Below, in pieces: positions 1 through 64,000 of a stretch of 64,000 nucleotides of DNA; the first letter of the stretch is position 1; each line of letters opens with the position of its first letter. The notes beneath the pieces were generated by a model. The model was not told where the DNA came from and made no database searches. It saw only the letters and a list, made by a program, of their open reading frames with translations. A program made the position numbers and the translations under genes. The DNA comes from Macrostomum lignano (lineage: Eukaryota). The DNA lies in the NCBI GenBank assembly GCA_002269645.1, contig NIVC01001190.1, forward strand, positions 1 to 64,000. The letters run 5' to 3'.

Positions 1-1110
1 CAAGAACTAACCCAAATAGTGTAGATGGTTCTTCATTCGTTTTATCTTGCGATTCATCACCGTCTTTGCGTCCCCTTCGTTGGCTGCTTGATTGCTTCCG
101 TCATCAGGAGTAACAGTAGCGCTGCAACAGGAACTCGCGCCGCGAATCCAGCGAACGCAGCTGGATTCTCCAAAACTTTCCTCTCGCTGTCACTTTCCTC
201 CTCGCTGTCACTTTCCGTGCTGCTACTTTCCCCCACGCTATCACTTTTCTTGCTGCTACTTTCCTTGTTGACGCTTTCCTGGTAGTCGGTTACCTGGTTC
301 TTAACCTTCATTTTTTCACATTTCTCTGCGTTTTCTTCGCTGCTGTCTGAGTCGCACGAGTAATCTGTCGAAATATTTTTCTCTTCTGGGCGGTTTAAGT
401 TGACGGCGGCAAAATGGAACACGGTATCGCCATCGCAGTTTGTTCTGTAAAAGTATTTGGGTTTCTGCACCATCTTAATAATCTCTTTCAGAGATTCTTT
501 TGAGAAGCAACTCATACAGTAATGCAGAGGCGTTGTCGGTGGCTGTCTTTTTTCAGCATGCAGTTTTTTTTATGCTTGAAGTGTTCTATAATTTTTAAAA
601 GCGTCTTTTCGCCCTCTGAAGTCATTGCGGCGTAGTGCGCTGCAGTTCTCTTGCATCCTTCTTCTGTATCGTCTTTCACCAGTTTTTTCGGTCGAAAATT
701 TTTATTTCGCTTTAAGAGATTCCGGGCCTTCTGGAATTTTTTTGCTTTTGTAAACTGAAGAAGTTCCAAATATGGGTCTTTTCGGTCTTCTGTGTTTTCT
801 GGGTCTTCAGACTCTTCTGAGTCTTCTGGGTCTTGAGGGTCTTCTGTGTCTTTTTCTTTGTTTGCAGACATTTGAAAGTCTGAATTCTCAACCGAACATT
901 TTTCGAATTCAGAGATTGTTTGCTAGCTGTATTCCTCGCGTCGGGAAGTCCTGGTGGCAGGGTATCCCCGTCGGTCTCGTCACAAGAGCTGCTGTCATAG
1001 TAGACCGCGTGCTTTCCTTGAACACTCACGCTCGACTCCGGCTGCTGCATTATCCAACCAGCTGAGTCGCACTCGCGCTGGGCTTCCGCTTCTGTGATGG
1101 GTTTTTGCAT
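1..1110 (-). pseudogene. Frameshifted N-terminal part of an ankyrin-repeat protein, paralogue of the TRP-like gene at 5249-9548; runs off the window start
   Basis: ORFs 712..1110, 512..871 and 57..515 join via frameshifts into KRTAAHYAAM...CMLKKDSHR/TPLHYC...GDTVFHFAAVN, collinear with GRTAAHFAAM...CLDMEDEHKATPLHYA...GNTLAHCAARN of the 1197-aa ORF. One base appears missing near 533. Could be a pseudogene or assembly indels. Confidence 0.7.
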
Positions 1111-2406
1111 TTTATAGTTTGAGTTTCATTCCTTTTTTAATTTGTCCAGCAAAATGATTGATCGGATAACAACAAAAAACAGTTGATTGGCTTGAAAGCT
1201 TACCCATCAATCTAAGTTAGTATAGAATTGTCAACAAACAATGTTCAAGATAGTCAAAGCACACGACTTTGAATTGATTAATAAATCGCTAGTGAATCTA
1301 CCTAAGATTCACGAAATCATCAAAAATAATTAATGAGAAATGAATTCGGAATTACCGGTTACAGTGTTTACAGTGCAGTTAGAGCTACTTAATCACTTCA
1401 GTGTGCTCGTATTTACTCTAATTACAGCGTAATAAATTTACATTTGAATCCTAATTCTCATGAATATCATTATTTAACCATAAGTTTCCTAATGCCCAAG
1501 AACTCTCTGCTTGCTACTTATCAGTAGCATACATTGATTATGAATAATTCAGACTCGGTCGACGCTATCAAACCTAACGTAGTAACTATGGCTTGTATCT
1601 TATCTACTCCGTCTGTTGTTTGTTCTGTGCTCTTTAGCGACTCATTCATTATTTAAGGTCTGCCGCTCTCCTCTCCTTTTTATTCATCATATTTCACTTC
1701 GGCCAGGCAACTAAAATGACAGCAACTATGCCTGAATCTAGCGAGCCCAACAAATAGCTGCTATAGAGTTGCTGTCACAGCTGCGTCTCTTTGTACGGAA
1801 CGAATACAACTGATGCAAAGTGAGCTTATTCTACAGCTACTAAGCGATGCTAAAGAGGTGCAATAGCTACAGCTTGTATGGCGACAGCAATAAGGTTTCA
1901 ACTAGTCGTATTACTGTTGTGTTTGTAAAGGCAATAGTGTGATTTCAACCAGTAAAATCTATAGTTCACAGACATCTACATATTTCTCCGACTATCACAG
2001 CCTTATTAAATCTTTCTTATGAAACGAACTGTCTGATCTTTAATCTCTATATTGGAATATTTAATTAATAATTATAAAGAATGAAAGCAAAAATCTCAAG
2101 ATTGCGCGTATTCATTAATTAGACAGATGTTCAATTTTTAATAAGCATACAATAAGTTTTACAAGGTATTAAGTTAATACCTTGAATAAGGATCCCTTAT
2201 TCACTTCTACTTTTGGTCGGCGTCCTGTGTCTCTTACCTACATTACCTCGAGATGCATTACCTCGCTACTCTCAGCGGAACCCGAACTCTCAATTAATTC
2301 GCCTCCAAATTGTAATTGTGGACGAAGTCTGCGTTTCACTAATCCTAACTACTCTGTAGAGACACTGATATAGAAACTTTTAAACCTTTTATCTATCCTT
2401 TGTCTA

Positions 2407-2755
2407 GGGGGGCCGTAGCCCAGCGGTAGCGCAGCTGCTCTGGTGTGCCAGCGACCCAGGCTCGATTCCAAGTGCAGTCACATTAATTTGGGGCTGAATT
2501 GGAATCTCGGCTTGGCTCTGCTCGTGCAATTAACGGCCTTGAGAGCCGACCCCCAAGGCGCAGTGAAGTGTACATGCCTAACGATAATATAAAGTTAGGG
2601 CCGCTGTACACTCCTGTGTGAGTGTGTGCCTGCGTACGTATCCGCGCGCTTGTATGCCTGCTCAGTGGAGTCGGCGGAATGGGCAGTAATGCCTCTCGCC
2701 GGTTGTGTGCCTATGTCGCTTAAAGTGCGCCAGGGTGCACACAACCCCCCTGCCT
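2407..2755 (+). mobile_element. tRNA-derived SINE, family A, copy 1
   Basis: Pol III A box (TAGCCCAGCGG) and B box (GGCTCGATTCC) head without a full cloverleaf; the body matches the reverse complement of 55766-56116 and of 62620-62760. Confidence 0.75.
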
Positions 2756-4617
2756 CTATCTATATCCATATATCCCTTTGTCTACTAACATTGCCCAAAC
2801 GGGAACTACTGCCAGTATGTTTAAAGCACATCTACTTTAGCAATCTACCCAATTACAAAAGAATGTTCAGTATTCGTACATAGCTGGTGTTCTTCTACGA
2901 TCGCAATAAAGGTCGAGTCTTTTTCTATCGAGTTTTCCCGACTCTTCCCTATTTACTTGACGACAAAAGTCTCCCATCTTTAGGCCTTCCATTCCCAGCA
3001 GCATAGTGAAGGCTTGTTAGAAAAAGGTATGATTGAAATTCAGGTCTAAACTACGAGCGTACATGAAACAGACTGAACCATAATAAGTTATAGTACACAG
3101 AAACGCTTGTAGGTATCGAAGTCAGATTTTTTAAATCTTTATATTGAATAATAAAAAATAATCAAATGCAAAAAATCGGTATGCTTACCTCTAGTACACT
3201 TTTAGTTCGCTATTGGGGGAAACTAACTTCGAATTTAAAGGAGAAAATGTAAAAAGCAATACAGCAACCAGCAGCACCAATGTGCTTTAATAATGCTTGC
3301 TAGAAAAAAAACTGCCTCAAATTTTTTATGGGTTTATAAGAAGGTTGAAAAGATACAAGAACTCATTCATTCGTTGCCTCTTCTTTACTTAAGCAACCTG
3401 GCAACGGTAGATAGTTGCACTGTACCTTGCCAGTATTTTAGTCGTTATTCTACGGGTGTATACCACTTCTAGGGGTAAGGCAAACTACTCAACTACTCAT
3501 ATCTTTAACTAGATGGTATTAAGAGAATTTATTGCACGTGTCCCAAAAGAAGCGTATAGTTCCACCTTGCTTTCATGTCATTGTATTGTGGCAAGGGGTG
3601 GAGCGTGAGCTCAGAATACTGTGAGCAGTGCCGTGAGTCTACTATCTATCTCCCGCCGTTCTGTACTTAGGCTCGTTTTGAAACTTTACCGGACTGTATT
3701 GACCCGTCTTCGGACTTCACAGCTTGTTGTTCATAAATACGACGTATACTGATATGTTTTGGGATCACTTGGATTGAATAGACCCTGATGACGTCTATAT
3801 GATCGACAAAACGCTTTGGCAACAAATAAAAATTATGCTCTTCTTCTTAATACTAAAATTGGTGCGATGTTTATTTGTTGTCTGTTGGTTTGTGTGTTGC
3901 ATAACTCCTCCTAGACTACTTGCAGCTCAGCAAGTATTTGATAGGTTTTGTAGAGGATTTGGAGACGATTTGGAAGATGAGATTCAAGTCATGAGATTTC
4001 AGCTGATGGATTTCAGGTAATGGAATTCTGGCGGTGGGAGTTCTTCCCCTTTCTCCTCCGTAGGAGGAGTTTCACTCCTCGTATATTTTTCTGTTGGCTT
4101 TTGTTTTCTTACTACCTTATTTTCACGTGCAATTGAATTTAGCTCGTAAATGCTATTTACGAGTATTAAGACTGCGCTTAATTTGAACATCGTTCTAAAA
4201 AATTAAGACTTTTTAATACATAACGATGATGAAATTCAGCTATTATTGGACAAACTAGGATACCAGAAAATTATTTTATCAATTAGTTTACGTTCTAATT
4301 GTTCATCAGTAAATAAGAAAGAATTGATGCAAGGAAACAATGACGAATTATTATTTTCTCCACGCTTACAAATTATTTAACATTGAATTTTAGCAATCTA
4401 AATGTTCTCTCCAATTAATTTGTATTTAAGATTTTAATCGAGAATAATAATTCTAAATATGGGTCGGACAGTTTCGCTGCAAGTCAGCGTTGGGCAGTTG
4501 AAAGTTAAATAAGATTTTTTGAGTAAACCATAGAGAAGCAGCAAACCTTTTATTTGGACACTAAAACAGGAGGCGCCGTAGTCATGCAGAACTTCCAATT
4601 CGCGGTAAGATAATCTT

Positions 4618-5240
4618 CTCCGCATAGATACTCTCAATAGATAATCTCCTCTGAATAGATAATCTCTTATGAATAGATAATCTTCTCTGAATAGATAATA
4701 TCCTCTGAATAGATAATCTCCTCTGAATAGATAATCTCCTCTGAATAGATATTCTCCTCTGAATAGATATTCTCCTCTGAATAGATAATCTTCTATGCAG
4801 GGATAAAAATAATTGCTTGTTTCTCCATATAGACAGAGGGATAATCTACTCTCATGGATATGGATAGATCTCCTCTCATGAATATCGACGATGTCCTCTC
4901 ATCGATCTGGATAATCTTCTTTCATATTTAGAGATAATCTCCTTACATGGGTTGGATAATCTCCTCTCCTAGATTGAGTAATCTACTCTACATGGATGTG
5001 GATAATCTCACATGATCTCAAATGGATTTTCATTCTCATTATTAGTCTCATCCCATGGATATAGATAATCTCAACTCAAAGATATTGATAATCTCCTCTT
5101 TTAGACATTGACAATCTTCCCTACATCTATATGAACAATCTTCTCTACGTGGATGTGGATAATTTGTTCTACTTAGGTCTCTCTTTGTACATGGACATTG
5201 AAAATCTCCTGTCATGGACGTTAATAATCTTTTCCACATA
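4618..5240. repeat. 18-bp tandem repeat (AATAGATAATCTCCTCTG) grading into a degenerate ~21-bp repeat
   Basis: About 9 near-perfect units at 4635-4795, then recurring GATAATCTCCTCT...CATGGA motifs up to ~5240. Confidence 0.8.
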
Positions 5241-5248
5241 GATTCGCT

Positions 5249-5515
5249 TCAACCCCTTTTCTTCCTTGCAGTCTGAGTAGCGACAGGCAGCCAGCTTTTT
5301 GGTTTCTGAGCATTATTGTATCGTCGATTTTCTTGCGGCATTCTGGAAGTCTGACCGCTTGTCATCGGCAATGCCGGCTGGAATGCCGAGCGCCAACGCG
5401 GCTGATGCTCCAAGAGACTGCCCAGCTGGTAGCGCAGGTGGCGGAGCTGGTTGGCTTGGAAGCCAAGATAACGCAGGTACTCCAGCGGGTACTGATGCTC
5501 ATTGTTCCACCAGCC
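5249..5515 (-). CDS. Putative terminal exon of the ankyrin/TRP-like channel (GWWNNEHQYPLEYLRYLG...ARKKRG*)
   Basis: Acceptor ccctcgctag| at 5516 gives a phase-0, 88-codon open frame ending in TGA at 5249-5251, matching the phase-0 donor GAG|gtacgt at 6015/6014. Hand-inferred; no transcript evidence. Confidence 0.5.
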   Translation of the reverse strand, partial: GWWNNEHQYPLEYLRYLGFQANQLRHLRYQLGSLLEHQPRWRSAFQPALPMTSGQTSRMPQENRRYNNAQKPKSWLPVATQTARKKRG

Positions 5516-6014
5516 CTAGCGAGGGGTTTATATTGCGAGTGAGTTACATGACGAATGTGAGGCTTTGATAATACGCCAAGGTAAATCATTTTCGTTAGTT
5601 CTATCGATTTACGTGTGTTTCGTGCATCTGGATTGCAATGATGCACATTGTAATACGAGCATAGGATTATAATAATTGCGTCACTTACTTTTCATTGTCT
5701 GTTGCAGTGTAGAATATACGCACATAGCTGCAGAACTGAGTGCATACTTACGTCTTGCAACCGCGAATACATGTAGAAATTAAGTCCAAGGGAAAGTGGA
5801 AGGTGGGAAAAATTCCTAAACGAACAAACCATACATTATATTTTAGGATCAGTGTCGTTAGTACACTGATTTTTAACTGCAGGCACTCATTTTGGCGTCC
5901 AAAAAGCAAAACTGATTACTATCTTTGTCCGCCACATATAGCTTTACTGGGAGGACAATATTTCTACTGTCTTTTCCCGTGGTGACTACAATAAACAACA
6001 ACAAACAGACGTAC

Positions 6015-9000
6015 CTCATTGTCACAATCAACTTTCAACCGTCTGAAGCAGCCACAAGACCAGCAGGTAAAGAGCGCCACTCGTCTCTGATGCTCACGCA
6101 GCAGCTCAAAATACGACCGCCTCCACAGCCCGACCGCTTTGTCACGCATTTCATTGACGCGGCTACTGAACCTGGCAATGAGCAGGTACAGCATCACGAT
6201 GTTTACCAGGCTGAGAAAGACAAACACGAGTAGATTTTGAAACCAGGAGAGCCCGATCGCGTTGGCAACTGATCCTACAGACTGGTCGAGGCCGCTACGC
6301 GGTGTGTCGAAGTTGATCTGGTCAAATTTTGTAAACAGCAGGTCAAGTGGCAGGGTGAATATCTGTAGAATCACTCGCCACCAGTAGGTGTTCGCACTGA
6401 GCTCACTCTGCACTGACGTAGTCACAGGAAACAACAAGTTGAAGTAGAAAACTCCGAATGAGTAAAAAATAATTCCAACGATGCTTAGAAAAGGCAGAAA
6501 GTCTTTCAGAACAACGCACTTCATCATAGCGATCATGGGTCCTACTGTCGATGAAAAGTTCAAGAAAGCAATTAGCCGAAGTCCAAACAACAGACATGAG
6601 GCCGACATTGTGGCTTGACAAGCGTACACGGTGATATCAGTGGGCCTGAGAAAGATGCACCACTTCCAAATTATTCCCAACCAGAGTAGAATAAGAGCAC
6701 ACCAGTCTATCAAGTTAGAGAAGTCTCTGCAGTACGGCGGACAGCTTCCAAGTCTTCTTGGTCTGGCGCTGGTCCCGCATCTGCGGCAGGTGTGAGGCAT
6801 CAAAGCCATGACAACATCGATCACTTGTAGAATTAGGAAGAACGAAGCAAAGGCTGTTAAAATCGCGTCAATTGTCCATGAGTTAAAAGTCCGCGCAAAG
6901 TCAATTGTGTACCACGAAAAGTAAAGTAGGAACACTGCATGGACGGCTAGACGCGCATAAAACAACATTGCAAGTCCGAAGCTATAAATCCAGGAGCTGG
7001 AACTTGTTCCTTGGCCTCGCCTTTCATAACACGAAGATCGCCATTCATCATTGGCCATCCTATGAAGACAATCTGTTGCTAGGAGCTCGTCGCAGTCGGC
7101 CTCCTCAATCAGATCCATGATGGTGACACTCGTAGCCGTGTGGTAAATTTCACAAGTACTACAGTTCGCTCCAGGAAAACGAGGCCCACCAGCTTGAGCT
7201 TGGTCGTCACAAATGTTGCCCCGGATGTACCGGAATAGCATCTGTTTCTCGCTCCAGCTAGCATTTTCAAACAGATGGTTGACGACAACGACGAGAACTC
7301 TTATTACTCTTTTATATAGGTTTTCGAGTTGCTCATATCCGCTGCAAGTCTCACCCCGCTGATTTTGCAGCTGTATGATCAGACGCAGGCATGCAGGAAT
7401 CAGGTCAAACTGTCTCGTGATGACAAGATCTGGTAGAAGCTCGAACTTGCCAGCTTTCAGGGCGATATCAACTATTTGAAGCTCCGACTGCGAATTTGTT
7501 TGCTGACAGCCTGGAAGCAGATTTGATCGACTTTGCTCAACCAGATAGTCGAGGAACTTTGTTTCCGCGTCTGGACTAATAAGATTTAGTCTGAGTGCAC
7601 TTCTGAAAGCCACAGAAGAGTCTAGGTACCAAGCTTGGCGAAATGCGTCTGCAAAAAGCATCTGTTGTTTTGATACCACAAGAGGCTGCTGCTCCAGAGT
7701 GGAAACCGTTGATCCATTGTCTGCCACAGACAGCACATGACATGCGCTGTCATAGTCAGGTAGCTCTAGCGACCATCGGATTGGGTCAATAAAACGAAGC
7801 GCGTCAACTACGCGGATTTCGAGAGCCTCTAAAAGGCTTTCTAGCTTGCCGGCTTCAACTGCATAGTCAATGCAAGTGAGCCCTGCGCTGTCTAAATCTG
7901 TAAGTCTTAGCCGCTTCTTCAAAAGAAAGTCAATGTTGTTCTTGTGAGCAGCTTGACAAGCAAAGTGTAGGCAGGTGGCGCCGAGTCTGGGGCCTTTCAG
8001 GACCTGCTCTCTTACAAGTTTGTACGACTTTGTGTTCAACTGGGTCTTAAATACGTTAACAATGTTCTCTAGAGAATACCTGCCAGAGTAGAAATGAAGA
8101 ATATGAAAACCTGACGAGTTGTAAGCGTTCAAGTTTAGTGACACTTTGACATGCTTTGAAGCCGATGATAGCACGGCTTTAAGAACGTCTTCATTCAGGC
8201 GACTGCACTGAAGCCAGTTTTGTCCCAGAATGTTCTCAGCTCTCTGATCGATGCCAAAGTTGTTGATCAGCTTTTGGACAGCGGCATTGAAATTCTTGAT
8301 TGACTCGCTATTTCCACTGCCGAGCATGACAGCATGAAGTAGGCTGTTTCCTTCCAAGTCACAAATTCGAAAGTCCTTCTTAGGTGCATCAGTAGCGAGA
8401 AGAAACTCGAAATTCCAGCCCATACATGCGTAAAACAGCATGTTCCTGCCGAATCGGTCCTGCTTGCTTGAGTACCAGTTGATGTCGCTTGTTTCTTTGA
8501 GAAAGTCCATAACGCCTTTGTCCTGCGCAGCAAAATGTATCGGTGTCTGGCCGTCGTTATTGGCATCTTCTGCTATTTTCTCAGCGAAATTTTCAACTGG
8601 CGTCATGACCATCCGTCTGGTAATTTTCATGAAAGTCCTGGGCTTCCCATACAGCCCAGTGTAATGCAGAACCGTGTTACCGGACTTATCGGGTCTAAAC
8701 AGTTCCAGTGAGACTATGTCAGCCATTTGTTCTGCTGCGCTGTCAGGCAGGTATTTAATGATAGCCTGCATCACTGACTGGCCGTTGGCATTCTTCCAAT
8801 TCAAGCACTTTTGTCCCCAACATGCCAGAGCCACTGAATTGAGAAAGCTGTCATGCTGTTTCCCTGAATATGCATCCAAATGAACGTGCTGGTTCCTAGC
8901 TGCATAGTGAGCGAGAGTGTCGCCCTCGTCATCAACCAGATTTTTAGGAGCACCGAGTTCATCAGATTCCAATGCATGATTTAGAAAAGTCTTGGCGGTC

Positions 9001-9548
9001 TCTACACTGCAGTGCTCCATGGCTATGTGAAGCACGGTCTGTTTTTTGCTATTCTTCCACAACACAAATCCTCTTGTGACAGGCCAGTTGGTCCGCTGGT
9101 TGCCGTCTGATGCTCGTAAAATTTCTAGAATGACCTCCTCGTGGCTGCAGTTCCGAGCGGCACAATGGGCCAGTGTGTTTCCGTATTTGTCTCTGAGCCG
9201 GTAGCTGCATAAAAAACGAAGCACGTTCGGCCAGAGTTGCTTGAGTTGCTCGAGCGAGTAGCTTGCGGTGGCGTAATGAAGCGGAGTTGCTTTGTGTTCA
9301 TCTTCCATGTCAAGACAAGAAAGTCCTGCACTGCGAGACAGTTCCTCGAGCAAACGGAAGCCTCCTGGTTCCATGGCGGCAAAGTGAGCCGCAGTTCGAC
9401 CCTCATCGTCTCTTTCCAAACTGAAGGCCTGCTGAATGTGCTTGATGGAAACTTCGAAATTGCCTCGTTTGGCTTCAACAAGCAGGCTTCCTCTGATCTC
9501 CTCATTCTGTAACTGTGCTGCTGCAGGCGGACCGACTGCAGTCGTCAT
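6015..9548 (-). CDS. Ankyrin-repeat TRP-like cation channel (multiple ankyrin repeats plus a 6-TM module with TRPM-like S3-S6/TRP box), main exon
   Basis: 1197-aa ORF (first ATG at 9548). Repeated GxTxxHxAA/TPLHY ankyrin motifs over ~600 aa; S3 RDFSNLIDWCAL; S4-S5 LFGLRLIAFLNFSSTVGPMIAMMKCVVLKDFLPF; S6 NIVMLYLLIARF; TRP-box-like LWRRSYFELLREH. Likely donor at 6014. Confidence 0.85.
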
Positions 9549-9785
9549 ATTGATCAAATGGTACTCAGGACAATGCAGTTGTAGAACCAGCGCAGCCTGC
9601 GATTCAAGTGATGTTTTTATTCCGTGAGTAAATCAGAGTGGCTTAGGAATCGCACTTGGTAAAAATGCACGCACAAGGTACATAATCTACTGAAACGGTA
9701 TTTACAAAACTCGTGCTTTCAGTAGCGAACTTTTAAAACATTGGCAGCTAAACTACCGTGGCTTACGCAGAGTAAGGGGCACCAC

Positions 9786-12550
9786 GGCCCACTAAGAGAC
9801 AGGGGCGCCCACTATTAAGAGACAGGGGGACCCACTATTAAGAGACAGGAGTGCCCATGCACCAAGGGACAGGGGCGCCCACTATTAAGAGACAGGGGCA
9901 CCCACTAAGAGACAGGGGCGGCCACTAAGAGACGGGGGCGGCCACTAAGAGACAGGGGCGGCCACTAAGAGACAGGGGCGGCCACTAAGAGACAGAGGGA
10001 CCCACTATTAAGAGACAGGGGGACCCACTATTAAGTGACAAGGGGACCCACTATTAAGAGACAGGGGGACCCACTATTAAGAGACAGCGGCGGCCACCAA
10101 GAGACAGGGGCGGCCACCAAGAGACAGGGGCGGCCACTAAGAGACGGGGGCGCCCACCAAGAGACAGGGGCGGCCACCAAGAGACAGGGGCGGCCACTAA
10201 GAGACAGGGGCGGCCACTAAGAGACAGGGGCGGCCACTAAGAGACAGGGGCGGCCACTAAGAGACAGGGGCGCCCACTAAGAGACAGGGGCGCCCACTAA
10301 GAGACAGGGGACCCACTATTAAGAGACAGGGGCAGCCACTATTAAGAGACAGGGGGACCCACTATTAAGAGACAGGGGGGCCCACTATTAAGAGACAGGG
10401 GCAGCCACTATTAAGAGACAGGGGCAGCCACTATTAAGAGACAGGGGGGCCCACTATTAAGAGACAGGAGTGCCCATGCACCAAGGGACAGGGGCGCCCA
10501 CTAAGAGACAGGGGCGCCCACCAAGAGACAGGGGCGGCCACTAAGAGACAGGGGCGCCCACCAAGAGACAGGGGCGCCCACTAAGAGACAGGGGGACCCA
10601 CTATTAAGAGACAGGGGCAGCCACTATTAAGAGACAGGGGGGCCCACTATTAAGAGACAGGGGGACCCACTATTAAGAGACAGGGGCAGCCACTATTAAG
10701 AGACAGGGGGGCCCACTATTAAGAGACAGGAGTGCCCATGCACCAAGGGACAGGGGCGCCCACTAAGAGACAGGGGCGCCCACCAAGAGACAGGGGCGGC
10801 CACTAAGAGACAGGGGCGCCCACTAAGAGACAGGGGCGGCCACTAAGAGACAGGGGCGCCCACTAAGAGACAGGGGCGCCCACTAAGAGACAGCGGCGCC
10901 CACTAATAGACAGGGGCGCCCACTAAGAGACAGGGGCGCCCACTAAGAGACAGGGGCGGCCACTGAGAGACAGAGGGACCCACTATTAAGAGACAGGGGG
11001 ACCCACTATTAAGTGACAAGGGGACCCACTATTAAGAGACAGGGGACCCACTATTAAGAGACAGCGGCGGCCACCAAGAGACAGCGGCGGCCACCAAGAG
11101 ACAGGGGCGGCCACTAAGAGACAGGGGCGCCCACTAAGAGGCAGGGGCGCCCACTAAGAGACAGGGGCGGCCACCAAGAGACAGGGGCGGCCACCAAGAG
11201 ACAGGGGCGGCCACTAAGAGACAGGGGCGCCCACTAAGAGACAGGGGCGGCCACTAAGAGACAGGGGCGGCCACTAAGAGACAGGGGCGCCCACCAAGAG
11301 ACAGGGGCGGCCACTAAGAGACAGGGGCGCCCACCAAGAGACAGGGGCGCCCACTAAGAGACAGGGGGACCCACTATTAAGAGACAGGGGCAGCCACTAT
11401 TAAGAGACAGGGGGGCCCACTATTAAGAGACAGGGGGACCCACTATTAAGAGACAGGGGCAGCCACTATTAAGAGACAGGGGGGCCCACTATTAAGAGAC
11501 AGGAGTGCCCATGCACCAAGGGACAGGGGCGCCCACTAAGAGACAGGGGCGCCCACCAAGAGACAGGGGCGGCCACTAAGAGACAGGGGCGCCCACTAAG
11601 AGACAGGGGCGGCCACTAAGAGACAGGGGCGCCCACTAAGAGACAGGGGCGCCCACTAAGAGACAGCGGCGCCCACTAATAGACAGGGGCGCCCACTAAG
11701 AGACAGGGGCGCCCACTAAGAGACAGGGGCGGCCACTGAGAGACAGAGGGACCCACTATTAAGAGACAGGGGGACCCACTATTAAGTGACAAGGGGACCC
11801 ACTATTAAGAGACAGGGGGACCCACTATTAAGAGACAGCGGCGGCCACCAAGAGACAGCGGCGGCCACCAAGAGACAGGGGCGGCCACTAAGAGACAGGG
11901 GCGCCCACTAAGAGGCAGGGGCGCCCACTAAGAGACAGGGGCGGCCACCAAGAGACAGGGGCGGCCACCAAGAGACAGGGGCGGCCACTAAGAGACAGGG
12001 GCGCCCACTAAGAGACAGGGGCGGCCACTAAGAGACAGGGGCGGCCACTAAGAGACAGGGGCGCCCACTAAGAGACAGGGGCGCCCACTAAGAGATAGGG
12101 GCGCCCACTAAGAGACAGGGGCGGCCACCAAGAGACAGGGGCGGCCACTAAGAGACAGGGGCGGCCACCAAGAGACAAGGGCGGCCACCAAGAGACAGGG
12201 GCGGCCACTAAGAGACAGGGGCGCCCACTAAGAGACAGGGGCGCCCACTAAGAGACAGGGGGACCCACTATTAAGAGACAGGGGGACCCACTATTAAGAG
12301 ACAGGGGGACCCACTATTAAGAGACAGGGGGACCCACTATTAAGAGACAGGGGGACCCACTATTAAGAGACAGGGGGACTCACTATTAAGAGACAGGGGG
12401 ACCCACTATTAAGAGACAGGGGGACCCACTATTAAGAGACAGGGGGACCCACTATTAAGAGACAGGAGTGCCCATGCACCAACAAGGGACAGGGGCGCCC
12501 ACCAACAGACAGCAGGGCGCCCACCAACAGACAGCAGGGCGCCCACCAAG
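9786..12550. repeat. 2.8-kb minisatellite of 20/23-bp units (CCACTA[TTA]AGAGACAGGGGCG[G/C]) with a 773-bp higher-order duplication
   Basis: Direct reading; variant markers recur at a 773-bp offset (10731/11504, 10901/11674, 11011/11784). Confidence 0.95.
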
Positions 12551-13243
12551 ACACCAAGCATTCGAATTGTGAGTTTTGTGTTTGCTGTTCTGGGGTTGGC
12601 CTGCGCTGGGGGGTTGGGCACGCTTTTATTTACCTGCGTCAATATCGATTACATACATGTACATGAATACTTCGTGCGTGACAAATATATATATCGACTA
12701 AATTTGGCCTTTGAGTGTGTATTTCTCTCGCAATTCTGGTCTTACAGAATGTTGGCGCCCCTTTATGCATGAGGCCCTTACATAAAAATTCCTGAGTATG
12801 CCCCTGCAAAAGCAAGGTCCGAAGTATTTTTGCCGATTAACTTACCACACGAGAAGTACCAAAGAGTCTAGCTATACAAATAATTCGCCAAACCAATGTT
12901 TTTGATAAACGCTTAAAGTTGGTTTAAATTTATCAGCTTAAACGAGAAAATATTGCCCTTAAGCCTGGCTTGTATCCATTTTATACTTCTGTTCGTCCTA
13001 CTGACATGCAAGCCCTGCTAAATTAGGCACGCATTGCAGGTACCCCAGTGTGAGTTGCCAAGATAGTTCAGTAAATCTGTCAAGTGTCACGTTTTACTGA
13101 ACTGAGTGGGTAAAACACGTACAGTTCCTGATAGATGGAACTAGAGAAAATACAAATGTCTGGGTGTCACACTACTACCGTATTATTGCACACTTTGAGT
13201 TCATATACTTAAAATACCCTAACCCTGCAGTGACGTCGATGTC

Positions 13244-13520
13244 CAGGGGCGTCGCCATGGATTTCATGGTGGGGGGACAAAGCCCAAGAATTCTACATGT
13301 ACATTATTTTAGGAATTGATGCTGTTAACAATCATTTTGGCCGCAGGCACTAAATATGTTTTGTTGCCCTGAAGCAAAATTATTGATTTCCATAACAAGT
13401 CAACAAAGGCGGGGTGAGGGGGGGGGCAAAGCATTGGCATGTCCCCCCATAACTTTTAATGGGAGGATCTAGAGGGGGACATGTCCCCCTGTTCCCCCCT
13501 GGTGGCGATCGACGCCCCTG
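13244..13520. mobile_element. hAT-like MITE
   Basis: 11-bp terminal inverted repeats CAGGGGCGTCG...CGACGCCCCTG; 8-bp flanks TCGATGTC/TCGAAAGC match at 5 of 8 positions (possibly a decayed TSD); no ORF. Confidence 0.65.
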
Positions 13521-13727
13521 TCGAAAGCGTCAACCCAAGGCCAAAATTATTCTGTTTGACCTAATAAATATTAACATTAACGACGTCATATGTCGGCCGA
13601 ACGTCGGTGCAATTTAGACCGTTGCCGACGTCGGGTTGCTGTACAGGTGACTAGTTAGAACTCCTGGTTTTTGAAGACCAGGTGAGTAAAAAGCTGCGCA
13701 CAGGCCACGCCAGTTTATTTAGTGTGT

Positions 13728-13972
13728 TTGGATGAAGCTGTGAGGCTGAGTTTGTCTGGATGAAGCTGTGAGGCTGAGTGGGTCTGGGTGAAGCTGTGAA
13801 GCTGAGTGGGTCTGGATGAAGCTGCGAAGCTGAGTGGGTCTGGATGAAGCTGCGAAGCTGAGTGGGTCTGGATGAAGCTGTGAGGCTGAGTGGGTCTGGA
13901 TGAAGCTAGATGTGAAGCTGAGTGGGTCTGGATGAAGCTGTAAAGCTGAGCGGGTCTGGATGCTGTGAGGAT
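13728..13972. repeat. 28-bp tandem repeat (GGATGAAGCTGTGAGGCTGAGTGGGTCT), about 8 copies
   Basis: Direct reading. Confidence 0.9.
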
Positions 13973-14234
13973 TTTAAATGAGAAAGTTACTCAAATTTGT
14001 CTCCCAATTTTTATGCTACCAAGGTAGCTCTTAGGATGGTTAATTTTTCAAATAAATATAATTTTTTAAACAACATAGCAGTGCCGATTTGAATGACTTT
14101 ACTTGACTAAGTTTGCTTTTATTTTCATCAAAAGTTCTCGCTTCACTCTCGCATTCTTTTCAAAGTCAAAGACAAACACTTGATTAAATCTTGCTGCATC
14201 GAGTTATCTGACAGGCAACACCCATACCTCAGCT

Positions 14235-16239
14235 TTAATTCTTCCAATAGGTACATTTATTCTTTCGATTTAAAGTGCTCGATTTGCTGCATTCGAATGC
14301 TCTGGCGAACTCCTTGTTGTTGGACATGGCGCTGTCAAACTTGACTTGGAGAGCATTGTACGGTTTGAAAGGCTCGCTAATCTGTTCTGTCATCCCGGTT
14401 TGGTAAAAGAGTTGCGCAATCAGTGTGAAAAACATTCTATTGAGTTGATTTTGGTCAGCGGGTTCGGCTGCGCAGAGTTCATCTGCGGTTGGCTGGAGTT
14501 GCTCAGCTGATTGAATGCTCTAAACCAGTATCTGCACGTTGCAGATTTGCTGCGGGGTCACTTGACGAACGCTTGGTAACTGGAATGGGCTTGAAGTTTC
14601 TGCTGCTCTACAATTAAAGATCTGTTTTCACTTCTTTGGTTTATTTCTTTCACAGCTTGCCAAATCGATATGCTGAATGCAGTGACCAGCCGCGGGCCGA
14701 GTTACTGAGTTGTGGACATGCACGGGTAAATATTGGTGGCGTGAGCCGACGCAGAGGGATGGAGACAATTCTAAACCCGTGTTTTGTGTTTGCATATTTT
14801 TCTTCAACATCAAAAGGATTCCTCATAAAGAAAGCAGTACTGTATTTCTGGCCGCAAAGTACCGGATTCTCAGCTGGGAAGCGAGGCTCATCAAATTCAG
14901 AGCGCCAAAGTTGTTTTCCTCGTCAGCTTCAAAGCTTCAAATCTTTCGGCGTATAGGTTCGAGCAAGAGGCGCGTAGATACTCTTTAGAGCTGGAAGGAA
15001 TTCAGCCGAACTTCCTTGATCCGAAAGTTCGAAAAAGTTGCTAGTGTACCTCAGCTGTCTAACTTCATCAATATCGCTTTCCGTCCACCAATTCTGAGAC
15101 TCCACATTGGCTGCATCAGTTGAGTTATATTATGCCACATTGTACATTGTGGATATCACTGGTTGGAGCAGTTTTTTTGTAGCTTCAAGACAATAGTGAT
15201 TATTCTTGATAAACCAGCTCGGGATCATTTTCGACAGTTTGAAGAGCCAGTCAAACAAAATTATCTGAGTGCTGGTTGCTTCGAGTATTGACTTAAAATT
15301 CCCATTAAGTAGCTTACCATCGGATGTTAAATTTATGAATGCACCTAAATAGGCAATCTGAACAGAGGCTGCAAGTAACAAACGGCCACCTTCATAACTC
15401 GAATCCACTTCTTCAAAAAAATTGTCCTTGAAAATGAAACTCGAGTATCAGCCGAAATGCAATTAGTAAAGTTTTCAAGCTGCTTGGCTGTAAACATCAG
15501 GTTTTCTTTTTCATCCCCAGCCCTGTATCTGTATGCAGCTCTCAAGCTTAAGCTACACTGAATCCGACTTCGACAGTTCATCCAATGAGGCCAGCTTTTG
15601 CACAATATTCGTCGCCTCCAGCTCAACGGAATTCGTTACGTTCCATTTCCGAAGGAATCGCAGAAATTTAATCATCTTTGACGACTTCATGGCTCTGGGT
15701 TTCGGTCCGCTAATATTGGCGAATCGGTGTGAAAGTACTTTGAACCTGGCTGCCAACAGGTGGAAACAGGCTCTACAACAGGCAAGAGTCGCTAGCAGAG
15801 ACTCGAGCTCAAGAACTTCGCCTCGATGTCTAAATTCGGTCTCCAGATTGTTGAGCAGCTGGCTAAAAGCGGATCTGAGAAACGCGCCACGCATCGCTTC
15901 TGCGTCAGAGCCGTTCCACCAGCTGAGGCAGTCACCGTACAGCCTACTGGCAATTCTGGTCGGATTAGAGATCATTTCGTCCTGCTGCTGCACTCCATTA
16001 CTTGAGTTTGTCAACAGCTTGTGCAGTCGGTTTCTCATTGTCTCATCAGCTTGCTTGAACAGGTCTTCATGGGGCAGATTTCCAATGGCGAATTCGTACA
16101 TAGACTCGCACGGATTCACTGACTGATTCATCCAGCTGGCGGTTTCCGGTTCGTATTGCTCCATATTGCAGCACATTTTAGTAGCTGCACTATGCCGCTC
16201 CTCCGAGGCCAGTGGAACAGAGATCGCCGGTTGAGCAGA

Positions 16240-16269
<30 letters not shown>
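14235..16269 (-). pseudogene. Degenerate peptidase M13 (neprilysin/ECE-like) gene, frame-disrupted, with no intact HExxH
   Basis: N-terminal WMNQSVNPCESMYEFAIG and RLYGDCL; mid-region IVSIPLRRLTPPIF; C-terminal MFFTLIAQ...SNNKEFARAFECSKSSTLNRKNKCTYW, all matching M13 family motifs. Split over several frames (15553..16176, 15345..15626, 15130..15408, 14235..14435). An in-frame upstream (CTG)9 encodes a poly-Leu signal segment. Confidence 0.75.
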
Positions 16270-16270
<1 letters not shown>

Positions 16271-16271
<1 letters not shown>

Positions 16272-17100
16272 GAGTTTCACGCCATTGCTTGGACCGACGG
16301 CTCCGCCGAAAGCGGTACGGCCAACGGCAGCGGCGTAGCCGTCATCACCTTTTGCGATAACTCCACTTCTACCATCCGCGTCGCGGCCGGCCGCCTGTGC
16401 AGCAGTTTCCAGGCTGAGCCTGCCGCGATCCACGCCGCCCTGGTCCACTGCATCCGCGAGCGCCCAGCCCCTTCTCCCAGCATAGCGGTCCTGACCGACA
16501 GCCTTAGTGCTCTGACCGCTCTGGAGCAAAGACCCGCCGGCCAGACGAACGCCACCGGTGCGGCCTGCTGGCAGACCATCGCCGAGTCCGCCGGGCGCTC
16601 CGACTTTCTGTTCTGCTGGGTCCCGGGCCACGCTGACATTGCCGGTAATACCGCTGCAGACCGCGCCGCCGCCGAGGCTGCCGGGCTGCCCCAGGTCGAC
16701 GTGCCTATTAGCCTTGCGTCAGCCCGTGCGGCCATCCGCCGCGACCGCCGCGCCTTGGACGCCCGGATTCTGGGCCCTCCATGCATTCCCGTAACCGCCA
16801 CGAGCACGTCGCCATTAATCAGCTCAGAGCTGGCGTCAGCCCCCTGTGCGGGGCCTCCCGCCTCCGCCTCGGCATCAACGAAGACGCCTCCTGCCCTGAT
16901 TGCGGCGCGCTTGACACGGTCGACCACGTCCTCCGCCGCTGCCCCCGGAGCGACTCTCTGCGCCTCCGGCTGTTCGGCGGCGGCAACCCCCTGGACGGGC
17001 CCGCCGGTAGAATTCTCGCCTTGCTCCGTGGGATAGGGCGCTGGCCCCCCGCCCGTTTTAGCGCCGCAGCGCTAAGGGCGCGCCGGAAGAAGAAGAAGAA
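16271..17100 (+). mobile_element. 5'-truncated non-LTR retrotransposon (I/Ingi-group-like): RNase H + CCHC finger + (AAG)n tail
   Basis: RNase H motifs WTDGS, SSFQAE, LTDSLS, WVPGH..IAGN..AD; zinc finger CPDC...DHVLRRC; AAG tail; flanked by the direct repeat GCAGCAGCGGA at 16260-16270 and 17101-17111 (TSD). Confidence 0.9.
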
Positions 17101-17110
17101 GCAGCAGCGG

Positions 17111-19480
17111 AGACCCACGACCCACCTCCATGAGGTGTCTCTGGATCATTCTAAAGGACCGTACAACCACCGAGTCTGCGAGGAAGCTGGAAATAACGCG
17201 TCACCTGACAGCGCCACCGACAACCTTCGAACCGTCATGCGCCTCCGCGGAGGAAACGACGACGCCCAAAAAGCGCATCGCTGCCGGAGTCGTGGGAGGC
17301 GCCGAGAAGCCACAGCATCGCACAGAGCCGAGCTGGGCCCAGAACTCCTGGTGCAGTTTAACTGCAACGGCATTAAAAGCCGCCAAATGGAGATACCTCA
17401 CAGGTTCACTCTCCTAACGCCCTGCCGTGGCCCTCCTTCAGGAAACAAAGCTAAGGCATAACGAAGAGTACAATCCACCAAGAGGGTATGTAAAAGCTGC
17501 CAGAGCGGACGGCGCCGCCCTGGACAGGCCTAAAACCGGCGCTAACGTCACTGACACTGCCGACCAGCCTACTCCACCTCTGCCCGATCCCCCCGCTGGC
17601 ACTGCCGGGAAACTGCGCCGCGTCAAGAACCCACGCTGCCGCCTCAGATACCCCGGCCTCCGTGCGGAATGGTGCCCCGGATGCCGCAGCGGCCGCACCG
17701 CATGCAGCGTCCGTTTCACGCCATGAACCAACTCCCACCAGCCGGCCCAACCCGGAGCGAGCCCTACCAGCACGGCGCCTGCTAGTCAGCCCCAACCAAT
17801 CCAAAAAACCGAAAAAAAGAATCACGGGGCGTGGCGGTGCATTGGTACTCGTTCGGGAAGACGTCCAATACGATAGGTTATCGATCAACCGCGAGCAAGA
17901 ACTCCTGGATGTCGTCGCCTGCCGCATCCGCCTACAAGGACAACAGCCAACTGTGGTGGCCTCCATTTACGCCCCACCCACCAGTTACCAACGCCCTGAC
18001 GATACCTGGCAGCCAACCTTTAACAATCTACCGGTCACCGGAAGAGCCATCCTCGGGGGTGATTTCAACGCCCACGGCAGCTGGAAACATCACCTCGACG
18101 AGGACGCCAGGAGCCAAACGGTTGATGAATGGGTTGCTCGCAACTGTCTGACCATCTGCAACTCAACCAACCACACGAGAGCGTGCCCCAGCACAGGTCG
18201 CATCAGCAGTCCGGATGTGACGATCTGCAGCAGCGCCCTCTCCGGCGTTTTGACCGACTCCTGGAGAATAGGCCCCGACTGGAGAACAACCTGCCAGGGA
18301 CAGAAACACTGGATCTACAAAAAAGCAAACTGGGCCGTCTTCCGGGATATTTTGACTGGCTGGGTCGACTCCGATCTACAAACGGTCGCGCTTAACGATG
18401 AGGCTACTCGGCTCTCCGAGGCTATACTCTCAGCCGCGCGACACAGCATCCCGCGCAGCTCAGTAAAGCCAATGCGCCAGTTCCCTTTCTGGAACGACGC
18501 ATGCGAGGATGCCACGAAAGCGACCAAAGCCGCTTGCCAGGCCGTCGAAGCAGATCCGACCCCGGAGAATCTTGCCGCAGCCGCTCGGGCCCGACATAAT
18601 GCCTCAGACTGCCTCAACAAGGAAAAGAAAGCCTTCCTGCTGGAAAGGGCGGCGCACTTCCACCAAGGCCCCGACATCTTTGGCCTACCCTGCGCCATGA
18701 GAGGCGAAGGGCACAAGACTGCGGACCCCGCAGCGATTACTAGAGCCGCCTGATTTAGACTTGAAGGTCATTGAGTCAGACCTCTGAAAATGCCCCGAGC
18801 GTACGGCCCGCACTAACAAGGAAAAGGCAGAGCTTTTCTGCCAGATGTACGCGGAAGTGAGCCGAGTCCCCAGACGCCGCCAGGACACCGCAATCCGCTA
18901 CGAAGCCAACGAGGCCACGACAGTCACAGACGAACCCCCGCTCACGGCCCGGATGCCCTCTTCTCTATCGACGAGCTCCGCGCAGCCGTTCGTCGCCTCA
19001 AGTCAGGAAAGTCTGTGGGGGCCGACGGCGTCTCAAACAAGATTCTGAAACGCCTCCCCGCGGCCGATGAGAATATTCTCCTCAAACTCATCAACCGCAC
19101 CTGGACCGAAGGGCAAACACCGACCAGCTGGCGAAATGGCATCATCATCCCGATCCGAAAAAAGACAAGAGTGCTACGTCGCCGTCCGGTCGCTTTGACC
19201 AGCTGTGTCGCTAAGTGCGCAGAGTGCATGGTGCTTGCCCGCCTTACTTGCAACGGCCCGCTCCCTGGCTACCTGCTCCGAGGAGCTCCAACCTGCTCTG
19301 GACGCAGTGACCAGCTGGTGCAGGACCTGGAAGGTCACCACTAGCAACAGCAAATGCTGCTATACCACTTTCACTCTGGCCCCAAATGAGAACAACGGAA
19401 AGAGCCAGGTGAACCTTTGCATTAATGGAGATAAACTCAATTTTGAGCTCACGCCGACATTTTTGGGGCTCACGTTGGAC
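17111..19480 (+). mobile_element. Decayed LINE ORF2: APE endonuclease plus internally deleted reverse transcriptase
   Basis: APE motifs QFNCNG, LQETK, SIYAPP, GGDFNAH, SSPDVT; RT motifs KSVGADG, WRNGIIIPIRKK, RPVALTSCVAK, LQPALDAVTSWC, FLGLTLD; multiple frameshifts and stops. Confidence 0.9.
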
Positions 19481-19696
19481 GGCGCCAGCTACAGAGGGGG
19501 CGCCAGCTACAGAGGGAGGCGCCAGCTACAGAGAGGGCACCAGCTACAGAGGGGGCGCCATCAACAGAGGGAGCGCCAGCTACAGAGGGGGCGCCAGCTA
19601 CAGAGGGAGCGCCAGCTACAGAGGGAGGCGCCAGCTACAGAGAGGGCACCAGCTACAGAGGGGGCGCCAGCTACAGAGGGGGGCGCCATCTACAGA

Positions 19697-20247
19697 TGCG
19701 CGCCAAGCCGTTTGAAGGCGTGCCTCCAGCGCCTCAGAGACCACGGGATCACCCTTAACCCCGATAAGTGCCGTCTCGCCCAACCTTCCATCGAATTTCT
19801 CGGAATGCGCATCAGCGCCAGCGGCGTCCAGCCAACAGAGGAGAAAATAAAGGCGCTCAAGGCCTTCAAGGAGCCCACGAACACATCGGAGCTACGCTCA
19901 TTCCTTGAGCTGGCAACCTACCTGTCAAGGTTCATTCCTTCAGTACTTCGATGACTGTCATTCGAGCTTTTATCCCCTCTTTGTTTCTTTCTGCTTTGGG
20001 AGAAGTGTTATTGCCACCTAGTTGAATTAGCCTAGCAGGGCGGTGCCTGTTGCCAGCGCTCTCTCTCTCTCTCGCCCGCTATGTCCTAATCAATAGCATC
20101 AATAGCGTAGCAATGTACATGTTCATGAATGTACGCATCGTTCACTGTCGCCTAACAAATGTATATATATTGGGCCCACGGCCATATGGGGCCTTAAGTC
20201 TTTCGTTTCGCGCTGACACTGCCGCCTTCACTATCGCAGTCTTTACA
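19697..20247 (+). mobile_element. Ty3/Gypsy remnant copy 1: RT C-terminal fragment, polypurine tract, 242-bp LTR (20006-20247)
   Basis: LQRLRDHGITLNPDKC...EFLGMRIS...LRSFLELATYLSRFIP is the Gypsy RT end; GGGAGAAG immediately precedes TGTTA...TTTACA (TG...CA LTR ends). Confidence 0.8.
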
Positions 20248-20577
20248 GAGGGGGCGCCAGCTACAGAGGGGGCGCCAGCTACAGAGGGGGGCGCCAGCTA
20301 CAGAGGGAGCGCCAGCTACAGAGGGAGCGCCAGCTACAGAGGGGGCGCCAGCTACAGAGGGGGCGCCAGCTACAGAGGGGGCGCCAGCTACAGAGGGAGG
20401 CGCCAGCTACAGAGAGGGCACCAGCTACAGAGGGGGCGCCATCAACAGAGGGAGCGCCAGCTACAGAGGGGGCGCCAGCTACAGAGGGAGCGCCAGCTAC
20501 AGAGGGAGGCGCCAGCTACAGAGAGGGCACCAGCTACAGAGGGGGCGCCAGCTACAGAGGGGGGCGCCATCTACAGA

Positions 20578-21128
20578 TGCGCGCCAAGCCGTTTGAAGGC
20601 GTGCCTCCAGCGCCTCAGAGACCACGGGATCACCCTTAACCCCGATAAGTGCCGTCTCGCCCAACCTTCCATCGAATTTCTCGGAATGCGCATCAGCGCC
20701 AGCGGCGTCCAGCCAACAGAGGAGAAAATAAAGGCGCTCAAGGCCTTCAAGGAGCCCACGAACACATCGGAGCTACGCTCATTCCTTGAGCTGGCAACCT
20801 ACCTGTCAAGGTTCATTCCTTCAGTACTTCGATGACTGTCATTCGAGCTTTTATCCCCTCTTTGTTTCTTTCTGCTTTGGGAGAAGTGTTATTGCCACCT
20901 AGTTGAATTAGCCTAGCAGGGCGGTGCCTGTTGCCAGCGCTCTCTCTCTCTCTCGCCCGCTATGTCCTAATCAATAGCATCAATAGCGTAGCAATGTACA
21001 TGTTCATGAATGTACGCATCGTTCACTGTCGCCTAACAAATGTATATATATTGGGCCCACGGCCATATGGGGCCTTAAGTCTTTCGTTTCGCGCTGACAC
21101 TGCCGCCTTCACTATCGCAGTCTTTACA
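20578..21128 (+). mobile_element. Ty3/Gypsy remnant copy 2 (LTR 20887-21128)
   Basis: Appears identical to 19697-20247 at +881 bp. Confidence 0.8.
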
Positions 21129-21967
21129 GAGGGGGCGCCAGCTACAGAGGGGGCGCCAGCTACAGAGGGGGGCGCCAGCTACAGAGGGAGCGCCAGCTAC
21201 AGAGGGAGCGCCAGCTACAGAGGGGGCGCCAGCTACAGAGGGGGCGCCAGCTACAGAGGGGGCGCCAGCTACAGAGGGAGCGCCAGCTACAGAGGGGGCG
21301 CCAGCTACAGAGGGGGCGCCAGCTACAGAGGGGGCGCCAGCTACAGAGGGAGCGCCATCTACAGAGGGCGGCGCCAGCTACAGAGGGGGCGCCAGCTACA
21401 GCAGGGGCGCCAGCTACAGAGGGGGCGCCAGCTACAGAGGGGGGCGCCAGCTACAGAGGGAGCGCCAGCTACAGAGGGGGCGCCAGCTACAGAGGGGGCG
21501 CCAGCTACAGAGGGAGCGCCAGCTACAGAGAGGGCGCCAGTTAGATTTCATTGAGGCGGCTGCAAAAATGGTCAGTTTTGAGTTTTGCACCTACTGAAGC
21601 AGACTGTGCAATAATTTAATAATTGATATTATCTATTTATTTACACCAGCTGCTACCCTATCATTGGATCGCAAATGCGCATTTGTTAACTTATTCCCAG
21701 CTCTTCGTGCTGCCAGTTGAAAAATTTGATTTATTATTTTAAGCACTGAGAACCGGCTTCGAACATGCTGGCAGGGAAATGTAAAGCATGGAGGCTTAAG
21801 TTGCTCGTTGTAGCCGCAAGAATTGAAGAGTCTCTGCAGCAGGTACAGCACTCACAGATCCACAAGGCTTGGTAAAGGAGGCTGAGGGCCCAAAGGTGTC
21901 ACAAAAGTCTACTGACGGCACCAAATGTTGCTTCAGGTTCTGCTGCTTTTTCAACGGTAGCAAAACC

Positions 21968-22030
21968 AATGCCTGCAGTGACCAATGCCTGTAGTGACCA
22001 ATGCCTGCAGTGACCATTGCCCCAATTGCA
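21968..22030. repeat. Short 16-bp tandem repeat (AGTGACCAATGCCTGC), about 4 copies
   Basis: Direct reading. Confidence 0.8.
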
Positions 22031-22984
22031 TCTTTTATGGTGCGTTTCTGGCTTGGACGCCTTTAGCCTGCCTGCATCCGGTGCTGGAGTTGCTGCCGCT
22101 AACGATGCACTGAACAACAGTTTATAAACCAGTATATAGGATTTTCTTCAGTTGCAGCTTGCAGAGAGACGCATTGAATCTGCACTACACTGAGCTACTC
22201 ACACAATATGGCTGATCCTTGAGGCTGTTGGAAGTTGGGCTTGAGGGACAGGTGCATGATTCCATATCGTTTTTTTGAGTTTTAGACGCTAACAAGGGGC
22301 CAAGTAGTTTATTGATTATTTGAGCTGTTGTTGTCTTGTCCGGGGCTGCTGCCGCTGCTTGAGATGCTTGAGCAGGCCTGTCAGGAAGGACCGCATCAAT
22401 GACTAGAGTGGAGTAGAGTAGAATACTTGAGTAGTCCAATTGGTTCGCATTTAAAAAGCTACTTTACAACAGCAAGAGCAACAACAACAAAATGCGTTAG
22501 TCAGCCAGTCAAGCGAGCCCCAAGAGGCAAAGGTCACAAAAGACTTCACACGGACAAGCAACAATTTGAACAAGCAAAATGAATTGCATAATAGAGAAAG
22601 GAATGGGCAGGCGAGCCAACTGCTGCCATATTTCTGACTCAAAAACTTCCATTGTTTTCTCAGTGCCAGTTGTCTAGCAAATTGGCTTACAGCAGCCTCA
22701 TGAACTCTACATGTAATACCAAAATGTGATACTATATAACGCGACTTATCCATAATTATTTTATTTCGAAGCCGACAACATGGATTTAATTTATCTACTA
22801 ATCTGGCAATAGGCCCAAACAATGCTGGGCTTACTGTTTCCCTCGCTGGGATAGCCAAAAAAACTTGTTCTCCAAGAGACGAGATCACGGACAAAAGGGA
22901 TGCTCTGAGGCCATGCAAGTGAGGCTTTAAATCCACACAACCCACGAGTGCAGCAGCAGATTCTTCCCACGGACGAAGAGAGAA

Positions 22985-23290
22985 GGGCGCCCACTAAGAG
23001 ACAGGGGCGCCCACTAAGAGACAGGGGCGGCCACTAAGAGACAGGGGCGCCCACTAAGAGACAGGGGCGCCCACTAAGAGACAGGGGCGCCCACTAAGAG
23101 ACCAGGGGCGCCCACCAAGAGACAGGGGGCGCCCACTATAAGAGAGAGCGGCGCCTACCAAGAGACAGGGGCGCCAACTAAAATACAAGGGGGCCCACCA
23201 AGAGACAGGGGCGCCAACTAAAATACAAGGGGGCCCACCAAGAGACAGGGGCGCCCACACTAAGAGACAGGGGCGCCCAACAAGAAGACA
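22985..23290. repeat. Second, shorter copy of the CCACTAAGAGACAGGGGCGC minisatellite
   Basis: Same unit and orientation as 9786-12550. Confidence 0.9.
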
Positions 23291-24176
23291 CCAAACAGTC
23301 AAGTATTGGCGCCCCTCCCAGAAAGATTGCTGCGTGCCTCACTGCAAACGTACAGTTATACACGTAAAGCCGATCAACTTACCACACGAGAAGTAGTACC
23401 AAAGAGCCTAGCTATAATTCGCCAAACCAATGTTTTTGATAAAAGTTAAAGTTAGTTTAAATTTATCAGTTTAAACGAGAAAGTATGCCTTTTTTAAGAA
23501 TCGGTGTTGTTAGCAATAATTTTGGCCACCATTTTAGTGTCGCAGCGCCTTACATGTACATTTATTTTGCGCAGCAGGCACCATTTTAGCGACGCAGGCG
23601 AATTTCTCATATTGACAACGAATTCTCATAATCGGTACATCTTCAATCTAACTTTTTAGTGGATTACGTAACTTTAAATTTGAAGAAGCTATTAAAAAAA
23701 AATTGTGTTATTTTTTGTAAAAAATAATAGAAAACAAAAAGTCACTTACGACGGCATACTTACTTTTTGCAAATAAAAAAATTGTTTAAATTTTTGTCAA
23801 GCAAACATATAAAACTTCAAATCAAGAATTCTTGAGCAATTCATGAACCCCGCAAAATTTTTTTATTATTGAGCGATATAAACGATAGGCCTAAGTTGCA
23901 CCCTTACCTTAGCATTCTTATAGTTATTTCTTAAGCGAATTACCAACTGTTAATAAAGTAACTTAATAACTTTTTGGCTTTTGTTCATAATAAATAAGTC
24001 ACTTTTATAATACCTCATAACAGAATTTGTGAACAAAAATCGGATTTAGCAGTTGTTAATCTTAGCCTAGCTTGCCTTAGGAGCCTATAGGCCTACTATA
24101 AAAACTATTTATCGACCCGCCCTAAGTAGCAGCTTTTTGCCTGTTATTTAGGTGTTAATTGAAGGGCCGAGTCACT

Positions 24177-27100
24177 ATGTCTGTTAAGTTTCTTGATGTT
24201 CGATCATTTGTATATGGAGGCACAGCTTCTGTATTTGCAGAGTTTGGTGAGTTGAATTCTTATGATATATTGTTAGTGTACATATATTATTAATATTAGA
24301 AATGGCTTTTTTCTAGAGGCTTAAGCAGGACTTCTAATTACAAAGAGCTTGAATGCTAAGAGGTGCCAATATTTGGTTGGTATCTTGGTCGGGGATGCAT
24401 GCAAATTTGGCAACAAGTCTTTTTATAGCCAAAGACAAGTTAAAGCAAATTTATATGTGTGCATGTAATAAGGCTTTCTTAAAATACTCATTAAAGTTTA
24501 TATATGTGAAATAATGGCTGCATGAGTGTGTTAAAATGATAAGAAAAGTGTTGTTGAATTGGTCATTCTGCATCTTACATTTTTTAATTTTGTAATTTTT
24601 CTTTGCATTGGCATGGTGTATTTTTTCAAATCCATTTCCCGTACATTGTAATCAGTGGAAAGACCTTTAGTAGGAATATAAGAAAATCATTTTTCTTGTT
24701 TTTCCCCAAGTCCCATTGCCTCTAAGGCTGTCCCACCTTAAAATTAACAAATATTTATTGGAAAGGACTTTAAAAACACACAAGGATAAATGATAGATAA
24801 AACAAACTCAATTAAAAACTAAAGCTAATATGCATTGAATAATACCATTGTAGTTGAAGAATTGCCAAAATGATAAAAAATGTTTTATTCAGTAATTATT
24901 GCCAAATTTGTTTGTTGCCAATTTTATCAATATCCATTGGTGGGTTAAGAATGGGTTGAGGTATTGCTTTATTCTATATTTAGTAATGATAGGCCTAGGC
25001 ATTGCAAATGCAATTCCTAGGCCCATCTTTTAGTTAGTCTAGGTTGAGGTTTCAGTATGGGTCCAGTCAAGGTGCCAATACGCAAATGCACAAAAATAAA
25101 ATTTGAATATAAAGTAGGTTCTTGTCATTTTCTTGTTTTTCTTTGTTAATAATTTTTGTTTTTTGTTAATTTGTAGGTACTTTCCCCTTGGACACTGCTA
25201 AGACTAGGCTGATGGTTCAAGGCCAAAGGCAAACTGCAAGTGAAATTGTAGCATGTAGATATAAAGGCATGCTTCATACATTCTACAAGATATGTTTGGA
25301 CGAAGGCCACAAAGCATTGTTTAAAGGGTATGTAATAATAATCTTTCTGTTTTCTTAATTTTTCTGGTTTGTTTCAATTAACTATTTGTAATTTATTTGA
25401 ATTTGTAAATTCTAATTGAATGATTTTATAGTATTTATTATTTGCCAATGCAATATTAATTAAGAAAGTAGAAATAGATTTGTTAATTTTGATAAGGACT
25501 TCCCAAGTTCCCAAGTAAAGGTTAACTTTAGTTTTACAATATAGGTTTGATCCCAATCCCAAGAAGTTTTGTCCAATCAAAATTCCATCTAATGCTTAAA
25601 TATTAAATATAGATCTTGATCCATTTCTATAATCTCAGAATCATAGTTTTAATAAATTCAATGTACCTCTCTAATCTTTTTTGGAATCAAATCTGAATAA
25701 TAATAGCTATTTTCATAAAGTTTGTTTTTAAATTAGTGTAAAAGTGTATAAAAATTGTCTTATTTAAATATTATGTATATTATTGTACATAAAAACAATA
25801 AATTTGAATTTAAAGGTTTTCAAAGTAGTAGGCCTAGATAGAAGGTTATTTAAGATTTAATTTAAAACCTTTAGCTTTTATTAAAGTGTATAGACCTTAA
25901 AAATTGTACAAACCTTTTATAGTCAATAGCATTTAAAGCATAGTATTATATTAATGCTTAAGTGAAAATATGTTAAAATACAATTATTATTGAAATTCAC
26001 CAAAAATTCCAATCCTTTAACTCCTTTATTTCCTTCTGGGGGGTACAAAATCAATACCACAATTGGAAAACACAAGCACAATACTTCATAAAGGTCACAA
26101 ATTTATTCCTATATATTCTTCAGGAAGGTTTAAAGTCAAAATTACTAATAAAAATACAGACAAGAAACTACAAAGGTAATAAAATAGGTATAACATTCTA
26201 TTATCCAAAATCCAATTCCATTTCTTCTTTCAGGAAGGTTTTTATATATGGAATACCATATAACTTCCATATCTCAAATCCACAATTCCAATTAGCAGCT
26301 TTGCTAATACTTTGTAAGGTACGAAAGAACTACTGGCACATGGAAAATGTCAAGTGTTTTGGAATTTTCATTTAATAATCATTGGATTAAGGCATCCTTG
26401 AAACACAAGAAGAATAAAAATCTTATTGTCAGTGTTTGAAATTTATTCAAGTTAAACTTAGGGTAGATGAATACTTTTATTTGTACATAATTTTCTTTGA
26501 TTGCATTTTGATTTTTTTGGCATTTTAATTGCTTAATTCTGTATTTGATTTAAATTTTACTCTATTTAATTGCTTTAAATTGTGCAACTATTAAATTAAA
26601 AAGCTCCAAATAAAGTGCAAAACTTGAATCACAAATCAAAATTTTAATTTAATTTTTGTTAAACTCACAAGTAGCAACCTTGCTTGCTTACTTATGAGCT
26701 TTAAAACCAGATTAACAATTGTCCATGTGTTTGCACAAAGTGCATGACTATTATAGCAAATTATTTGGAGCTGCAATTGCCATTCTTCATTGCTAATTGT
26801 TCTCTATTGCAGGAAATTGGCACAATCCTGAATCCCGGCGCAACCAATGCTCAACTGGCTGTCAGTGGCTATGTGGGGCTATTTTATCAGAAGCCGAGGA
26901 CTTTGAGAGCCTCGGTGGAGTGAGGATCAAGCACTCGCTGCTACATGTACTTAATATCAATTGGGCTATTCTTTATTGCCTAACATACATGCTTCCTCTA
27001 TGTCTAGGATTTAGTTACCTAGGCTCTAGTTGATTCACATACACATGTAAATTTCTATTTATTTTTTAAAAAGCGCATTCTCGCCTTTTGTGCTGCTGTC

Positions 27101-30100
27101 TGCTTGATTAGGTCAGCCGGCTTGTCAAGGTATAAGGTACAAGGTTGTCAGGACACCGTCTGCTTTAAGCTTCCATGGATTGCCATGACGCAACATCAGC
27201 AGCATCTGTAACCTAATTCCATAAAGACCTTAAAATATGTTATTCGGTTCAACGCATGTCGAACATCTTTACATCAAATTATGCATATTTATACGCCAAG
27301 CAAGAGTTCTTTTTGCCAGCCGCTTTTTGTCTTAGAAGCTTATGCTTATTGTCTTGCGAACATCTCGTCAACTTACGGGTCTTCAAATGCCTGCTCTTTA
27401 GTATCATTCTTGAGAATCAGCAAGTCCTGCGGTGTTACTCTTCTTCATCGATGAGAAGTGCTTCTGATTTGATCAAGCTAATCGCAGCACCAGAGGCCAA
27501 TAAAATGCGTTTTTGGCAGTTGATTCAAATTGGATTTGTTTTTTCAAAAAGACACGGACAGCAAAGTTAGCTTAGCTATGATTAATAATTTACTCAGTAT
27601 AGGGCTCAGAAGCCATGCTGTCTGATGATGAAATTAGTGGAACTGGAGCAAACAGTCTTAGACAAAATTGTGGGTGCAAAACTTCTCATTCGAGACTAGT
27701 CGCCAAAGTGAAGTTACATCGCTTCCGAATATCTTGATCGATACGTTTTAAGTTTTTTTGTCTTGAGAACGAGAAAGACGGAAAGAGATATCTGCTGCTC
27801 ATTTCGTTTACCGCTCAGCTCAAATCAATTCAGTGGATTCGTGCTCAGGATTTAGGCTAAAAATGGATTAATAAGCTAGAGAGTTTGAGCGTTAAGCAGC
27901 AGCAGATTTATTAGGCATTGCAGAATGAATTAACCAATCTGCTGTTAACTGGCGTGTATCTTGACGACTCACTGTTGCTAGACTTCTGAGCATCTGATCT
28001 GACCAGCTCCCCGCTATCCTTCCACGGGATTTTCTTCCCGCATTCAGGTTGTCCGTGGCTCTGATCCGACAGGCCAGCTACGGCACCATCAAGGTGGGCA
28101 TCTACGAGAGTTTGAAACCGCACGCGGCCGCTTCAATCCCGTTCGCGCCGAAAGACACCATGCTGAACAACATCATGTGTGCTGCGGTTGCTGGCACCGT
28201 GAGCAGCTGTTGCGCTACACCAACTGATGTGCTGAAAGTCCGCCTGCAGGCTAGCGGCCTCTGCCCTAGCAACCGGTACACCGGCTCGTTAATTAACATT
28301 TTCCGAACCATCTACCGGGAGGAGGGCCTGCGAGGCCTTTGGCGCGGTACAGGACCTACGGCGCAGCGGGCAACTCTGATCTGCAGTGTTCAACTGCCTA
28401 CCTATGAGGCTGCTAAACGGTTCCTTACCAGGCATCAGCTGCTCAAAGATGGCGGTGTTTGCCATTTTGTGTGAGTAGTTCATTGATTGTGTCTGCATTT
28501 GGCTGTGTTCTGTCAGTGACATTTGACTCAATTGACTGTCTCCTGCAGTGACATTTGACTGTCTCCTGCAGTGACATTTGACTGTCTCCTGCAGTGACAT
28601 TTGACTGTCTCCTGCAGTGACATTTGACTGTCTCCTGCTGCAGTGACATTTGACTGTCTCCTGCAGTGACATTTGACTGTCTCCTGCAGTGACATTTGAC
28701 TGTCTCCTGCAGTGACATTTGATTGTCTCCTGCTGCAGTGACATTTGTCTTTCATTTTATGGTAAACAATGTACTAAAATTGGTTACTGCAGAATGTAAA
28801 ACCTACCTCCCGCCCACGGTCACCGACAAGAAAACTTATAAAAAGTTTGTGACCTCCTTTTTTATCTTATCTGTCGTGGGGTTTACTGTTTTTGCAGCCG
28901 TGTCTGTCAACTTTAAGCCGGGTTTTTGGGTGCTTGCTTGCAGAATATTCCGTATTGAGTCTGTGTTTCTTTCCATAAATGCTGCTGATATTATTAGCAT
29001 GCGTGCTGTTGTTGCATTAATTATAGGTTTTTACCAATTATTTTGCTATTCCACAGGTCCAGCATTGGGGCTGGTGTAGCCAGCGCTGCAGCGTGCAACC
29101 CTATTGACGTTATCAAGGTGAGTTGTTGCACAGATCTGACAGTATTTTTCCCCGTATTTTTTGTTTAGGTTGATTTCATTTCGTTCGAGTTGACGGCTTA
29201 CTAGTTAGAGTTTTCTATTATTTACCAAAAAATTAGAGCCCAATTCTGGGGTTGAATTCTGCTGGTAAATAAGGTCGTATCTCATCATTAACGAGGTCTT
29301 TCCTTCCAGTGTTTTTTTCCAGTTTTGATAATAGAAAAATGGAAGCCTATTTATGCTTAGCATAGCGTAGAATTAAAAAAGGCCATTAAGTACATTCGTT
29401 CGCTTAATATATTTTTGTCTAGATTCTAGCGTGGCACATTAATGGCCCACGAAGCCACCAGTGACGAGAGAGTGCTTAAAAGAGTAAACAGATATGCTTG
29501 CTTATCTATGAAAAAACCGGCTAAGCCTAAGCCTATTATTCAAAGCATACAGCATCCCCGTTTTTGGCTTGCTTTGCAACGGCCTCAGTGCAGCCACCGC
29601 CAGCAGTGACGCCGCGTAGGGGGGGGGGGCGAGAGTGACGGCCCTGCAGCAGCGAAGGGACGAAAGGGAAAGAAACAGCCTCGCGCAATGTAGAGTTTAG
29701 GTTTGTCTAGCAGATCACGTGACGCTAAGAGCTCTAGTAGTTCGTCAAGTGCGGCCGTCCAGTATTTTCTCTGTTCTATTTTTATAAATTTTCCACTCCA
29801 CTCTGAACTTCAAGGTCGATTCACGCTCAATAGCCGAGCGCAAAGTAGGTTTGGGATTGGACCCACCCCCTACTCCACCCAGTTGGCCACGCGTTAACTG
29901 CGTGCTTGGTAATTTTCCACTCACATTTTAACAAGTAATTAGAGTGCTTGTGTATAGCGCGTGCAGTTGCATTCACTGCGCCGGGGGCCGGAGTCTTGAG
30001 GCCGAGGCCGGTCTCTAAACCGGTTTAGAGTGTTTTCAAAAGCAGGGACGGAGTTCTGCCTTCTCTTTCCTAGAATTATTAGTGCAAAGCTGCTAGCGCG

Positions 30101-30764
30101 GGGTAATATACAGAGAAAAGAGTGGACGAGAGACAAGGCATCGTTCCCTATTATGCTACTGAATTTGTTAGTAGCTGCGCGTTCTCTACCGGAGTGGCAT
30201 GACAGCAAGCACCCCCCCCCTATATTTACTCCCAGCCCCTGCTAAAGACAATGCTTTTAGATTCAGTTGAGCCTTGTTTAATGGCTCAAAGCTGAAGTGT
30301 AGCTGTTTTTCTGGACCAACCTTGTTGTGTTTTTTGGGCTGTCCCTGGGTCCTTCCAACTGAGTTGTCTCTTTTTATTTTATTGAGTACAGTGAGGAAAG
30401 TTGAATTTAAAAACATAGCTGATTTGTTTCACCGCAGAGCCGCATGATGAATCAGCACTACAGCAGCTGCAGCACCAAAGGCGCTGGTCTGTACACCAGC
30501 AGCTGGGACTGCCTGCTGCAGACCTGTCGGGCCGAAGGTCTCCGAGCTCTTTGGAAAGGCCTCGTGCCAAACTGTATGCGCCTAGGTCCGTGGAATATCA
30601 TCTTCTTCCTGACTATGGAGCGGTTGAAGGCGCTCGACGCCACCGTGTCAAGCATCGAGGCCAGCGACATCGAGTCTGTGCTGGGCAAGTCTCAGGAGAT
30701 TGCAGTCGTCTCGCTCGAGATTGTCGATGGCGACGTGTGCTTGAAGGACCTGCGGGCCAACTGA
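24177..30764 (+). CDS. SLC25A30: Mitochondrial carrier, SLC25A14/SLC25A30 (UCP5/KMCP1)-like; exons 24177-24246, 25177-25327, 28048-28470, 29057-29117, 30438-30764
   Basis: All junctions are GT-AG and phase-compatible. Protein: [35 protein letters not shown]...[13 protein letters not shown]...[11 protein letters not shown]...NPIDVIKSRMMNQ...[19 protein letters not shown], with three Px[DE]xx[KR] carrier motifs. SLC25A14 versus SLC25A30 cannot be resolved in an invertebrate. Confidence 0.92.
28507..28745. repeat. 23/26-bp minisatellite (CAGTGACATTTGACTGTCTCCTG) just after the exon 3 donor
   Basis: Direct reading, about 10 units. Confidence 0.95.
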
Positions 30765-32192
30765 CGCACAGATTGAAATGCAGACTTGACTGGATTTTAT
30801 TAAACGGATGTATTCCATTTAGTTTAAGCCATGTTTTGACAGCTGTCAGTAAATTTTCATGACAGGCTTTGTTGCCTTCCTGTGTTTGAATTTCTCATTT
30901 TTCTGACTCCATCCAACATTTTGCTGGATTTTCGATCGCGAGTCGCGTCAGCTGCAGAGCAGAACTGGAAATTAAAACAAACAGCGATCCGGTTGAGTCT
31001 CACACTGAGCAGTTGCTGTGACACAATCTGTAATCTGCTCTCCTCAGACTCCTCGCATTTGCATTTCGCTCTTCATCCACTCACAGCACAAATAAGCCCG
31101 ATTTGATTCGCTAGTCCATTTGATGTCATCATCATTCCTGATTTAACCTCTAAATGTCCCTTCCGTTGCTACTTCGAAATGGATTCGTTGAAGCCCCCAC
31201 CCCCCTTTATGCGATGCCTTGCCAGCGAAGCACACTTCTGTTAATTATATAATCAAAACTGTAATTATAATCCTAAACTTGGATAGTAACTAAACTAACA
31301 ATCGGTACACTTATTATTATTATTGTTTATAATAAATCTGTTGCAATCATTTATACAGTGTAATTTAAAACCACTGGCTTCATCAGTATACATACTCTTA
31401 TATATAGCATACAACTGTCTGTGTTCACTGTATAAAAACAACTATAAATAATATACATTAACAATAAAACTCAAGCCCCGGCTCTCAAGTGCCATCCTGT
31501 TCCCGTTAAAAAGTTCCAAATAAAAAAATCAACGCATTAATTGGAGTTTCCGACTTTATATAATTTGATACAGCATAATATGCGTGCACAGGATGTGAAT
31601 GTAACTGCGACTTTAGCTGATGCACACAATTAATATTTATATTTGTAATTCAATTAAATATAGTTTAGACAGCGTATTGCGCGCATTGACAAGTAAAATT
31701 TCGCATTGATAAAATTAGTATATGGACATAAAAGCAGCAACATTTTGCTGGATTTGCTAAACCTACAGAGTACACGGTGTACTAACAACACAAATTTAAG
31801 GATTAAAATAACAAAAGCATGTTTACACAGCTGGCATAGCGGTACGGCTTTTAGACTGACTGCATAATTTAAACAAATAAATAAAGAATTAAACAATTAA
31901 ATAAAGCAATAATAGGTTAATTTTGATAACAGCAACAGCTTATACCGGAATCGAGACAGCAACAGCGCAACACAACAACATAGCAGCAAAATCGAAGAAG
32001 CAAACAGAGATTAAAGTGCTGAGTTGAATTAGATTACAGCAGACACGATAAACCTAATTAGAGATGATAAATAAAACAAAACACAAACTGATGGGCGATG
32101 CAATCCATCTGATGAAGCACAACAGAGATACACGGATAACCATTTGACAGCAATGATAAGATTAGTCAGCAGAACTGCATGCGCTCGTGACG

Positions 32193-34611
32193 TCACTCAG
32201 CAGCAGCAGCGGAAACCTCAGCTTCCACAGCTTCATCATCAGGTTTCTGGCCGCCAACGCCGAGGCACTCCGACAGCAGGTTGATCATCTCGCTAGACTT
32301 CAAGGAGGTTCCGCCCGATGGCGCGGAGCCGGCGGTCGCGGCAACTGCAGTGGTGGCGCTCGCAGTTGAAGCCGTCTCGGCATCCGCCGCGGCAGTGGCG
32401 GCATCGTCGGGCTCCTCAGCGGCGGAGGTCAGGCCGCTGCGCCGGCGTTTCTTGATCGGCGAGGCGACCAGCGGCTCGCGCTTCACCGCCGCTGCTGCCC
32501 GCCTGCGCTTCCGGCCGCCGCCGCCGCCGCCGTCTCCGTTGGCGTCGCCGCCGACTTCGGCATCGCCGGCGTCCTCTTCCAGGTCAGCCGCTTCGCTGCC
32601 GTTGCCGCTCACGCTGCCGGCTTTGCCGCTCCCGCCGCCGCCGCCGCCGCCTAGAGCAGCGTCATCCGACACGACGTCCTTCTCTAGCCGGAGCTTCTCG
32701 CAGGCGATCCGATGCACGCCGACTTCAACGGAGTCCGCCGACAGCAGGCGGATGACTCGAACTGGGCGCTCCTGGCCAAGTCGGTGGCAGCGGTCCTCCG
32801 CCTGCTTGTCGTTGTACGGATTGAAGTCAATGTCGTGGATGATGACGGTGTCGGCTGCCGTGAGGTTGATGCCTGCATCGGGGGCGAGGGGCGCATTAAT
32901 CATATCACGATTTTCAGGCATGCCAACAGACGCGCCCACCTGTGTGCCCTGCAGACAAGCGCTTCTCTCCAACACTGTCCCCACCCACGTAAAATTGCAC
33001 GCGCTGGCAGTATGAAAAGTGCAAAAGTGCACAGACAGACAGAGAGACACGAGTGCCGAGACAGAACAGCGAAGCAAAATCAAACACCACAGCCTTACGG
33101 TCGGTTCTTTTACAGAAATATTAGTTGGCGCAGAAATGGCCAGACAGACCCCGAACTGAACTGGAATGACTTTTTGGCCTGGGTTCGCTGTGACCTCTAT
33201 TTGGAACTGAAATGCGCAGAACCGCATCAGTTCAGACTGACGAGATGCGAGCGCTATGGGCTGCCAATTCTGCTATCGTATGAAGGTTATGAAAATATGG
33301 ATAGACTAGTCAGCAGTCAGCTAAACTTTTAGCTCCTAACGTGTTGCCTAACCATATTCTGTAGCTTTTCTGACGTCAGGAATATTCGTTTTTTAAGCCA
33401 CAGACGGCCCTATACTGGAGCCATAGACTACTATCTTATACTGAAGCCATAGACTACTTATCCTATACTGAAGCCATAGACTACTTATCCTATACTGAAG
33501 CCATAGACTACTTATTCTTTACTAAAGCAGACTACTACCCAATACTGAAGCCATAAACTACCCTATACTGAAGACATAGACTACTTATCCTATACTGAAG
33601 CCATAGACTACTTATCCTATACTGAAGCCATAGACTACTTATCCTATACTGAAGCCATAGACTACTTATCCTATACTGAAGACATAGACTACTTATCCTA
33701 TACTGAAGACATAGACTACTTATCCTATACTGAAGCCATAGACTACTTATCCTATACTGAAGCCATAGACTACCCTATACTGAAGACATAGACTACTTAT
33801 CCTATACTGAAGCCATAGACTACTTATCCTATACTGAAGCCATAGACTACTTATCCTATACTGAAGCCATAGACTACTTATCCTATACTGAAGCCATAGA
33901 CTACCCTATACTAAAGCCATAAGCTACCCTATACTAAAGCCATAGACTACCCTATACTGAAGCTGTAGACTACTCTATAGTAAAGATATCTTTCTAACCT
34001 CTAATGAAATATAATTCTATACATTTTGGCTAATAAACAAGTCACCTTGCGCAGACCAACTGGCAACGCGCTAAAATATTTTTCCTAATTTGGTACTGGA
34101 TTTTGGGGCCACTTCCTGTGCAATTCTTCTATTCAGGCCTCAGAGAAGAAGGCAAACACATCCGGGGCAGTTAAGATTGATGGCGGCGGGTTTTGGCAGT
34201 AAATATACTAAGTAAGCTATTTTGCAATAAACCAAGGAGAAGCAGAGCATACCCGACAATCCGAGGGCTCTCAATTAATTAATTAATCTTCATCTGTTCA
34301 TTTTACGCTCAGATTAACTTTGATTAATAATCAAACCGGACTAAAGGGCGTCAGAGACTACTGAGCTACGGCTCCTGCGGTAAAGGCAAGCAGGATCACA
34401 GACAAGGGCATGGAGAGGGGTAGACAAAGACAACCAGACAAAAATACAGACACTCAGACAGGTGCACATACTCAGAAAGACAAGTACACATACTCAGAAA
34501 GACAGGTACACATACTCAGACAGACAGATACAGACACTCAGACAGACAGACACAGACACTCACACAGACAGATACAGACACTTGGACAGACAGACAGACA
34601 GACCGACGGAG

Positions 34612-34666
<55 letters not shown>

Positions 34667-37600
34667 TACAGACACTCAGACAGACAGATACAGACACTCA
34701 GACAGACAGATACAGACACTCAGACAGACAGACACAGACACTTGGACAGACAGACAGATACAGACAGACAGACAGACAAATAGACACTCAGACAGACAGA
34801 TACAGACACTCAGGCAACTCACCCAGCCCGCCAGCCCGGGTGCTGAGCAGGAACACGGGGATGCTGGAGTCCTCAGCAAACCTGTCCAGCAGGACTTGCC
34901 GTTCACCCACAGGCGTGGAACCGTCAATGCGCAGAAATCGAATCGCGCGCAGCTGCAGGTAGGCCTGCACAATGTCCAGCATCATGACAAACTGGCTGAA
35001 CAGAGCCACACGATGTCCGGCAGCTGTGAGCTCCGGCAGCAGGCTGTCCAGCGCTACCAGCTTGCCAGACAGCAGCAGGTGCTCAGCCTCATCAAGCTGG
35101 TGCTCAGCCAGCACTGGGTACATCTGGCAGGTCCTGTGCAGCTCGAAGTCATTCATCGCGGCCAGATCTTCGTAGATGTAGTCCTCGTTGGCGCGCAGAT
35201 GACCGGGGTCCTTCAGCATCTTGCTGGCCATCTGGCGCAGCAGAGAGTCAGTGTACACCCGCCTGTGCAGCAGGCAGTGGTTGGCGGCCTTCCGCAGCTG
35301 CAGGATGTAGTTCACCGCCACCTCGCCGCTGCTGCCTCGCTCGCCGGCGCCTTCGAAACGTCGGCGAAGGCTGGCGACGAGTTCCTGGTACTCGTGGCGC
35401 TGGCGCTCCGTCATTGGGACCAGCATGACCTCCTCGGTCTTGGCCGGCAGCTGAGTGAGCACCTGAGCTTTGGTGCGGCGCAGAAAGAAGGGCCGCATCA
35501 GGCGCTTAGCGTGCTGGATCCGCTCCATCTCGTAGGTGGTCCGGTCAGCTGCCGCCGCCGGCATGGCGGAGCCCGCAGACGACTCGTCCGTGGTGGCCGA
35601 GCGCTGAGGTGGGACCGCAAATGAGCATCTTCTGATTCTCCCATTCTGATTCTCCCACTCTGATTCTCTGATTCTAATTCTCCCATCCTGATTCTCCCAT
35701 TCTGATTCTCCTATTCTGATTTTCCTATTCTGATTCTCCTATTCTGATTCTCCCATCCTGATTTTCCTATTCTGATTCCCCTATTCTGATTTTCCTATTC
35801 TGATTCTCCCATTCTGATTCTCCTATTCTGATTCTCCCATCCTGATTTTCCTATTCTGATTCCCCTATTCTGATTTTCCAATTCTAATTCTCCCATTCTG
35901 ATTCTCCTATTCTGATTCTCCCATCCTGATTTTCCTATTCTGATTCCCCTATTCTGATTTTCCAATTCTGATTCTCCCATTCTGATTCCCCCATCCTGAT
36001 TCTCCAATTCTGATTCCCCCATCCTGATTCTCCAATTCTGATTCTCCAATTCTGATTCCCCCATTCTGATTCTCCCATTCTGATTCTCCCATTCTGATTC
36101 CCCCATTCTGATTCTCCAATTCTGATTCTCCCATTCTGATTCTCCCATTCTGATTCTCCCATTCTGATTCCCCCATTCTGATTCTCCCATTCTGATTCCC
36201 CCATTCTGATTCTCCCATTCTGATTCTCCTATTCTGATTTTCCTATTCTGATTTTCCTATTCTGATTCTCCCATTCTGATTCTCCTATTCTGATTCTCCC
36301 ATCCTGATTTTCCTATTCTGATTCCCCTATTCTGATTTTCCAATTCTGATTCTCCCATTCTGATTCCCCCATCCTGATTCTCCCATTCTGATTCCCCCAT
36401 CCTGATTCTCCAATTCTGATTCTCCAATTCTGATTCCCCCATTCTGATTCTCCCATTCTGATTCCCCCATTCTGATTCTCCAATTCTGATTCTCCCATTC
36501 TGATTCTCCCATTCTGATTCTCCCATTCTGATTCCCCCATTCTGATTCTCCCATTCTGATTCTCCCATTCTGATTCCCCCATTCTGATTCTCCCATTCTG
36601 ATTCTCCCATTCTGATTCTCCCATTCTGATTCTCCCATTCTAATTCCCCCATTCTGATTCTTCCATTCTGATTCTCCCATTCTGATTCTCCAATTCTGAT
36701 TCTCCCATTCTAATTCCCCCATTCTGATTCTCAAATTCTGATTCTCCTATGTAGATTCTCCTATTCTCAGCTCCGATTCTGATTCCCCCATTGTCAGCTC
36801 CCATTCTAATTCTCCGAGCTCCCATTGCGCCAGTACCTGAGCTCCAATCTCAAGCCACACAGCAGACTCACAGAGAAGAGGTTGAACATCTTCTTAAGCA
36901 GGTCAGCACACTGCCTAGACGCACTGAAGACATCCGGAATGACAAAGGACAGCAGAGACATCAACTCAACCAGGTTGTTCTGCAGCGGGGTGCCAGTGAG
37001 CAGAATGCGCCGCTTCACCCGAAAGTTCATCAGCATTTTGTAGCGCCTCGACTGGCAATTCTTCAGCATGTGCGCCTCATCGAATATGCCGTACTCAAAG
37101 TCCAGGTTCTTCATCATGGCCCGGTCCTCCAGGGTGCCGGTGGCAATGTTGTACCTGCCAATTAAATTGGGGAGGTTAGAGGCTCCGTACACATTCACCT
37201 GAAGGTTGTGACACAGGTTTGAAGGGCATCTGGAGGTTGTGACACAGGTTTGAAGGCACTCTGAAGGTTGTGACACAGGTTTGAAGGCACTCTGAAGGTT
37301 GTGGCACAGGTTTGAAGGGCATCTGAAGGTTTTGACACAGGTTTGAAGGCATTCTGAAGGTTGTGACACAGGTTTGAAGGCACTCTGAAGGTTGTGGCAC
37401 AGGTTTGAAGGGCATCTGAAGGTTTTGACACAGGTTTGAAGGCACCCTGAAGGTTGTGACACAGGTTTGGAGTGACCCTGAAGATTGTAATACATGTACG
37501 TGAAACTTAAAAAAATGTGCCCCGAAAACACACAACATAATCTAAACGGTTCAAGCTGTCCCTCAAAAAAAAACTCTCCACTGCAACCCTATGACTAATC

Positions 37601-38372
37601 GTGTATACCAGCCGATCGCTAAGCAGAAAAAGTACACGCAAAGAAACCCTAGATTCAAAACTATAGAAAAGTTCGTCTGGCTTGCTGATTTTATAGCGTC
37701 AGAGTGGGCAGACGAGCAGACGGGCATGCAGACTGGCTGCAGAAATAGGGAATTATACGGAAGAGTGAAGCCAGAAAAGAAACTCTGAGAGGAGCGCAGA
37801 GGCATGAAAAATTGAGGATTTGCAGAACGGAAAAGAGGAGGGTGGGTGCTGGGCGACTGGCCTGGCTTATAAAATTAGACTTCACGAACAGAATAGCTGT
37901 AAATGAGTGAAGGGGCTGAGGCGGGCAAAGGAGACTTAATAGAAGATCCTTCGGGAGATGGTAGATGGCTTTTCTAGCCTAAGGCAACTACTGGCTAGCA
38001 AATTTAATACATAGGCAGAGCTGGAGAGACTGGCATCGGAGTCCTTGGGGATTTTTGAAGGCTTCGATGGGGGAGAGAAGGGGATTAGGGAAGAATTGAA
38101 GATCAGACGGATGGAGTCGTGTTTACTCACTAGCTGCACTTTTATCCACTTAGATAGGGACTGCAGGGAGCCAATGACAGCTAGGCGGGACACAGGCAGA
38201 CACAGGGAAATGTATAGGAAAAGAGACAGGCAGACAACCAGACAGACAAAAGACACTATGGCAGACATACAGACAGACAGACAGAGGGACAGAAAGACAG
38301 TTAGACAGACAGACAGACAGAGAGACAGACAGACAGACAGACAGACACACAGACAGACACACAGACAGACAC

Positions 38373-38403
<31 letters not shown>

Positions 38404-38408
38404 CACAC

Positions 38409-38447
<39 letters not shown>

Positions 38448-38480
38448 CACACACAGACAGACAGACAGACAGAAAGACAC

Positions 38481-38523
<43 letters not shown>

Positions 38524-38546
38524 CACACACACACACAGACAGACAT

Positions 38547-38585
<39 letters not shown>

Positions 38586-38590
38586 CACAC

Positions 38591-38629
<39 letters not shown>

Positions 38630-38636
38630 CACACAC

Positions 38637-38671
<35 letters not shown>

Positions 38672-38706
38672 CACACACACAGACAGACAGACAGACAGAA
38701 AGACAC

Positions 38707-38749
<43 letters not shown>

Positions 38750-38774
38750 CACACACACACACACAGACAGACAT

Positions 38775-38809
<35 letters not shown>

Positions 38810-38818
38810 CACACACAC

Positions 38819-38857
<39 letters not shown>

Positions 38858-38864
38858 CACACAC

Positions 38865-38899
<35 letters not shown>

Positions 38900-38925
38900 C
38901 ACACACACAGACAGACAGACAGACA

Positions 38926-39011
<86 letters not shown>

Positions 39012-39032
39012 CACAGACAGACAGACAGACAC

Positions 39033-39071
<39 letters not shown>

Positions 39072-42000
39072 CACAGACAGACACAGCAAGCCACTCACGT
39101 GGTCAGCAGCACATGGAACTGGGTCTCGCCGCTGTAAATAGCCTGTCTGGCAGCCTTGCGCTCCTCCATGCTGCCATGGTAGGTGACGGCCTGCAGCTGC
39201 GGACACCACTTGCGAATCTCGCGCTCCCAGTTGACAAGGGTGCTGGACGGCACAATGACCAGATGAGGCCCGCGGTCGCCCTCCTCGAGCAGCTGGGCTA
39301 GGAAAGCAATTATCTGAATTGTCTTGCCTGAGAATTGGAGCGGAAGGTGAAAGGGAGGCAGGCTGCAATTAGTGCTGACTGAAGTGGCCGAACTCAACTC
39401 TCAGACAGTGACAGCATGATTTCTGAATAGCTAATTGGAAAAGTACCTCTGGCTCACGCTGAGAAGACTCACCCAGTGGCAGGCATTCACTTCCACTCAA
39501 GCCTCATTGCGACACTGATATGCAACTCAAAATTACCCCCTTTGATGCAACTGCAACATTTTTTTCATCATCTATGCTAACTTTTTTGCAAACTACTTTT
39601 TTATACTACTGAATAGTAAGTAGCAAGCAAGAAAAAGAGTCCTTAAAATCTAGATTTGGGTAATTTTAGAATATCGTGGGAAAAGGTCAATAAAATATCA
39701 TGCTTATTAGACTCTTTTCAAGTCTGCTTACGTGATCTTTAGGAGCGGTCTTAAGGGGTGACTCTCAGGATTAATCAGGGGTGACTCTCAGGGTTAATCA
39801 GGGGTGAATCTTAGGGTTAATCAGGGGTGAATCTCAGGGGTTAGTTGCACATGAAGGAACTGCGACTCACCCAGCCCCATCTGGTCGCCCAGTATGGCAG
39901 ACAGGTTCTCCTCATGCAGCAGCCGGAGCCAGTTCAGCCCCACCATCTGGTACGGCTTGAGATGCAGGTCCGGATTTAGTGCGGCCGGCTGCAGCGTGAT
40001 GCCCCCGGTGTCCCCGGCCGAGTCCAAGGTCACCGAGTCCAGCAATGACGCCACGCGAGACTCTAGCTTCTGCGTGATGACCTCGCACTTGTTCATGAGG
40101 TACACCACCATGCGCCTCATGTGCAGCACCTCGCGGGCGCCCTGCACCAGCGAGCTGTTGAACTGTCGGTGGCTCTCCAGCCGGTTTAGCAGATCGTCAA
40201 AATCTTCGAACGGCCGCATCTTGTAGAGAATTTCTGCTTTCTTCTTGGACACAGTGGGAATGTGCATCAGCTCGCTTAGAGCCGCCGTGTTGAAGAAGTC
40301 CAGCACGGCTGCCTTGTCTTCGTCTGACTGCACCGAGTGCTTCTGTTGGGCGGAGGGGGTATTGAGTGCTAGGTATAGGATGGGATCCTAGATACCGAAT
40401 CGGAGTCTTTAGATACGGAATTTGAGATCTTAGATACCGAAGCTGAGGCCTTAGATACCGAAAAGGGGACCCTAGATACTGAATCGGAGGCCTTAGATAC
40501 TAAATCGGAGATCTTAGATAGCAAATCGGAGATGTTAGATAGCAAATCGGAGATTTTAGATACCGAATAACTCCTTAGGTACCGAATCGGAGCCCTTAGA
40601 TACCGAATCGGAGTCCTTAGATACGGAAATTGAGACCTTAGATACCGAAAGTGAGTCCTTAGATACCGAATTGGAGGCCTTAGATACCGAATCGGAGTAT
40701 TTAGATACGGAATTTGAGACCTTAGATACCGAAAGTGAGTCCTTAGAAACCGAATCTGAGGCCTTAGATACCAAATAAGAGTCCTTAGATACCGAAGGGA
40801 GACCTTAGATACCGAATAAGTTCTTAGATACCGAATAAGGAGTCCTTAGATACCAAATAAGAGTCCTTAGATACCGAATCGGAGGCCTTACATAACAAAT
40901 AAGGGGCTTTAGATACCGAAGTCGTTAGTAGATCCCAACCTAATTTAAGATCCCTAAGCAGACAAACTGAAGCCCCCAGCAGGTCAGTGAAACTTCAAAC
41001 TCACATTCTCATAATCGCTATCCTCGCTATCAAAATCCTGCTCTCTATTATAATTTCCATCATCATCGCAGACTCCACTCATGTCAATGTCTTCGTGATC
41101 CGAGGCGGTGGCAGCGGCAGCAGTGGCGGATTTCGCAGGTTTAACAGTTGGCAATGCCTGATGAGCACCGGGCTCTCGCTCTGGAACATCATAAATCATG
41201 TCATTGATTATCATTGGAAGATTAATAATATCAAAAACTAAAATTTAAACAAAAACAAAAAGGTTCGTAAAAAATAATTCAATTAGTCATATTTGCTTAC
41301 GTAAAGAAATTAATCTTACAATATAGTTTATTAACCTATCAGTACAGATAATGAAAAGTTTCATATTTTAATTAATTACAACAATTTATTTTAGCTACAG
41401 AAAGTCAGACACAAAAGTATTCACAAGGGCTCAGTAATACGACTTGAGAAGCAGATCAAGTCTTATGTAAATTTCTTATGTTAATCTTCAAGACTGTCTC
41501 TTTTAAGCTACAGTTTAAATGCTTGAAATTTGGGTCAGCTTCATCGAAGAATTAAAAAAAGACAAACGGCTTCGAAAATGTCTCTAATGTGGAATCATCA
41601 AGAAATAAACACAAAGTGGACTAAACAGTCCTAAACACGAACGGAAGAGTTATATGCAATACTTTTAAACTTGCAAACTCAAGTCTGTCAACTATCGATT
41701 GGATATAAAAGAATGTGCAGGGGAAATTTTCAACAATAAAAACTTGATTCAAATTTAACTTTTGAATATCAAATAAAATTTCACTGGGTCTGTCCGAGTC
41801 ACAATGAATAACTGGGTCACTTTAAATCACTGTACCACTCTGAGTCACTGGATCACTCTGAGCCACTGGGTCACTCTGAGTCACTGGATCAGTCTGAGTC
41901 ACTAGATCACTCTGAGCCACTGGATGACTCTGAGTCACTGGATCACTCTAAACCACTGGGTCACTTTGAGTCACTGGATCAGTCTAAGTCACAAAATCAA

Positions 42001-45000
42001 TCTGAGTCACTGGATGACTCTGAGTCACTGGATGACTCTGAGTCACTGGATCAGTCTGAGTCACAAAATCAATCTGAGTCACTGGATGACTCTGATTCAC
42101 TGGATGACTCTGAGTCACTGGATGACTCTGAGTCACTGGATGACTCTGAGTCACTGGATCAGTCTGAGTCACAAAATCACTCTGAGTCACTGGATCACTC
42201 TGAGCCACTGGGCCAGTCTGAGTCACTGGATCACTCTGAGTCACTGGATCACTCTGAGCCACTGGGCCAGTCTGAGTCACTGGATCACTTTGAGTCACTG
42301 GGTCAGTCTGAGTCACTGGGTCACTCTGAGTCACTGGGTCACTCTGAGTCACTGGGTCACTCTGAGTCACTGGGTCACTCTGAGTCACAGGATCACTTTG
42401 AGTCACTGGATCAATGTTGAGTCACTGGGTCACTCTGAGTCACAGGATCACTTTGAGTCACTGGATCAATGTTGAGTCACTGGGTCACTCTGAGTCACAG
42501 GATCACTTTGAGTCACTGGATAAATGTTGAGTCACTGGGTCACTCTGAGTCACAGGATCACTTTGAGTCACTGGATCAATGTTGAGTCACTGGGTCACTC
42601 TGAGTCACAGGATCACTTTGAGTCACTGGATCAATGTTGAGTCACTGGATAAATGTTGAGTCACTGGGTCACTCTGAGTCTCAGGATCACTTTGAGTCAC
42701 TGGATCAATGTTGAGTCACTGGATAAATGTTGAGTCACTGGGTCACTCTGAGTCTCAGGATCACTTTGAGTCACTGGATCAATGTTGAGTCACTGGGTCA
42801 CTCTGAGTCACAGGATCACTTTGAGTCACTGGATCAATGTTGAGTCACTGGGTCACTCTGAATCACTGGATCACTCTGAGTCATTGGATCACTCTGAGTC
42901 ACTGGGTCTGCCTGTCTGTCGGCTCGCCTGCTGAAGTGAATGGGGTTAAAGTTAAAAAATATATATTTTATTTGACTGTTAATGCGAATATACATATAGT
43001 TATTAAAGTAAAGAGACGACAATTGCTATTATGCTACTTAAAGTAATAAAACGGACAGTAGATAGAAATTATATACATTTCGGGTTAGGAATCAACCAAT
43101 AAACCCAATGAGAGTAGTTAGGTAAGAAAATAAAGTCAGACAGACACAAGCGGTAGAGATCTGGGAGGCCACCCCTTTTTTTAAAAGTGCACATGCATGG
43201 ATCTCTGGGTGTTTTCAAGTTTTCATGCAATCTAGTCTAAAGTCGTTTTAAAAACTTCAGATATTTTTTATTTTTTAACTATTTTTTTACTATAAAAAAG
43301 CAAAAAACGCTATTTTTGCTACTGAAAAGGAGTAGGGTGAAAGCGTTTTTTTACAAGCATTTATTATCAATCAAATTTACTACTCACTTAATCTGCGCTT
43401 CTGCGGCACCGTGTACACTCGCAGGGTGGACGAGCCTGGCGCAGCGGCTGCACCAGCGCCGGTCTGCCGGCCCATCCAGGCTCCCGAGTTGAGCTCGGCT
43501 CTCACGTAATCCTTCCTGGCCTGCTGCACCTTGCCCGCCAACTGCTTGCTTTTAAAGAATCGAGCCGCACTACCACCGCCGCTGGACTCCAGTCTACGGC
43601 CGGACAGAACTCGGATGGCCTCGTCCACATTCTGGTCGCACTCGGACAGGCACTCGGCCAGTTCGGCTTCGGACAGTCCGGGGAACGAGTCCCGCAGAAT
43701 GCGCAAAGCCCCAGCCGGTTCCGAAGCGTCCATGACAACCAGATCTTCCCGGCTGTCGCTGGCTGCCGGCTCCGGGGCGTCAGCGTCCACATCGACATCG
43801 GCAGTAGCCTCCGCATTGGAGCGTCGGGAAATGACCACATTCGACGAATCTTCATCGTCAATGATTGAAGCATCGATGCTGCTGTCCGCGTCCTGAGATG
43901 AACCCGGGCCGGCGCGCCTCAGCTGCAGTGCGCTGGCTGCGGTCTCTCTGCGGTGCGGTTTAAGAATTTGGAGATGGCTGGGGCATGGGCTTTTGGATGA
44001 GGGTTCCGGATGGTTTGGGATGGAAGGGTCTGGATGGGGTTCCGGAGGGGGCTTCTGGATGGGGCTTTTGCCTTCATTTGAAGTTTCCACCGCTCTCTCA
44101 CTCACCGGTGCCTCCGCTCTGTTATCCACCGGTGTCTCGCGCTTTCACTCACCGGTGCCTCCACTACTCACTCACCGATGTCTCCATTCTCTCCTTTCAT
44201 CCGCCGGTGCCTCCACTCTCTCACTCACCGATGTCTCTCACTCCGACACCCACCGGTGTCTCTCACTCCGACACCCACCGGTGTCTCTCACTCCGACACC
44301 AACCAGTGTCTCTCACTCCGACACTCACCGGTGTCTCTCACTCCGACACCCACCGGTGTCTCTAACTCCGACACTCACCGGTGTCTCTCGCGCCGCCACC
44401 CACCGGTGCCTCCGCTCTCTCACCCACCGGTGCCTCCGCTCTCTCACCCACCGATGCCTCCGCTCTCTCATCCACCGGTGCCTCCGCTCTCTCACCCACC
44501 GGTGCCTCCGCTCTCTCACCCACCGGTGCCTCCGCTCTCTCACCCACCGGTGCCTCCGCTCTCTCATCCACCGGTGCCTCCGCTCTCTCATCCACCGGTG
44601 CCTCCGCTCTCTCACCCACCGGTGCCTCCGCTCTCTCACCCACCGGTGCCTCCGCTCTCTCATCCACCGGTGCCTCCGCTCTCTCATCCACCGGTGCCTC
44701 CGCTCTCTCATCCACCGGTGCCTCCGCTCACATCTACCAGAGTCTCCACTCTGTCACCCTCCGCTGAGCTTCCAAGAGCTACTAGAAGCCAGCAAAACAG
44801 CCCACAGACCAGATCGCACTCACCTTCCTCGCCCAATCTTCACACCGTGGCTGAACACCCGAGATCGAACGTTGCTCTTCAGCTTCTGACGCAGCGCTCT
44901 CTCGGCCTCCTTGTCGCCGCTGACCACTCGTTTGTAGCAGGGGTCTTCTTTGGGCGATTGGCTCAGGCGGCTGCGACGGCTGTTGTGCGGCAGCGGCAAA

Positions 45001-46837
45001 GGGGTGGCGGCGGTTGAGGCCGGCTGGCGCTGGGCCTGAGGAGTCTGCGGAGACTGTTGAGACGCTTTCGGTGGAAATTTCTGCTTCTGTTGCTGCTGCT
45101 GTTGATATTTCTGATGCAGCTGCTGCGCCTGTTGTTTCTGCTGCTGCTGCTGCCTAGCGACTAGAAGCAGAGGCGGCACAATGCTTTGATCTTTCTTCTC
45201 CTGCTCTTTAGTCAGCAGCTCCATCGCTGTTCGACAATCGAAATTTGCTTTGCTGAATGCGTCACAAATCAGCCGGCGCTGCATGCTTGGAAACTGCGAC
45301 TGGATGTACTCCACATTGGCCTTGAACTCGTCCACTGAGATCTCCATGAGCTGAATCTTCACGCTGAATAGAATTGCGATAGTATCTTGTTCTTATAATA
45401 CTGTCAGTAGCATTGTTAGTGCATTTTAAATATGAGCAGCATGATATTAAGGTAAATTAGTGTTGGTGTTATCAACTTACTTTCCAGTGACTGTCTGAGG
45501 CGCTGAACTCGAACTGGTGTCTTTGTTTGGTGAGTCTACAAAAAAGTTTTATTAATAATACTTGATAGCTAGTCAATCATGTTTATCTATCAGCTCCAAA
45601 CAGATGCAAATGAGTATGGCTACACATTTAGTAGAAGTCAATATGAATTCATAAGCATTGTTGTTTGCAATTTTATCTTAATAGGCTTTAATAAACTATA
45701 GCTTGTCAAGATATTGAAACACAGGCAGTATTAAAAATTATACAGATTAACATTTTTTATTTATCAATTATAATATTTAGGTTCATAATTCATATATACT
45801 AATGTATATACCTTTATAACAAGCATGCTAGCAGCTTTTAGTATCAAATAAAGACTTTAAAACATAATGCTCAACTACTTATAAATTTAGTTTTGAGTTA
45901 ATTTAAAAGATTAATTATATTATAATTTATCAAAATAAAAATTTATTTTATTGTCTGTTTGGCAAAGCCACTCTTTCATTCCCTTCAAGTTTTGCTTTTC
46001 TTTATATCCTATCTTTTTGCAAGCATTTATATATTCTAAATCACTGTTCCCTTTTTTGTTTCCTTAAAATATGCTTTAGCCTTAAAGCAAATTGACAGGA
46101 ATAAAAGTGTATTAGTATTTGCACTACTTTGATTGTTAAAGGGAAAATCCACTATTCTCCTGACAAATATACATAAACAATTTAACTTCTATACTTTGGA
46201 CCTTATATCTCCTTTCATCTCTTTTATCTTTACAATCTTATATTTTTACTTTACATTTAGATAGAAAAAACATCAATAAAGAATAGTCAAGTTTGAAGTC
46301 AATCACTTTATATAGAACAACAAGCATTAGCAACCTTATAGCAGCCAAAAGTTAGTCAATTTTCAAACCCCTTTTCTAAATCTTGCCAGGTAAAGCCAAA
46401 GGAATTAGACTATAGAGAAAGATGGAACTTAGGGTGCGAGGTGGCTGCCTTGTTGACAAAAAGTAGACTAACTTTATTTAAAAGTTCATAGAACCATTAA
46501 AAATTAAACTAGGTTTTTGTAAAAAGTATATATATATACCCAAAAAACAAAATGTTTAAAACAATTTACCATGCTCAGAAGACTGTGACTGTGAATAAGG
46601 ATTTCCATTAGTAGGATCCTCAGCATCAACAATTATGCCAGATGAAGGTACTTGAGCTGTATCAGGCCCAGGACTACTTGGAATATATGTATTCACAATA
46701 GGTATTTGCATAGAAGATGCAGGATCAAATGCAGGGGTCACTTCTTGCAAAACAACTTGATGGCATTGATTAGGCACTTCTGCAACTTCATTTAGCTGGG
46801 CTAAAAAACTCTCCTGCTGTGGCTTATCATCAGTCAT
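32193..46837 (-). CDS. SMARCAD1: SNF2-family chromatin remodeller SMARCAD1/Fun30/Etl1; exons 46570-46837, 45481-45535, 44824-45363, 43388-43947, 41005-41180, 39871-40342, 39099-39327, 36872-37154, 34823-35603, 32193-32872
   Basis: All nine junctions checked as GT-AG with matching phase. Two CUE-like segments (QSQFPSM...AMELL; RDSFPGL...AIRVL); [12 protein letters not shown]; GDQMGLGKTIQ; DEAHMLKN; [11 protein letters not shown]; SGKLVALD; FSQFVMMLD; RIDGST; [18 protein letters not shown]; [11 protein letters not shown]. Confidence 0.93.
33410..33970. repeat. 27-bp (22-bp variant) minisatellite TACTGAAGCCATAGACTACTTATCCTA in the last SMARCAD1 intron
   Basis: Direct reading. Confidence 0.95.
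34430..34812. repeat. CAGA-based compound microsatellite next to the donor at 34822
   Basis: Direct reading. Confidence 0.95.
35620..36800. repeat. 14-bp minisatellite (ATTCTGATTCTCCC) filling a whole SMARCAD1 intron
   Basis: Direct reading; it accounts for the spurious GESEWENQN ORFs. Confidence 0.97.
37190..37490. repeat. 31-bp minisatellite (TGAAGGTTGTGACACAGGTTTGAAGGCACTC) next to the acceptor at 37155
   Basis: Direct reading, about 9 units. Confidence 0.95.
38200..39085. repeat. (CAGA)n/(CA)n compound microsatellite next to the donor at 39098
   Basis: Direct reading. Confidence 0.97.
39757..39843. repeat. 23-bp repeat (AATCAGGGGTGACTCTCAGGGTT), about 4 copies, next to the donor at 39870
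   Basis: Direct reading. Confidence 0.9.
40385..40920. repeat. ~21-bp degenerate minisatellite (TTAGATACCGAATCGGAGGCC) filling a SMARCAD1 intron
   Basis: Direct reading. Confidence 0.95.
41790..42905. repeat. 18-bp minisatellite (TCACTCTGAGTCACTGGG) rich in TGAGTCA
   Basis: Direct reading. Confidence 0.95.
44090..44730. repeat. 24/25-bp minisatellite (CACCGGTGCCTCCGCTCTCTCACC) filling a SMARCAD1 intron
   Basis: Direct reading; two sub-arrays. Confidence 0.95.
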
Positions 46838-47650
46838 ATTTGTTATGGATAGTTAAGTCTGTCTAGACTCTAGCCTAGGCTATATACACTTCTGTGACTT
46901 CTAGAGCAGCAGATTTCGGAGGCTTTTTATTTAGTCAGGACTAGGCCCTATTATGACAGTGCTGCTAAAAACAAAAAAGTGTGACTAAATTCAAGCCAAA
47001 TAGCAGAACTATAGTCTATACTATAGTCTATAAAACAAATACAGCTAGCACTAGGGCCTATAAACTAATATACATTAAATTAATTGTCAGTAAAAAATGA
47101 GTCTACTCGAGCTACATAAAAACAGCTGTCAGAAGTCAAATAAAGAACATGTAGGTAAGATTTAACAATGTAATTTGCTTGTGAACTGATCAACCAGAGA
47201 TTAAACTGTGTTTCAACAAAATTCTATCCACACTCTAGACATACAGCCACAGTAGTACGGAAAGTGGAAGGCAAGAAAAATGAAAATATTTGGCAAGTTT
47301 ATTTTCCAAGACTTTTACGTGTCTACTATAACAAAAAATAGCTTCAAATTCAAATATACTTTAAAATTGTTTAAAAAATAACCATATATTTTTATATATT
47401 AATAATATTTTTTTGTAAATTAAAACTAAAAAGTTTTTTTATACTCCGATATTTTAACCGTGGTTTTTTAAATTAATAAAACGCGCTGCGCAGCGACCTC
47501 AATTTTTTTTTAATTATCTAGCGTGCGCCTTATACTAGCCTAAGACCATAAGCTGATGCCTTATTTTAAATATAGATCTCTAGAAAATAATGCAGTTTAG
47601 AATCGATCTTTATTTAACTAGGTTAGACAATATTTGCAGTTTTTACTATT

Positions 47651-48198
47651 GGGAGCACGAGAAATGCCCGCAGACGAATTGCCCGCCGAGATTTGCCCGC
47701 AGGAGATTTGCCCGTGGAGATTTGCCCGCCGAGCTTTTCCCGCGGAGATTTGCCCGCAGTGCATTTTGCCCGTGAGCGAATTGCCCGTGGAGATTTGCCC
47801 GCCGAGAATTGCCCGCCGAGATTTGCCCGCAGTGCAATTTGCCCGCGAGCGAGTTGCCCGCCGAGTTTTTTCCCGCCGAGGTTTGCCCGCAATGCTTTTT
47901 TCCTGCAGCGCTTTTAGCGACGCGGCAGATTTTGTCTGCATTGCCTTCCCAATGCTTAGTATTGGTTTTTGCGAGCTATCTCAGCCAAGGAGCAAGCAAA
48001 CTCATCCATCCCATAGATTTCAATACGACGAAGGAGGTGGTTTGAACCATAGACTATCACGTTTTTTCAACCAAACTCATCCAACGGGCGAGGCAACTCG
48101 CTCGCGGGCAAATTGCATTGCGGGCAAATCTCGGCGGGCAATTCTCGGCGGGCAAATCTCCTGCGGGCAATTTGTCTGCGGGCAATTCTCATGGACCC
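47651..48198. mobile_element. Mutator-type foldback MITE with inverted subterminal ~15-bp TTGCCCGC repeat arrays
   Basis: Imperfect long TIR (GGGAGCACGAGAAATGCCCGCAGACGAATTGCCCGC versus the reverse complement of GCGGGCAATTTGTCTGCGGGCAATTCTCATGGACCC); exact 9-bp TSD TTTACTATT at 47642-47650 and 48199-48207. Confidence 0.88.
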
Positions 48199-49106
48199 TT
48201 TACTATTACTTTCTATAATCTAATGTACGATTGCTAGTACGCAATATCCTCGTTTTAATTGATATGCTGCTATTCATTTATCTACTTTTTAAATGCAACG
48301 GCGCCGGTACGTTTTAGGAATATAGGAAAATGAATGCAAGAAACAAAAAAATAGAATTTTTTCTTTCTTTTCTTTTTTGTTTAATCAAATTGCAGTTTTA
48401 ATGATGTTTGCGGTGACACGTTTCCGATTATCAGGGAATTATACAGAAAGATGGTAGAGTTAGTTAATTAATTGGGGGGGGGGGCGGGGGCCGAAGTTGA
48501 CCTCAGCCAGGCGCCCATTGTGAGACACGCTAGACGCCCACTAAGCCAGAGTGATGGAGCAGCTTCCTAAAACCAACTGGCGGTTAGCCATCCTAGTTGG
48601 GAGGCGCGAGTTAGGCCTGTGTTGCAAATAGATAGGCGCAATGAGTCAGTTAAGCGGAAGTGGGCCCGCGCCGGCCCAAACGAGTGTTATTTACAAGACA
48701 TTAAATCAGGGGGGTTAGGCAAATTAAGAAAACGAGAGGGGTAAGTACGCTGGGGATACGCGACTGAGGAAAAAGGCAAGCTTGGGCCAATCAGAAGGCA
48801 GCGAGAGAGAAAGATAAGAAAACAAGAGTCAAGACTGGACTAGACAGAGGGAGAAAACAGCTGAGTAAACAGAGACAAAGGGCAAACGGTCGAACAGAAG
48901 AAATTACTTGCAGCTGCGACACATGTACATTGAGGGGTGCTGGGGTGGCCTCACTTTGCGGTTTAGCGCGGTTTAGCGAGTGGCCGAATTCGGCGCCCAC
49001 CCCAGCCTGGGAACATCCAAGCTTAAAAGGAATTAAACTATTTAAAAAATGCTGCTGATTTCCAAGTTCCTCAAATATTGCAATAAACATTCAAATCTCC
49101 GTTGCG

Positions 49107-51817
49107 ATGAAACGTAAAGCCTCCGGGGTTGAAAACAGACGCAAGAAAAAGCTTCGTCTTCTCGAGGAAAGCGCCAGAAGCCCAGTAGGAATTATAACTT
49201 TCCTAAACAAAACTTCTGGACATCCTGCTGCTGTTGAATCCGGCGCCCCTGCTGCTGTTGAATCCGGCGCCCCTGCTGCTGTTGAATCCGGCGCCCCTGC
49301 TGCTGCTGAATCCGGCGCCCCTGCTGCTGTTGAATCCGGCGCCCCTGCTGCTGTTGAATCCGGCGCCCCTGCTGCTGCTGAATCCGGCGCCCCTGCTGCT
49401 GTTGAATCCGGCGCCCCTGCTGCTGTTGAATCCGGCGCCCCTGCTGCTGCTGAATCCGGCGCCCCTGCTGCTGTTGAATCCGGCGCCCCTGCTGCTGTTG
49501 AATCAAGCGCCCCTGCTGCTGTTGAATCCGGCGTCCCTGCTGCCAGAGCCCATGCTTCTACCGCTGAAGATACTAGCAGGGGAGTTTGCATGATTGACTT
49601 CGGTTTATACGTTGCTGGTGGCCCTCTGAGTGAACACCTGAATGACCACATTCGTCTTAAGCTGCTTGACTCTGCCTGGTCGCCGTCAGCCAACTACTCA
49701 ATGCCTTTACTCCACGCGCATTGTAAAGGGCAAGGCTGAAAAGCGCTATCTAAGACATGAGCACCTGCAGAAGCACAGCTTTCTAGCCTTCTCAGAAGCT
49801 CGATCTGGGCTTTTCTGTCGGTTCTGTGCGCTTTTTGGGCCAGCGTCTGGGGATGTACGCAACCAGCAGCTCCGCAACCTAGTGTCGAAGCCCTTGAGTA
49901 GGTACGACCATCTGTTTGGTGCAAACGGCTATGTCACCTCCCATGCTGCAATAGCGTATCACCAAGATGCTATGGCACGCGCGGCCACCTTCAAGCAGCA
50001 AGCAGCAGCTCGCAGCGACGTGGTGAAGCAGCTGGACGAAGCACGGCAACGACAGGCAGCAGAGAATCGAAATCGACTGCGGCCAATCGTGAAGACGCTT
50101 TTGCTCTGTGGAAGACAAAACATTCCAGTTTGCGGTCACCGCGACAATGGCCCGCTTTCAAGTGCCAACTCTGACACGAGTGACGACAATTCGATGGTTT
50201 CAGGCAGCGGCAACTTTCGCGCTTTACTGCAGTTTCGTGTTGATGCTGGTGACGAAGCGTTGGAGAAACATCTCAAGAATTCAGCAGCAAATGCAACGTA
50301 CATCAGCAAGACAATTCAAAACGAGCTCCTCGAAGCCGCTGGTTGCGTGATTCAGGAAACTCTGGCCACCAAAGTCAATGCAGCAAAATGTTTTTCTGTA
50401 CTCATGGACAGAATGCGGGGTGAGTTCAATGGAGTTCAGGCACATGTTCGGCAGAAGTGTTCAGCAGCGTACTACATTCACTGCACAAGTCACTGCCTAA
50501 ACCTTGCACTCGTTCATGCCTGCCAACTGCCCCCAATTCGTAACGCAATGGGAGTTATAGGAGAAGTAACAAATTTCGTCAATTCATCGGCAAAGCGGCT
50601 CGAGCTCTTTCAAAGAGTCACCGCAAGTGGCTCGTGCAGCAGCCGTCAGCGGAAACTGCTAACCCTGTGCGATACTCGCTGGGTCGAGCGGAATGACGCC
50701 GTGCTCGTATTTTCGTAGCTTTTCGCATCAATTGTAGAATTTCTTGATTTCTGCGAATCCGCCTCCGATTGCGATCCAAGAGCTGCTGCAAAGGCGCAGA
50801 TGCTGAAGGCCGCCTGCACAATGCCGAACTTCATCGTGGCGCTGCATGTGATGGGTGAGGTGATGGCAGTAATCCGGCCTCTGTCCAGCTTCCTTCAGAA
50901 AGTTAGTATCGATCTGTTTACAGCAAGCAAGCACATCGAAAACGTGCGTGTCACGCTGGAAAAGATGCAGGCAGAAGCCAGCACTGCCTTCAAAAGTATC
51001 TGGTCGTCAGCATCCGAAGCTGCAGCTGAAGCGGGCGTAGAGCTGCGCATCCCTCGTCGTAGAGGCTGTCAGCAGGGGCGTGGTGCTAGCGAAGACACGC
51101 CGGAGGAACACTTCCGTGCTGATGTGTACGAGCCATTCCTACAGCACATTCTGTCTCAGTTCCAGCAGCGCTTTGGGGACCAGGCCCAGCATGATGCTTT
51201 TCTCCAGTTAACATGTTTGCTTCCGAAGTACGTCCATTTATGTCAAAGACTTCGAGCTTGCACTGTCGCAGTTCAGCAGCTTTGTAGACACCAATGCAGT
51301 TGTTAGGGGCGAGTTTGCCTGCTGGAAAAGTATTTAGGAAAGGTCAAAATCTGCGGCTGCAGCCGACACTGCTATTGAGGTGCTGGCTAACTGCGATGCT
51401 GCATTTTTCCCTAACATTTTCGCACTGCTGAAAATTGCTGCAACTTTACCTGTCTCAACTGCAACTGTTGAAAGATCTTTTTCTAGTTTGCGACGCTTGA
51501 AGTCGTATTTGCGTTCTACCATGCAGCAGGACAGACTTGTCAGTCTGGCTCTGTTGCACACCCACCCTGAGTTTGCAGAGACTGAGGATCAGGTGATTGA
51601 TCGATTTTGCAGCAGTGGTTCACGCCGTAAAGACTTTGTTATTTGAATTTTCACCCTTTCTGCAAGCATCCGTCTTTTTGATATTAACAAATAGCTATCA
51701 CTACGAGATGCGCGTGAATTTTTTATAAAGCTAGCTAAGTTGACAACTGCCCAGTGGGGAAAAAAATCAAGCCCACTGTGGGCGCAGTACGCCTAAGGTA
51801 CGCCAGGGATGCGCCCT
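49107..51817 (+). mobile_element. Defective hAT transposon (THAP12/ZMYM1-like transposase: TTF-type Zn finger, DUF4371-like region, hATC dimerisation domain)
   Basis: GLFCRFCALF; LLLCGRQNIPVCGHRD; GNFRALLQFR; TYISKTIQNELL; HCTSHCLNL; CDTRWVER; LPVSTATVERSFSSLRRLKSYLRSTMQQDRL. Frameshifts at ~49730, 50718 and 51230-51380; right end ...GGATGCGCCCTG at 51817; left TIR not found. Confidence 0.9.
49221..49545 (+). repeat. 24-bp in-frame coding minisatellite, (PAAVESGA)n, in the hAT N-terminus
   Basis: CCTGCTGCTGTTGAATCCGGCGCC, about 13 copies. Confidence 0.95.
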
Positions 51818-54800
51818 GAAAAATATTAAAAGGTTCTTTTTTCTAGTCAAGCTATGTGGATTATCCTCAAAGCTTAATTTTCAGGATGTTTAAACAACAG
51901 ATTTAAGTTCTAACTCGGACTCCGACTGGCATCCGCCCCAGGGTTTTTTAACTGAAGCACCAGGTGCCAGGAGAAGGTCTCTAGAAGACAGTGACATTGA
52001 CAGTGAATGATAAAATTATTAAAGGCTGGAAAGTGTTGGATAGCAGCTAAAGTACCTTTTCATAATTTAAGACTGATCTTAATTAGAATGCACGATGAAA
52101 TCTCTCAGAATCGATAGTGGGATCCTAAAATTGATAGTGGAATGTTAAAATAGGTAGTGGGATCTTAAAAATTCCAGCATAATGCAACCATCATACTACT
52201 AAGAGTAGAATCAGGGAATTTGCGCTGCCGAAAAATCCTTAAATTTTCTTTAAATCTCGAATTTTCTTTCCGTCTCCTGTCAGCTGTTTCACTCTCTTCT
52301 TGACTCTTCTCCAATTCTATAATTCGTCTTACAATCTATTTTAAATGTTTTAAATATAATTATATCTAAGGTACCCTTTACGTGTTATTGGTATTTTTAT
52401 TTTCTTTAGTACCTAGTATGTGTAAAAGTGCTTATTATTGTCATTTGTTTGTATCATTTAAAAATTTTTCATTGTTAATACACCGAATGGAAACAAATAA
52501 TATAAAAACTGCTCTTCTCTTCCCTTTCCCTTTCTTCCTGAAAATTATTTGATGATTAGGGGATGGTACATGCATTTTCAGTTAATGGTTAATAACTGGT
52601 CATTATACTGTGCAGGTTGGTGCAACTACGCTCACGAAATCGAGCTGCGCAGCTGCGCTCCAGGGTGGGTCCGCTTAAGCATAATGTCTTCATCATACTA
52701 CTAAGAGTAGAATCAGTGAATTTGTGCTGCCTAAAAATGTTACGGTACGCTCAGCGCCAGGCGCGGCGCCGACTTGGCGAGATCCATACAGTGCTTCGGG
52801 GCGCACTGTCGCCCCGAATTGAGCGCCGCCGTCGGCGTACGGTAAGGCATACTAAAAATCCCCACTGGGTAGTTAATAAAGCTTGCATTGCAATTGCACC
52901 TTTAATAAAGCTAACTATTCACATTTTATAGTCAATATGACAATATGTCCCTCCGGCTGACATTCAAGCAGTGCTAAACACATTACTTGAGACTTAGCTG
53001 TTTAATCATTTTTTTCCAATTTGCTACACGCCTAGGCCTAAGGCTACTTTCATTGCAGCTAAATGACAAACTTAAACTACCACACAGCAAGAAATTTACA
53101 TTTTGTGTAAAGTCAATTAGCCATTTAATTTATATTGCTTTGTATGTCAATATTTATCACAGATGACATTGAGAAGAATATAGCTAAGGTCTAAGGACTA
53201 AGGTGCTAGGTGCATACAGTATGGCGCCCCTCTAGCAGTAGTGCGCCCCTTGTCTGCCTGTCCGCCCCCCCCAAAAAAAAGGAATCCTGGATCCGCCACT
53301 GTTTAGAGCTATTTAATGTACAGCGACTCGAGAGCATTTGATGATCATGCTGTGGTTTTTACGGTCGATAATTTCAATTTCGATAATTTCAGTGAGTCGT
53401 CGATCTAACCCTGGCGCATTGGTTGCACGTACACAGGAAGTTGGTCGTGCACAGCGCCTGGCTCTTGTACAGGTGCAGTTTAACCATTGTGTGCAGGTGC
53501 CTTTCAGTAAAACCGTTATTGCTTAGCAACGCTTAAGAATTTGTAGATGACTATATCCGGCACACGGGACCTTGTACCTTGTACTGTACAAGGTTTTCGG
53601 TACACTGGACTTCAGTCTTTCGGTAAAGTACGGATTGAAAACTCTGACACACTGTAGCTTCATTTTTCATTCAGAATACGTTCGGCGTTCGGAAAATTTT
53701 AGCTTACATATATTACATTGGACAGATACATGTAACGCACTACTTTTGAATGCACTAGCTCATTCTTCACGTACACATGTAACTCTGCGAACCAATTATT
53801 TTAGGGCTCTGCTCTGATCGTAGCAAGACAAACTTGATGCATGCATATGCATGGAATATTCATGCATATAGTCGGAAGTCGCGAGTAACCCTGACACACG
53901 CCTTTGACGATTTCGTTCCACAACCAGCGCTGAAAGGCGATTCTGCGCATTTCGGTGACTCCTAGGCCAATACTGTACGCACTCATACACGTACACCGCT
54001 CACACAGGGTATAGCTGTCGGACCCTGACTTTCTAGCTCAGCGGGCCCTGACTTATCATCTAACATGTAACACCCTCTGTGCAAGACGTGTGAGTCGCAC
54101 ACGACAACTCCTCGACAAACGACATATTTCGTGCACAAGCCCTTACATTCTCCCATCAACCTAGCGGTACATGTGCAAAATATATGTTTCTTTAGTCACC
54201 TGCACGTATAAAGCCACACAAAAATTAAAGATAGCACGTGCTTGTATTAACGTTTATTAACTAAATTAACATCCACCTTAGCATCAGATTTGGAGATTTG
54301 ACGAAAAACAACAATTTAAGGTTTAGCATTTAAAATGCATACCTTTATAGTACATCTCGATCTCCACCTTGAGGTGCACTGCATCACAGCACACTGCAGT
54401 TGAAAGGTTTTTATTTTCAATTGTTAGGTTGAGTTTTTCGACTCTAAAGGTACCGCTCCGATTTCACAATTTACTTAAAGCGAGCACTATTATTTTAAAT
54501 AAGGCTCAACTGAGTTCATCCGCATGATGCTTCACAATTGTCATCCTCAGTCTGGGGGTTTCGCATTATTTAAATTCTTCCGATTTCAACTAAGTAAGAC
54601 ATAACAAATTCATTTAGTAAGTTTCAATCGGTAGTCACTGCTGGTTGTGGCTGAGTGTTCTCAATACGCAAGAGTAAGTTGGAAGCTCGTCATCGTCTGG
54701 GTCTCCCAGATCTGCTGGATTGTTTGTAAATGTATTTTTGGTTTGCTCAGTAATATAGAGGTTAATAAAAGCCGGTAATAAAGCCGAGAACTTTACTTTG

Positions 54801-55059
54801 GAAGGTGTACGGAGGTGGAGCTTTGCTCAACGACGGCGTCCGGAGCAGCTGCTGCGGTGTTGTCGCGGTCGTCGCTGGGTGATCCTGAGCAGCGTAGCAG
54901 GGCGAGGCCGTGGCCGCCGATACTGATGGAGGGGTGGAATTAGGTGTCAGCTTCATCAAGAGCATGTTAAATAGTTCAAATTAGTAGCTCAGCGCGGTAA
55001 TGCGCCTTTATCGAGTGCGCTCGTGGTCGCTATAACTTTTAGGCTGGTCTGGGGCTTTC

Positions 55060-55263
55060 GTGTGGCTCACGTCCATGAGGAACAAGCCACTTAACTCTAA
55101 ATTGCTTCAGTTCACCCAGTTGTAAAATGGGTGCCAGCATTTTTAGAACTGGGGTAATTGAGGGGGTTGTGGCGACCCCCAGTCCTTGGACTGAACAACC
55201 GTACGCAGCCTTCAGATGCGCCGCGCTATACATGTAGCTGCGGCTAAGCTGTCGGTTGCACAT
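55060..55263 (+). mobile_element. CORE-like SINE, family B, copy with a decayed head
   Basis: CAAGCCACTTAACTCTAAATTGCTTCAGTTCACCCAGTTGTAAAATGGG plus a 3' tail shared with the reverse complement of 59157-59377. Confidence 0.7.
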
Positions 55264-55765
55264 CTGGCCCAATTGGGGCAGGTGTAATCAATTAATATTA
55301 TTAACCTTACTTGCAAACAAACAATTGATTGTGAACTTTCCAACTTAAGAGCAACTGTCAAAACACGCATTAACAGCGACTGCTGTCGGTGATTTTCTTT
55401 CTGAAACAAAAAACTGCCTGGTGACTCCTACATGCAGCCCTGTTGGCTTTCAACGCAATTTTGAACTCTCCGTTATTTCAGTTGTATAGCTTGATTTGGA
55501 ACCCCAAACTTGTTACCGAAGTGCCGCCCATGTACATATACCTCGTAATAACAAAAGTCAAACGCTCACAATCGATTTCGCTATAAGACGGTGGCAGAGG
55601 CGATTGGTGAAAATTTGGTTGCACCTGATGTCTAAAGCATGGTCTGGCCTCTGAAATATTTATCGAAGAATGGAATTCTGGAGCCGAATTAAAAGTGCAA
55701 ATCATATAAATTCAAACATTATATAGACTTCCTTCTATGACTCATTTACTCAGAATTTTGTTAAC

Positions 55766-56116
55766 AGGCAAGGGGCTGTGTGCATCCTGGTGCAGTTTAA
55801 GCGACATTTTCACACAACGGCGAGAGGCATTACTGCCATTCCGCCGACTCCCCTGAGCATGCAGGCACACAGCGCGCGGATACGTACGCAGTCATACGCA
55901 CAGGCACACACTCACACAGGAGTGTACAGCGCGGCCCTAACTTTATTTATCGTTAGGTATGTACACTTCACTGTGCCTTGGGGTTTGACGCGAGCATGCA
56001 GAGCCAAGCCGAGAATCCAGTTTAGCCCCAATTAATGTGACTGCACTTGGAATCGAGCCTGGGCCGCTGGTACATCAGAGCGCCGCGCTGGGCCACTAAA
56101 CGCTTACGTGCTCCCC
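55766..56116 (-). mobile_element. tRNA-derived SINE, family A, copy 2
   Basis: The reverse complement aligns end to end with 2407-2755, including the B box GGCTCGATTCC. Confidence 0.8.
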
Positions 56117-56409
56117 ATTTACTTAGTATATTTAAATGAAATATTATATATTAGCAATGCATACCTAAGACTCTAGTAATAACAGGCGCGCGCCTGCTAG
56201 AAATAGATGGATTTCTGCGCGACAGACACCGTTTCAGCTGCACCAGCAGGCAGGCAATGATCACAGTAAGAAGAATTAATCCGCAAGACTTCAAGATGTT
56301 GCCCATGACTTGTTCGTCGCCTGGCGAGTTGAACATTCTGAAGCCGGTTCAGTAATTAATCGGATAAAAAATAGAATTTAATTTAATTGGCGCTTCACCA
56401 TGAAAGGGT

Positions 56410-56830
56410 CGCCATCATAAGCTCGAAAAGTCACACCGTCGAAAACTGATCTAGCAGCCACCATCACAAGCTCGAAAAGTCACACCGTCGAAAACTGATC
56501 TAGCAGCCACCATCACAAGCTCGAAAGGTCACATCGTCGAAAACTGATCTAGCAGCCACCAACACAAGCTCGAAAAGGCACAAGCTCTAACCCTAACCCT
56601 AACCCTATTCCTAACCCTTTTCGAGCTTGTGTTAGTGACTGCTACACGTTATATGAGTTTTCGAAGATGTGAATTTTCGAGCTTATGACTTTTCGAGCTT
56701 GCGAAGGTTTGGTTACTTTTGTGATTTTTCGCAAACGATGAGATTTTTCAAGCATAGGACTTTTTGAGCTTCTGATGGTGGATGCTTTTCAACGATGTGA
56801 TTTTTCGGGCTTGTGATGTGAGTGGTTTTT
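56410..56830. mobile_element. Foldback-like element: 49-bp tandem arms, a central (CCCTAA)n tract and an inverted degenerate arm
   Basis: Left arm has about 3 copies of CATCACAAGCTCGAAAAGTCACACCGTCGAAAACTGATCTAGCAGCCAC; centre CTAACCCTAACCCTAACCC at 56587-56617; right arm has repeated TTTTCGAGCTT. Termini and TSD not resolved. Confidence 0.6.
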
Positions 56831-57514
56831 AAGAGATATGATCATATTTTCAATGATGCTTACTACACCAACACCAAACTACTAGAAATATATGTACAGA
56901 GCAATAAGCCTAGCGGCACTAGATATCTGCTCCTGCATATGACTACAAGTATCCGTTGTTGCATACCCGAATAGATAGACATTTCCTGATAGCTTCTCGT
57001 TGGTGGCAACAGCAGATGTGGTTGTCCTGACAACGGCCATTGTCTTCTATTAAACTATTACTGTTCGGATTCGCACGTACTTTCACGCGACGAGACCTGG
57101 AAGTTTGTGTTCAGTTCGACAAGAGCTTTCGGTATGAGGTCAAACCAGCCCTCCTTGCCAATTAATAGCTAAATATATCCCATAATTCTCGATCCTTGCA
57201 TTCGCACAGGCCCCTGCGGTTTCATTGGGCGAGAGCAGCAGTTTTCATAACTATCGATTAAAAAATGTGCTCACCTCCATCACCCTCTCAACAACTGCAC
57301 TCTCTCCAGTTCCTCTTTCATGCCAGTCAGGCCAGCTGGGAAACCGCCTCCCCAGAGGCCTACTGGGGGCTAATGATGACTGCTGCTGGGTCGGATTTCG
57401 CCTCCACCCAGCGCTCTGGTCGGTGGCAGTGTCGGATTACCATTGCCCTTGTATTCTTACTCGACTCTTATCTACATTGGGCGTGTGCAGCGCCGTCAAT
57501 AAATTGAAAACAAG

Positions 57515-57735
57515 ACCATGTGTGCTATATGGGGGTGCTTGCTATCTGGAGGTGCTTGCTATTTGGGGATGCTTTCTGTCTGGAGTTGCTTTGCTACCGG
57601 GGATGCTTGCTATCAGGGGGATGCTTGCTTTTTAGGGATGCTTGCTGTCTGGGCTTGCTTGCTATTTGGGGATGCTTGGTATTTAGGGGGATGCTTGCTG
57701 TCTGGGGTATGCTTTCATTTAGAGGGAATGTCTGC
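57515..57735. repeat. Degenerate ~19-bp repeat (GGGGATGCTTGCTATCT...)
   Basis: Direct reading. Confidence 0.8.
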
Positions 57736-58549
57736 TATCTTTGTGAAGGCTTTATTTTGTGTATTTTTGGTACTTTTAGAAAAAAAGAGAATCATATAGC
57801 AAACACCTTTGTCCGGGACAATTTTTGTCCGAGATTGATAGAAGGCTGGGAACTTCAAATCAATCATTTCATGAAATAGATCAAATTTCTACGAAGTCTA
57901 GTATATTCATGCTCCAGTCGGTTCCGTGATCCCGTCTTTCCAAGAATAGCCATGTCAAAGAAGCGATTGCATGTTTAGTCGGATAAATTCACTGATTTCA
58001 GTGACATCACCGTAGGATTAAGGAAGCCCCGCCCACCCCACTCAGTCCTGAGATCTGCTAATCCACTCTGATAGACTAATACGAGTACAGGAAAATTGCT
58101 TGATTTCAACACGAGTTGCTGCTTTTTCCCCGTTTCTGCGATAATTAAGAAACATGAAGGCTGCTTCCTGGCCATACAAAGTATCTTGCTTTTCTATTTA
58201 TTAAAGTGATACAGCGTACGAAGCTTTCAAATTCTTTTTTTCCGAGGTAGAAGACGATTACATGCAAAGCTCTTTGATTTCAGTTGAAGGTTATACCTCG
58301 AAATAACAGTTTATAAAATTTTCATGCCGCCGAAAGTACTAGTGTTCCAATGTACTGGTACGAGCCAGGTGTATAGAGACAGAGCACTCCTCCAAAATGC
58401 TAAATTCTCAGATAAAGCACGAATACATGCTCAGATAAATCAGCCTTTGTAACGTGAAGGGTCTTGTAACGTAACGTGCTGTCTATTCGGCACAAATTGG
58501 CATAACGCAACAGCCGCTGCAGAATAAGCACACACAACAATAGTCAACA

Positions 58550-61500
58550 ATGGTCGCGCTAATAACAACTTGTCGGATCCTTCTCTGTCTCAGTGCTCTG
58601 CCCTTGCCGGCAGTCCTGGCCATAGACAGCGGGCTCACCAGCCATTTCAGACTCTGGCTAAGCAACAACGGATTCAATGCCGCAGCTCTGGCCAGAGACG
58701 ACCTCGCTGGTGGTGCCAGTGGCGGAAGCTTTGGAGGTCGCCGTGCTGCCACCGACAGAGTTACACGCGATCCGGTTATCTTTGTACACGGCAACTCGGA
58801 TCGGGCGTTGGGTGGCGAAATGGGAGGCTGGACTAAGGCTGTGGCCTATTTTGAGAGCCGAGGTGAGACTGCTACTTGATGCTTTGTATCAGACCTCTCA
58901 ATTACAGTTCACAATGTTCGAGCATTTTTATTAACTAACACCTTGGGCAACGAATCTGTACATGTAGTTTTATGGTCTTTAGACGTTCCTTTAATAACAA
59001 AGAACTTGAAATCTGAAGTGTTTTATGGCCTTTTCACAAGTCAATAGGGCTTATACTATTGATTTGTCAGCCTTCCAAACTGTCTGTGAGTGAGTCAGGT
59101 ATGAGTATGACTATAATAGGCACCAAATACTTCATATTTCTTACTTTAATATGGCTACATGTGCAGCTGACAGCTCAGCCGCAGCTATTGCGCGGCGCAT
59201 CTGAAGGCTGCGTACGGCTGTTCAGTCCACAACCCATTTTACAACTGGGTGAACTGAAGCAATAAAGAGGTAAGTGTCTTGCTCAATTAAGGACACAAAT
59301 TGTTCCGAGTACGTCAAGAGTCGAACCCCCGACCTTCCAGTCATGAATCCGACGCTCTAACCACTCGGCTACAACCCTAGAGTAAAATTACTTCGTATAC
59401 TTGTTATACAAACATGCGTATTATTTGACAAAAATTTCGGCTGTATTTTTTACTGTCTACTTGCGAGTAGGTGCAAAGCAGCTTCTCTGTCGTGAAAGGA
59501 ATGGTGGTTGTCTTTATCAAAGCATTAAAAAGAAGTTTAACATTAATTCAAGCTGCCAGGGGACCGAAATGAGTCAGACTTTTTCAGTACATCAATCAAA
59601 TTACGACTTAAAAAAACAAAACGATAAAAATTTTCGTGACTCACAATTTCTATTGACTGCATTTTGGATCATTCAGCCAGTCAGTCAGTCAGTCAGTCAG
59701 TGTTTTGACAATTTTTACTAAGGCCGTGCTGTGTGTTTTCACCATCCATTTACCCCGCTGCTTGACCGCGCTTGTCTCTTCGTCTGTTGTGTGTCAAGAA
59801 AAAGCCGGCGTTTAAAACAAACTCCGCATTCCCACAGCTACGGCCTCTGGTCGGTGAATGTCCCTACAAACCCCGATTCTCGTCCAGTTCAAGCTGCAAA
59901 GTTTTATGGTGTAAGAAAGTGGGAATTCGAGTTTTTTTACAGAAAATCCATTCCCGAGGCACAGCAAGACTAAGAAATTTTCGAATGTAGGATGGACTGG
60001 AGTGAATGCTATTAAAGTTTATCCACTATTTCTGACCTTTTTGCAATTATTATAGCTTTCATTTCTTACCTGGGTGAAAAACAACTATAGCTGTACTGCT
60101 GCTGACCTGTTAGGCAGCTGCTTTCGAAAACTAACCACAGGATATGACCGTGAATTGATTTGTTACTCTATGCAACAAGCTGAATTAAAACAAAACCTTC
60201 AACTCGTCCCTACTATATTTAGAAATTTGTTTTGCTGACAGCAGGGTTTACGAGCGTAGAACCCCAGGTAGATTTAACAGGTACTTCATGCGGCAAATAG
60301 GCTTCAACTGCTTCGAAAAAAACTTGTTTGTTTTTTTAGCAATGGTTCTATTGAACAGGATGAAAGATGCTTTCTAGTGCTATATTTCGAATCTCAAGGT
60401 TTCTTAGTAACCGCAATTTCAAAATTTGGTTAACATTGACAATTGCTCATTGAGCTTTAGTAAAACTGCCCAACTGTTTTACGTTGAAATTATCATTTGT
60501 TATAGTAACCTTTATATCGTCTTTAAACCCAAATTTTTAAATAGGCTACAGCTCAGCTGAGCTCTACGCCTCCACCTGGGGCCCGGCAGACAAATCCAAG
60601 GCTCGAGAGCAGACTCACAGCTTTGCCTACGTGAGCCATATTCGGCAGTTTATTCTAGCGGTGCTGCGATACACGGGCGCTAGGAAGGTGGACATTGTGT
60701 CGCACTCTATGGGAGTAACCCTGGCGCGTAAGGCTATCAAAGGCGGCCTACTGGATGGACAGAATCTGGGTGAACCGTTGACCAGTCGGGTGGACACCTT
60801 CGTAGGCATGGCTGGCGGCAACTATGGACTGACCAATTGCTTTTTGGCGTAAGTCTGGCCTCGATAGATGATCCGCAGTTTTTTTTTGGGGGGGGCAGTT
60901 GAAGTTTGGGGCGCCAATTTTTAAGCTACAATTAAGGCATGTAGCTTAAGGCGTGTAGGGGGCGAAAAATCAAGTTTAAAGGGCGAAAACTTAGGTTTGG
61001 GAGGCGCAATATGTTATATCAAGTTATTTCGGGGAGGGGGCGTCCGCTTAGGTTGCATACTTAGTTAAGAGACAATGTGCGCGCATAAAGTTACATACTC
61101 AGATTTCTGTTGATGTAAATCAAAAACCCGAAAGGGACTTCATGACTTAATACCGACAAAGCCACATTAGCGTAATTGTGAAGGCGAGATTTCTTGACTG
61201 GATATCCGGCTCAGTGCCATAGACAAAACTGTGCTCCTGGTTTCTTTTCAGTCCGCTATTGAAGACATGCAACAGCCGGGACGGCTTCTACCCTGGCGTG
61301 TTCAACCCGCTACTCCAGCAGGTAACCGGCCGGTCGCGGTTCCTCAACGACATGCTGCAGAAGCCGGGATTCGAGGGCGCCCACCGCTATGCAATCTGGT
61401 CGGTTGATGACGAACTTCTCACCCTGGGCTGCATTGTGTACACCACTGTGACCTGCCGGTTCCCAGGCATGACCGCTGAGAAGAGGCTGACGGGAGTGAA

Positions 61501-61567
61501 GCACCTCGAGGTGAAGAATGCCTATAATGTGTATTACCGGATGGTCACCGATCATGTGGTTCCATGA
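58550..61567 (+). CDS. Secreted triacylglycerol lipase, Lipase_2 (EstA/LipA, nematode lips-like) family; exons 58550-58862, 60545-60848, 61252-61567
   Basis: Signal peptide; [10 protein letters not shown]; [13 protein letters not shown]; nucleophile elbow [19 protein letters not shown]; [13 protein letters not shown]; IWSVDDE; GVKHL. Junctions are GT-AG and phase-compatible. Confidence 0.92.
59157..59377 (-). mobile_element. tRNA-headed CORE-like SINE, family B, in lipase intron 1
   Basis: Head GGGTTGTAGCCGAGTGGTTAGAGCG...GGTTCGACTC (A and B boxes), then GTGTCCTT...GCAAGACACTTACCTC...TGCTTCAGTTCACCCAGTTGTAAAATGGG, resembling the MIR CORE domain as I recall it. Confidence 0.78.
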
Positions 61568-62619
61568 ATGCCTATTGACATCTTGGCAATAAATGCACTT
61601 CTGATTCAATCTATTATATAATTGTTCAGCGGTTTTTATTCTTATTTTATGTTTGCAGAAAGAACATCTAGCAAAAGTATACCCACAGCAACATCGAAAA
61701 GTCGCCATCACAGAAGATTCCGTCTGTCGTCGCCAATTTTGAGAGAGTGCAGATGAAGTCTCTCAATCTTGCGTGTGACGCAACTCAGCCGCGGCAGACT
61801 TGAGTTGAGGAATGAAGTGGGAGGAGCGGTGTGCGAGGGTTGAACGGATTAAAGCTACCCCAATCAGTTTCAAAATAGTCCAAGAGAAATTGCTCACTCG
61901 CGCATCAAGTGACGACTTTTCAATATTGCTGAGTATAAGAGGCTCAAATGCGGACTTAGCGACAAATATGCTGATTAGGTCACCACTAGACAACCATGAG
62001 CAATCGGCACATATACATGTAGATAAGCTACAGAAACCCATTTTTTCTGTATCACCATCATTTTCAGTAGTCGTTTTGATTATATTCTCATACTACGAGC
62101 GTACAAGCGGAACCTGTAGATATCCTAGTTTGCATCTAAATAATTTACACACAGCTGTATCTAAACTTCTAAGCCAAAGGTAGTACATTCTCGTAATATT
62201 TTTTTTGAAAAAAACTTTAAAAACATCTCAAAATTTGACCAACTATTCTCGTTTGAGTCATGATTCGCGCATTGTGACGCCTACGCTCTTCTAGTTGACG
62301 TGGGGTGCTTGCGCGCTTGTTTTGACCTTTGGCCTCTAGGTTCTGGATGGTCGCTAGTCGATTGGCTGGGTTGTGGCGCCCCTCTCTCTCCTCTCTCTCT
62401 CTCTCTTGTACCCCTTGATTGCGACCTAGCACCTCCTCAACTCTCTTCCCCCTTTGTCTGTGACCATCCTTCTGATTGGCTGATTGCTCTGATTGGCTGG
62501 GCTTTGCTGTCGTCTGTTTTCTCTTTTTGATTTATAGAGGCAGTTAGCTGCGCGCACCCCGGCGCACATAAGTGACATTGTCACACTGGCCCATTCTGCC
62601 TACTCCCCTGAGCAGGCAA

Positions 62620-62760
62620 ACAGTCACACAGGAGTGTACAGCGGCCCTAACTTTTTATCGTCAGGCATGTAGACTTCACTGTGCTTTCTGAGTTGCCTGT
62701 CAAGGACGTTATTTTCACGACCAAAGCCAAGCCGAGATTCCAATTAGCTCAAAACTAAAT
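62620..62760 (-). mobile_element. tRNA-derived SINE, family A, partial copy 3
   Basis: CACACAGGAGTGTACAGCGGCCCTAACTTT...ACTTCACTGTGC...CCAAGCCGAGATTCCAATT matches 55912-56030. Confidence 0.7.
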
Positions 62761-64000
62761 ATAACCATGAGAGCACCGCACTAGTCCACTTGGATACGCT
62801 ATTGTTCTCTCTCCCTTCCCCGATTAGTATTTTTTATCTCTTCTGGCTGCTCCACTAACTTTGGCTCGTGTGGCGACATCTTGAGTGATTTTTTTTTATA
62901 ACTTGGCGTGTGTTAACAATGTGTCATTGCAAAGACTCAATCTATGCATGTTAAAATTGTAAATCCAGTGATTCATATAGTTACTGGGGCTTGAAGCTGG
63001 AAGCCACTCCTGTTGCCACAAAATGTTTATTTGGCTGCTTGATGGTTACGATTTGTTTGAATAATTTCTGCGCAAATGCCAAAAACCTCCCCCACGCACA
63101 GAGGCAGTAGGCGGATAGAGATGGAAAGCAGATATCGAGAAGGCAGTAAATTGACAATAAATTAGGAGTGCACTTGGCCCATTGAATGCGTGGCTTGATA
63201 TTGCAAAACTGAAAAACTGGGGAAGCAGAAAGGAACACCAAGGCTAAAAAGCCATTGCCAAAAACGGATGTAGATCGGGAAAGCATGGCTGACTGGGTTA
63301 TACTTTTACCATGGCTGATACAGACTTCGAAATCTGAAGTGAAGCAGTTCGATGATTCATCCTTTCTAGCCAGAGATCCGTCCTTGATATGCCAGGTCGG
63401 GGTGACAGACAACTTCATCTCAGTAGGAGGCTGGGGATTATAGGAGATTGGAGCGAACTCCCCTATCTAGCGTGGGTGGAGCGGTCGTTAGGACATCAGA
63501 AAAAAGTTTAAGCGCTCATTAGTTCGGCAGTAAAAACGGTTGGAAGAAGATTTGCGCATTGAACGGAGAAGGCAGCAGTGGAGGGCATTAAGCTATCGAG
63601 GCTATAGAATGACGGGATTTGCAAGGAGGACACGTTAGAAAATTATCACACCGCAATCATGCCGGGCAGCAGATATTGCACTCCACCCGGTGCCGCCCTG
63701 CATTCCGCCTGCTATTATTGATCCCCGGCGGGCAAATTTCGGTCGCTCACCCTTGGCTATGCGGCCTTCTGGAGGCGAATGGAACTCGCGTGTAGGACAG
63801 GGGAGACGGTTATAAGTGTCGGCAGGGGGGGGGAGATACGAGAGAGGGTCAGTCAGTGGATGGAGGGAGGTTCCGGTCGGCGGCAATTGAACAGTTTTTT
63901 GGTATAGTTGGCAGCCTGGCTAGGGCGATCTGGAACGCCCACCCTCCCTCGCTCTCCTTTTTTTCTCCTGGGCGTTTTGCGCAAATCATATTTCGCTACG

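What the first reader, a model, noticed from the sequence alone, without database searches (positions are those of the whole stretch)
5249..9548. Ankyrin-rich channel with a TRPM-like transmembrane module and a rewritten pore and gate
Seen: ~600 aa of ankyrin repeats, a linker containing CxxCxxxH (CSTCEIYH), then six TM segments. Established: canonical TRPM channels use MHR domains rather than ankyrin arrays, which belong to TRPA/N/C/V. By eye, this S1-S6 resembles TRPM (pre-S1 TIMDLI...W; S1 AVFLLYFSWYTIDF; S5-pore SFGV...NLLFP...IFTLPLDLLF; TRP box). However, the filter FG[EQ] reads FTKF and the S6 gate NLLIAMF reads YLLIARF, placing an Arg at the gate position. Inference: an undescribed chimeric or early-branching TRP subfamily (compare TRPS), possibly with altered ion selectivity or a non-conducting sensor/scaffold role.
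Basis: partly seen in the sequence, partly recalled or inferred. Interest (0 to 1): 0.75.

Follow-up and report, generated by a model that had tools for sequence, protein, structure and literature searches.

The report
Divergent flatworm ankyrin-TRPM-like channel gene
This is a real, intact gene of the free-living flatworm Macrostomum lignano for an ion-channel subunit that joins a long ankyrin-repeat arm to a TRPM-type membrane core; this build is already known from the parasite drug target TRPM_MCLZ, but this copy has changed several residues that almost all relatives keep in the pore, the gate and a likely calcium site.

Summary
On the minus strand, a two-exon gene (9548-6015 and 5515-5249) encodes 1266 aa: about 15 ankyrin repeats, a helical linker, six TM segments and a TRP helix. 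It is Macrostomum lignano Mlig030667, annotated only as hypothetical.

- **Family.** By sequence profile and by predicted fold the membrane core is TRPM-type, not TRPA, TRPN or TRPC. There is no SLOG/MHR1-2 domain.
- **Already described.** This architecture is known in parasitic flatworms as TRPM_MCLZ, the 'TRPM-like' clade. The 'undescribed or early-branching subfamily' reading is therefore only partly right.
- **New here, as far as my searches show.** The gene sits in a large, very divergent Macrostomum expansion: 29 clusters at 50% identity, and every member I looked up is M. lignano.
- **Unique residues.** The S6 fingerprint Asn is Tyr (N in 111 of 112 relatives). The S2 Glu, at the position of the TRPM Ca2+-site Glu, is Gln. 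The filter position is Lys. The post-TRP LPPP motif and the C-terminal conserved segment are missing.
- **The 'gate Arg'.** It lies two residues after the retained gate Ile and recurs in paralogs.
- **Selection.** A second 99% copy gives dN/dS 0.29 (p = 8e-4), so the gene is constrained.
- **Likely role.** A channel subunit with altered gating or permeation, perhaps working with canonical paralogs. Function is untested.

The parts
6015..9548 (-). Exon 1, codons 1-1178: ANK array, linker, S1-S6 and TRP helix
   Evidence: ORF; splice donor GAG|gtacgt at 6015/6014; tblastn of the spliced protein is 100% over 9548-6015.
5516..6014 (-). Intron, 499 nt, GT...AG
   Evidence: The intron is also present in the second genomic copy L001, with 6 differences in 499 nt.
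5249..5515 (-). Exon 2, codons 1179-1266 plus stop: GWWNNEHQYPLEYLRYLGFQANQLR... tail
   Evidence: Matches annotated models P0001 and P0002. The motif WW..YP.EY..FL.FQA.QFR is conserved in paralogs. Similarity ends near 5420. The paralogs' 'NR.D.D.LKAH.EN' segment and the long C-terminal region after it are absent in all three frames.
7809..9491 (-). Ankyrin-repeat solenoid, aa ~20-580, about 15 repeats
   Evidence: Pfam Ank_2, Ank_4, Ank, Ank_3 and Ank_5. AF2 pLDDT 83. Foldseek top hits are ankyrin-1, ankyrin-B, NOMPC and TRPA1.
6984..7808 (-). Helical linker, aa 581-855: degenerate MHR4-like region plus pre-S1 (TIMDLIEEADCDELLATDCLHRMANDEW at 7041-7124). It contains the non-conserved CSTCEIYH at 7140-7163.
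   Evidence: hhalign of the group-A linker against the linker of the Ank+MHR3/4 flatworm proteins: prob 95.5, E 1.4e-8. That linker against TRPM MHR3/4: prob 99.7, E 3.7e-25. Foldseek alignments to TRPM structures span about 600-690 columns, so they include the linker. CxxCxxxH is not conserved.
6549..6980 (-). S1-S4 voltage-sensor-like domain, aa 857-1000. Residues at the TRPM Ca2+-site positions are Q908 and D911 in S2 and N945 and D948 in S3. S4 Arg is R991.
   Evidence: Hydropathy. Profile alignment to drTRPM2. Column counts: S2 Glu is E in 16/16 paralogs and Q only here; N and D in S3 are invariant.
6168..6503 (-). Pore domain: S5 (aa 1016-1040), pore helix (~1053-1070), filter F1072-T-K1074-F-D1076 and S6 (1100-1127) with Y1121-L-L-I1124-A-R1126-F
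   Evidence: Y1121 replaces an Asn found in 27/27 group-A and 84/85 other relatives. K1074 is unique. R1126 is shared with 5 paralog clusters.
6081..6140 (-). TRP helix, aa 1137-1156, KAVGLWRRSYFELLREHQRR, with W1142. The following LPPP motif of TRPMs and of the paralogs is replaced by VALFTCWSCG.
   Evidence: Alignment to TRPM2 'iWkfqryelikeyhsrpalpppf'; paralog sequences.

Best explanation
The locus is Macrostomum lignano gene Mlig030667. It has two exons and encodes one subunit of a tetrameric TRPM-like cation channel of the flatworm type exemplified by TRPM_MCLZ.

**Architecture.**
- The SLOG/MHR1-2 head of canonical TRPMs is replaced by an ankyrin solenoid, here about 15 repeats.
- A degenerate MHR4-like helical linker follows, then a TRPM-type S1-S4 domain, pore, S6 and TRP helix.

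**Family position.** The gene belongs to a large and very divergent expansion. Every member I looked up is from M. lignano.

**What sets this copy apart.** It has replaced residues its relatives almost never change:
- the S6 fingerprint Asn (Y1121)
- the S2 Glu at the TRPM Ca2+-site position (Q908)
- the filter side chain (K1074)

It has also lost the post-TRP LPPP motif and the conserved C-terminal segment. It keeps the gate Ile, the S3 Asn/Asp pair, the S4 Arg and the TRP Trp, and it evolves under purifying selection.

**Inferred mechanism (not shown).**
- It still folds and assembles as a channel subunit.
- Gating and permeation are altered: reduced or re-tuned Ca2+ dependence, and a less hydrated, less cation-friendly pore.
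- It probably works as a specialised or modulatory subunit, possibly co-assembling with canonical paralogs such as Mlig015722, rather than as a standard homomeric cation channel.
- The ankyrin arm would serve as the cytoplasmic docking or regulatory module.
For: **Shown: identity and gene model**
- Intact spliced CDS of 1266 codons.
- 99-100% identity to M. lignano proteins.

**Shown: TRPM-type core**
- Single-sequence PDB hits for the TM region are TRPM2, TRPM4 and TRPM5 at 1e-8 to 1e-5. The NompC TM region scores only 9.9 bits.
- With a family profile, the top 60 PDB sequences are all TRPM1-8, at 1e-33 to 1e-17.
- The Foldseek top 50 are all TRPM.
- There is no SLOG domain.
- The ANK solenoid is confidently modelled.

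**Shown: link to the TRPM_MCLZ type**
- The linker connects transitively to TRPM MHR3/4 through the Ank+MHR3/4 flatworm proteins.
- In an NJ tree of the TM region, all ANK-bearing proteins fall on one side of a 91%-supported split from the SLOG-bearing TRPMs. The focal protein is sister to P0021 at 100%.
- The parasite clade in that tree carries six published TRPM_MCLZ pocket residues at a constant offset.
- TRPM_MCLZ has this architecture, is a functional channel and has few exons (PMC11731825; PMC12861061).

**Shown: unique residues and constraint**
- dN/dS is 0.29 against the second genomic copy, with 15 synonymous and 15 nonsynonymous differences and binomial p = 8e-4. Both copies are intact.

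**Background for the inference**
- N-L-I-A-W is part of the group-I TRP fingerprint, with Asn at 93.7% (PMC9242649).
- The S6 Asn is proposed to rotate into the pore and hydrate it on opening. In NaChBac, only Asp substitutes for it functionally (PMC6219692).
Against: **No functional data**
- I could not reach any expression or electrophysiology data. All functional statements are inference from residues.
- Three changes at near-invariant sites plus the lost C-terminal segment could equally mean loss of channel function.

**Limits of the selection test**
- dN/dS rests on only 30 differences between two very young copies.
- It does not test the older branch on which the unusual residues arose.

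**Limits of the tree**
- It is neighbour-joining, has no non-TRPM outgroup, and uses only the 120 best relatives. The position relative to the TRPM alpha, TRPM beta and TRPS groups is unresolved.

**Limits of the models**
- The AF2 TM model is a monomer of modest confidence (pLDDT 64). It cannot show whether Y1121 or R1126 faces the pore.

**Heteromerisation**
- Co-assembly with paralogs is speculation.
Confidence: 0.55

Rival explanations
1. It is an independent, early-branching TRP subfamily. On this view an ankyrin-bearing lineage predates the loss of ankyrin repeats in the TRPM/TRPS ancestor, and this protein is a relic of it.
For: - Himmel et al. infer that ankyrin repeats were lost before the TRPM-TRPS split (PMC7306681), so an ANK-bearing sister lineage is conceivable.
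- ANK-bearing proteins separate from all SLOG-bearing TRPMs in the NJ tree at 91%.
- Rohr et al. place TRPM_MCLZ 'next to' rather than inside the other flatworm TRPMs.
Against: - Every named ANK-bearing relative among the 120 best of 1.84 billion representatives is a flatworm. An ancient lineage should survive elsewhere too.
- The less divergent members still carry a TRPM MHR3/4 region (PF25508; hhalign E 3.7e-25). That points to a swap of the head domain within a TRPM.
- The SLOG side of the split already includes a choanoflagellate-type TRPM2 chanzyme relative. Rooting on it would make the ANK clade a long branch inside the metazoan TRPM radiation.
- My tree has no outgroup.
Confidence: 0.1
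2. It is a paralog on its way to becoming a pseudogene. In a family of dozens of copies, this one has lost pore, gate and Ca2+-site residues and its C-terminal segment, and it no longer makes a working protein.
For: - It has unique substitutions at three near-invariant functional positions.
- It has lost LPPP and the C-terminal 'LKAH..EN' segment.
- A large, redundant family makes loss of one copy cheap.
- The genomic neighbourhood is rich in repeats and retrotransposons.
Against: - Both genomic copies keep the 1266-codon frame and the splice sites.
- dN/dS is 0.29, with significantly fewer nonsynonymous changes than neutral expectation (p = 8e-4).
- The TM branch is only modestly longer than that of its sister paralog, 0.37 against 0.27.
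- The gate Ile, Ala and Phe, the S3 N..D pair, the S4 Arg and the TRP Trp are all kept.
Confidence: 0.15
3. It is a homomeric channel with switched selectivity. The positive charges in the filter (K1074) and in lower S6 (R1126) would make the pore anion-permeable, or at least Ca2+-impermeable.
For: - A single Lys in S6 of TRPM8 (V976K) turns it into an anion channel (Kuhn et al. 2007, as summarised in PMC9805079).
- K1074 is unique at the filter position, where relatives carry E, D, Q or N.
- R or K at the S6 +2 position recurs in six other representatives (five R, one K), so it is tolerated and may be functional.
Against: - R1126 is not at the V976-equivalent position. That position is I1124, which is retained.
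- Acidic D1076 follows the filter.
- Replacing the S6 Asn with a bulky Tyr argues for poorer conduction, not a new selectivity.
- There is no tetramer model and no recording.
Confidence: 0.1
4. It is a non-conducting scaffold or sensor. The ankyrin arm and the S1-S4 domain would be used for binding or signalling while the pore is permanently shut.
For: - It has a long, well-folded ANK solenoid.
- It has lost the pore-hydrating Asn.
- Non-conducting TRPM8 V976 variants still signal metabotropically.
Against: - Purifying selection acts on the whole protein, with too few changes to single out domains.
- The pore-lining fingerprint L-I-A-F and the pore-helix aromatics remain conserved. That is hard to explain if the pore were unused.
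Confidence: 0.1

Closest known systems
TRPM_MCLZ (Schistosoma mansoni Smp_333650) and its orthologs: the flatworm 'TRPM-like' clade (Park et al. 2024; Sprague et al. 2024; Rohr et al. 2026)
   Same: - N-terminal ankyrin repeats in place of the SLOG/MHR1-2 head.
- TRPM-type S1-S6 and TRP helix.
- Few exons: 3 in S. mansoni, 2 here.
- Restricted to flatworms.
- Falls on the same side of the split from SLOG-bearing TRPMs in my tree.
   Different: - It is not an ortholog. The TM region scores only about 45-90 bits (about 26% identity) against the parasite proteins, compared with 110-485 bits within its own Macrostomum clade.
- The ANK array is much longer, with hits over aa 20-580 against roughly 100-350 in the parasite proteins.
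- No MHR3 (PF25508) is detectable.
- The second S1 His of the meclonazepam pocket is absent (by eye, from the sequences).
- The unique residues Q908, K1074 and Y1121 are found only here.
Canonical TRPM channels (TRPM2, TRPM4, TRPM5, TRPM8, TRPM3, TRPM7)
   Same: - Pre-S1 motif, S1-S4 with residues at the E/N/D Ca2+-site positions, S5-pore-S6 and the TRP helix.
- Same fold for linker plus TMD.
- The paralogs even keep the post-TRP LPPP motif.
   Different: - No SLOG/MHR1-2 and no Nudix or kinase domain.
- Ankyrin array instead.
- The filter reads FTK instead of FG(E/Q).
- S6 reads YLLIARF instead of NLLIA(M/L)F.
- The conserved C-terminal segment is absent.
TRPN (NOMPC) and TRPA1
   Same: A long N-terminal ankyrin solenoid in front of a six-TM TRP core. 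The ANK model matches the NOMPC and TRPA1 arms structurally.
   Different: The TM region is not of their type. The NompC TM region scores 9.9 bits against 34.7 for TRPM2. TRPA1 matches only in the repeats. No TRPA, TRPN or TRPC entry appears among the top 60 profile hits or the top 50 fold hits.
TRPS (soromelastatin, ced-11-like)
   Same: A divergent relative of TRPM, recognised mainly by its TM-region phylogeny.
   Different: TRPS carries SLOG and Nudix domains and has no ankyrin repeats (PMC7306681). This protein is the reverse.
TRPW of choanoflagellates (bioRxiv 2026.06.15.732245)
   Same: Another case in which a TRP membrane core related to TRPM has taken on a different repeat-type cytoplasmic head (WD40), with lineage-specific expansion.
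   Different: A different head domain and a different lineage. No sequence comparison was made here.

Membership tests
Group-I TRP channels (fingerprint of Cabezas-Bratesco et al. 2022) | S6 and TRP-helix fingerprint residues N-L-I-A ... W (Asn676, Leu678, Ile679, Ala680, Trp697 in rTRPV1) | tested here: inconclusive
   L, I, A and W are present (L1123, I1124, A1125, W1142). The Asn is replaced by Y1121, uniquely among 112 aligned relatives. Four of these five residues are met. The other seven fingerprint positions were not mapped.
TRPM (canonical melastatin family) | N-terminal SLOG/MHR1-2 (LSDAT_euk) domain | tested here: not met
   No Pfam hit other than Ank families at E <= 1. No phmmer hit with TRPM N-termini as query, although 28 of the other hits matched.
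TRPM (canonical melastatin family) | MHR3/MHR4 region between the head and S1 | tested here: inconclusive
   The direct profile-profile comparison is not significant. There is a transitive link through the Ank+PF25508 flatworm proteins: A to B at E 1.4e-8 over 132 columns, and B to TRPM at E 3.7e-25. Foldseek aligns the linker to TRPM structures. Only an MHR4-like part is supported.
TRPM (canonical melastatin family) | S1-S6 plus TRP helix most similar to TRPM among TRP families | tested here: met
   All top sequence and fold hits are TRPM1-8. The NompC TM region scores 9.9 bits.
TRPM (canonical melastatin family) | Conserved C-terminal segment after the TRP domain (a coiled coil in TRPMs) | tested here: not met
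   The paralogs carry 'NR.D.D.LKAH.EN' followed by a long C-terminal region. The focal exon 2 ends before it, and no remnant exists in any frame downstream. No coiled-coil predictor was run.
Flatworm 'TRPM-like' clade (TRPM_MCLZ type) | Ankyrin repeats at the N-terminus in place of SLOG, joined to a TRPM-type channel core | tested here: met
   The definition is taken from PMC11731825 and PMC12861061.
Flatworm 'TRPM-like' clade (TRPM_MCLZ type) | Groups with TRPM_MCLZ orthologs rather than with SLOG-bearing TRPMs in a TM-region tree | tested here: met
   In an NJ tree with 100 bootstraps, a 91% split separates all ANK-bearing proteins from the SLOG-bearing TRPMs. The parasite clade is identified as TRPM_MCLZ by six pocket residues at a constant +18 offset in P0070. 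Caveats: NJ only, no outgroup, and Smp_333650 itself was not available.
Flatworm 'TRPM-like' clade (TRPM_MCLZ type) | One-to-one orthology with TRPM_MCLZ and a conserved meclonazepam pocket (H827, H831, Y864, E868, R943, Y1117) | tested here: not met
   The focal protein lies in a separate clade with 100% support, together with M. lignano paralogs only. Reading the focal sequence against P0070 by eye, the first S1 His, the S4 Arg and a TRP Tyr are present, but the second S1 His is not. The S2 Glu is Gln. Drug response cannot be tested here.
TRPA / TRPN / TRPC / TRPV | TM region groups with that family | tested here: not met
   Only the ankyrin repeats match TRPA1 and NompC. None of these families appears among the top profile or fold hits.
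TRPS | SLOG and Nudix domains, no ankyrin repeats | tested here: not met
   No SLOG or Nudix hit; about 15 ankyrin repeats. The definition is from PMC7306681.

The most novel reading that the evidence does not exclude
A naturally evolved TRPM-like subunit whose pore has been rewritten: filter Lys, S6 Tyr in place of the near-universal Asn, and S6 Arg. It would either conduct anions or conduct nothing. In the second case it would act as a 'silent' modulatory subunit that tunes heteromeric channels formed with canonical paralogs, within a large expansion of the TRPM_MCLZ drug-target family in a free-living flatworm.
Probability: 0.15. Interest if true: 0.7.

Novelty: new variant of a known kind. 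Interest (0 to 1): 0.45.

Why it matters
**Relevance to drug-target work.** TRPM_MCLZ-type channels are validated anthelmintic targets. So far they have been discussed only for parasitic flatworms.

**What this gene adds**
- The ankyrin-for-SLOG design also exists in a free-living flatworm that can be studied in the laboratory, where it has expanded into dozens of divergent genes.
- That gives a natural series of sequence variants for asking what the ankyrin head does.
- It also allows a test of how much change the TRP pore fingerprint tolerates.

**Why this copy in particular.** It is a natural experiment. It replaces the S6 Asn, which is conserved in about 94% of group-I TRPs, and still stays under selection.
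- If it conducts, it challenges the idea that this Asn is needed for pore hydration.
- If it does not, it may be a first candidate for a 'silent' TRP subunit.

Nothing here is established beyond sequence and predicted structure.

Tried and rejected
**Searches that gave little**
- The second and third word-indexed homolog searches (linker+TM alone, then a 10-sequence profile) returned only 1 and 2 proteins. They gave no named outgroups and no deeper alignment.
- An exact look-up of the window's unspliced product found nothing on record. I therefore obtained no transcript-derived contigs and no direct evidence of expression.
- No TRPA, TRPN, TRPC, TRPV, TRPS or Smp_333650 sequences could be fetched, so the requested multi-family ML tree was not possible. 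No ML tree program was available either. I used NJ with Kimura distances plus ranked PDB profile and fold hits instead.
- The supplementary FASTA file of Rohr et al. 2026 is not held.

**Ideas rejected**
- The CxxCxxxH motif as a zinc site: it is not conserved.
- 'Arg at the gate': the gate Ile is kept, and Arg or Lys recurs in paralogs.
- A missed 3' exon encoding the conserved C-terminal segment: tblastn and three-frame translation downstream found none.
- Direct homology of the linker to TRPM MHR3/4: not significant on its own, with hhalign probability 1%.

**Literature.** The TRPM evolution papers I checked do not mention ankyrin-bearing TRPMs. The two Marchant-lab papers do.

Full report
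**1. The observation**

The minus strand carries one uninterrupted ORF of 1197 codons at 5964-9557.
- Reading the DNA shows a consensus donor directly after codon 1178 (GAG|gtacgt, exon 1 ends at 6015).
- A 499-nt intron ends in AG, and a second exon runs 5515-5249.
- The spliced CDS is 3801 nt and encodes 1266 aa.

This is the model that NCBI annotates for a 99%-identical copy, 'hypothetical protein BOX15_Mlig030667g2' of Macrostomum lignano (P0001). A UniRef entry (P0002) is 100% identical over the parts it contains. The window is therefore flatworm nuclear DNA, and the finding's coordinates are exactly the gene.

- Pfam sees only ankyrin families, over roughly aa 20-580.
- AlphaFold2 on aa 1-620, with 13 paralogs as alignment, gives a confident model (pLDDT 83, pTM 0.75). 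It consists of about 15 helix-pair repeats. Its best structural matches are the 24-repeat ankyrins, NOMPC and a 17-repeat TRPA1.
- Six hydrophobic segments follow a helical linker of about 275 aa.

**2. The membrane core**

With the single sequence, the TM region hits zebrafish TRPM2 (2e-8), TRPM4 and TRPM5. NompC and TRPA1 match only through their ankyrin repeats. The NompC TM segment scores 9.9 bits against 34.7 bits for TRPM2.

A profile built from the focal protein and nine paralogs (A2) gives 60 top PDB sequences that are all TRPM1-8.
- E-values run from 1e-33 to 1e-17.
- The alignment runs from pre-S1 through S6 and the TRP helix, into the LPPP motif.

An AF2 model of aa 587-1178 is of modest confidence (pLDDT 64, and 70-90 in most TM helices). 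Its 50 best Foldseek matches are all TRPM structures, with 600-690 aligned columns, so the linker is included.

**3. Relatives**

An exhaustive HMMER scan of 1.84 billion cluster representatives, using linker plus TM as query, found 120 proteins at E <= 1e-3.

- *Close group.* Twenty-nine representatives score 110-485 bits. Every one I looked up is an uncharacterised M. lignano protein. I call this group A. All eleven distinct full-length lineages in my tree carry ankyrin repeats wherever the N-terminus is present.
- *After a score gap.* Ankyrin-bearing flatworm proteins are interleaved with true TRPMs. They include several M. lignano groups with the Pfam architecture Ank + PF25508 'TRPM2-like domain' + Ion_trans. 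They also include proteins of about 1320-1410 aa from Opisthorchis, Dicrocoelium and Schistocephalus.
- *Taxonomy.* No named ankyrin-bearing hit comes from outside Platyhelminthes.

Local profile-profile comparison ties the linkers together:

| Comparison | hhalign probability | E-value | Columns |
|---|---|---|---|
| Ank+PF25508 proteins vs TRPM MHR3/4 | 99.7% | 3.7e-25 | 259 |
| Group A linker vs Ank+PF25508 linker | 95.5% | 1.4e-8 | 132 |
| Group A linker vs TRPM directly | 1% | not significant | - |

The focal linker is therefore best read as a strongly diverged MHR4-like plus pre-S1 region.

I built a neighbour-joining tree of the TM region: 65 sequences, 284 columns, 100 bootstraps.
- All SLOG-bearing proteins fall on one side of a 91% split, and all ankyrin-bearing proteins fall on the other.
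- Group A is a 100% clade. The focal protein is sister to P0021 (Mlig015722) at 100%.
- The SLOG side includes a close relative of the choanoflagellate TRPM2 chanzyme and invertebrate TRPM2-like proteins.
- The tree has no non-TRPM outgroup, because I could not fetch one.

**4. The architecture is already known**

Sprague et al. (Front Parasitol 2024, PMC11731825) describe schistosome TRPM_MCLZ (Smp_333650, 1380 aa, three exons).
- It lacks the MHR1/2 or SLOG domain and instead carries ankyrin-repeat modules at the N-terminus.
- It is the channel activated by meclonazepam.

Rohr et al. (2026, PMC12861061) state that it clusters next to the other TRPMs and could be called 'TRPM-like' because of its N-terminal ankyrin repeats. 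They report it in all parasitic flatworms and analyse 63 orthologs.

The Dicrocoelium protein P0070 (1378 aa) carries six of the published pocket residues at a constant offset of +18: H827, H831, Y864, E868, R943 and the F/H/Y site 946. The parasite clade in my tree is therefore TRPM_MCLZ.

Neither paper mentions free-living flatworms. The TRPM-evolution papers I checked say that TRPM and TRPS lack ankyrin repeats. Within the library searched, the Macrostomum expansion appears unreported.

**5. What is special about this copy**

I aligned all relatives to a TM profile and counted residues at key columns.

| Position in focal | Relatives in group A | Other relatives |
|---|---|---|
| Y1121 (S6 fingerprint Asn) | N in 27/27 | N in 84/85 |
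| Q908 (S2 Glu, TRPM Ca2+-site position) | E in 16/16 | E in 46/51 |
| K1074 (filter, F-[G/T]-x) | N, L, I, M, T or Y | E, D, Q, N or I |
| R1126 (two after the gate Ile) | L in 21, R in 5, K in 1 | M, L, V, T or I |

- Tyr at 1121 occurs only in the focal protein and its near-identical copies.
- The S3 Asn and Asp partners of the Ca2+-site positions (N945, D948) are invariant.
- Arg at 1126 is a recurrent family variant, not a peculiarity of this gene.
- The gate Ile (I1124), A1125, F1127, the S4 Arg and the TRP Trp are all kept.

The paralogs keep the TRPM post-TRP motif LPPP(L/F)S, whereas the focal protein reads VALFTCWSCG. The paralogs continue after the conserved 'WW..YP.EY..FL.FQA.QFR' stretch with 'NR.D.D.LKAH.EN' and a long C-terminal region. 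The focal exon 2 diverges there and ends, and no remnant exists downstream in any frame.

The CxxCxxxH motif lies in a variable-length loop after a conserved GP(K/R)FP and is not conserved.

**6. Is the gene alive?**

A second genomic copy (L001, GCA_002269645.1 contig NIVC01001580.1) is collinear with the window for at least 12 kb.
- Across the CDS there are 15 synonymous and 15 nonsynonymous differences and no indels.
- The intron differs at 6 of 499 positions.
- Nei-Gojobori counting gives pS 0.0176, pN 0.0051 and omega 0.29.
- The shortfall of nonsynonymous changes is significant (binomial p = 8e-4).

The protein has therefore been under purifying selection since the two copies separated, after the unusual residues had already appeared. 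This does not test the older branch. I could not obtain transcript evidence.

The UniRef model P0002 starts in the 5' leader without a Met. It also uses an in-frame internal GT...AG (6646-6966) that removes S1-S3. This may reflect a real transcript isoform or a prediction artefact.

**7. Mechanism**

Shown: the fold and family of each module, the residue states and the selective constraint.

Background from the literature:
- The N-L-I-A-W residues are part of the group-I TRP fingerprint and form the lower-gate patch, with Asn at 93.7% (PMC9242649).
- The S6 Asn is proposed to swing into the pore on opening and hydrate it. In the related NaChBac channel, only Asp can replace it with function retained (PMC6219692).
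- A Lys at the gate position of TRPM8 (V976K) makes an anion channel, and V976D is non-conducting (PMC9805079).

Inferred: with Tyr for Asn, Lys in the filter, Gln at the S2 Ca2+-site position and no conserved C-terminal segment, the homotetramer, if it forms, should gate and conduct differently from its paralogs. Because the gene is constrained and sits in a family of canonical siblings, I favour a specialised or modulatory channel subunit.

Decay, switched selectivity and a pure scaffold role are listed as rivals. My confidence that this is a TRPM-like, TRPM_MCLZ-type ankyrin channel gene is about 0.9. My confidence in the functional reading is much lower, and the overall figure of 0.55 reflects both.

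**8. Verdict**

- Novelty: a new variant of a known kind.
- Interest is moderate. The link to an anthelmintic target family and the natural replacement of a near-universal gate residue make it worth a bench test. It is not a new class of channel.

Noticed in passing
window 9787-12551: A 20-bp minisatellite of about 131 copies (consensus GCCCACTAAGAGACAGGGGC, 83% matches). It begins only about 240 bp upstream of the gene's ATG. It accounts for the GC-rich, strongly AT-skewed block seen in the composition profile, and it is also present at the second genomic copy L001. Whether it affects the promoter is unknown.
   Followed up: partly
window 6646-6966 (minus strand): The UniRef model P0002 removes aa 862-968 (S1-S3) in frame. 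The boundaries fit an internal GT...AG with a pyrimidine tract (AT|GTTGTT ... TCTTTCTCAG|G). This could be a real alternative isoform lacking most of the S1-S4 domain, or a gene-prediction artefact.
   Followed up: partly
window 17662-20835 (+): Three separate ORFs hit endonuclease-reverse transcriptase and RVT_1 domains. This looks like a degraded non-LTR (LINE-like) retrotransposon in a GC-rich block.
   Followed up: no
window 32193-33227 (-): An ORF of 344 aa has a Helicase_C hit. It is probably one exon of an unrelated helicase gene.
   Followed up: no
window 384-685 (-); L001 18960-21365: There is weak ankyrin similarity at the very start of the window. It lines up with a neighbouring 802-aa ankyrin-repeat gene called about 4.7 kb downstream in the second copy L001. 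The neighbouring gene is therefore another ankyrin protein. I did not check whether it is a family member.
   Followed up: no
protein clusters P0024, P0025, P0028, P0043, P0044 and P0059 (M. lignano, not in the window): Five group-A representatives share the S6 motif NIARF, with Arg two residues after the gate Ile, and P0059 has NIAKF. All keep the canonical Asn. A basic residue at this position is therefore a recurrent feature within the Macrostomum expansion and deserves its own look.
   Followed up: partly
window 4700-4800 (minus-strand reading): Translation downstream of the gene shows a short tandem repeat (RRLSIQRRISIQ... in one frame), another simple repeat flanking the gene.
   Followed up: no
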